Of a DNA stretch of 64,000 bases, positions 1-64,000 are shown in pieces. This stretch comes from Antechinus flavipes (lineage: Eukaryota). The translations under genes were made by a program, and so were the position numbers. Position 1 is the stretch's first letter; the number at the start of each line of letters is the position of its first letter. The DNA lies in NCBI RefSeq assembly GCF_016432865.1, contig NC_067400.1, forward strand, positions 617,210,001 through 617,274,000, in the 5' to 3' direction. The notes beneath the pieces were generated by a model. It had not been told where the DNA came from. It made no database searches and worked only from the letters and a program-made list of their open reading frames with translations.

Positions 1-141
1 GATGTCTGGGGTCAGGTAACAGCGGGTCAGCCGTGGGCCTCTGAGAGGCCAGGCCGCACCCCCCCCCAGCCCTCCTCTCTCTAGGAGTCCCTCCTCCTCC
101 CAGAGGTCCCCACCGAGCCCCCGGGGCTCCCCCACACTTAC

Positions 142-2747
142 CCAGCTCATCTGTAGGGGAAAGAGAAGGGAGAGAGAGAGATCAGGGTCCTGGGATCACT
201 GGGCTTGCCAGCACTTCCCCTGGACCTCCCAGCAGATGCCATAATGGAAAAGCTAGAACCTCCCCCCCTCCCCCCGCACAGGGAGCTGGGCCCACAAACT
301 CCAGGCTGTTAAAGACTCAGGTTGGCCAAAGGCCCGCGGGCCCCCGATCCCCTGGGACGGAGCCCTCCTAGAGACCGGGCGGATCTTTCCCCCGCTCCGC
401 GGCACTGCCCCCCCGCCCCATTCCCTCATCTTCACCCCTGGCCCTCCCCCTTTCCCAGCAGCCCACTCAACAGATTTGGAAATGGGTACTCGGTGTGGCA
501 AACCCACCCACCCACGGTCACACGGGGGAAACGGTCAGAGCAGGATTTGAACCCGGGCCCTCCATCTCGGGGGGGGGGGGGGCGGGGATCGGATTCGATC
601 AAAGCCAGTTTATACAATCTCCTCATCTGACATTTGAGGAAACTGAGTCCCAAGCTGGAAAAAAGGGCTTATGTCAAATGGAGACAGCTGCCAGCCTGGG
701 TAACCCCTAAGGTGTGGGCCGCTACCCTCTCCTCCCCGCAGGCAAGGGCCGGGCCCTGGGGTGTCTCCTCCTCCGTGCTTCCCCCGGGGTGTCTCCTCCG
801 TGCTCCCCTGAGGTGTCTCCCCCTCTGTGCTCCCCCTGGGGTGTCTCCTCCGTGCTCCCCCGAGGTGTCTCCCCCTCTGTGCTCCCCTGAGGTGTCTCCC
901 CCTCCGTGCTCCCCCTGGGTTGCCTCTTCCTCCCAGCCCCCTGGGGTGAATCGTCCTCCGTGCTCCTTTGGGCTCCCTCCCCCTCCGTGCTCCCCCCGGG
1001 GTGTCTCCCCCTCCCGGCCTCTTCTCCTCTCGGTTTCTTCTTCCTCTCCCCAGGATCGTGGCCCTTCGGGGCCCCGCCTGGGCACAGACAGACCCTCCCC
1101 GGCTCTGAGAGCTTTCCCGGCTCCCCGAGGTTCTTGGGCCTGCGAGGGAAGGAGCCACATCACAGCCGGAGATAGAAAAAGAGAGGCTGGAGCGGCCGGG
1201 AGGAGGCTGGGCTCTCTCCCCGCTGACGGGAGGCGCTTCCAGGCCCGGGGAGGGGCCGGGGTCAAGGCCATAGAGCCTTGTGTGGGAAAGGACTTGGGGG
1301 TCCCTGAAGCCCAGGCCCCTCAATTTACAGAGGGGGAAACTGAGGCAACCCTCCCAGTCCTCCTGGGCCGATCCCTCCCCGGGAAGGGGCTGTGGGCAGG
1401 GCAGGAGCCCGCCAGGGGAATCCCAGTCCTTTCCCTCCACCTCCCCCTGGCCCAGGGGCTACCTAAGGGTACCTGGCCCGGCCAGGCGCACTTCCTGGTT
1501 CTTGAGTGACCTTTCCCCTCCCCCACCCCGTTAGGGGACAGTTTCCCTTCCAATCAGAAAGACCCGAGAAGGTGAATTCACGGCCCTCCCGCAAAAACCG
1601 AAACCTCAGAAGGTCAGAGCTGGGAGGGCCCCTGGGGCTCAGGAGGTCAGAGGCAGAGGGAACTTGGGACACCAAATGTCAGAGCTGGGAGGCGGTCGAG
1701 TTAGAGTGGGGGGAGGGGGGTCCTCGGGCCGGCCCAGGACGGGCAGCTTGTGCTCCAGGCCCGAAGGTCCCCGGCCCAGGGTCCGAGTTCAAATCCCCGG
1801 CCGGGCACTAACGCCTGTGCACCCCGCTCTCTTCCCCCTCCCGTAAGGACCCTCGGGCTCTGGGCCTGGGAGGGTCTCCTCGGGGGCGCAGCGTGGCAGC
1901 TGGAGCCAGAGACTTTCACAAATGAGGAAACTGAGGTCCAAGCAGGAGCAGGAGTCTGAGAGCCAGGGAGCATTCCCTGGCCACCTGCTGCGTGCCAGAC
2001 CCCGAGCCAAGTGACGGGAAGGGGAGCTGGGGCAGGGAGGCCGGTGTCACCCACCTGTGGGCCTCGAGGTGGGCAGAGCCAGGCCGGGGAGGTCCGTGGG
2101 GCCTGGAAGGAGGGAGATTCTGGGTTCTACTTACTGTCTCCGAGGGGGGCAGGGCCCGACCCTTCTCCCCTCCGTTCCCCAGGCCTGTTTCTTCTTTCCT
2201 CAGGGTCATTCATCCTCTTCGTGGGGGAGGGCTTCCCCTTCATTCTCCCTCACTGCTTCCCCCCCATCTCTGCTCCCCCTGCCCCTCATCCCTGCCCAGC
2301 CCAGGGTCTTTAACTTCCCTCCCCCCTCATTCTCCCTCACTGCTCCCCCCACCCCTCATCCCTGCCTGGAAGGGGAGGCTCTTTAACTTCCCAGGCCCCT
2401 CTGTCCTGACCCTTCCCCTCTGGCCAGGGAGGGTCCCCTCCCCTTTCATTCTCCCTCACTGCTCCCCCGCCCCTCATCCCTGCCTGGAAGGGGAGGCTCT
2501 TTAACTTCCCAGCCCCCTCTGTCCTGACCCTTCCTCTCTCTGGGTCCCCTACCGCTGTCTGCCCCCCACCCTGCTCCCTTCCCTTCCCGGTCTGTGTCCC
2601 CCAATCTCTCTGCCCCCACCCGCCTCTCCCGATCTCCGTCCCCGGCCGGGAGCCGTGGGGACTCTCACCCATGGCGGCCAGCCCGGAGGAGGCGGCCACG
2701 GTAGGGGCAGCGGGGGCCGGGCGGGCCGGACGGCCGCTCCTCCGCAT
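142..2747 (-). CDS. RELB: NF-kB subunit RelB, 5' part (exons 1-3; gene continues off the left edge)
   Basis: Exon 1 CDS 2747-2669 (MRRSGRPARPAPAAPTVAASSGLAAM-G), exon 2 2102-2055 (48 nt, GPTDLPGLALPTSRPT-D), exon 3 150-142 (9 nt, D-E-L-E). All introns GT-AG, phases consistent, matching human RELB GSPDLSSLSLAVSRSTD/ELE. Syntenic position downstream of CLPTM1. Confidence 0.88.
760..1015. repeat. Degenerate ~27-bp tandem repeat in RELB intron 2
   Basis: Repeated GGTGTCTCCCCTCYGTGCTCCCCYGRG-like units visible by eye. Confidence 0.7.
2230..2540. repeat. ~118-bp local tandem duplication (2 full copies plus 1 partial) in RELB intron 1
   Basis: CATTCTCCCTCACTGCTCCCCC...CCTGGAAGGGGAGGCTCTTTAACTTCCCAG...CTGTCCTGACCCTTCC at ~2327 and ~2446; partial copy at ~2240. 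Confidence 0.75.
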
Positions 2748-2889
2748 GGCAGGGGCCCGAGGCCCGGGGGCGCAGGGCGCGCTGAGCCGGACGGGCTCCC
2801 CGCGGGCCGCAGCAGATCCGAGCCGGAGTCGGAGCCGGGCCGGGCCGCGGGGGGCGGGGGAGGCAGCGAGAGGCCGGGGGCGGGGCCGC

Positions 2890-2986
2890 GGAATTCCCCG
2901 GCGCCGCGAAGCCCGCCTCCCCCATTGGCCTGGTCTGGCCCGTGACGTCACGGAGGGTGGAGCGGGAAACCCCCGCGCAACACGTG
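2890..2986 (-). promoter_or_regulatory. RELB proximal promoter: two kB sites, CCAAT box, CRE, E-box
   Basis: GGGGAATTCC (2890-2899, minus), CCAAT (2924-2928, minus), TGACGTCA (2943-2950), GGGGTTTCCC (2964-2973, minus), GTCACGTG (2981-2988, minus), in a CpG-rich tract 140-240 nt upstream of the ATG. Confidence 0.75.
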
Positions 2987-3517
2987 ACCTCAGGCCAGCC
3001 GCCTGGGCCCGGGGGTGGGGCCGATCGGGAAGAAGGGGAGGAGCCTGGCCCCAGGGTTCCCGGCGTGGGGGATGACACCCCCCACCCCACTTTGGTCGGG
3101 GGAAATTTGAACCCAAGTCCCGATATCCTTGTCGATCTTCCCTCTCTACAGTTGCTTTTAGAAAGCGGTTTGGGGAGAGGGGCAATTTGGAAAGGTCCCG
3201 CAGGCCCCGGGATGTGTCAGCCCCGGGAGCTGACAGCTGAAAATTGCGGGGGACACGGAGACCCCGGGGAGACGATGCGGGAGGCAGCCCAGGATTTGGG
3301 GCGGATGCAGCCTGGGTAGATTCCGCCGGCCAGGAACCGGGACCTCTGGGGGGCGGGGGCTCAGCAGTTTATACCCCTCCCCCCAGAGGCCAAGCTCAGT
3401 GGGCCCCGGGCAGCCAGAAGCACAGGGGGAGGGCTCGGGGAGCTGTCCAGCAGCGGGACCGGCCGCGGGCACAAGCACAAGGAGGTGCCCCGAGTAAGTT
3501 AAACACCCACATATGAA

Positions 3518-3523
3518 TTTATT
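3518..3523 (-). terminator. CLPTM1 polyadenylation signal AATAAA
   Basis: TTTATT on the plus strand ~340 nt past the CLPTM1 stop. Confidence 0.75.
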
Positions 3524-3861
3524 AAATCCAGAGTCTGTGTCGGGGGAGGAGGGGCGTGGGAAGGGATGAGAGATGGATGTGGGGTTCGCAGGAGAGCTCC
3601 GGGGCCGCGGCCCCCTCCCACCCCGCCTCCCCGCCATGATGCAATGGCTTACAATGATTACGGATGGCGCTGGAACTGACGTAGGGACAGACAGGCAGGG
3701 CCGCCCCTGCTCCCGCCCCCCCCTCGGCCTTCTCCCCCCCATCACGTCGGGGGCGTCCCCCTGACCCCTCCCCGTCTGTCCAGGGCAGGGGGACGGGGTC
3801 ACAGTGAGCTGGGGTGGGAGATGGGAAGCATGTCGTGGCCAGGGCAACCAGGGGTAAGAGG

Positions 3862-6800
3862 CTAATCCTTCTTCTTGTCCTCTGCCGGCTTGGGGGCGGG
3901 CCCCTGGTCCTGGCCAGGGAGGGGGCCATCCCCACTGGGGGCTGCGGGCGGCGTCAGGGCCGCCCCCGCCGTCTGCGCCTCCCCGCTCATGCCGAACTCG
4001 TTGACCCGCGTGGGATCCACCCGGTATATCCACCGCTGATAAAGGTAGATGAAGAAGACCACGTCTGGAAGAGCAGAGAGAGCGGTGAGGGCCGGCCTCG
4101 GCCTCCCCGGGGCACCTTCCTCGGGCCCCGGCCCCTCTGGGCCTCCCCACTCAGGACTTCACGAGGACCAGAAGGCAGGGACCTTCCCAGGCCAGTCCCC
4201 ACTTCCCCCTTGGACACAAGGTCCCACAGCCAGGATTTGCCTCCCAAGGATGTGCTGGAGCCGCTCCCAGACCCAACTGGGCCTGAGAGTTGGGGTCCCG
4301 GGGTCCCAGTGCCCTAGGAGCCACCGGCCGCCCCTTGTCCTAGTCGCGCCCCCCCCCCCCCGCCCCAGGCGGCCCCGGCACATAGTGGGGCTGCAGGCAG
4401 GGCTCACCATCTCGGAGACAGCCAATCCGGTACATCACGGGCATCTTGATGACGAAGGCAAACAAGTCGTCGATGAAGGTGTTGAGGGCCTTGTAGGTCA
4501 GCATGCGCCAGGGCAGGTGAGCCACGGACTTGAGCTTGTAGTTGATGAAGAGCTGGGGCGTCATGGTGATGAAGCCTGGGGAGGCCGGAAGGGAGCGGGT
4601 GAAAGCCACGCCCGCCGAAGGGCCTCGGGCCCCCCACCGGGGCTCCCCGCCACGCTGGCCCCACAAGGCCTCTGGCCGCCTGGTGGCTGCCCGGTCCCGA
4701 TGGAGCACCGAGCTTGGGGGACAGCTCAGGGCAGCGGGAGCATTTGCTGTCCAGGTGTCTGACCCGCAAGCAGCACCCCTGTTCCCACACTGGGGGGTGG
4801 ACACACGGTCGGGAGGGACCCACAGTCTCCCCCTTCTCCCTCAGCCGGGACCCCTGGGTCCGCATCTCCAGCACGGCCCACCCTCCCGGGCTGGGGGCCT
4901 CGGGGCAGGGAAGTCTGCAGCAGCTGGGCCCGGTCCTGGTGGGGCCTCAGCCCCCCTCCCCCCGTCACCAGCCCTAAGCTATCCCAGTGCAAACAGGGCT
5001 GAGGGGGTTGGGGAGCCGTCGGGCCCCCTCAGAGCTCTGTCCATGTGCCATGTGCCCAAGCCCAGGAAAGTCGGGGGCCCCAGTGCGGTCAGCACGGCCC
5101 GTCCAGCCGCTTCCTGCTGGCAGGAGGGCACTCGGCCCTGAGGAAGGGGCTCACCGAAGGTCAGCAGGAAGCCATAGAGCATGCTGAGCACCCACGAGTA
5201 CCAGCCCTTGTGCTCCATGTACAGGAGGCTGTAGACAGCGTAGCAGCCCAGCAGGGGGAACAGGATCCAGGACAGGTACCTGAACGCCATCTGGGGGGGG
5301 GACGAGGGGGGTCGGCTCACTCCGGCCCCTCCCTCCCCTTCCACCCTGGCTCCCAGGCTGGCTCCCCACCCATGGGACTTCCCAGGTGACACAGGACTTT
5401 GAGCTTCTTGGCAGGCGTCGGGGTGTGCACGTGGCCGCGGGGCACATGGCGGCGCTCCCTCCCTCCGTAGTTCTCCAGGGGTCACAGCCCCCCCCTTCCC
5501 TGATATCCTTCAGCATCCAGGGCTTGCCCGCCCCCCCCCCCCCCGGCCCTGCCCCCTGCGCTCACATCATCATAAACTTTGGTGGAGGACTCGATGTACG
5601 TGGACTTGTCCTTGAAGGTCAGGCGGGGGAACACACCGGCCACCTTGTTCTCTCGGTCCAGCTAGAGGGGAAAGGAGAGTGGGCGAGGGAGGAAGGCCCT
5701 TCCCCGCAAGGAGCACGCCGATGCCCCTTTATTCCCCAAGCCCCAAGGGGCTCCTCCTGTCTCAGAAAATCCCCAATACAAATTCCCCGATCCTTATGGG
5801 AGTGCAGCCCTGGAAACTCCCTGGTCCTGCCCTGGGAGCCGGGACAAAGGGGTCTGCACTCACCCAGTGGGGGGGCTGGGGGTCAGGAGCCTGCTCTCCC
5901 CAGGGGGGCTGGGGTCTGCACTCACCCAGTGGGGGGGCTGGGGGGTCAGTGCCGTCCCAGCAGAGTGGGACCCTTACCCGAACATCCATGACCTTGGTTA
6001 TCTTCCACAGGTCGATCAGAACACCAATGAAGACGCTGACCTGGACCACAAAGTTGGTCTCATTGTCCAGGATGTAGAGAAGGACCACGAGCGACTGGAA
6101 CACGCCAAAGAAGACCGAGCGGACCGAGAGACCCTCCAGGGACTGCCGGCTGTTCCAGAACTGGATGTCTGTAAGCCCGAGGGGAGGAGGGGGTTGGGGG
6201 AAGGAAGCCATAGACGAGGGGGCTCCGAGGAGCAGGGCTGTCTGGGCGCCCCCTTGGCCGGCCTCTGCCCGGAGCCGGGGCGCCCCCTGGTGCCGGGACC
6301 CTCTCTTCGGTCCCAGAGCCTGGAGTTCCCCTTGGCCCTGCTCGGGCTCCCCTGGCCCGTTCCCTAATCCCCTGAAGCCGGGGTGGGGGCAGGGTGGGGC
6401 TTCCCTGGCCTCTGCCTGGAAGGGCCCGCCTGTCACCCCACCCTTCCCCAGTCCCTTTCCCAGGCTGCCCCGCAGTCAGAAATGGTGCCATCCAGCCTCC
6501 ACCAGCCTGGGAGCCAGCGCGCTGAGAAATGGGGCGGGAGGAAAGGGCGGCACCTCTCCCCCCCCCCCCCCCCCCCCCCCCCCCGGTCACAGCGGGCAGG
6601 GGCCCTCGAGGCTGGGCGGCCCCTCCCCCAGCACCGAGAGCGGCCCCTACCGTTCTTGAATGCCAGGAACTCGAAGACGCTGTGGACGATGGAGACGATG
6701 ATGGTGAGGGCCAGGAGGTAGGGGTTGGTCTCCAGCAGGGCCACCTAGAACGGGCGGAGCAGGCAGGGTCCCAGTGAGCCCGGGAAGTTAAGAGATGAGG

Positions 6801-9800
6801 GATGAGGAGAAGAGGGGCAGGGGGCCGCCCTCGCGCCCCCCGGGCCCAGTCCTCCAAGTGGCGGCACCGAGGACCCCAAGCTCAGGGATCAGGGTGGGAG
6901 GGAGGAGACCAGCCCCCGAGTGCCGAGCGCCCCCTAAGTCTGCTCTCGTTTCTCTCCACAGGACCCCCGGGGAGGGGGAGGGGCCGAGGCGCGCAGGACT
7001 CGCACTCGGGCCCGGGACGGGGCCGGGCGTCACCTTGACCGAGTCCTGCTCCTCGTCCGACTGCTCGTACAGGTCTTCGCCCAGGAAGTTCCAGGGGGAG
7101 CGGGTGCTCTGGGCCGCGTAGAGCTGCCAGCGCCACAGGGACAGGGGGCAGAAGGAGAGGCGCAGCGGCAGGCTGGCCAGCGTCTCGTTGATGGGGTAGT
7201 AGTCCCTCTGCAGGTTCCAGTAGTCGTTGAAGTAGATGATGGGGTAGTAGTCCCCGCTGACCGCGTCGAACTGCACGTCTGCGGGGGGCGGGGAGAGGGG
7301 GCTCAGGGCCCGAAGAGCGAGGGGAGCCCGCGGGGAGGGGGAGGGGTGGCCACCACAGCGTGCGGGCCCCAGGCTGCGCCCACACAAGGGCCGGCAGAGG
7401 CGGCCATCCTGGGGCCCTTCCCCAAGGCAGCACCCGCATCTCCTGGGCCCCGGGGTCAGCGCTCGCTACACAAGACCCCCCGGCCCTCCAGGGAGTCAGG
7501 ACCCAGAAGCGGGAGGGGGGGGCTTACACTGGTCCAGTGGCGGAGGGACGCTGCCCTTCACCCAGGGCGTGTGGTCGTCCACAATGTTGATGGTGAGGTT
7601 CGGGTGCCAGTGGGAGATGACCTCCACCGGGCCAAAGTCTTCTGCTCGCTGCGGGGGCAAGAGCACTGGCACGTGAGCCTGAGGGGGCCCCGCCTGTGCC
7701 CAGAACTCCCGCCCATGCCCCCACGTGCCGCCTGCGAAGCAGCACGGACCGCTCGGAGACCGCCACGCCTCCCTTCCTGCTCTCCAGGGCTCAGGGCCCG
7801 CGAGTGTCAGAACCGGGAGCCGAGCCCTCTGCTGCGGGGGGAACGGAACGCGCCTCGCCGCCCCCAGGGCCTCCCCTGCCGCGATGCCCCCCACGCCCAG
7901 CAGCGCGACCTTCCAAGCCTCTCCTGGAGCCCCCGATTCCGGGTCACCAGGTCACCGTCTAGGCAGGCGACTGACTCTTCCTCCCTCATGCCCCTCAAAT
8001 GCGCCCCTGCCTTTCCCTGTCCCTCTCCCCGCCCCGGCCTCCGAGGCAGCCGCGGCCTTTCTCCGTCACAACTGGGTCCCCGGGCAGGGAGAACATCCAG
8101 GCCTGGTGGGGGAGGGCCCCGGCCAAGGAGAGAAGGGGCTCCGAGGGAGAGGCTGTGGAGGGGGCTGCAGACGAGCCGGTCTCAGCAGTGGGTGGTGGGA
8201 GTAAGGGGGCCGAGGGCCCTCCCTCCGGGCAGCGCGCCCCTCAGCCGGTCCCGTGGTCTGTGCTGGGCCCGGTTCTCCCTCCTCTCTCTAGGTTCCCCTG
8301 ACTGGAGCCATGATCCTGGGATCTAGTTCTCTCGGCCTCCTCATGGTTCGCCTCCCCCCCTTAGCCTTCCCTGGGGCTCCCCGTCTCTCCGCGCCACCTC
8401 AGGAGCTGCTTCCCCTGGGAGCGGAGGTCTCTGAGAGGCTTCAGCTGCACTGAGCTTTCTCCCATCACTGGCCAACCCTAAGTGCTAGCCCCCTCCCCAC
8501 CTCCATACTCCCTGTGACACCTGTCCTGAGCCCCCGCCTCCCCACCGCCTGTGACTGACAGCTGTCCCGAGCCCCCCCTCCCCCCCACTGCCTGTGACTG
8601 ACAGCTGTCCCGAGCGCCCCCTCCCCCCCACTGCCTGTGACTGACAGCTGTCCCGAGCGCCCCCTCCCCCCCAGTGCCTGTGACTGACAGCTGTCCCGAG
8701 CGCCCCCTCCCCCCCACTGCCTGTGACTGACAGCTGTCCCGAGCGCCCCCTCCCCCCCAGTGCCTGTGACTGACAGCTGTCTCGAGTGCCCCCTCCCCCC
8801 CACTGCCTGTGACTGACAGCTGTCCCGAGCGCCCCCTCCCCCCCACTGCCTGTGACTGACAGCTGTCCTGAGCGCCCCCTCCCCCCCACTGCCTGTGACT
8901 GACAGCTGTCCCGAGCGCCCCCTCCCCCCCACTGCCTGTGACTGACAGCTGTCCCAGGTCCTGATCCATTCCTCCCACTCGCACCCTGAAAGCTACTCGT
9001 CCCCTGCCACGGGAGCACGGAGCAATGGCGGACGCCTGCATCCTGGCACACGGGGCTTTCTTCTGCTTCTCCGCAGGGACTTTGAGTTTTAAACGTCTTT
9101 CATTGGAACCCGGCTCCCCGGGGCGTCTTCCCCTCTCCCCTTCCTCCCCAGGCCCGGGGCTCTCCTTACGAGCTCACACGTGACCCCACTGGGAGACCCG
9201 CGGGCCCCCTTCCTTCCCGGGGTTCTGCGAGCACTCCTCTGGCTGCGGGAGAGGCTGACGCGGACTTCCTCCGCCGCTCCCTCGAGAACCTCCCCACGCC
9301 CCGGGACCACCCAGGGCAGCGCCAGGAGGGCCTTGGAACAAGGGAGCCCGGCCCCCCGGGAACGTCCGCCTTCCCCAATTACCTTGATCATCTCTGGGTC
9401 TGCTTCCGTCTCGCCCGTCAGCAGGTTCTTGGTCTTCTGAAATCGCCTTCGTTTATACTTGTTGATCACTGCAGAGGAGGGTGGGGGAGGGAGAGACTGT
9501 GAGTGACCCCCCCAGCAGCCTGTCCCCCTCCCTGCCCAGCTCTGGTCCCGTCTCCCTGGTTCTAGGGGGCCAGTGCTCCCCGGCCCGCTGCCTGCGAGGT
9601 CCCCGTGGCGACCCCAGGCCCACCTCTGCGCCCAGGCTCCCGGGGCCGCCTCCGCCGGCCCGCCCTCAGGGGAGCAGAGGAGGCTGCAGAAGCTCTAGCC
9701 CCCACCCCCTCCTCCCATCACGGGCCAGTTCTCCCACTGCCCCGGCAGCCTCCTCACACTGACCGGCCCACTTCCCCCTCCCCAGCCCCCCTCCCTGAGG

Positions 9801-12800
9801 GCTCCCCTGGCGGACACAGCAAGGGCCCCTCTAGGGGGAGGGGGAAGGGCCCGTGCTCCCCCAACCCTGCCCGCGGGCCTTACTTCGGGACGTGTGTACA
9901 GTGGCCAGCCGCCTGTACAGAGCCTTCTGTTTGGGGTCCGGGTGGAAGCCGCTCTTGGTGAAGTACACGTGGATGTACATGGAGCCGTTCTGCTGGACGC
10001 TCTGGAGGACAGACGGACGCAGTGACTCCCCTGCAGCGCTGGGCAGGGCCCGGCCCCTCACTGGGCAGCCTTGGCCCGGGCCGGGCCCTGCCGCCAGAGC
10101 TTCCCCACCTGACAAATGGGGCTGCTCTCGAGCCCCGGCCTCAGGGCCTTCGTGGCCACCCCAGGCCTCCCAAGGGCGGGAGCCTTCCCTGTTGGCACAA
10201 GTGCCCGCTCCTTCCTGAGTCTGGCAAAGGCCCTCGGGCACCACCCGCCCGCACCCCCTGCTCCCAGTCCCCCGGCCAGGCCAGATTCCCAGACTGAGCT
10301 GGAAGGCCCCCAGCACAGAGGTCATTGAGGCAGGACCCCCCCCCCCGGGGTCCCCGCTCCCGGGCGCAGGGATCTCGCCGACACCCCCGGCTCCCCACAG
10401 GCACATGTGCCGGCACTCAGGGCCTCTGCCTCCCGGGCCCCACTACAAGAAGCCGCTCCTCCCCCGTCCCTCCCGGAGGCTGGGGCTGTTCTCCTTTTTG
10501 TTCCTTTGCCCTTTCCTTCTCCAGTTCATTTTACAGATGAGGAAACTGAGGCAGATGGGATGAAGGGACGTGCCCAGGGTCACTCTGCTAGGAAGGGTCT
10601 GAGACTCCAGGCCCAGGATCCCCTGGTGGCCACAGGCACTGTTTTGCCCCTTGTTTCCCTGGGGCTGAGCACACAGTAGGTGCTTTGTCGGTGCTCCTGG
10701 CTGGGCCAGACCAGCCCCCCTAGAGTGCCCCCCAGGGCCAGGCCGGGTCCCTAAAGTGAAAGTCCCAGGGAGCGACCCCTCTCGGCCCCCCCAGGCCCAG
10801 GGGGAGACGCCGGGGGCGGGCGGGGTCTCACCGGCGGGATGTCCAGCTCGGCGTAGTGCTCGTAGCAGCCGTCCGCGTTCTCCCCGCTGGTCCAGTCCCC
10901 GTAGACCAGGTCCTGCTGCTCCCAGAAAAGCGCCGAGGTGGTGTTGAAGTCTGTAAAGTGCTCATGCTCGGAGATGTACACGTGCAGGTTCTGGGGGGAC
11001 AAGGGCTCCGTCTGGCTCCGAGGGCCGACCGGGGGTGGGGGTGGGGGGAGAAGTGCCCTTCCCCGGGCCCCACCCCCCGGGGGCTCAGCTGCTCCCCCCC
11101 GCCGGCCCCCCCCTCTCACCATTAAAGTGTCTTTTGGGAAGAGGTTGCGGCTGGGGACCCGGGGGGCGCCCCCCGGGCTGGTTGGGTCCTGTGGAGCCGG
11201 CCCACGACGAAACCAACAGCTGATGGCCCAGATAATGAAGATCCTGAGGGTGGGAGGGGAGAGGTAAGGGAGGCTCCCCGGGAAGCGGGCGGGGGCTGGG
11301 GGAGGGGCCCTCCCCGCCAGGCGGCACGGCCTGGCACCTCGGTGCTGTGTGACCGCAGGAGAGCCTGCAGTCTCTGGGCCCTGGGGACCCCGAAGTCAGG
11401 CCACAAAACCCCAGGGAGCCACGGGAAGTCTGAGGGCACCCGGGGCCTTGCAGAGACCCCCAGAGCCCCCCCCTCTCCTGGAAGTGTTGGCTCCCTGCGG
11501 CTGCCCCCCACGGGGCCCCAAGCGAGGCAGGACCCCCCCAGACGCGGGCTCTCCCCCCGCCCCGGTGCTGGGGCCGCCTCAGGTTCCTGGCTTCTCGCTG
11601 GGGAAGGGAGGGGGCAGATTTGGAGCTGGGAATAAGGACCAAAAAGTCGGAGCTTTAGAAAACCAGGGACTAAAGAGACTCACTTTGGGGCGGGGGGAAG
11701 GCCAGAGGGGCCGGGGGCCTCCCCAGGAGGCAGGGCGGGGACTCCCCCCCACTCTAATCCAAGGAGGGGGTCTGAGGACCTGGGTGCAAATCCTGCCTCT
11801 GACATTTCCTGGGGAGCCAAGGTCCCGTCTCTAAGGGGAGGCTCCCTACACCCCCATGAGGGACGAGTCCCGGCGGGGGGAGCACGCTGCAGGTGCGCCG
11901 GGGGAGGGGAACAGCCGGAGTCCCCCCGAGGGTCCTGGGCAGAGCCAGAAGCCCGGGGCTGGAGGCAGCCGGGAGATAAGGCAGGCCCGGCCTCAGGGAG
12001 CCCCTGGGCAGGCGATCCGGCCCGAGCACCGGCTCCCTTCTGCCCCCCCCAAACAACCCAAGAGAGTCAGGGGGGTGAGAGTCCCGGAGGGAGGGTCCCA
12101 GGCCCCTCTGATGCCCAAGGGCTCCGTCTGGCTCCGAGGGCCGACCGGGGGTGGGGGTGGGGGGAGAAGTGCCCTTCCCCGGGCCCCACCCCCCGGGGGC
12201 TCAGCTGCCCCCCCCGCCCGCCCCCCCCTCACCATTAAAGTGTCTTTTGGGAAGAGGTTGCGGCTGGGGACCCGGGGGGCGCCCCCCGGGCTGGTTGGGT
12301 CCTGTGGAGCCGGCCCACGACGAAACCAACAGCTGATGGCCCAGATAATGAAGATCCTGAGGGTGGGAGGGGAGAGGTGAGGGAGGCTCCCCAGGAAGCG
12401 TGCGGGGGCTGGGGGAGGGGCCCTCCCCGCCGGGCGGCACGGCCTGGCACCTCGGTGCTGTGTGACCGCAGGAGAGCCTGCAGTCTCTGGGCCCTGGGGA
12501 CCCCGAAGTCAGGCCACAAAACCCCAGGGAGCCACGGGAAGTCTGAGGGCACCCGGGGCCTTGCAGAGACCCCCAGAGCCCCCCCCTCTCCTGGAAGTGT
12601 TGGCTCCCTGCGGCTGCCCCCCACGGGGCCCCAAGCGAGGCAGGACCCCCCCAGACGCGGGCTCTCCCCCCGCCCCGGTGCTGGGGCCGCCTCAGGTTCC
12701 TGGCTTCTCGCTGGGGAAGGGAGGGGGCAGATTTGGAGCTGGGAATAAGGACCAAAAAGTCGGAGCTTTAGAAAACCAGGGACTAAAGAGACTCACTTTG

Positions 12801-15800
12801 GGGCGGGGGGAAGGCCAGAGGGGCCGGGGGCCTCCCCAGGAGGCAGGGCGGGGACTCCCCCCCACTCTAATCCAAGGAGGGGGTCTGAGGACCTGGGTGC
12901 AAATCCTGCCTCTGACATTTCCTGGGGAGCCAAGGTCCCGTCTCTAAGGGGAGGCTCCCTACACCCCCATGAGGGACGAGTCCCGGCGGGGGGAGCACGC
13001 TGCAGGTGCGCCGGGGGAGGGGAACAGCCGGAGTCCCCCCGAGGGTCCTGGGCAGAGCCAGAAGCCCGGGGCTGGAGGCAGCCGGGAGATAAGGCAGGCC
13101 CGGCCTCAGGGAGCCCCTGGGCAGGCGATCCGGCCCGAGCACCGGCTCCCTTCTGCCCCCCCCAAACAACCCAAGAGAGTCAGGGGGGTGAGAGTCCCGG
13201 AGGGAGGGTCCCAGGCCCCTCTGATGCCCAATGGCCCCGACCCTGCCCCCCAGATCAGGGCTCCCCTTGGTGGGGAGGGGACACCCAGCTGGGCCCTCAC
13301 CACTCGCTGCCTTCCCAAGCTGGCGTCCATGCCCCTGGCCTCTGACCCTCCCTCGGGCCGTCTCCGCCCATGCTTCCAGAACCTTAGCCCCACAAGGTCA
13401 GAGGTCAGAGTGGTCAGCACGGCTGCCCACTCCCCTCCAGGCCCGTGCTCCCCTCCTTCCTCCCAAGCGTCTGAGACCCCCCCATGTCTTCCTTCCTCCG
13501 AGGCCCTGATGCTTCCTCCTCCTTAGCCAACCCCCCCCAAGCAAGTGGGATCTCTGGGCCCTCCCACGGCCCCCGGCATTGCCCCCCGCCTCATCCCCGC
13601 CTGTGCCCTTTGCCCCCTGGCGGTCCCACAGGCCCCTCTCTTCTCTGGACTATCACAGCCCCCCCCCCCCCCCCCCCCGCTGTCTGGCCTAGGTCTGACG
13701 TCACCTCCCACGTAGCCCCACGGAAGCTCCCGGAGCCAGCAGGGGGCTCCACAGGCTGCCCCCCTGAGGACCCTCACCGGTTACTGACCGAACCGGACAA
13801 GTGAGAACACCCCAGGAAGGCAGACGGAACGAGGGCGCCCCCCGGCAAACTCTCAGGGGGGGGGGGGGGGCCGGGGGCAGGCCCGAGGAGGAGGCGGCTG
13901 GGGCTCCGCTCCTCGGGCCTCTCCCGGACTGGGCGAGTCCTTTCTGAACCTCCGTGGCCTGGGCCTGCCTCCGCCCTGAGGGAGCCCGGCTCCGGCTGTT
14001 TCCAAGGTCTCCGGGACCCTGGGGCTGGGACCCCCGTGACGCCCTTGCTGGGGCAGCCAGCAGGTGGCAGTGTCCGAGGCTGGGCCTCCGCGGGAAGGAG
14101 CCCGCCACAGCGCTGACCACAGGGGGGCGCCTCGGGAGCAGGCTCTGAGCCGCTCCATCTCCCCCCAGCCTGTCCCGGGGGGTCGAGGCCATTCCCTCCT
14201 CTCCACCACAGCCACCCCTTGTGGAAAAGGCCCTGCCAGACAGCGGCTCCCGCGGGGCCCAAACCCTGCACCACGGGGCAGAGCAGCTGTTCCCGAGACC
14301 CCTTCTGCTCCACACTGGTGACACCCCCGCCCTCCCAGCTCCCACCCCCAGGATGGGGAAGATCCACCCGAGGCAGGTTCTGGCTCCTCCCACCCACAGG
14401 CCGGCCCTGACCCAAGCCCTCGCCCCCTGCCCGGACCCAGACCCGGGGGCCTGACTTTCAGCCTCCAGTGAATCAAGCGCTTCCTCCCCGCTCTAGGAGC
14501 TTATTCCAAGAAGGGCCCACGGCACAAAACGGAGAGAAGCCTCTGCTCCGGCCCCTGCCTTCGATGCAGCTGCAGGCGCAGCCTCCCCCCGGCCTGTTCC
14601 CTTCCAACTGCAGAACCCCCCACCTCCTGTCCCCCCGAGGCTCCCCCTCCTGCCCGTCTCTCCCGGGGGGCCCACGCCGGGCCCGCCCTCTCTCCCTGCC
14701 TCCCCAGGGAACCAGCTTTCCTCAGGCCTGGGCCCCGGGGGCCTCTGGGAGAAGCCCTTCTGAGATGGCCCGGCCAGCTTCCCCCCCACCTGGGCCCGCA
14801 CAGAGCAGGCCCCGTAGCCAAGGAAACTGCGAGGGCCACGATGGGGACGAGACACTAAAGCTGCTGAGCCCGCCCGGGCCGCCCTGATCCAGGCCGAGCC
14901 CCCGGAGCAACGCCCTGTCCGGCCCAGCCGCGCACGGGGAGGGACGCCGAGGGGCCCGGGCGCTGCGGGAGCCCGGTGGGGGTGGGGGGGAGGGGGTCCC
15001 TTACCTGAACAACACACCTTTGATGACCTGCCAGGCGTTGGGGGCGGCCTGCGGGGCCCGGTTCTGTTGCTGAGTCTCTGTGGGCGTTTCTCCTCCAACG
15101 CTGCCATTGCTGGTTACCTGGGAGCCGGGATGGAAACGCGGGGGTCAGGAAGGGGCCCCGCTCCAGGGCAGCCTTGGGGACCTGCCACATTCCCGGGGGA
15201 GACGTGAGGAAGCTCCAGCCCGCACGGGTCAGCGCGGTCTCCGGGACCAGCTCCCTGCCTGCTCTGCCTCAGCCCCTCCGGACCCCCCACGGCCGCCACG
15301 TCTGGTCTTCGAGCACCCTCCCCACTCCCGAGGGCTAGAGCCCACACCACCATCTGCCTGGCGCAGTCAAGGAAACCGAGGCTCCAGGAGGGGCCTCCCC
15401 CAGAGCCCTCTCCCAACCCTTTGTTCCCAGTGCCATCAGGCCCCGGGAAAAGTCTCCCAAGCCGGCCCTGGGACAATCAATCACGGCCTCCGGACAGAAA
15501 GGGCCATTTCCCACCCTTGCGGGCACAGGAAAGGCTGGAAGGCGGAAGACCTCCCCCTGGCCAGGTGACCCGGCCACCCCCCCTCGGGGTCTCAGGCTTG
15601 CAGGACCAGGCTCCCACCCTCATTTGACAGATGGGGAAACTGAGGCCCAGGGCAGGGAAGGGCTTCACCAGCCGCGGCCCCGGAGGCCTGGCAGCCAGGG
15701 ACGTGCTGGTGACCTTGGCAGAGCCCTTGAGGCTCCCTGGGCCTCGCTTTCCCCAGCTTCCCCAGAGGCCGGGGGGGCCTCGGAACCGAGCCCCGCTGCT

Positions 15801-17990
15801 GGGGCTCCTGGGGAGAGCTCGGCCACCTGCCTCTGCCCTGCGCCCGGGGGCCACCTCCCAGGGGAGGCAAGCGACACTCTCAAGGTCACCCCGCCCTGAC
15901 AAGAGCGAGGGCCTTCCCAGGCGGGGGTGGGGCGGGGGGCAGGCGCTCGGCCGGGGTCCCTGCTGACAGACAGACCAGCCAGAGCCTGGGACGGAAGCGA
16001 CCTCCCGACCCTCTCCTGCTCCTCAAAAAACGGCTTAAAAACAAGTTTCCAAAGCCACTCTTCCAGAAGAAAACCTTTCCCACGTGGGAGCACTCTGAGG
16101 GCGGGCGTTCCCCTGCGGCCCAGCCGGGCCCCCCAGCTTCTCTGGCCCGGCCCCCTCCTGACCCACCCTGCAGCTGCCAGTCCTGCCTTCTGCTCCCATG
16201 ATGCTCTGTCACTTCTGGCCCCGAGGGAAGGGCCCGGTCTCGGGCAGGGCAGCCACCCCTCCCTGAAGCCCCCAGCCCCGGCCCCTGAGGGAGGCCAGGA
16301 AAGGGCAGTGACCCACAGGGGCCGGACCCCACACCTGCACCCTCAGATTTTGCAGCCACTGCTCTGGCCCCCGCAGGAGGAGGGGACCCGGACTCGGGCC
16401 CTCCGACTCCCCTGAGGCCTTGGGCAGTCAGTTTCCCTGTGGGGCAGGGGGGCGCCCCCTGGTGGGTGACCTTGGGTGAGCCCCCCACTGGCCTGGAGAC
16501 CAACCCCTCCCCCGCCTCCCCCCAGCCCCAGGGGGCCCAGCGCCTCACCCCCCTCCCGCCCCAGGGCCACCCTCTGGCCTAGGCCTCCCTGTCGGGGCAG
16601 CTTCCAAGGCACAGGGTGGGCGGGCAGGACGGGCGGGCAGCTGCCTGGGCCACCCGAGGGTCCTGACCAGCCGGATGCGGGCGGGCCCCGGGCCCCACCT
16701 TGTGCCCTGCTTCAGGAAGCTGCCCCGGCTCATCAGGGTCCCCAAGATTCTGGTGCCATCCGTCAGCCTGGGGCCGAGGGAGCCAGAGCGCGCCGGCTGC
16801 CCACATGCCCCCTTAGCCTGGGAGACACCCCTCGCCCTGGGGGGGCTTCCCCACTCCCCGCCCCCACAACCAAGCTGGCCTGGCAAACCCACAGAACCTG
16901 GAATTAGTTACTGCAGCTGTGGATGGCAAGCGCGTTCCTCCCTCCGGACCTCAGTTTCCCCCCGTAAATCGGGGGCGCCCTGCAGTCCTAAATGCTGGCT
17001 CTGAAGGCCCGCAGGGCCGAGACCCTGGGGCAGGGAGGGGGGGGGAAGGGAAGGGCCCCTCCTCCCAGCCTTCAAAATAGGGAGAGGGCAGAAGGGGCAG
17101 CCACAGGCCTGTGTCCCTGCCGGGGGGGGCACAGAGGGTCGGGCCGGGAAAGCAGCCAGTGGCCAGGGGGTCTGGGGGCACAGCCAGGGCAGACGGGAAG
17201 GGAAGCCTCAGGAGGGAGGGCAAGGCCCTGATGGAGGAGCCCGGGGAGCCCAAAGCCCGGCCTTTGGACGGAGTCACCCCGAGCCGGGCCTGCTGGGAGG
17301 CCCCTGTCTGCCTCAGTTTCTCTGCCTGTGACTTAGGGCTAAGGACACGTGTATGACTGGTGCCTGTCCGTCCGCCCTCGGAGCCATCTTCCCCGCCACG
17401 CTCCCACCCCGGCCGCCACCGCACAGTGGAGCAGAAGCGAGACCGACCCCTTGAGAACGAGGGGGGGGGGATCGAGGGGCTTCCGTGGGTCCGAGCTTTG
17501 ACAGACACGAGGAGGGGGGGATTTCTAGAACCCCCCACCCCCCAGTGGGCGGCACACCTAGGGGAGGAGGGGGACACGAGGCGGGCGGGGGCGAAGGACA
17601 CCTCTGGGAGACCCTCGCCCTCTGGGAGCGGTGGGGGGCAAAAAACCCTCGAGCGAAGAGACCCGGGCCGGGAACAGGTGGGAGCCGCAGACGCTGGGGG
17701 AGGGGCCCACGGCGCAGCGAGGGGCGGGGGCGCGCCCCGGAGGGGGCAGGATGGGGGTCGGGGGGCCGCCGGGAGGCGTCGCGGGGCTCGGGCCCGGCGC
17801 GGGAAGGGCCCCGCCGGGGAGGCCGCGCTGCGCCGCCCCGGGTCTGGCCGCACCAAGCTGCTGGCGGAGCCACCGGCTTTCCCCCCCACCCGACAGCCTG
17901 TCCGCCTACCTGCCCGGAACCGCCTCCGGTCACCGTCGCCGCAGCCGCCACTTCGCTTGGGCTCCCGTCTGCCTCCTGCGCAGCCGCCAT
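3862..17990 (-). CDS. CLPTM1: CLPTM1 multi-pass ER membrane protein (putative lipid scramblase family), 14 coding exons, 644 aa
   Basis: Exons: 17990-17910, 15117-15005, [12356-12233 or 11243-11120], 10990-10832, 10001-9884, 9468-9383, 7648-7528, 7278-7034, 6744-6651, 6168-5978, 5661-5566, 5290-5155, 4575-4408, 4064-3862. Sum 1935 nt, intact frame with one exon-3 copy. Starts MAAAQEADG, ends KPAEDKKKD (dilysine ER motif). Internal exon sizes match human as recalled. Confidence 0.96.
8510..8955. repeat. 43-bp minisatellite (10 copies plus a partial) in CLPTM1 intron 6
   Basis: Unit GACTGACAGCTGTCCCGAGCGCCCCCTCCCCCCCACTGCCTGT; cores start at 8553, 8596, 8639, 8682, 8725, 8768, 8811, 8854, 8897, 8940. 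Confidence 0.95.
11000..13231. repeat. Head-to-tail ~1.11-kb tandem duplication containing CLPTM1 exon 3
   Basis: Copy A 11000-12115 and copy B 12116-13228; exons 11120-11243 and 12233-12356 are identical; CAA is shared at all three borders. Confidence 0.95.
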
Positions 17991-18950
17991 CTTCCTGCTC
18001 CGTGTCCCCGCCCCCCCAACAGGCCCCTCCCCGTCGCTCGCGATCTCGCGAGAACTGTCCGGGACTGCCGGCACCCGTAGTCCTACGGGCCACCGTATCG
18101 CTCAGAGTCCCACCACCTGGCCCGAATGCGTTCTCTTCCGAGGCCGCTCTCCAGTACCAAGGGCCTAAGGCCGCTGTCGACTACCACCCGGATTTCCCGT
18201 TGTCAGGCGTCTTTGCACGGACCCCTCATTTCCGAGACGCGGTCTTCTCTTGTACAGCCAGCGACCCCCTGCCCTACCCGGCCACCGTCCCTAGACCCCT
18301 CTCGGCCACGCCCCCGACTGTTGTCAGTCGCGCTCCTGCGCCTCATTCCCCGCCCCCAGGGAAGGGGGCAGATCTTTTCCCGGGCCCCAACCCCTAACCT
18401 GCCCATTCGCCACACCCCCGCTCCCTTCCTGCGACAGCCACGGCCCACCCTCCCGACGTCCAGGTCCCTCCTCAGCCACCGTCTGACGTGCCTTGGGCTA
18501 CGCCCCCGGAGGCCGATGGTTCCTCTCTCCTTTCCCCGCGACGCTTAGTCCCTTCGCGGCCACCTTCGAATCCCTTTTGGCCACGCCCCCATCTGATACG
18601 ACTAGCGATGTGTGCGCAGTTCCTTCCCGGCCGCCGTACCAAGCTCTATTCGCCGCAGCGATCCGCAAATTTATCTCACGTATTACATTTTCCTCCTTTC
18701 CCCTCTTCCCTCTGCCCTTCCCCACGTCCCGACCACCTTCCGCTCCTTCTCCCACCGGTCCTCGGGAAGCGCAGAGTCCCCACTCCCCTCGCCTGGCCAC
18801 TATCCAGGGCCGCCCGCCCGGATTTTCCTCCGTGTCCCTGAGAGAGGATGATTGGTCATCCTCCTCTCGGGCGATCCTGGCCGCCTTCTTGGAGGAAGCG
18901 GCCTTTCTCTCGTTCTAATTCCGCGTGAAGCGCTCCGAATGCTCTAGTGT
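17400..18950 (-). promoter_or_regulatory. CLPTM1 CpG-island promoter
   Basis: CpG-rich tract over exon 1. YY1-type AAGATGGCGGC overlaps the ATG (17983-17993, minus); TCTCGCGAGA palindrome (BANP/ZBTB33-type) at 18044-18053. Confidence 0.7.
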
Positions 18951-19984
18951 TGAGTGACGAGGAGCCTTCACAGCAGGGGCGGAGAGGGTGAGACGAGTTA
19001 ATTGTATTCACCTCAAACCAGCTCATGTTACACTCCAGGAGGGGCTCCCCGGACATCCAGTCCCGTGAATAGAGATAGCCCCGGGACAGACAGGGATATT
19101 CCGGTCCCTTCTCCCCACTTCTTAAACGGGTTCCCTGCTCTCCCCCTCCCCCGGGAGGTGCAGCCGTTCCGACCCCTTGGGGCTAAAATCCCGTTACTCT
19201 AAATGGGGGGATCTCGAAAAAGAAGCAGGAGATCGAGATCCCCAAAATAAATTAAGAATGAAGGGCGTGAGCCTGGCCCCCTGCCTGGCGATGGTGGCGT
19301 TGAAGGCTGGCACCCACGCTCCCTCGCCGCTCTGGTTTGTTCATGTTGGGTTTCCCGCCCACCTTGGGGATCTCTCGGCAAAGATGCTGGAGGAATTTTC
19401 CATTTCGTTCTCCAGCTCGTTTTTCAAATGAGGAAACCGAGGCAAACACGGTAAAGTGACTTGTTGGAGTCATCCAGCCAATGAAGTATCCGATCCTCAG
19501 CCCGGGATTCTATCCACTGCCCCCCACTGCCCTCGAGCTGTTCTGGGATAGACCTGCCAAGGCTAAAAGGACTTCCCATAGTGCCCCGATCTGCAAAGCC
19601 CCACCAGCTTTAACTGGCGGGGAGTGTGTGTGTGTGTTGGGGGGGGGGGGGAGAACAATCCTTTAGAAACCTAATTTTGCCGTTTTGTGTTTGGGGGGAC
19701 TTCCAAACGTTTCCTTCCAAGTGAGATTTTAAATCTTTAACCTTTCCAACATTACAAGAATCCCCCCCCCCCCCCCCGCCCAGTTTAAAATCTGCTGTTT
19801 GCATAAGTGAGCAAGGATAGGTTAGTCCTTTAGAAGCTACGAATCCACTTTCCTAGCATCTTCCTCCTGGTTAATTATGAGTCTTTCCCTTGTTAATTGC
19901 TAAAACCCCTTTCCTTTCTAACTTCTCTTGGAATTGAGCTCGCTCTCTGCAGCGTTAATAAAACCTATGAACACTACATAGATT

Positions 19985-20290
19985 CCCAATCCCTCTATTT
20001 TTGTCCACCTGCATTTTGGATTTCCTTCACAGGCTAATAGTACACTATTTCAAAGTCCCATTATTTTTATACAGCAAAATAACTGTTTGGTCATGTATAC
20101 TTATCTTATATTTAACTTATACTTTAACATATTTAACATGTGTTGGTCAACCTGCCATCTAGGGGAGGGGGTGGGGGGAAGGAGGGGAAAAGTTGGAACA
20201 AAAGGTTTGGCCATCGTCAATGCTGTAAAATTACCCATGCATATGACTTGTCAATAAAAAACTATAATTACAATAAATCAAATCAAATCA
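19985..20290 (+). mobile_element. LINE-1 3' end fragment (marsupial type)
   Basis: 3' UTR pattern CTGCCATCTAGGGGAGGGGGTGGGGGGAAGGAGGGGAAAAG...AATGCTGTAAAATTACCCATGCATA...AATAAAAA, related to other copies in the window. Confidence 0.6.
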
Positions 20291-21629
20291 AATCTTTGCC
20301 CCTTGATTTGGAGGCTGCCTCTGAATCTGCAAATTCTTTTTGCAACAGCAGCTCATGATCCCAATATACTTTGGGGATATCACCCTGTACTCCCTCATTT
20401 TGGTGTGGGGAGAGTCTGATTGCGGCCCATAACCTCAACAGGACTTTGCTGTTAATCTGTAGAATATTGAAATCAGAACCGTCTTTGTTGTGATTTGGAG
20501 AAGAGAGTGCCACTGTGAGCACTAATCATGTGCGTGTTGCCCCCCACACACACACCACTGAGAGAAAGACGATTTTTTGGAGAAGGCTGGCAATCTTTAT
20601 CCCATACCTTGATTGGAACTTAATGATGTCATTGCTAATCTTACTGAGGCCTTAGAGAACTCATCAGGCATCGCTCCTAGTCCCTGAAAGACCTCCAAAT
20701 GTCCCTTGACTTCTGGGCCAGTGTAATCTTAGAAAACCACATTGTCTTGGATTGTCTGTACCCCCATCAAGTTCTCTGTGGCCTGGGGATGCTCCTTTTG
20801 AGAATTCTGAGTCTCCTTTCCTCCCTATGGAACACGGAGGTAGGAGTGACTTAAGGGAGAATTCCAGTGTCCCCTAAGTACCAGAGAAAACTTGGCAGTA
20901 CTAGGCCCCTGTGCCCAGCAAATTCCCTTTGGATGAAGGGTGATCCGTTTGGGAACTTTTGTTGAGTCCCTGTGCTCATGAGAAAATTCTTTGAGCTTAC
21001 CGGATAATACCATGGGATTTGCAACTGGACTGCCTTTTGCAGAATTGGAAAAGCTTGGTCTCCAGGACCTAAAAAGTCAGTGTGAGACTTCCAGGAAGGA
21101 GTGACTGAAGTATTTTCCCCCTTTGGTAGGCTTTTAACTTGAAGCTTTATGCTGATAAAGATCTAGAGCAAGCAGCCGACAGATAGCAAGAACTGATGAG
21201 GAAAAACAAAGAGTTTTTGGTTTTGTTAAAGCTGTTTTTTACTGAATAAAGGTGAAAATGGCAAAACAGCTCTCTTGATTTGTAGGTAATTGAGTGTTAA
21301 TTCTCTCTAGGTTCTAAAAGACAAAGGATCCTTTTATTTCAGTGGAGCCCATGAGAAAAAAATGGACAGGATTACGGGGGCTGGGACTGATTCTATCACT
21401 TGGTTACTCCTATCCACTTGAACTCTTAGAGCAGTGGTTCTTAAAGTATGGTCTAGAGAATCCTGGGGGTCTCTGAAACCCTTTTAGAGAGTCTACAAAT
21501 TCAAAAATAATTTTTATTTCCAATATGGTAAATGTCTAGAAATATAATCCAGATAAATAAAAACGCTTTGGAGAGATCCTCAATCATTTTTAATAGGATA
21601 AAGATACTGAAAACAAAAGTTTGAGAACC

Positions 21630-21900
21630 ACTGTCTTAAAGGAAAAGAATCCCTTCTAGAATTTGCCAGCTGGGTCACTCAGCTTCCCCTAAAGACCTTC
21701 CCAAGGAAGGAGAACCTGCTGCCTGTCAAAGGAGCTCATTCCACTTTGGACAACTAATTATCAGGAGGGTTATACTGCTATCAAGCATCAGTCTGTCTCA
21801 GTAACTTCTGACTTGCTTCTAGTTCTGTCTTCTGGGACCAAATAGAAAAGAACGGTCCCCTCTTCATGATTAGCCTTCCAATATTCTAACACAGCCATCA
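21630..21900. mobile_element. Degenerate CR1/L3-like fragment
   Basis: Resembles the element at 62930-63590 (GAGCTCATTCCACTTTGGACAACTAATTATCAGGA / GCAGCTCTAATTGTCAACAAG). Family assigned from memory. Confidence 0.35.
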
Positions 21901-21919
21901 TTCCCTCTCCCTGATTCTT

Positions 21920-22300
21920 TTATTTTCTTGTAATAGTATATTATTTCCCCCCAATTATGTGTAAAGATGGTTTTCAACATTTATTTTTGTAATATTTTGA
22001 TTTCCTAATTTTTTTCCTCCCTTATCTCACCCCTCCCCACACTGGCAAGCAATCTGATATATGTTATCTATGTACATTCATTTTTAATATATTTCCATAT
22101 GAGTCATAGTGGGAAAGAACATGAGGGAACAAAAGAGAAAAAAAATGAGAAAGAAAAAAAAAGGGGGGGGGGAGAATAGTACTTTGATCAGCATTCAGTC
22201 TCAACTATGGATGATATTTTCCATCCAAAGTTTATCAGAATTGCGTTGGATCACTGAATTGCTGAGAAGAGCTAAGCTTATCAGAGCTGACTCCTGATTC
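21920..22300 (-). mobile_element. Older LINE-1 3' end fragment
   Basis: Shares TTTTCCATCCAAAG...TTGGATCACTGAA...CTGAGAAGA with the copy at 63595-63870. Confidence 0.5.
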
Positions 22301-22544
22301 TTTTCTAAAGACTAAATCAAACCGTTTCCCCCAAATGATCCCCCTCTCACATGGGCTAAAGGCCTTGGACTCCACACCTTCACCCCAGCTCATCAGCAGC
22401 CTTAGTCTGTGGGATCAATGACATCCAGTGAGGTGTGATGAGAGTAGTGAGCTATCAGTCCTTTTCCTAGAAGCCATGCTCTTTCATAGATCCCAAATCT
22501 TATCCCTTATCCTACTCCTTTTTTTCTAAAACTCCCAGATCTTT

Positions 22545-22800
22545 TTCAAAGAATTGCTGTTCAACAAGATTATGTGATGATCGATTGTGATGGACTTGGT
22601 TCTTTTCAACAATGAAGAGATTCAAGGCAAATCCAATTTGTGATGTTTAACACATATTGGATTATTTGCTATCTGGGGGGGAGGAGATAAGAGAAGGGAG
22701 GGGGGAAAATTTGGAACACAGGGATCCCCGGGAGTGAATGTCGAAAACTATCTTTGCATATATTTTGAAAACAAAATGCTATTATTAAAAAAAAAAAAAG
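22545..22800 (+). mobile_element. LINE-1 3' end fragment with poly(A)
   Basis: G-rich 3' UTR tract, GAAAACTATCTTTGCATATATTTTGAAAA, then an A tail. Confidence 0.55.
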
Positions 22801-23469
22801 AATTGCTGTTTGTTTCTCCAACTTATTAGGTTCAATTCACTGCTCTCACCCAGTGAGATCCTTTTATATTCTGTCCTTTGTATTAGCTCTCTGCCCCAGC
22901 TTTGTCATCCATGAATTTGAGCAGACCATTAATGACTTCATCCAAATCACTGATCAAGTGTTACATGACACGGCCAAGCATAAATCCAGTGGAAGGGTGC
23001 ACACTGGCTAACTTTTGTCACTTTGAATCATAACAATGACAGATTCTCCTCTGAATCATCTGGCTGTCCTGAGGCAGCGATCAAGTGCCAGAACTGGATT
23101 CAGATCTGGCCTCGGGCACTAACTTTGTGGTCCTGAACCAATCACTTAATTTTTCCTCATCTGTAAAATGAGGACGATAGCTGCTACCTCCCGGGGTTGT
23201 CATGAGAATAACGCAAGGAAAATATTTGTCAAGAGCTATGAAAACCTCAAAGCATTATATAAATGCTAACTCATAATTATTGTCTAATGAAAAAGTGGCA
23301 ACCGCAGAGCTGCTGGCCACATACGCCCCCGGTGCTGCTTAAGCCAGATTAAAATATAGTTTGGAAATATTAAAATTCAATAAAACAAAAGTATTACATT
23401 TTAAAACTAAGGTGTTAGGTGGCCCGCAGGGCTCCTTATGTTTGGTTTATTGATTCCTGGTTTTTTTTA

Positions 23470-24420
23470 AATATATTTTTCAATATATTTCCTAATTACA
23501 TGCAAATTTTAAAAACATTATTTTTAAATTTTGAGTTCCAAATTCCCTCTCTCCTACCCTGTCCCCTTCCTTGAGAAGGATAGCAATTTGATCAAGGCTG
23601 GACAGAAGCAGCTACACCCAAAGAAAGAACACTGGGAAATGAATGTAAACTGCTTGCATTTTTGTTTTTCTTCCCGGGTTATTTCTACCTTCTGAATCCA
23701 ATTCTCCCTGTGCAACGAGAGAACTGTTCCGTTCTGCACACATATATTGTATCTAGGATAGACTGTAACCTATTTCACATGTAAAGGATTGCTTGCCATC
23801 TGGGGGAGGGGGTGGAGGGAGGGAGGAGAAAAATCGGAACAGAAGTGAGTGCAAGGGATAATGCTGTAAAAAATTACCCTGGCATGGGTTCTATCAATGA
23901 AAAATTATTTAAAAAAAAAAGGATAGCAATTTGACATCAATTATACATATGAAATCATGCAAAACATTTCCATGTTAGCCATGTTGCAAAAGAAAACAGA
24001 CCAAAACCCAAGAAAAATAAAATTTAACAAATCTATGCTTCTATCTGCACTCAAAGTTCATTTGTTCTCTTCTTGGAAGTGGATAGCATTTTTCATTATG
24101 AATCTTTTGGAATTATCTTGGATCTTTGTTTTCATCAGAGACCCTAATTCTCTCACAATCGATCAGTACAATGTAGCCATTACAGGATACAATGTTTTCC
24201 TGGGTCTGCTCCCTTCAGTTTGTATCAGTTCACAGAAGTCTTCCTGGATTTTTCATGGAAGCTCCTCATTTCTTATGGCACAATAGTAATCCATCAACAA
24301 TCCCATACCACAATTTGTTCAGCCATTCTCCAGTTGAGAAGCATCATCTCAGTTTCCAATTTTTTGCCACCATAAAAAACCTTATTATAAATACTTGTGT
24401 ATGGATGAGTCTTTTTACTT
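23470..24420 (-). mobile_element. Older LINE-1 3' fragment interrupted by a younger L1
   Basis: T-rich start, then TTTTGAGTTCCAAATTCCCTCTCTCC...; continues after 23934 with typical L1 3' UTR sequence. Confidence 0.5.
23592..23918 (+). mobile_element. Young 5'-truncated LINE-1 with poly(A) and 16-bp target-site duplication
   Basis: TSD AAGGATAGCAATTTGA at 23576-23591 and 23919-23934. The body is the reverse complement of the elements at 25037-25490 and 38820-38989. Confidence 0.78.
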
Positions 24421-25036
24421 TGTGATTCCTGTTTCTTTCCATAATATCTGCACAAAAAATGACTTTATTCAAAGTTTTCCTAAAAAACAAAATCTACACA
24501 AATTATGCTGACATTTCTTTCGTCTAGTTTAATAATCCTGCAGAAAAAGAAAACGAGTTTAGTATGGCTGGAAGAGGAGCTTTTTTTTTTTTTTTTCTTT
24601 CTCTTGTTGGTAATTACTGCCAACCCAACTGAGTGAGCTGGGGTAGCTTGATCCTAGAGCACCACCTGGTGGATTGGCCAGACATTATCCCAAGCAGCTT
24701 CCTCAAAGCAGAATTTTTCATTGATATTTGCAAAAAATGGAAAGCTTGCAGGGAAAGCATTCTTTTCCTTTGTTTCCTTGACTGGAATTCTCAGACCTTT
24801 TCCCCCTAAAGGAATGCCTTCTCCTCTCTGGATCTCAGTTTCTTCACTTGTAAGAAATGACTCCTAGTAGCCTCCACAGTTCTATTATTCTGGGATCTCA
24901 AAATTGCTGATTTCTGGCTCGGGGTCTGTCCCAGTTGGTTTTCTGAGTGCCCATTATTCATTCAATGCCCTCTACTGTGATCCCTTTCATTTCAATCCCC
25001 TTTGATGTTACATGTACTTTGATCCATTTCACATTC

Positions 25037-25490
25037 TCTCTCTTTTTTTTTAAATAACTTTTTATTGACAGAACCCATGCCAGGGTAATTTTTTACAGCA
25101 TTATCCCTTGCACTCACTTCTGTACCGATTTTCCCTCTCCCTCCCTTCACCCCCTCCCCCAGATGGCAAGCAGTCCTTTACATGTTGAATAAGTTACAGT
25201 ATATCCTGGATACAATATATGTTTGCAGAACCCAACAGTTCTCTTGTTGCACAGGGAGAATTGGATTCAGAAGGTATAAATAACCCAGGAAGAAAAACAA
25301 AAATGCAGGAAGTTTATATTCATTTCCCAGTGTTCTTTCTCTGGGTGTAGCTGCTTCTGTCCATCTTTGATCAATTAAAGCTCTCTTTATCGAAGAGATC
25401 CACTTCCATCAGAATCCATCCTCAAACAGTATCGTTGTTGAGGTATATAATGATCTCCAGGTTCTGCTCATTTCACTTAGCATCAGTTCA
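25037..25490 (-). mobile_element. Young 5'-truncated LINE-1
   Basis: Poly-T, then TAACTTTTTATTGACAGAACCCATGCCAGGGTAATTTTTTACAGCATTATCCCTTGCACTCACTTCTG; flanked by TCACATTC at 25029 and 25491. Confidence 0.75.
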
Positions 25491-26084
25491 TCACATTCCC
25501 TTTGTAGGAGAGAGATCTAGTCAGGAAGTCACGGGAGCTGTGTCCTGCTCTCAGCTCTGTTCTCCTCGTTCCTGTTCCCATCCCAGCCTCCAACACTCAT
25601 GACTTTTTGTACCTGGCTCTCCACCTCAGTATCCCTAACTGTGAGATGAGGTTACATTGACCACGTCTAGCGTCTCATTTTCTAATGTTAAGCTTGGGAG
25701 TGGAACATGAGGCAATCTCGTCCAGCCCCTTTCATTGGAAAAAGAGGCTGAGTCACAGAAGGTTAGAATTTTGAAAGGTTAAGTCCTTCTGTGTCTTGGT
25801 CCCTCAGTCAACGCCTACAATAGTCATTCCTATATCTAAATTCGGTGAACTAGGAGATGCCAGACACTTCTCTAATCCCTTAAGGTTTACAAGTCTGACT
25901 CTTTGTGACCCCATTAAGGTTTAAAAGTCTGACTCTTTGTGACCCCTTTTGGGACTTTCTTAGGAAAGATACTGGAGTGCTTTACCATTTCCTTCTTCAG
26001 CTCTGCCTCACTTAAATCCAATTCACTTACAAGTCAAGACACCACCCTCCTGATATTATTGGTTCAGCACATTTTACAGATGAA

Positions 26085-26210
26085 GAACTGAGGCAAAGGT
26101 TAAGTGATTTGCCCAGGGTCACACTGATAGGATCTAAAGCAGGATTTGATTTAGTCTGCCAGACTCCAGGGTTCAGAAGTCTATCTACTTCCTCACTTAG
26201 CTGCCCCCCA
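26085..26210 (-). mobile_element. MIR/MAR1-like SINE
   Basis: CORE-SINE signature TTTTACAGATGAAGAACTGAGGCAAAGGTTAAGTGATTTGCCCAGGGTCACAC...TAGCTGCCC. Confidence 0.6.
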
Positions 26211-27249
26211 GCTGTCTAGACATGGGAGACAGCAAGTAAAAATGCAGGGACTAGGGAAGGTGGATTATTTTGTTCCAGAAAGAGCAGGAAAGCCATTGGC
26301 CAGATGGCAGGGAATGTGAAGGTGAAGAGTAAGGTTAATGGGAAAGTGAGAAAAAATAAACAGGTTATGAAGGACTTTCAAGGACTTTTGAGATTTGATC
26401 TTGGAGGCAACAGGGAACCGCTGAAGGTGATTGAGAGGACAAGGGTGATGTGGTCCGATGTTGGCTTTAGGAAGATCACTTTGACAACTGAGTGGAGCAT
26501 AGACTAGGCATTTGAGACAGAGAGACCAACCCGACGAGTGGCCGTCAGGCAGGAGATGGCTAGGGAGAGAAGAGGATATGTGTGAGTGATAAAAAGGGAG
26601 CAATGGCATTATGTGGCAATAGATTAGACTGGGAGTGGCACAAGAGTGAGTGTCTGGGACTATGACCTCAAGGAAATGGCCAACCATTCCCTTACCTTGG
26701 CCAATAAAACCCTAAATGGTGCCAACAATGATAGAGAAACTAAGAATGGAGAAAGGTTTTTTTTTTTTTTTTTTGGGGGGGGAGATAAGTTCAATATTGA
26801 ATCTGATGAATTTAAGATTTGATGGGATACCTCACTTTCACTTTTAGACTCATTTAATTAATTCTCTAGAAAATTTCTTATTAAGGCTTTATTTTTTTTT
26901 TAACTCCCACCCTTCCTTTTGTGGACATTTTATTATTACATTTTACAAATGAATAAACGGAAGTTCAAAGCAATTGCTCCTGAGTCACAAGAACAGGAAT
27001 TGTCGGAAGCCGGATTCGAACTTACATTTACTTAGACCAGGGTTCAAGGGCTAGCACAGGCAGCCAAGGGACTCTGGGGCGCAGGGAGAGGGAAAGCCTC
27101 CTAGGTTTCTCCGCGGGCTCCCCCTTCTGGCTCTCTCGGGAATGACCTCAGTGGATTGAGTTTTCTGGTCACGAACAGGCAGGAAGCCGGCTCTAGCCAG
27201 ACCAGCCTGGTCTTTAGATGGGTGCCCTCCGCTCCCTGCCCCACCCCTC

Positions 27250-27440
27250 GCCGTGCTGCCCGGGGCGCATGCGCCATCTTGGAGGCCTTCCTAGAGAGAA
27301 AGAGCTGGATCAGATTAGTCGGCTCCCCGACCAATCAGAGAAAAGATTCGGAAGGCGGTGTTCCTTCCACCCACTTCTCCCTCCTAAGTTCCTGACCAAT
27401 GGGAGAGCGTCGAGGGCCGCAGTGACCAATCAACTGAGAG
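27250..27440 (-). promoter_or_regulatory. Orphan housekeeping-type promoter cluster (NRF1 + YY1 + 3x CCAAT)
   Basis: GCGCATGCGC 27265-27274, overlapping AAGATGGCG (minus) 27272-27280, and GACCAAT boxes with CCAAT at 27331, 27396, 27426. Confidence 0.55.
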
Positions 27441-28689
27441 GGGAGTGGCATTCTCCCAGTCCTCTCTGAGAGATTGTTAAAGGGCTTGAGGTGGTGATGG
27501 TGGCGGTAGGGGGAAATGGGGGGGAGGATAAAGAGTGGTGGTGGGGGAGGGGGTCAGCTGGGAAACGGACAGTTTAAATCCGTTGTCCTTCCCCCTGGCC
27601 TCCCGGAGAATCCCTTGTCCCCATCGGTAAAATCACAGGGTGTACCTGAGCTCCCTTCCAACTGCGACATACTGCGCTGCTCTCTCCTGCTCAGGAACGT
27701 CCTGTAGCTCCCCCTGACCCGCAACATCCCCCCGGGCACCTTCAGTGACTGCGGTTTTCTGTAGTAACCGGTTCTTTCCACAACACGCAGCAACAAGGGA
27801 ACTGATAACAAGGCTAAGAAGCCCCGGCTAGAAGAGCCTGCGTTAGAGCTGGGGGGGACTCCGAGGCCATCTCCCCATTTTACGGATGATAACAAGTAGC
27901 AAAGCACGTTACAGATCGTACCATCCTCCCAACCCCTCCCAGAGGAAGGCGCTCTCACTAGCCTCATTTTACAGACAAGGAAACATTGTCCCGCCCGGGG
28001 GCGCACCGCTACTAAGTGTCCGAGGCTGAAATTAAACCCTTCGCGGGGGTCCTAGCTCTCTAATCACCGCGCTACTTAGTTACCCGGATCAGGGAACCAC
28101 GGCCTCCCCTTTGCCATCCCTGCCTCCACCCCACCTTGCTTCCTTCCTTTCACCTCCTCCAGGAATTAACTAATTCATTAATGCACGTGCTTTCTGTAGA
28201 CTTCCACGCGTGTTTGTTGGGGTCTGGAGAGCGAGGTTGAGTCCTCCAAGGCGGCGCTTTCCTAGTTTTCCCTGGGACCCAGCACGGGGGCAAGAACACT
28301 GCTGGGCCGCGAGCTCCTTGGGAGCTCGGGCTGGTTGCTCCCTTTTTTGGTGTGCGTCCAGCACGTAACCCGGTGGCCGGCACGTAGTAGGCACTTAAGT
28401 CTGACGGATGGGACGCAGGGCCCCGGCACCTGCAGCTCTGCAGTGTGAGGGAGAAAGGAGCCCCAGACTGCGTGGTCGCTGCTGGCTCCTGGGGCCCTCC
28501 TCCTCTGGCTTTCCTCCAGAAAAAGGATCCTGTGGAGGATGGGGAGTGGGGGCGGGAGGGGGCAGAACGAGCCCCCCAGGACTCCCAGTTTCCAGTAAGC
28601 AAGAGAGTGGAGAGCTTGCCCCTCAGGGCTGCATTTTCTCCCTCCCTGTGGCCACCTCATCCTCGGCTTCCCGTGGCTCCCAACTCCAA

Positions 28690-28880
28690 TCCCCCTTCTC
28701 CAGGAAACCTCTCCGCAGCCTCTTTACTTCTAGTGCTCTCCCTCGGAGATGATTTCCGATTAATGTAGACTCTATCTTGTTGGTACCTAGTTGTTTGTGT
28801 GTAGTTTGGGAGCTCCTTGAAGACAGGGACTGTCTCTTGCCTTTTTTTTTTCTGATTTAGCACACAGTAGGTGATTAATA
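28690..28880 (+). mobile_element. L2 LINE 3' end
   Basis: GAGCTCCTTGAAGACAGGGACTGTCTC...TAGCACACAGTAGGTGATTAATAAATGTTTATTGA is the typical L2 terminus. Confidence 0.55.
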
Positions 28881-30709
28881 AATGTTTATTGACCGATCGA
28901 TGGACTACAGAATAGGGGATGGTTTAGCAGGACCCAGAGGTGGAATCTTCTGGAGAAGGATGGGTCCCAAAGAGTAAATTAGGGGAGAAAAACAGGTTTG
29001 CGAACCCACGTGCCTGGGTCCCCAGCACATTTTGGGGCTCCGAGGCAGCCGGGAAGGATCTAGATGTTTGGATTTGCGGTGTAAGGAAACATCTGGCGGA
29101 TCAGGAGACTCCTGGGTCCCCGAGGAGGCAGGAGCATGGGACCCAGATGCCCGAGTCTTGGCAGAGAGCAGGGGTTTGGGATTTCAGCCCTCTGAGGGCT
29201 TGGGCAGTAAGGACTCCTGGGGCTTGGGAAGGGACAAAGCCAGGCAGGAAGCCGCCTGGGGTATTTACTTTGGCCACAAGACAAGGGGCTGGCCTAGAGA
29301 GGACACAAGAGAGATTGATTGTTCATCCTGCAAACTCCCCACCCCCTTCTCAGGCTGGGAACTTGGGGACCTTCCGAGTACACACTCAGATCCCCCTACT
29401 GGGGCCCCCTGCCCTTCCCGGAATCACACTGTTACATCCTCCTGGGGTTGGGGAGGGGAGAGGTGACAGCCCAACCCCCTCTCCTTTCCAAATAGAGCAT
29501 CCCCCCTGCAGAGATTTCTGGAGGAAGAGGCTGGAGATTAAAGTTTAAAGGATTAGGAGGAGAGAAAAATCTGGCTTCAATTTGGGAAGGATGTGGAAAG
29601 CAGCCTAGATGAACCCCACCCCCATTCAGAGACCCAGAAATCCTGTCCACCAGCATTGTCCAAGCAGGAGCCCCAGGGATGCTGTCACCCAGAAACTTCT
29701 CCTTTGGTTCTGCAACATTTCCTCCCAAGACATCCTGCTCCCCACCTCCCCCCTTCCTTCCAGTAGCCCGGGAGCTGTTGAGAATCTGGGAGCTCATTTT
29801 CCCCACCCAGAAGTCATCGGGAATAGAGTTTCAAGATCTTGACCCCCAGATCCCACCTCAGCCAAGAACCCAGGGAATTCTACAATCTCCATCTCTTCTC
29901 TTCATTAGGTATCCAGATCTCCTGTTCCGACTTCCTTATGGATTCTAGTGTCCATTGCCCTCAGAGCCTTGGAGACCAAGGCCTCTGGGTCCCCAGCTTC
30001 CATCCCTCCAGGGGGCAGTGTTTTCTAGAAACCCCCCCCAGTCCTTCCAATGTAGAGGGCCCAAACACCGGAGAAGTAGAAGTATACTTGAGGCAAGGAT
30101 ACTTACGACAAGGTGTTAACTCAGTGGAATTGGGGACACTCAGATGTAAAACGTTCCTTCCCTTTCCAAACTTCCCTACAAAGCACTTGATCTTCTTCTC
30201 TCCTGCCCCCCCTGCCCTTCATCCCCCTTATTCTTTTGCACACTTGGCCCAGTCCTACCCACAAGCTCCACAAGCAGTAGAGACTGCTTTATGGTGTTTC
30301 CCGCCACCAGTGTCTCAGAAGCTCAGCCCCCTGTATGTTCTGTCCCAGCCCGGCTGTGACCTCCTCAGTGTGGAGTGCTGGGTTTAAAAGGAGATTTGGG
30401 TTCAAATCTTGACTTACTACCTGTCTGAGAGGGGTCAGGCACTCAAACCGTCTCCTTCAGCTTCCTCCCCTTCTTGTGGCTAGCTCTAGATCTAGGATTC
30501 TAGGAAACTGCCTTCGGCCCCCCAGGCAGCTCTGAGTGGAGTAGTTTTTGAAGAGTTTCCTGGGACACGGAACTATCTCCCAGCCCGTTCCTGGCCCCAC
30601 AGATCCCAATTCCCCCTGGCTCAAAGCCACAGAGGTCCCGAGGTCCTGCAGAGTTTCTCAGCCTCCCCACACCCCAGAAGAAGTTGCCTTCATCTCATTT
30701 ATAGACAGT

Positions 30710-30715
30710 TTTATT
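30710..30715 (-). terminator. APOC2 polyadenylation signal AATAAA
   Basis: TTTATT ~95 nt past the stop codon. Confidence 0.75.
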
Positions 30716-30809
30716 GGAGGGAAGTCTGGGAGTGAGGTTTCCGGCTGCACCCGCCTGGGTTGGGCGAAAGATGGAGGAGAAGAGGGGGGATCCAGGATTC
30801 ACTGGCTCA

Positions 30810-31986
30810 TCACTGCTCCCCCTTTAGCATGTGAATGATTTGATCTGTTAGAATCCCAGTGTATGTGGTCATGGCCTCTGTACCCTTGTCATAGACGTGC
30901 CTGTGGGGAATAGGGATGATGGGCTGAGGGATGGCCTGAGTCCCTCAGAGGTGCCGGGACAGGGGTGGGCTGAAGGGAGAGGAGACTGGGGAAAGGGGAG
31001 GAAGGAAGGGTGGGAGACTGGATGTCTGGGATCTTTGAGGAGTGGTGGATTGAGGGCCTGGGAAGTTGGGGACCTGACACTGCAGGTCCTGGGGACAGAG
31101 GGCCTGGATACCTGGGTCTTGAGAAAATAAGGGATCTGGGGACAAGGAGATTGGATGGGTGGGGTCCTTGAGGGGTGGTGGATTGAGGGCCTGGGAAGTT
31201 GGGGGCCTGACACTGCAGGTCCTGGGGACAGAGGGCCTGGATACCTGGGTCCCTGAGAAGACAAGGAGACTGGATGCCTGGCTCCCCTCTAAAAGGGGAG
31301 ACTCGGTGCTGGTGTCTTGGGTGTCTCTGTCCCTGGAGGATGGGGGAACCCGGGAGGGACTAGCCACCTGGCTGAGGTGGTGGACAGGGCCTCTGGGCTC
31401 TCCCCCCTGGACTGGAGGAGGGTCTCATTACCTGAGGTTTTGATCCACTCTAGGTATGTGGACATTCTCATAGAGCTCCTGCGCCTTGGCTTTGGCGGTC
31501 TGCCAGTAGGAAAAGATATGGTTCTGGACCCTGCTCAGCAGGCCGGGGCTCTCCTCTCGGCGAAATCGGGGTCTGGCAGCCGGGGCAGCTGGGAAGGAGG
31601 GCGAGAAGAGCTGCCAGTGGGGTTGGGGCCAATGGCACCGAGCCATCGGCTAGCGAGGGATCCAGGTCAAAGGGAAATGGGAGAGAGAACATAGGAACTG
31701 GGAATCGGGAGGGAGTGAGGGGCAGCGGGGGAAATCGAGGAAGGAGAAGGGTTAGGGACAAGGGCTACAGCCGAGTCAGGTGAATTCCATTGAAGGAAAG
31801 AGAAAGAACTGGGAGGGGAGGAGTTGGAGGGGAGTTGCAAAGAAGGGAGGCAACTAGGGAGAATTCAGGTCAGAGGGAGAATTAGGATGGGAGGAGACAG
31901 AACCGAAGTACCGAGTCCCACTTACCTGAGGCCAGCAGCAGCAGCAGCGCCAAGCAGGTAAGAGTGGAGAGGGTCCTGGTACCCAT
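30810..31986 (-). CDS. APOC2: Apolipoprotein C-II, 102 aa precursor
   Basis: Coding exons 31986-31926 ([20 protein letters not shown]), 31588-31432 ([53 protein letters not shown]), 30900-30810 ([29 protein letters not shown]). The C-terminus matches the LPL-activating YTGIxTDQ...KGE motif; phases 1 and 2 as in human. Confidence 0.93.
31030..31260. repeat. ~133-bp tandem duplication in APOC2 intron 3
   Basis: GTGGTGGATTGAGGGCCTGGGAAGTTGGGG...CACTGCAGGTCCTGGGGACAGAGGGCCTGGATACCTGGGTC at ~31042 and ~31175. Confidence 0.8.
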
Positions 31987-32641
31987 GATAGCTGCGAGAA
32001 CTGGAGGCGTCGGGACAAGTCAGTGCAAGGGATGAGATGGGAGGGGGGACCCCATTCACTTGCCTCTTGCCCTGAGATCATTTCACTCCCAAAGGAATAT
32101 TCTCTCACATGTCGCTCCTGCTTTCCGTTCCGGCTGCCACGTCCCCTTTCTCCCCACTGTCTTGCCCCCTCAACCTCCTGTCCCTCTCCGATATTTCTCC
32201 TCTCTTTCCTCCCTATCCCCGGGCTCCCCTTTCTCTCCATTTCCTTCCTTCTCTGCCTCCCTTCTCTCCTTCACCTCTCTTTCCTTCAGCTTCCCCTGGT
32301 CCCTCACACTCCACGGAGAGAGTCTTTTTCTTGCCTCCAGGCCCTGGCTAAATCTCTGTTCCTTCCAGGCCTTCATTTCCCCTTCACTAAAGAGGGAATT
32401 CGATTGGATCATCCGGCTTCTCCTGCGGCTCAGACTGGTCTGACGCCCTGCTCCAGGCCAAGATCCCAGATCGGAGCTTAGGGGATTGAGGGGCTACCCA
32501 AGCTTCAGGTCCAGAATGAGTCAGTTCCCATCTCTGGGCCTCCCCCCAGATCAATCCCCATTGGCCATCTAGGATCCGCTGTCCCGACTTCCCGTCCCCA
32601 CCCCCCCCATTTCAGCCAAGCCACAGCCCCCGGGCCCTCAC

Positions 32642-32760
32642 CTGCAGCCCCAGCTCGGTCTCTGCTTATCAGCCCAGAACAAGGGTCGGGCCCTTTATAG
32701 GTGGCCAATGTGGCATTTCACCTCCCTACCCCCCCCCCAGCCCAGCTCAAAGTCCAGGCC
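32642..32760 (-). promoter_or_regulatory. APOC2 non-coding exon 1, TATA box and HNF4 site
   Basis: Donor CAG|GTGAG at 32642/32641, TATAAA 32694-32699 (minus), HNF4-type CAAAGTCCA 32748-32756. Confidence 0.7.
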
Positions 32761-33198
32761 AACACAACAGAGTTGGGCTTGGGGGGTGGGGGTGGGAGAA
32801 GACCCAAATCAGTGCGGCCCAGAGGGATCTCCTCTGTCCTGGGAACTTGGGAGGAACGACTGGGATCACTCTGGGTGATGGACTCCTCGGAGTGGTCCTG
32901 AGATGGTTGACAGAGGCAGGAAGTTAAAGGCGATGAGCCTGTGCTGTCCCCTAGAGCCTTATGGGGTACCTGCCAGTCCCCTCCCCCCTTCCAGTGTCCA
33001 GCTGGACACTCAGGGGCCTAGGAAGTGGGTGACGGGGAGACCCTCCGAACTCCCTGACCCAGACCCTTCCCATTCCTGATGGGGAACTCTCTAGAGTAGA
33101 GCAGTAGTCAGCGCCTCAGGCCTTTATCCCTCAGTTTGGTGGGGTGAGGTGACAGGTGATGGCGAAGGAAATGGGAGACAAAGAGAAAGGGACTCAAT

Positions 33199-33204
33199 TT
33201 TATT
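33199..33204 (-). terminator. Probable APOC4 polyadenylation signal AATAAA
   Basis: First TTTATT I can see after the APOC4 stop (~625 nt), ~500 nt upstream of the APOC2 TATA box. Confidence 0.55.
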
Positions 33205-33354
33205 AGGAGGCTGGCCAGAGGTGGTCGCATCGTTTTACAGATAATTGCTAGTTGTTAAAATGTCCTACGGGTGAGAAATCTTGAAATACAACATTTTAGA
33301 ACGCCCAACAAAGAATAATGGCAAAAAACCCTCAGCACAGAAAATGTCAGAACC

Positions 33355-33690
33355 GGGAGGACCCTTAGAGCAGAGGATGACAGAGCTGGGGGACCTTAGA
33401 ACAGGGGATGTCAGAGCTGGGGGGCCTTAGGACAGGGGGTATTAGAGCTGGGAGGGAGCTTAGGACAGAGGATGTCAGAGCTGGGAGGGGGCTTAGAACA
33501 GGTGTCAGGGCTGGGAGAGACCTTAGAACAGGGAATGTCAGAGGGGGGAAGCTCTTTAGAATAGAGTGTAGAGTTGGGAGGGCCTTAGAACAGGGGATGT
33601 CAGAGTGGGGAGGGCCTTGGAACAAGGGATGTCAGAGATGGGAGGACCTTGGACAGGGGATGTGAAAGCTGGGAGGGGCCTTAGAACCAG
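33355..33690. repeat. ~32-bp degenerate tandem repeat in the predicted APOC4 3' UTR
   Basis: About 11 units of CCTTAGAACAGGGGATGTCAGAGCTGGGAGGG; same family occurs inverted at 43950-44150. Confidence 0.8.
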
Positions 33691-33828
33691 GGTTGTCCCA
33701 CCGTAAAACATGCAGAAGTCCAACATCCCTTGATATGGGGGGAGTGGAAGCCCAGAGGGGGAGTCTCTGGTTCCCATGTATGGCCAGCATGATGAAAGTT
33801 GGGGTTTCTTGCTTCGTAGCCCATTGCT

Positions 33829-45645: not shown

Positions 45646-47454
45646 CTAGTGATTCTTGGAGAAGGTCGAGTCTATTTTGTCCTTTATTTTCTGGAAGCTC
45701 TGCTTGAACCAGTTCCTATGGAGAAAAGGGGCGCTGTGAACCGGTGGGGTCCAGGGAACAGCCCTCATCTACCTCTCCCAGAATGACCTGCGTGATTCCC
45801 CGGGACTAACTCCCGGAGACCAAGGAAGTTAATCCTCCTCTCTGCAAGGAAAATGAGGCCGGGCCCAGATCCGGGGTTCTTAATCTGGGGTCTGTAAGCC
45901 TTTTTTTTTTTTTTTAAACAAAAAATATAGTGAGTCATATATCATTGGTTTCCTGGGTAACGCTGCTTGTTTTGTTTAATGCGTGCAAAAGCACTCGCAG
46001 GGTTCAGCAGCCTGCCGGAGGGGTCTGTGAAGAAGGCTAAGAACCCCTCGCTGGGGATCTGGAAGGTTCCCCCCCAAGTTCCAAAGTCTAGAACTTCAAA
46101 TTCATTCTCGGGTCCAAATACACACCTGACTGGGCCCCCAGCTCACTGATGGCTCCCAGGCCCTGCCAGAAACCCTCGCCCCTTTCCCTTGGGGTTCCCT
46201 GTCCTTCAAAGTCCCCCCACCCTTTTCAGACTCATGGAGCCCATGCTGCCCCCCCTTCCCCTCCCCCTCCAAGGCCCCAAGCCCAGGAAGGTGCTCCACT
46301 TGTCCGCCCTGGGTGCTGCAGGAGGGGAGTGGGAGGCGGGGCGCCACACCTAGTTTTGGTGGAGAATTCGCTGTGCTGGATCTGGCTGATGACGGACTTG
46401 GCTTTGTCTGACAGCTCCTTCAGCTTGTGCTGGAACTGGTCAAAGCCCTCGGCCACGCTGGAGGAAGCCTGGGCTGGGCTGGGGCCCTCTGCAAGAGAGG
46501 AGCGCCCCTGAGCTCTGGGAGCCCGGCCAGGAGGAGGCTGGGAGTGCTCAGTTAGGGGAGGCTGGGAGTGCTCAGTTAGGGGAGGCTGGGAGTGCTCAGT
46601 TAGGGGAAGCTAGGAGTGCTCAGTTAGGGGAGGCTGGGAGTGCTCAGTTAGGGGAGGCTGGGAATGTTCAGTTAGGGGAGGCTGGGAGAGCTGTTAGGGG
46701 AGGCTGGGAGTGCTCAGTTAGGGGAGGCTGGGAGAGCTGTTAGGGGAGGCTGGGAGTGCTCAGTTAGGGGAGGCTGGGAGTGTTCAGTTAGGGGAAGCTA
46801 GGAGTGCTCAGTTAGGGGAGGCTGGGAGTGTTCAGTTAGGGGAAGCTAGGAGTGCTCAGTTAGGGGAGGCTGGGAGTGTTCAGTTAGGGGAGGCTAGGAG
46901 TGCTCAGTTAGGGGAGGCTGGGAGTGCTCAGTTAGGGGAGGCTGGGAGTGCTCAGTTAGGGGAGGCTGGGAGTGTTCAGTTAGGGGAGTCTGGGAGTGCT
47001 CAGTTAGGGGAGGCTGGGAGTGCTCAGTTAGGGGAGGCTGGGAGAGCTGTTAGGGGAGGCTGGGAGAGCTGTTAGGGGAGGCTGGGAGTGCTCAGTTAGG
47101 GGAGGCTGGGAGTGCTCAGTTAGGGGGCCTGGCGGGCCGGAATAGCTCAGAACCCAGCGGTGGGGACGGGATACTCCAGAATCCAGAAGGGGGGGGGGCC
47201 CGGGCAGAGAGACGAGGGAAAAGGGGCATTAGACCAGTGAGTGGTGGTTTTGGAATCCAGGAGGGAGGTTTTATAAGACTGAGGGTAAAGGTTGGGGGGG
47301 ACCGAGGGGACACCCTGAGATCTTTGGTCGGGGATTCTAAGTGGGGGAGGGTGAGAAGAAACAGTAGAACTGAGGGTGGGGGGACAGCCCCCCACGTACC
47401 TGCCAAAAAGTACAGAAGTACCGCCAGCACCGTGAAGGACAGGAACGGTTTCAT
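45646..47454 (-). CDS. APOC1: Apolipoprotein C-I, 87 aa precursor
   Basis: Exons 47454-47400 (MKPFLSFTVLAVLLYFLA-E), 46488-46350 (GPSPAQASSSVAEGFDQFQHKLKELSDKAKSVISQIQHSEFSTKT-R), 45715-45646 (NWFKQSFQKIKDKIDSTFSKNH*). Matches human MRLFLSL...EGPAPAQG...DKAR...SEL...WFSETFQK. Confidence 0.92.
46536..47123. repeat. 24-bp G-rich minisatellite (~24 copies) in APOC1 intron 2
   Basis: Unit GGGGAGGCTGGGAGTGCTCAGTTA, with 22-bp variant GGGGAGGCTGGGAGAGCTGTTA. Confidence 0.95.
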
Positions 47455-47963
47455 GATGGGCTCTTCCAAGGTGTGGGGCTGGGAAGGCAGGTGGCTGAGG
47501 ACGGCGGAGCTCTCAGGTGCTAGGAGCCAGGAGGGCCTTCACCATCAGGGTCCCGGCATCCCAGCCCGCTTCTCCCCCTGCCTCCCGCCCCCCCCCCCCA
47601 TCTCCCCATCTTCCCTCCCACTCCCAGCCACCCTGCTCTCTCTGGGATCCAGAGCCCGTTCCTTTGGGTTCACATCCCTGAAATAAGTAAGATTTGGCTC
47701 GAGAGCGAGCCCAAGTACTTTCTGTTCCCACCCACCCCTCTGCAAGCGGGGCCCCTCCGCCTTTAGATCTCTGGTGGTCCACTGCTCCCCGCTGACTCCT
47801 CCTTTGTCCTTTTCTCTGGATTCTCCTTTCTCAGGGGCCTCCTCCCCTTTCCTTTAACCTTCCTTTCGTGGGACCCCTGCCCTCCCACGCGGCTTCCCCA
47901 GGGGCCCCGTTTCCCCAGAGACCCTTCTTCCTCCAATTTCTCCCCGTGTTAGTCAACACTTAC

Positions 47964-48035
47964 ACAACAGAAGAGGGACCTGGCAGGCTGAGTTGGGTGT
48001 GGGTGGGAGGGTCCAGGGGCCTGCAGTTATAAGAG
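47964..48035 (-). promoter_or_regulatory. APOC1 non-coding exon 1 and TATA box
   Basis: TATAA (minus) at ~48028-48032; donor TGT|GTAAGT at 47964/47963; exon 2 acceptor at 47479-47480. Confidence 0.6.
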
Positions 48036-48409
48036 GGCTGGGGGAGGGGCAGGGAGCGCTTGAGCCTCACCTTACTCCCTCCCCCCTGCTGTCTCACTCT
48101 CCTCCCTCCTCCCTGACAGCCTCCACCTCCCAGTTGGCTGTCAGATCCCTTCCTCCCTCCCCTGAGGCAGGAGGTGGGACCCATCCAGATCCAACTTGAG
48201 CCCCAAAAACCCGTTCCCTCCTTCTCTCCCTCCCCATCCCACACTTTTAATGGCTTTCGAGTCCTATTTGCCCTTTCCTAAGCCAGCACCTCGCCCCTCT
48301 CTCCCTCTCGGGCCTCTCCTGGCCGCTGTCCACTTCCCAGAGTCCTCCCCATTTGTCTCCCCCCCTCCCCCATCAAAGCGCTCGGGGAAGATTTCTAGAG
48401 GTGCAATTC

Positions 48410-48630
48410 CTGCCGCTCTGTGCCTGAAGTTGGGAAAATCTGAATTCAAATTCCACCTCGGACGCTGTAACTGTGTGTCCCTGGGCCAATCATTTCACCC
48501 CGTTTGCCTCAGTTTCCTCATCTGTTAAATGAACCGGAGAAGGGGATGGCAAAGCGCTCCAGCACCTTATTGCCAAGAAAAGCCCAAGTGGGCTCATGGA
48601 GAGTAGGATTAAAAACCGACTGAACTAGGA
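48410..48630 (+). mobile_element. MAR1/MIR-like SINE
   Basis: CORE segment TTTGCCTCAGTTTCCTCATCTGTTAAATG followed by GGAGAAGGGGATGGCAAAGCGCTCCAG. Confidence 0.55.
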
Positions 48631-50856
48631 GACCCGCGGAGGGAGCCTGAAACCCAGCTCGGCAGCCTGGGAGTCTCAGGGGAGGGGCTTGAAAAAGGGA
48701 AAGGGGACATTAGAGCCTCTCGGCTCCGGGCTTCTTTCCATCTTTTTCCCCATCCCCCCTCATCCAACAGGGGTCAGGGTCTAAATACCCTTTCCTTTCT
48801 CTCCTCAGGTGCTTCTGAGCCTGAGCCTTCCAGACTGGGACTGTCTCTCTCCGGCTCCCACCCCGGGTGCCCTTTTTTTCCTTAATGATCGATCACCTTC
48901 AAGTGGAATTAGAATTCGCCAGGGTCCGAGTTTTACGGCCGCCCCGCCCGGGAGCGCCCGGGGCTGTGGGCCCTCCCCGCCTTCTCACAGAATCTATTCC
49001 CTCCGTGGGGTTCAAGTTTCTCCCCCTCCCCCACCCCGTGTCCCGCCTTTTCTGTCCGGGTCCCTCGCCCTCCCTCTTCATCTTCGGCCCTCCTCCCCCC
49101 ATCCTCCTTCGTTCTTTTTTTCACTCCGCCCCATCTCAGCAGGCGAAAGGTGTATCTTTAAATTGGGAAAGAGGGGCTTATAACTCGGGGGAGAAGAGGC
49201 TTAGGGCTGCCTCGACGCCCCCCCCCCCCCCCCGCCCTGCCTCCTTATTCATTCCCCCGTTCCGCCTTCCCTCTTACGCGCCCCCGCCCCCCTCCCCCCG
49301 TCGCCCGAGGCCACAGGTGTGCCCCCGACCAATCCCTCCCCATCCCTCCGCGGTGATGCTCACCCCGCTTCCCCAGCCTATCCCAAGTCTGCCCTCTAAG
49401 GGACGGAAACCCCGGCTGCGCCCCCCCACTCCAGCCCTCCATCCTCTAAGCGGGCTATTCTTCCCCTCCCCCCCCCCCCCCCTGCGCTCGGCGGCTCTTG
49501 CAGGAGCCCGGTGGGGCGAGCGGGGTTACTCGCGGGCACCCGGGCTGCGGGCGCCCCCAGCGCTGGCCGCCACTGACCCCTGGCGGCCCGCGGAGGGGGC
49601 GGCCGCGAGCCGAGGCTCCGGGTTGGCTGCCGCTAGCTCACCCTCCTCCCCTCCTCTGGACCACGGGGGGAGGGGGTGGGAAGCTCGCGGGCGGACCGCA
49701 CTCGCTCTGAATGCCGTCGGCTTGCAGCCGGCAGACCCCCGCCCCCGCTCCCCCCATTCCGCCCAGATTTCGGGCGCCCAGCCGCTTCTCTCCCCCCCAG
49801 CGCCAGCCTCAGTTTCCCTTTCCAGCCCCGAGGAGACCGGAAGGCCGGCCGCCTTCTCCCCGTTTCGGAATCTGTCTCCCTCTTCCCGAAAACCTCCGTC
49901 CCCTCGGGCTCTGACGCCAGATACTAGTCCATCCAGCCTCGGAGTGGGGCGGGATGGGGAGGAGGGGGAGCCCTCCCCGCTTTCGTGTCTGACAAAGAGC
50001 CCGGTGCCCCGCAAAGCCTTCCGGGCCCTTGGCAGCCGCAAAGAACCGCCCGGGCTTCGGGAATCAAAGGGATCTGAATCCCGGCCCCAGGCTGACGTTG
50101 GCCAACTCTTTGGCCCTCTCCGGGCCTCCTTCTTTCTCTCTAAAATAAGGGGGGCGGGACCGGCCTCTCCGCAGAGGGATTGGGGCACCCTGGAAGGGGT
50201 GTGAGGAGGGGGGAGGGACCTGGGTTCAAATCCCTGAGAGTCCAACAGCGCCTGCTCCTGCTGGCAAGGGGTGAAGGATGGGAAAGGGGAGGGCGGGGGC
50301 GCTGCATGGGGGGAGGGGGAGAGAAGAAAAGTGGAGAAAGCCACCGAGAGAGGCCGCTTTCCCGGCTTCCACTCTCTCACCTTGGCTCTGCTCCCAGGAC
50401 TCCCACATCTCCGACTGCGGCGACCTCTCCCCTGCTTTCAGATCTGGGCTCCAGATACCCGGGGGGGGGGGCTCTCCCTTGCTCCGCTCCCACCCTCACT
50501 TAGCTGGAGCAGAAGCTCCCCTCGTGGGAGAGAGGAGACCCAGAGAGGGCTGGGAAAGTAAAAGGGACTCTTGGAGACCCAGAGAAGGAGGGGGGGGGTG
50601 GAGAGAAGACAGGGAGGGGAGAGGAGCAGAGCAGTGGGGGCGGAGGGGACTGTCAGCCCAGAGACCCAGAGAGAGGAGTGCGAGGGATCTGCTCAGAGCC
50701 CGGGAAGAGGGAGGGGGTTATCTGGAGAGATTTCAAGGAAAGCCTGGGAAGGACAGAGAGATCCAGCCCACGTCCCCTCCCCCACCAGCCCCGCGGAGGG
50801 AGAGATAAACCCAGACTCACACCGAATCAGTGCTTGGTACATAAGCAAGCTTTCAC

Positions 50857-50862
50857 TTTATT
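50857..50862 (-). terminator. APOE polyadenylation signal AATAAA
   Basis: TTTATT ~130 nt past the stop. Confidence 0.8.
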
Positions 50863-50994
50863 GTTGGCCCGAGCTTAGACTACATGGAGCCCCCGCCTCC
50901 GAGGACCAGGGCGAAGGGTGGGGCGGCCCTGGGAGGGGAGGGGTCGGAGGAGCCCCGCGTGAGTGGGGGAGGGGAGGGACGCCAGGGGGTCCTT

Positions 50995-52405
50995 TCAGTT
51001 GTCAACCCAGGGGTCGGCCGGCTTGCCGTTGGGGTTGATGGCCTCCTGGACCTTGTCCACCAGGGCCGTCCACTGGCGCTGCAGGTCGGTGGCCAGGGGC
51101 TGGAACCAGGCCTTGAGGCGGTCGTGGAAGCCCTGCAGCTGGTTCTGCAGCTGGGCCGACTGCTCGTCCACCTTGGCGCGGACCTCGTCCACCTTGCTGC
51201 GCACCTGGTCCAGGTGGCTCTGCAGCCGCTCCCCGGCCAGCGCCCCCAGGCTGGCCACGGTCTTCTTGTTGTGCTCCTGCACGCGCTCCAGCGCGGGGGC
51301 CAGGCGCCTCAGGGAGCCCAGGCCCCTCTCCACGCCCTCCTTGGCGCCGGTCTGGTAGGTGGCCAGGCGCGTCTGCAGCTCCTCGAAGTCGCGGCCCAGC
51401 CGCTTCCTCATCTTGCGCAGGTAGGCGGACACGCGGTTCCGGACCTCTTCCACGTTGTGGTTGACCACGGCGTGGAACTCCCGGTGGTACTGGGTCAGGC
51501 GGGCCCCCACGTCCTCCATGTCGGCCCCGAGGCGGGCCTGGGCGGCCGTCAGCTCCTTGGCCAGCCGCGTCCGCGTCTCCTCGGCCATCGGGGTCAGCTC
51601 CTTGTCCACCTCAGCCTTGTAAGCGTTCAGTTCCGTCAGAGTGTCGGTCATCAGACTCCTGCGGGGAGCACGGGGCTGGAGGGACCTGGGAGGACCGTCC
51701 TGCCCCCAGAGGAGGACCGTCCTGCCCCCAGAGGAGGGAACCCAGTCCTCCAGACTCTCGGGGAGGCCAGAGGCGGGAGGGAGGCAAGCCCGGGGCCGAT
51801 CCCGACCCTGCTCCGAACCGGGAAAGGGGCCGTGCCGTGGGCACCCAAAGGAGACGGGCTCCAAGGGCCGGCCCGGTTAAGGAAGGGAACGGGGACGGGT
51901 GGGCGGCGGCTGGGCAGGAGTCCACCGGCTCAGCTTCCATGGGCGAGCGAGAGGGGTCGGGAGGGTTGGGGAGGGCCTCACCTCAGCTCCCGGACGATGT
52001 GGGAGCTGTGCACCTCGCTCTTGAGGTTCTCGGCCTGGGTCTGCAGCTGCTCCAGGTAGCTCTGGAAGCGGCTCATGGCCATCTCCCAGGCCCGGGCGGG
52101 CTCCGCGTTCCATAGCTCGGGGTCCGTAACCCGCTCCTCCGAAGAAGTTCCGGCCTCCTGCCCCTGGCAGCCTGCGGGCAAGAAGGGACGCGCTGAGCGG
52201 GGAGGGCGCGGGCCCGGAGCACATCTGGGGAGGAGGGACGGAGCTTCCGGGAAATGCCAGGAGGAGGCAGTGGGAAGGAGAAGGGCCCGGGGGCAGATCA
52301 GGAGGGCGGCAGAGGGGCCCGGGACGGGGAGAGGGCCACGGAGGGCCCGGGCAGGGGCGTACCGCTGAGGAGGGCCAGCGCCCACAGCACCCACAGGACC
52401 TTCAT
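50995..52405 (-). CDS. APOE: Apolipoprotein E, 298 aa precursor
   Basis: Exons 52405-52363 ([15 protein letters not shown], 43 nt), 52171-51982, 51658-50995. Contains [10 protein letters not shown], receptor-binding [11 protein letters not shown] and RLKAWFQPL...QRQW. Confidence 0.97.
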
Positions 52406-53348
52406 CTTCGCAGCGCAGCTGTCCTCTGGTCTGGCGGGGGCAGAGACAAGTGGCAGAGTCAGAGCCCCCTCCCTTTTCTATCCTCCCACGGGAGATAAAG
52501 GGGAAGCGGCCGTCCCCTCAGTCACACCCTCCCCCCCATCTCCTCCCTGCAGTCACAGCCCCCATCTCCTCCTCCCAATCCCTCCCCCTCCCCCCGTCTC
52601 AGCTAGGGACCCGAGATAGCGCCCGGGCCATTCTAAGGCTTAATCTCTCCCCATTGTTGGGCTTCCCTCAAATTTGGATTCCAACTCCTCCCCCTCCCGA
52701 ATCCCGCTTCTCCCATTCAAAACTGTAATCTTGCCATTGTTCCAGAAGCCTCCGGGGAGGCTGCGAGATAAGCGCTCCCGCAGCTGCGAACGGGGGCCAA
52801 GGAGACTGCCCGCCTCGAGAAGCTCCGGGCCGGGGACCCCCAGTTAGCGGCAGTGGCGGCTCCCCCGGGGACACGGCTGGGCCCCCAGCCTGGCCCGAGC
52901 CCATCCCGAGGCGTCCCCGCGGGGCGGGCAGCCCGAGCCCATCCCACTGCGCCCCGGCTCCGGCCCCGCTGGGCATTCCCAGGGGTCCCGAGGCGCCCTC
53001 AGCCCTTACGCCCCGGGCTTCAGTCTCGGGTCGGGAGCATCCCCTTCTGCGCCCCTTGAGCGCCTTTCTCGTGCCCACAGCCCGGTCGGAGGCTGTCTCC
53101 CCGGGGCTGCGCCCCCCCAAACGCTAGAGAGTTCGCCCCCTCACTTATCAAGCAGCAGAGCGGAGATTCGAACCCAGAGCCTCACTTTCCCGTACTCCGG
53201 GCATTGGCAGGTCAGAGCTTCACCCCCGGCCCCCAGGTGAGACCTGGCCGCAGGCAGGAGTCCCTGGGAGGCCCCGAGGCTCCCCTCCACCTCCCCAGGC
53301 TCTCCCACTGCCCCCGGGGGCCTCCTGGCTCTGGCCCCAGGTCGTTAC

Positions 53349-53490
53349 CTCAGCCCCCCTGGCTCAGCTGGGGCTTCCTCCGGGTCTGTCGGGGATCCTC
53401 TCCTGGACCGAGTAGGACCCAGGCTCCGGGCCCTCTCCCAGTTATAGAGCTCCAACCCCCCGCCCCCTCCTCCCGGGCCGGGGCGGGCCG
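53349..53490 (-). promoter_or_regulatory. APOE non-coding exon 1, TATA box and GC boxes
   Basis: Donor GAG|GTAACG at 53349/53348, TATAA 53442-53446 (minus), GGGGCGGG upstream; exon 2 acceptor at 52431-52432. Confidence 0.65.
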
Positions 53491-55557
53491 TCACGAGGAG
53501 AGCAGGGCCCTCCTCCCTGCCACCCCCCCAAGCCGTGGGGCGGTCCCCCCAGCCGCTCCCGCTTCGGCCTTCCAGCCCCTGGGGGGGTGGGAAGCTGACC
53601 TCTCACCGCCTAACCTGACCTGATCCCTACCCCCCAGCCCCCGGGGCTGGACACAGAATGCCCATTCCCGGCCCCCCTTGGGAGGTCCAGATGGAATCCT
53701 AGGGGAGGGCGAAGGCTTGGAGCCTCAGGCCCGGGATGCCGGCCAATCTGGACACCGGGAGAAGGGGGTCGGAACGGCCCGGGGCCGGAGCTGGGGCGGT
53801 GGGCAGCAGTATGAGCCCTGGTCCTGAGCTAGGAGAGGGGGCGGCAGCATGGGCAGTAAGAATGGCCTCTGGTCCCGAGCTGGGGGATGGAACAGCATCG
53901 TGGAGCCTGGTCTCAAATTGGGGGAGAGGGTCAGAAAGACCCCTGGTCCTGGGGGAGGGGCAGCAGCATGGGCAGTAAGAATGGCCCCTGGTCCCGAGCT
54001 GGGGCGGTGGGTAGCCACAGGCCAGTCTGTTCTTGGCCGGGGGAGGGGGGGGAGGTGAGATGGGGGGGCCCAGCTCTGAAAGGTTGTTTTGTGTGGGGGC
54101 AGATGTCTGGCTGAGGGGTCACTGACACACCAGGGGAAGGCTGGCCCGGGGCCCGGGACTGTTTGTGAGGATGGGGTGGGGGCAGGGAGAGGAATCAGAT
54201 GCCTCTTGTCAGTGGGGGGCCACTCTGGGAAACACTTGGGAGCAGAAGTGGGGAGCCAGGGCTGGGCCGGCCTGAGGACCCAGGACCCCAAACCCTGGGG
54301 CTCATGGGGGGGAGGCAGACCCAGCTGGCGGTTGGCTCCTTTTTGGGGGTGCCAAGGCCCTTTTCTGCCCCGGGGGGCACACAAGGTCACCACTGACCTC
54401 TCCCCTAGCCCACAGGCCTTCCTGCAGACTCCCCAGACACAGACTCCGAGAGAGGAACAGAAACGGGCCGGCTCCGGGAAGGGCCAGGAAGCTGCTGTCT
54501 GTTTCCACTTCCTGCTATAGGGAAGGGGGTGAAGGGCAGTGAACCCGAGTGACCTCTGAGGGGCCATAGGCCAGGAGACCCCGGTGGTCCCTGGGACTGC
54601 AGGGGAGACGGCCACCAGGGCCGGCTCCTCTAGGCCTCCTGGCACCTTGGACCCCAATATCCGGGTCTAGATCTCCAAGCCTGCCTCCCGGCCTCACCCT
54701 TCAAGCGATCCCCTCCAGCCCGGACCCTACAGTCAGGACAAAGTCCGTCACTGGCCACCCATATGTCATCACAGGGCAAGAGGTCACTGCTCAAAGCTGG
54801 GATCTTCTCCCAGTGGTGGGAGGCAGGGAGGCTGGAAACTAGCAATGCCCAGGACAGCCCAGAGCAAGCTGGAAGGGGCCTCCGGCTGTTGGCGGAGGTC
54901 GGGGTCTGAGGGGCCGGTCTGGGATTCGGTTTGTCCAGGGCCAGGGGCAGAGTGGACAATGTGCAGGAGGCCTGGGGTCTGGGGGGCCGGGTGGTGGAGA
55001 GTGCGGCCACCTGAAACATGGGGGGGGGACGGGGAAGGGGGGGCAGCCAGCCAACGAGGAGACCCGCCCCCTTGTACAGAGACGCCACCTCCTCCCCATT
55101 ACTCACTTTACTCATGTATTTTTGTGGGTTTTTTTTTTCTGTAAAATGTTCTGTTTTTTTCCATAACTTATAAACATGATTTACACTGAGGGGGTGGCAG
55201 CAGAGGCTAGGAGGGAGGGGGGAGAGGCCGAGGGAATGGACGGAACGGGGGGCTAGGATGATGGGGGCCCCTCCTGTGGCCACCAGAGGCAGGGCAGGGA
55301 CGCCCAGCTCCACCGCGGGGGGAGGGAGAGGCCCACCCTGAGGACCCTCCCCCATAGTCCTTCCCACCTAGGTCTCCTAGAGCCTAGCACCCTTCCAGGA
55401 ACGGGAGAGGGGGCAGGGGGATTGGTCTTCCAGTAGTCTGAAGTTCCTCTCCGAAGCCCGAGGTCTCCCCCGGTCCGGGGGCCTCCCCTTCCAGCCCTCG
55501 GGGCCCTTCCTGCCCAGCCCAGAGCGCGGGCCCGGGCCAGCCGGCGGGGTGCCGGGC

Positions 55558-58543
55558 TCAGCCGATGGTGAGGCCGAAGCCGCACTGGAACTTGTTCTTT
55601 CGGTGATTGAGGAAGGCGCCCAGGGCCAGCGTCAGGGGCAGGGGGGGCAGCTTCTTCTCCAGGGTCGCGCCCACGATCCAGTTGCTGTCCATGGAGCCTG
55701 GGGGGAGACGAGGGGGAGACTGGGCATCTGAGGGGGCAGGCCGGGGGCGGCCCGTCTCCCGCAGACTCCGGGGGGCGGGGGCTACCTTTGAAGAGGAGGT
55801 TGGCCTTGGGCAGGTCCAGTTGGTAGCCGAAGGAGACGCTAGTGTCCTGCATCCGGGTGCTGGCTTCAAACTCCACCCCGACCTGGAGCTGGAGAGAGCC
55901 CCGAGGGTCAGCGGGGAGACCCCGGCCCAGCCCGGCCCGGCCCCCCGGCCCCTACCTCGCCCTCACCTGGTCGCTGGCTTTGTGGTAGTAAGTGGCGTGG
56001 GCCCCCGCCTGGCCCACGGTCAAGGTCGCCAGCCAGTTGGGCGCTGGGGGAAGAGACACGAGAGCGCTCAAGCACCCCGAGGCTTTGCGGGGCACCCCCC
56101 ACCCCAGAGTGCAGCCCCATACCTGTGTACTTCCCTGCCAGGGACATGACGGTGCCCTCCTCGCCCGGCCTTCGGTGATAAACCAGCTCCCCGCCCAGGG
56201 CCAGGCACGGGGTGATGCTCTGCAGGTAGTGAGCCACCAGGATCCCTGCGGACGGGGCGCGTGGTCAGCCCGGGGCCCGCCCTCCCTCCCCTTCTCGGCC
56301 CCACCGCCCGCCACCACGACCGGACCAGAGACCCAGGCTCTCTCTCCAGGCGCCGGGTGCGCGCTGCCCCCGGCCTCCTGACACGGGGTGGAGCGGCCCC
56401 CGCCCGGCGGCCTCACCTGAGCCCACCAGCACGTCGGGGTTCCCCAGGGTCACCGCGGCCGTGAAGTCCGAGCCCCGGTACTCTCCGTCCACCTGCCAGT
56501 TCACAAACTTGGACTGCTGCGTCTGTGAAGGAAAGGGGGACGCGGGGCGCTCAGCCCTGGCTTGGAGGCCCGAGGCTTCCCTGGTGCCGCGCCCGGCGCA
56601 CACTCACCTGCACCGCCATCTTGGAGCGCAGCCCTGGCCCCACCTGGTGGATCACCTGGGCGTTGAGGCTCCCACAGTTGTCCATGTCTCCCACCAGCAC
56701 CGGGAAGGCCTGGGGAAGGTCATGATTATGTAAGGAGATGGGGGCGGCTGGAACAGGTGGTCAGGGGGCATGGGGGGATCAACTGTGTGGTCAAGGACTG
56801 GGGGGATTGTCTGGGAGAGGTCAGGGACATAGTGGGATTATGTGGGGGCAAGAGAGCATCATGGGAGTGTCCGGGAGAGCTCAAGGGGAGCAGTAGGATC
56901 ATCCTAGGGGCCAAAGAGCATCATGGGATTGTCTGGGAGAGCTCAGGGAGTGCAGTGGGATTATGCAGGGGCCCAGAGAGCATCATGGGATTGTTTGGGA
57001 GGGTCAGGGGGTGCAGTAGGATTATGTGGGGGGCCAGAGAGCATCATGGGATTGTCTGGGAGGGTCAGGGGGTGCAGTGGGATTATGTGGGGGGCCAGAG
57101 AGCATCATGGGATTGTTCGGGAGGGTCAGGGGGTGCAGTGGGATTATGTGGGGGGCCAGAGAGCATCATGGGATTGTTCGGGAGGGTTAGGGGGTGCAGT
57201 GGGATTATGTGGGGGGCCAGAGAGCATCATGGGATTGTTTGGGAGGGTCAGGGGGTGCAGTGGGATTATGTGGGGGGCCAGAGAGCATCATGGGATTGTT
57301 CGGGAGGGTTAGGGGGTACAGTGGGATTATGTGGGGGGGCCAGAGAGCATCATGGGATTGTTCGGGAGAGTTAGGGGGTGCAGTGGGATTATGTGGGGGG
57401 GCCAGAGAGCATCATGGGATTGTTCGGGAGGGTCAGGGGGTGCAATGGGCCAGGTGTGGGGGACCCCTCTCACCTCGGTGGGGCTGAGCTGCTTGGTCCC
57501 CACGTAGGTGACCCCAAAGTGGTAGTTGGAGTCTCCGATGGTGCTGAGGGCCACGGTGTGATTGACCTGCAGAGAACAAGGGCCTGAGTGCCAGCCAGGC
57601 ACCCACTCCCTGCCCTGGGGGGAACGGGGCTCGGGGCCTCACCTGGAAGTGGTTGCTGAGGCCCTTGTTCACTGTGAGCTTCACGCCCTCCATCTGCACA
57701 GGGAACAGCTCTGTGGGGGGAAGGGGCCACAGTGTTTTGCCAGTGCCCTGGGGGGGAGGGGGAGCTACAGCTCTCAGATGGGGAAACATTCAGGGGGTCG
57801 GACAAGCTCCCCATCTCGCCTCTGAAAGGGGTGTGAGGATGCGGTTCCAGTCCTCCCCAGACCCCTCCCTGCCATGATTCTGCCAAGTCGGTCCTGATTT
57901 CACAGATGGAGAAACTGAGGCCCCCTAAGATGGATGAATGGCAGCAAGGGCCTGGATTAGCACTCAGGTCCCCTGCCTACAAAGCCAGAAGCTCTGAAGC
58001 CCCCCCCAGCCCTCGGGGTTCCGTGCTAGGGTTCTTCTGCTCTAGGGGTGGGGGTGCTGTTCTAAAAGCCTCCCCCGGGGAGGCCGCCAGGGGGCGTCTC
58101 CCGCACAGCGGGCCGGGCTGCGGCCGGAAAGATGAGGGTTCGAATCCGGTCCCGAGACTTCCCGGCCGGGAGGCCCAGGCGCCGGGCACCCAGTGGGGTC
58201 GCTCCCGTCCCTCCCCTCAAGCCCTCAGTGCCCCGCAGAGGCGCCCCCTCTTTCCGCCCCCCTCCCCCCGGCAGCGCTCACCCTTGCACTTGCGGTGGCA
58301 CTCCTCAAACGTGCCGGGGTTGGGGAGGCACCAGCTGGCCTGGTCCACCGGCTTCGGGGCCCCGCTCGCAGGGGCGCCCGGGACTCCTCCGCGGCCGCCG
58401 GACGCCGCGCTCAGGCCTCCCATGGGGGGCAGCGTGAAGCCCGGAGGCGGTGGCGGGAGCGGCGGCGGCGCGGCCACGAGGCCCGGGCCGGACGGGGGGG
58501 GCGGCCCCGCGGGCGGCGAGCTAGCGGCCAACACGTTGCCCAT
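55558..58543 (-). CDS. TOMM40: Mitochondrial import channel TOM40, 9 coding exons, 357 aa
   Basis: Exons 58543-58282, 57710-57643, 57566-57474, 56709-56608, 56522-56417, 56245-56123, 56043-55967, 55888-55786, 55697-55558; sum 1074 nt. Runs [17 protein letters not shown]...[19 protein letters not shown]...[12 protein letters not shown]. Confidence 0.97.
56790..57445. repeat. 61-bp minisatellite (~10 copies) in TOMM40 coding intron 3
   Basis: Unit GAGGGTCAGGGGGTGCAGTGGGATTATGTGGGGGGCCAGAGAGCATCATGGGATTGTTCGG; decays toward 56790. Confidence 0.92.
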
Positions 58544-58549
58544 GATCAC

Positions 58550-59300
58550 CTGCAGGAAACCGGGGCGAGAGGTCAGGGGTCACTGCCGCCACCCACGTGA
58601 CCACCCCTCCCCCGCGCCTCGGTCCCACCGCATGCCACGTGACCCCGACCCCGGGCGCTGCTCACTCCGGCGGCTCCGGCTCCTCCCGGCTTCCGCTCCG
58701 CAACCGAACCCCCGTGCGGGAGGCGGCGCTCAACGCGCAGGCGCAGCCTTAGGCCCGTCAGAAAACGGGGCTCATCATTGGCCCGAGAGATCGTTTCGTC
58801 ATTGGTCGGACTCTCCCGCCCCACCTTCACTCCGTAATTATTGGTAGTCCTCTGACAGGTCCCGCCCTGATCCTTCTCCTATTGGTTCTCCCAAGGAACG
58901 CTTCCCCTGATTGGTGTAAGGTTTCTCCGACCCCAGTGCCCAGTACGGCATTTACCCCACTGGCCCGCTGTCTTCTTGCGTTTTCATTGGTCGTTATTCG
59001 TGAAGAGCCCACCTTCGTGCGGCACTCATTGACCTTCCCAGAGAGCGTTCCTTTTCATTGGCTTATGATTTCACCTCATGAGGTTAGATGCTCCCTCCCT
59101 TATTCCGGACCTTGTCATAGGCTTATCATTTCAGAAGTCCCACCCTCTCTGCTTTTCCATTGGTAGACTTTCACAGCGTTTCTTTACATTGGCTACGGAT
59201 CTCGCCATTCCCGGGCGCTTGCTCTCCCTCCTGCCTGCCATCGCAGCTCGCGGATTGGTCCCAGGGTGAGATAAAGTCGCTGGGGATTGGCGGGCGGAGC
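58550..59300 (-). promoter_or_regulatory. TOMM40 CpG-island promoter, non-coding first exon and 5' UTR intron
   Basis: Intron 58665-58550 (GGA|GTGAGC ... CAG|GTGATCATG) holding two GTCACGTG sites; NRF1-like CGCGCAGGCGCA 58734-58745; ETS-like CGGAAG near 58690; 11 CCAAT boxes 58777-59290. Confidence 0.72.
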
Positions 59301-59891
59301 TAGGTCCCGGCGGAGGCTGACCAAGGTAGGCTGTGCTGCGCGGCAGAGCCGGCCTGCGACAAGGTCAGGGAGGGATTCCCAGAAGGCACCGCAGGCCGGG
59401 TCTCTCCGAGGATCCATATTCCCTTCCCCCTCCCTCCCGTCCGCCGTGACCCAGAATGCTCTGGCAGGGCCTCTGTGACCTTAGGGCGCCATTTCTTTCC
59501 CACCATGCCGTGCGGTTGCCCTTCTCCGCTATCTCTCCTCCCCTACACCTGGGGACAGCCCTGGGGTATGACGGGTAATGAAGGGCTGCTACAGTTAATC
59601 GGCCCTAATTAGGTCCAGTTTAATTTAACCAGGATGTTTACTTTACTTCCTGCCGGGAGTCTGGGAAACAGGCCCCTTCCCAAGCTGGAGGCAGATAGGT
59701 AAAGACAGGACATTTGCGGAATGGCTCCGGAAGCAGAGTTTGGGATGGGGAGAGGCATCCAAGCAAAGGCTTAGAGGTGGGAAATGGGCCACTATGGCCG
59801 GAGCGTGGAGAGTCATGGGTAAGCGGAAGGGGGCCTCCCTGTTCACTGAGCCAAGGACGGCACTCGTGCCCGGAGACATAAAAAAGTCGAG

Positions 59892-59897
59892 TTTATT
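59892..59897 (-). terminator. NECTIN2 polyadenylation signal AATAAA
   Basis: TTTATT ~490 nt past the stop. Confidence 0.7.
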
Positions 59898-60387
59898 AGG
59901 AAACATTTGTGTACAAAATTCAGTTCTCCTGCCCCACCCCCGCCGGGGGCGGGGCCGGCTCAGGCAGTCACACCTCCTGGGCCCCGCGGCTCCCCAAGCA
60001 CTGGCCACGCCCCCCAGAGTTCCCCATCCCCTTCCCTCCCCTTCCCCCCGACCCGGGCGACTCCTGCCTGCAGGAAGGGCTAAAGCTTCTGCTGCCCAGG
60101 GCTCAAGTCTGGGCGCAGGGGGATGGAGATGAGGGAGGGACACATGAGGGGGAGAGTCTATGGGCAAGAGAAAGGGGGCTACACTGCGGAGGAGAGGCTG
60201 GGTACAAGAGGAAGGGGGCGCAGCACGGGCAGCAGTGGGGAGGACCCCGTAGGGGAGGCTCGCTGAGCAGGTCTTCCACGCTACAAGTGGCTAAGTCAGA
60301 GGTCGTGGCAGAGAGGTCTTCCCCAGGGGCAGCTCCCAGCGGCAGGTTCCGGAGAAGGGGCCCTAGTCCCCGCGGGACTGTCCGGGC

Positions 60388-61107
60388 TCACACGTACATT
60401 GCCCGGGACATCACGAAGCCCTTGCCTTGGTAGGCCTCCGCTGTGGTGTAAGCCAGAGCATCATAGATGGGATTGATCTTGTCCAGGTAGTCTTCGTTAT
60501 CCTCCAGAGGCAGCCTCTCCTCGCCAGCAGCATCACCTGGCTCCTCCAGGTGCAGGGGCAGAGCAGCGGCCCGCTCTTCCAGGGTGGGTAGCTCATGGTA
60601 TCGGGGCATGTCCTGGGGAAGGGAGAGGGGGGGTGAGACCTTCCTCCTTTCCCCAGCCCCTCTGCCCAGAGTCACCGGAGGGCCCTCAGGGATCAAGGCT
60701 TCCAGTCCCGCCCGCGAAAGGGACTTCTGGAGGTCCCATGCACCGGGTAGTGGACTTGACTATTACCTGTTCAGGAGCTGAGATGCTGGACTCAAAGTAT
60801 GGGGTCTTCAGAGGGATGTGCTCCGAGCTACCTAGGGTGAAGAGCTGAGAGGGCTGGGGGCAGAGAGAAGGGGTGGGGTGGGGACAGGTCAGGGCAGATT
60901 CCGGGAGCTGGAGGCAGGGCTATACCCAGAATGGGAAAAGGGGAAAGGGACGGGATGCACAGGCCGGGGAGTGTGTCGTGGTGGTCAGGGCTGTGTGAGG
61001 GAATGGAAGGATGGAGGAAAAAGGGGTGAGAGCAAAGTCTTACCATTTCTGGCTCTTCCAGCTTCATCTTGGGAGGTGGAGGTTTGTAAGCAGGAGGGCC
61101 TTCAAGT
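60388..61107 (-). CDS. NECTIN2: Nectin-2 (PVRL2/CD112), last three exons of the delta-type cytoplasmic tail; upstream exons lie beyond the right edge
   Basis: Exons 61107-61044 (LEGPPAYKPPPPKMKLEEPEM), 60853-60767 (PSQLFTLGSSEHIPLKTPYFESSISAPEQ), 60612-60388 (DMPRYHELPTLEER...YLDKINPIYDAL...YQGKGFVMSRAMYV*), ending in the afadin PDZ ligand AMYV. Confidence 0.95.
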
Positions 61108-62929
61108 CTGGGGACGGAACAGAAGGAGAAAATAGTATTTCAGTCCCTGGGGCTTGTGCCCCAGTGACCCTGAGGGATTAAAGGTGGATAGAATGCAATC
61201 TGTGACAAGTTCTGACTTACTGAAAGGCTTTCAGTCATAGAAGCTGATCCTTGGAATGGCCCTCGTGGGCCACCCGCTTAAAACAACTTGCATCTGTTAA
61301 GTACCATGTGCTAGACCTAGACATTGGGGACAACACGTGGCAATGGGTGATTGGAGGCCAGTGAACTGACTGCAGTCCCGAAAGGTTCTAAGACACTGGA
61401 AAAGCTTTGCGTTCCAATGCGCCTTGATGACTAAATCCAGATGAATCCTCATCTTTCCTGAGCTCTCTCTCTCTGATGCTATTCACCAGTTCTTTTCCTC
61501 CTGAAAATGGGTTCTTCCTTGGAGTTATATGACACAGCAAGACAGAGAATAAAGAGAGAGCTTGCTTTCTTGGGAGAGAGCCGGCTGAACTGTTACTTTG
61601 TGAAGAAACAGTATCCAAAAAGTAGTTCCCGATGATTGTGCCTGCAGATTATTAATAGTGATGACTTCAGTTAAAGAGATAGTTTTCCTGATTGGGCTGT
61701 AGAGAACTTGGAGAAACGGCAGGGAAAGAAGCTGAAAAGACCTCACTGAATACAACTGCTTAAGCCCTAATCTTATCTTGTGAAGGGATGACGAGAATTC
61801 TCCAGAAGAAACTATGCTTGATATCTTGAGTGAATTAAATAGGGCAATTGTATTTTCAGAAAATATCTCCAGTAGCCACAAGAATGGTTTAAGGTGCCTC
61901 TTACTCGGGTGGGTATATTTCCTGTAAATAATTGTTGCTAATTGCCATTATCAGTAATCAATCACAACATTGAAATAATCTGAGGAAATTAGAGGGTTAG
62001 CTATATAGAGGGATTTGGGCAACTACTCATGGTTGGAAAGAGGATTTTCCAATAAATCAAGCAATAGGCTGAGGAGTGGGAGGTGGACACTGCTGTTACT
62101 CACATATATCCTGTGTTTTCCTACCCTTAAGAATAACTTACTTTCTCTCAGGGAGTCATTCATTTGGCCCATCCCTTTTCTCTACCAGACAGATAGCTGG
62201 AGAATTAGAAAAACTAGAGTCTAACTTATTGGGGGGACACACATAAAGGAAGCCGTGTGACCTCAGTCTAGGGTCAGGGGACTTAATTGCCAGAACTGCT
62301 TCCTACTGCCTTTCTTCCCTCTTCCCTCCAGAGCTCCGGAGCTCAACATTAGACTGAAGCCTAAGATTTTAATATTTTCCGAGACGAATCTCCTTGACCT
62401 CTTTTTGGTTTTTGATACTAGGTTTGTGGGGCAGCTAGAAGGTCCAGTGGATAGAACAGGATTCAGGAAGACGTCTTCATGACTTCATATCTGGCCTGAC
62501 ACTAGCAATCTGACCTTGTACTTGATCTTTGCTAAGGAAACCCCCAGCAGTCATGATGAGTTGGGCCTGACTGAAAGGACCGAACAACAATAAAGTGTTT
62601 TGACCGTCTTTTCTCTCGTCATTCTCTTGGTTCTGTTCACGTCTCCAACCAATCTTTTTAGGTTTCTTTGCTGGTAATCTATCTCCGACCATCTGATTTA
62701 AGTGTGAGCCTAATCTTAAGGCCAGGGCGCACATGACTGTGTGTATACACACCTATGTGTTCCTTCAGCTTGATGGTCTTTTTGCAGACCATCTGCATGT
62801 TCATCTCTCTTCCTCCAGGTCCTACTCTGATGCCTTAGCACGGCATGAGAGTGACTCTGAGGGATTAAAGGTGGATAGAATGCAATCTGTGACAAGTTCT
62901 AACTTACTGAAAGGCTTTCAGTCATAGAA

Positions 62930-63590
62930 GATAGTCGGAGGCCCTCGTGGGCCATCCAGTTCAGCTTATTTGTAAGAAAAATCCCCTTTAACACCCAGTA
63001 AGTGATCAGATCTATGAGTTCTGCTAGAAGACTTTCAAGAACTGAGAACCTACCCGCCCCCCTCTCTCCAGATAGGCCGTTTCAAAACGAGAGCTTTTGG
63101 CAGCTCTAATTGTCAACAAGTTTTTCCTGACATTGTCTGAATTTTCCTCTTTGCAACTCTCACACACTGCTCTTGGTTGCAAGGGGTGCTGACTCCTCTG
63201 GGGCCAAACAAAACAAATCTGATGTCTTCTCCACACGACGGCTCTTCTGAGACTTGCGAGAGCTTTCGTGTTCTCTCCCGAGTCTTGATTTCTACAGGAT
63301 AACAATGTCAGATTGATTCAATTGAGTCCTTTACGTCATAGACTTGAGGCCTTTCACCATCCTAGCTGCTTTCTTCTGGATCCTTTCCAGTTTATTCATG
63401 TTCTTCTTAAACCACCATGGCCAGAACAGCACACAAAGCCCCAGGGGAGCTTTGGTAGTACATCAGGACCATTATCTCCCTGCTTCTGGGAGCTATTCTT
63501 GTCTTCAGTGCAGCATAATGTTGAATTAGCTTTTTAGGGGGGCTGTGTCAAACTGCTGACTCATGTTGAGTTTGCAGTCTAATAAATCCT
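62930..63590. mobile_element. Degenerate CR1/L3-like fragment in NECTIN2 intron
   Basis: Resembles amniote CR1 3' region in antisense; family from memory, boundaries approximate. Confidence 0.35.
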
Positions 63591-63594
63591 GGCC

Positions 63595-63870
63595 TTTTTT
63601 TAGTTTTGTTTTTAATCTATTTATTTTTAATACACATTGCTTTATGAATCATGTTGGGAGAGAAAAATCAATAAAAGAGAAAAGCCATGGGAGAGAAAAA
63701 TCGAAAAACAAAAAAGAAGGGAACAGAGCATAACGTGTTGATTTACATTCAATCTCCATGGTTCTTTTTCTGGATGCAGGGGGTATTTTCTATCCAAAGT
63801 CTGTTGGGATTGCCTTGGATCACTGAACCACTGAGAAGAACCAAGTCTTTCATAGTTAATCATCGCACAC
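63595..63870 (-). mobile_element. LINE-1 3' end fragment
   Basis: T-rich start and similarity to 21920-22300 (TTTTCTATCCAAAGTC...TTGGATCACTGAACCACTGAGAAGA). Confidence 0.55.
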
Positions 63871-64000
63871 TTTTATTGTTATCGTATACAATGGTTCTGC
63901 TTGAAATCTTAGCTTTTTCTAAACTATTATCTCATCACTGCCTAAAAGATTTATGAAGTGGATTTTTGATAATTTGCCCTTAGGGAATTTCACCTTATCA

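What the first reader, a model, noticed from the sequence alone, without database searches (positions are those of the whole stretch)
11000..13231. Tandem duplication of a frame-shifting CLPTM1 exon 3
Seen: two identical 124-nt exons (11120-11243, 12233-12356), each with an intact AG/GT. The exon is phase 2 to 0, so including both shifts the frame (DLHYLGHQLL...RHFN-EPARVHLRA*) to a TGA at 10964-10962 in exon 4, an NMD substrate. The intron between copies is 989 nt, so nothing sterically forces mutual exclusion. A 3-bp CAA microhomology marks all borders, as in microhomology-mediated duplication. Inference: either a young real allele that must use one-of-two splicing (a nascent mutually exclusive or poison-exon switch tuning CLPTM1 dose) or a false duplication of two haplotypes in the assembly.
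Basis: partly seen in the sequence, partly recalled or inferred. Interest (0 to 1): 0.8.

Follow-up and report, generated by a model that had tools for sequence, protein, structure and literature searches.

The report
Probable false duplication of CLPTM1 exon 3
The yellow-footed antechinus reference assembly holds two back-to-back, nearly identical 1.1-kb copies of the piece of CLPTM1 that carries exon 3; this is most likely an assembly error, or else a rare broken allele, and nothing supports a new splicing switch.

Summary
The window is Antechinus flavipes assembly GCA_016432865.2, and CLPTM1 lies on the minus strand. A head-to-tail duplication (copy A 11000-12115, 1116 nt; copy B 12116-13228, 1113 nt) contains two identical 124-nt copies of exon 3 with intact AG/GT. 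Including both copies shifts the frame to a TGA at 10964-10962.

The copies differ at only 7 sites: 5 substitutions and 2 G-run indels. All 7 lie within 226 nt flanking the exon, none inside it, and the other ~800 nt are identical. Two independent Tasmanian devil assemblies have a single copy. Either exon copy alone reproduces the annotated 644-aa protein exactly.

The assembly was built from PacBio CLR reads with wtdbg, then Pilon, from a highly heterozygous animal. The paper mentions no haplotig purging. The locus is 65-75% GC.

My reading is a false exon gain, about 0.6. A real, probably heterozygous, loss-of-function tandem duplication is about 0.3. An evolved one-of-two splicing or poison-exon switch is at most 0.05: both copies have equally strong splice signals, and no exclusivity mechanism beyond frame arithmetic was found.

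No reads or transcripts of this species could be reached, so the question stays open.

The scan's first readers noted similar kb-scale exon duplications elsewhere in this genome (SGSM2, STOML2, GUCD1, GRIN2D). I did not test those notes.

The parts
3862..17990 (-). CLPTM1 coding span: 14 coding exons when one exon-3 copy is used
   Evidence: An exact spliced reconstruction of the RefSeq 644-aa protein P0269. L001 and L002 are exact substrings of the window.
11000..12115 (.). Duplication copy A (1116 nt): the 3' 872 nt of intron 2, exon 3 and the first 120 nt of intron 3
12116..13228 (.). Duplication copy B (1113 nt)
13229..13231 (.). CAA microhomology, also at 11000-11002 and 12116-12118
   Evidence: The chance of 3 bp or more at a random junction here is 0.09.
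11120..11243 (-). Exon 3, copy A (124 nt, phase 2 to 0); donor GTGAGAGG
12233..12356 (-). Exon 3, copy B, identical to copy A; donor GTGAGGGG
11244..12232 (-). 989-nt hybrid intron between the copies: the 5' part of intron 3 joined to the 3' part of intron 2
12108..12128 (+). Novel junction 21-mer, unique in the window
11093..11319 (.). Cluster of all 7 differences between the copies (12208-12432 in copy B); none falls in the exon
   Evidence: P = 4e-4 for a span this tight under uniform placement.
10832..10990 (-). Exon 4; the premature TGA at 10964-10962 is read if both exon-3 copies are included
10991..11119 (-). Intron 3 (129 nt); the proximal breakpoint lies 10 nt upstream of the exon 4 acceptor
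15005..15117 (-). Exon 2
11022..11113 (.). Dense G-quadruplex-type motifs on both strands, just inside the unit start (repeated at 12138-12228)

Best explanation
This is most likely a false exon gain: the assembler laid down the same 1.1 kb of the CLPTM1 locus twice, in tandem. The two copies are probably the two haplotypes of the sequenced male. They differ in a small, unusually heterozygous, very GC-rich patch around exon 3, which stopped the assembler from merging them. On this reading the animal has an ordinary 14-exon CLPTM1, and neither a frameshift nor a poison isoform exists. What is shown: the structure, the pattern of differences, its absence in the devil, and how the assembly was made. 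What is inferred: that the join itself is artificial.
For: 1. The assembly used PacBio CLR reads corrected with Canu, assembled with wtdbg 1.2.8 and polished with Pilon using 100-bp reads. The word 'purge' does not occur in the paper. A. flavipes is reported to be far more heterozygous than the devil and twofold more so than its relatives (PMC9290055).

2. Ko et al. 2022 (PMC9516828) define 'false exon gain'. They find false duplications enriched where heterozygosity is locally raised, at boundaries between homozygous and heterozygous stretches. [quoted passage not shown]

3. That pattern is what is seen here. All 7 differences lie within 226 nt (P = 4e-4 for uniform placement) and are followed by about 800 identical nt.

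4. The substitutions look like natural alleles rather than random consensus errors. Three of the 5 substitutions are transitions and two sit at CpG sites, and none of the 7 differences hits the 124-nt exon, which makes up 55% of the span. Polarised against the devil, copy B is ancestral at all 5 substitutions and copy A is derived. This fits two alleles of one constrained locus.

5. The locus is 65-75% GC, against 36% for the genome, and is dense in G4-type motifs at the unit edge. Such sequence may be harder to read and polish (my inference, not tested).

6. Two independent devil assemblies carry one copy. The gene-position index gives one range each for wombat and wallaby, but two ranges for antechinus, broken exactly at the exon copies.

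7. Either copy alone gives the exact annotated protein.

8. Untested leads: first readers noted other near-identical 0.8-1.7-kb intragenic tandem duplications in conserved genes of this same assembly. If those hold up, they point to a systematic artefact.
Against: - There is no N gap between the copies, whereas most published false duplications have one.
- The junction carries a 3-bp microhomology (9 of 11 bases match if extended), as real replication-based tandem duplications do. This arises by chance at only 9% of random junctions here.
- A cluster of 7 differences in about 100 non-exonic nt next to 800 identical nt is odd for ordinary haplotype variation too.
- I could not name and verify the exact assembler step that would produce this join.
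- No read depth or read spanning the junction was available.
Confidence: 0.6

Rival explanations
1. The duplication is a real, lineage-specific tandem duplication arising by a microhomology-mediated replication error. It would be carried by the sequenced male, probably on one chromosome. Because both exon copies have equally good splice signals, most transcripts from that allele would include both copies. They would then hit the TGA in exon 4 and be degraded, so the allele acts as a null or a strong hypomorph and not as a regulated switch.
For: - The join is head-to-tail with a 3-bp microhomology and no gap.
- G4-type motifs lie within 60 nt of both breakpoints and could stall replication forks.
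- The junction sits inside a long contig (contig N50 is 51.8 Mb).
- The differences between copies could come from exchange with the single-copy allele, or from a consensus that mixes haplotypes.
Against: - A young deleterious allele should have identical copies, yet these differ at 0.6%, with natural-looking variants that avoid the exon.
- The prior chance of catching a heterozygous frameshifting exon duplication in any one conserved gene is small.
- Several look-alike cases are reported in the same assembly (untested), and those are easier to explain as an artefact.
Confidence: 0.3
2. The duplication is real, common or fixed in A. flavipes, and handled by obligate one-of-two splicing. Double inclusion or double skipping would be removed by nonsense-mediated decay, giving a nascent mutually exclusive pair, or a poison exon that sets CLPTM1 dose.
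For: - The frame arithmetic works: +124 nt gives a stop in exon 4, with ten exon junctions downstream.
- RefSeq lists two models, X1 and X2, with identical protein. The position index breaks at 11243 and 12233. This suggests each exon copy is used by one model.
Against: - The duplication is absent from both devil assemblies.
- The exons are identical, so no protein diversity results.
- The intron is 989 nt and both introns are GT-AG, so neither steric hindrance nor spliceosome incompatibility applies.
- The only inverted repeats are weak, GC-rich, low-complexity matches.
- The branch sites (CTTAC and CTCAC), the polypyrimidine tracts and the donors are equally good in both copies, so nothing favours choosing one.
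- Identical exons cannot be told apart by RNA-seq mapping, so the two RefSeq models are not evidence of how the exons are used.
Confidence: 0.05

Closest known systems
False exon gain / heterotype false duplication in genome assemblies (Ko et al. 2022, Genome Biol 23:205; PMC9516828)
   Same: An exon inside a conserved gene is present twice at about 99% identity. The differences look heterozygous and sit in a locally hyper-variable patch. The assembly was made from a heterozygous individual without a reported purging step. The duplication is absent in the sister species.
   Different: There is no assembly gap between the copies. Read depth, k-mer multiplicity and linked-read discordance, which are the defining tests, could not be examined.
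Microhomology-mediated intragenic tandem duplication (FoSTeS/MMBIR-type structural variants, such as frameshifting exon duplications in disease genes; from general knowledge)
   Same: The join is head-to-tail with a 3-bp microhomology. There is no target-site duplication and no transposon. Including the extra exon shifts the frame.
   Different: The copies are not identical, and their differences avoid the exon. There is no read-level proof that the junction exists.
Mutually exclusive exons born by tandem exon duplication, with exclusivity enforced by frame and nonsense-mediated decay (from general knowledge)
   Same: Two adjacent homologous exons have equal length and phase, the length is not a multiple of three, and including both or neither breaks the frame.
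   Different: The exons are identical and not diverged, they are not conserved (the devil has one), no selection mechanism was found, and no transcript evidence exists.
Poison exons coupled to nonsense-mediated decay (from general knowledge)
   Same: Including the extra exon would introduce a premature stop far upstream of the last exon junction.
   Different: Known poison exons are conserved, weakly spliced and regulated. Here the extra exon is an exact copy of a constitutive exon with full-strength signals.

Membership tests
False exon gain (assembly false duplication) | Near-identical copies whose differences behave like heterozygous variants | tested here: met
   The copies are 99.4% identical. 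Three of the 5 substitutions are transitions and two are at CpG sites. Copy B is ancestral at all five, and none of the 7 differences falls in the exon.
False exon gain (assembly false duplication) | An assembly gap between the copies | tested here: not met
   There is no N at 12115/12116. Ko et al. note that some false duplications are joined without a gap.
False exon gain (assembly false duplication) | Haploid or lower read depth, single-copy k-mers and no reads across the junction | not testable with these tools
   No reads were reachable. No contigs or transcripts of this species were found in the protein collection.
False exon gain (assembly false duplication) | Absent from independent assemblies of the same or a sister species | tested here: inconclusive
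   Two devil assemblies have a single copy. No second Antechinus assembly was reachable.
Microhomology-mediated tandem duplication (real structural variant) | Head-to-tail junction with short microhomology, and no transposon or target-site duplication | tested here: met
   CAA sits at all borders. The chance of 3 bp or more is 0.09, so this is weak evidence.
Microhomology-mediated tandem duplication (real structural variant) | The junction is present in sequencing reads | not testable with these tools
   No read data were available.
Mutually exclusive exon pair | Adjacent homologous exons of the same length and phase | tested here: met
   Both are 124 nt, phase 2 to 0.
Mutually exclusive exon pair | A mechanism that enforces exclusivity: steric hindrance, U2/U12 incompatibility or competing RNA pairing | tested here: not met
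   The intron is 989 nt and both introns are GT-AG. Only weak GC-rich inverted repeats are present. Frame plus nonsense-mediated decay would filter the products but would not choose between the exons.
Mutually exclusive exon pair | Diverged exons, conserved across species, that give alternative protein segments | tested here: not met
   The exons are identical, and the devil has one copy.
Poison exon | Inclusion creates a premature stop more than 50 nt upstream of the last exon junction | tested here: met
   The TGA at 10964-10962 lies in exon 4 of 14.
Poison exon | Regulated, usually weak splice signals, conservation, and an observed isoform sensitive to nonsense-mediated decay | tested here: not met
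   The splice signals equal those of the constitutive copy, and the exon is not conserved. The transcript part of this feature could not be tested.

The most novel reading that the evidence does not exclude
The duplication is real and common in Antechinus flavipes. CLPTM1 mRNA is then made by choosing one of two identical exon-3 copies, and double inclusion is cleared by nonsense-mediated decay. This would be a mutually exclusive exon pair caught at birth, before any sequence divergence.
Probability: 0.05. Interest if true: 0.55.

Novelty: not a real feature. Interest (0 to 1): 0.15.

Why it matters
If the duplication is an artefact, the value is practical. It flags a false exon gain in a RefSeq-annotated reference, which apparently forced two separate CLPTM1 models. 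It also suggests this assembly may carry a class of kb-scale false tandem duplications in GC-rich genes, which would mislead studies of gene gain, frameshifts or splicing in marsupials.

If the duplication is real and heterozygous, it is an ordinary private loss-of-function variant.

Only if it is real, frequent and spliced one-of-two would it be of wider interest, as a zero-divergence snapshot of how mutually exclusive exons begin.

Tried and rejected
1. Read-level or independent-sample evidence through the protein collections.
- I searched with the open frame spanning exon 4, intron 3 and exon 3, and with the N-terminal 200 aa of the antechinus protein.
- I also looked up exactly 10 ATG-started ORFs, including two that span the novel junction and ORFs that span the two outer borders.
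- No antechinus-derived contig or transcript was found. The closest fragments belong to other species.
- The short Logan member of the marsupial cluster turned out to be bacterial.

2. Other marsupials. The opossum and koala isoforms are not on record.

3. Literature on a wtdbg-specific mechanism for about 1-kb tandem duplications. Nothing usable was found. My recollection is that adjacent consensus units in that assembler overlap by roughly a node length and could be concatenated if the overlap alignment fails. That is unverified, and I do not rely on it.

4. A docking/selector RNA structure that could enforce exclusive splicing. Only weak GC-rich inverted repeats were found, so I rejected this.

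5. Other kb-scale near-identical tandem duplications in this window. There are none; only minisatellites are present.

6. Age from divergence. A divergence of 0.6% would imply an old duplication, but the clustering of the differences rejects clock-like accumulation.
Full report
**What is there**

Reading 10800-13400, the repeat search and a local alignment show one direct tandem repeat. Copy A is 11000-12115 (1116 nt) and copy B is 12116-13228 (1113 nt). CAA follows at 13229-13231; the same triplet opens both copies, so the junction can slide by 3 bp. Of 1123 aligned columns, 1116 match.

The differences are five substitutions (11104 G/C, 11266 A/G, 11280 G/A, 11288 G/T, 11319 A/G) and two indels in G/C runs (a T at 11093 and a 2-nt CT/TC unit at about 11113-11116, both missing in B). 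From 11320 to the end of the unit the copies are identical for about 800 nt. No other kb-scale repeat exists in the 64-kb window; only minisatellites are present.

**Which gene and which genome**

Open frames on the minus strand spell CLPTM1, from MAAAQEADG... near 17990 to ...PAEDKKKD near 3865. A profile-free search with one exon retrieved full-length CLPTM1. The marsupial cluster contains the Antechinus flavipes protein P0269 and the Tasmanian devil protein P0268, which differ at two residues.

The loci fetched for P0269 are exact substrings of the window. The window is therefore GCA_016432865.2, chromosome record CM028219.1, about 617,210,001-617,274,000.

An exact spliced reconstruction gives 14 coding exons that translate to P0269 residue for residue. 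Exon 3 is 124 nt, phase 2 to 0, and either copy (12356-12233 or 11243-11120) serves.

- The two exon copies are identical.
- Each has the acceptor ...ccctcag| and the donor |gtgag.
- The intron between them is 989 nt.
- Including both gives a 156-aa product that ends at the TGA at 10964-10962 in exon 4, with ten exon junctions downstream.
- The junction 21-mer is unique in the window.

The proximal breakpoint lies only 10 nt upstream of the exon 4 acceptor, inside a 129-nt intron 3. The unit is therefore the last 872 nt of intron 2, exon 3 and the first 120 nt of intron 3. The intron between the copies is a hybrid with normal ends.

The putative branch site differs by one base: CTTAC in copy A and CTCAC in copy B. 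Both fit yUnAy at about -23. The donors are GTGAGAGG (A) and GTGAGGGG (B). Nothing makes either copy a weaker or selectable exon. If the structure were real, double inclusion would be the default outcome.

**Comparison with relatives**

Two independent devil assemblies (GCA_902635505.1 and GCA_048593225.1) carry one copy; both antechinus copies align to the same devil interval. A devil transcript contig encodes the normal protein. The gene-position index lists one range each for wombat and wallaby, but two ranges for antechinus, ending exactly at 12233 and 11243.

RefSeq lists two accessions, named X1 and X2, with the same protein sequence. I infer that the annotation pipeline built one model around each exon copy. 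Because the exons are identical, this says nothing about which copy is actually used.

**Pattern of differences**

- All seven differences lie within 226 nt. Under uniform placement, P = 4e-4.
- None falls in the exon, which occupies 124 nt of that span.
- Polarised with the devil, copy B keeps the ancestral base at all five substitutions and copy A is derived. Copy B is derived only at the two G-run indels.
- Three of the five substitutions are transitions and two are at CpG sites. They look like natural alleles and not like consensus noise.

Clock-like divergence of an old duplication is rejected by the clustering. A very young duplication should show no differences at all. Two alleles of one constrained locus, differing in a small hyper-variable patch, fit best. 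Exchange between a real duplicated allele and a single-copy allele could give the same picture.

**How the assembly was made**

The sources are PMC9290055 and PMC9516828.

- Reads and pipeline: 100x PacBio CLR, corrected with Canu, assembled with wtdbg 1.2.8, polished with Pilon using 50x of 100-bp BGISEQ reads, then scaffolded with Hi-C. The word 'purge' does not occur in the paper.
- Heterozygosity: the species is reported as far more heterozygous than the devil, and about twofold more so than related species.
- Composition: genome GC is 36%, while this locus is 65-75% GC and dense in G-quadruplex-type motifs, including a cluster just inside the unit start.
- Published precedent: Ko et al. 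2022 define 'false exon gain'. They report that false duplications concentrate where heterozygosity is locally raised. [quoted passage not shown]

**Microhomology**

In simulated tandem duplications of 800-1600 nt placed at random in this region, 9% have 3 bp or more of junction microhomology. The CAA therefore favours a real mutational origin only modestly.

**What could not be done**

- No reads, contigs or transcripts of this species were reachable.
- Depth, junction-spanning reads and exon3-exon3 RNA junctions therefore remain untested.
- The raw data are public (PRJNA565840 and CNGB CNP0001147).

**Leads from the scan (not tested here)**

First readers noted other near-identical intragenic tandem duplications of 0.8-1.7 kb in this same assembly: SGSM2 exons 5-7, STOML2 exon 9, GUCD1 exons 1-3, the GRIN2D pore exons and a GEN1 exon 2 donor. 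If these are confirmed, so many disruptive duplications of conserved genes in about 40 Mb would point to a systematic artefact. I raised the artefact probability slightly on this account, but I treat it as a lead only. By contrast, a duplication in this genome that a follow-up judged real is shared with the devil and the dunnart.

**Verdict**

| Reading | Probability |
|---|---|
| False exon gain, most likely two haplotypes laid in tandem | 0.6 |
| Real, probably heterozygous, microhomology-mediated duplication acting as a null allele | 0.3 |
| Evolved one-of-two splicing or poison-exon device | 0.05 |
| Unassigned | 0.05 |

Interest is low unless read data show that the junction is real and frequent.

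Noticed in passing
window 3862-17990; records behind: RefSeq lists two CLPTM1 accessions, named isoform X1 and X2, with identical 644-aa sequence. The gene-position index holds two ranges that end exactly at the two exon-3 copies (12233-17990 and 3862-11243). The annotation pipeline probably could not thread one model through the duplication.
   Followed up: partly
window 10991-11119 versus L003:8249-8446: Intron 3 of CLPTM1 is about 110 nt shorter in antechinus than in the devil. The missing stretch in the devil lies between two CTCGGGCCGAG-like direct repeats, which suggests a small deletion in the antechinus lineage.
   Followed up: no
window 8515-8955: A 43-nt minisatellite, 10.3 copies at 95% identity, lies inside CLPTM1 intron 6 and is open in all three frames on the minus strand.
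   Followed up: no
window 46533-47126 and 56831-57449: Two further well-kept minisatellites: 24 nt x 25 copies and 61 nt x 10 copies, each at 92% identity.
   Followed up: no
window 36773-36930 and 37415-37920: There are two N runs, of 158 and 506 nt, only 484 nt apart. This is odd for an assembly with only 1107 contigs.
   Followed up: no
window 9500-14500: The CLPTM1 gene body runs at 65-75% GC in a genome of 36% GC. The gene holds 62 non-overlapping G4-type motifs, 20 on the plus strand and 42 on the minus strand.
   Followed up: partly
other pieces of the same genome (scan notes): First readers report several other near-identical 0.8-1.7-kb intragenic tandem duplications in this assembly (SGSM2, STOML2, GUCD1, GRIN2D, GEN1). 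Together they deserve one genome-wide read-depth check for a systematic assembly artefact.
   Followed up: no
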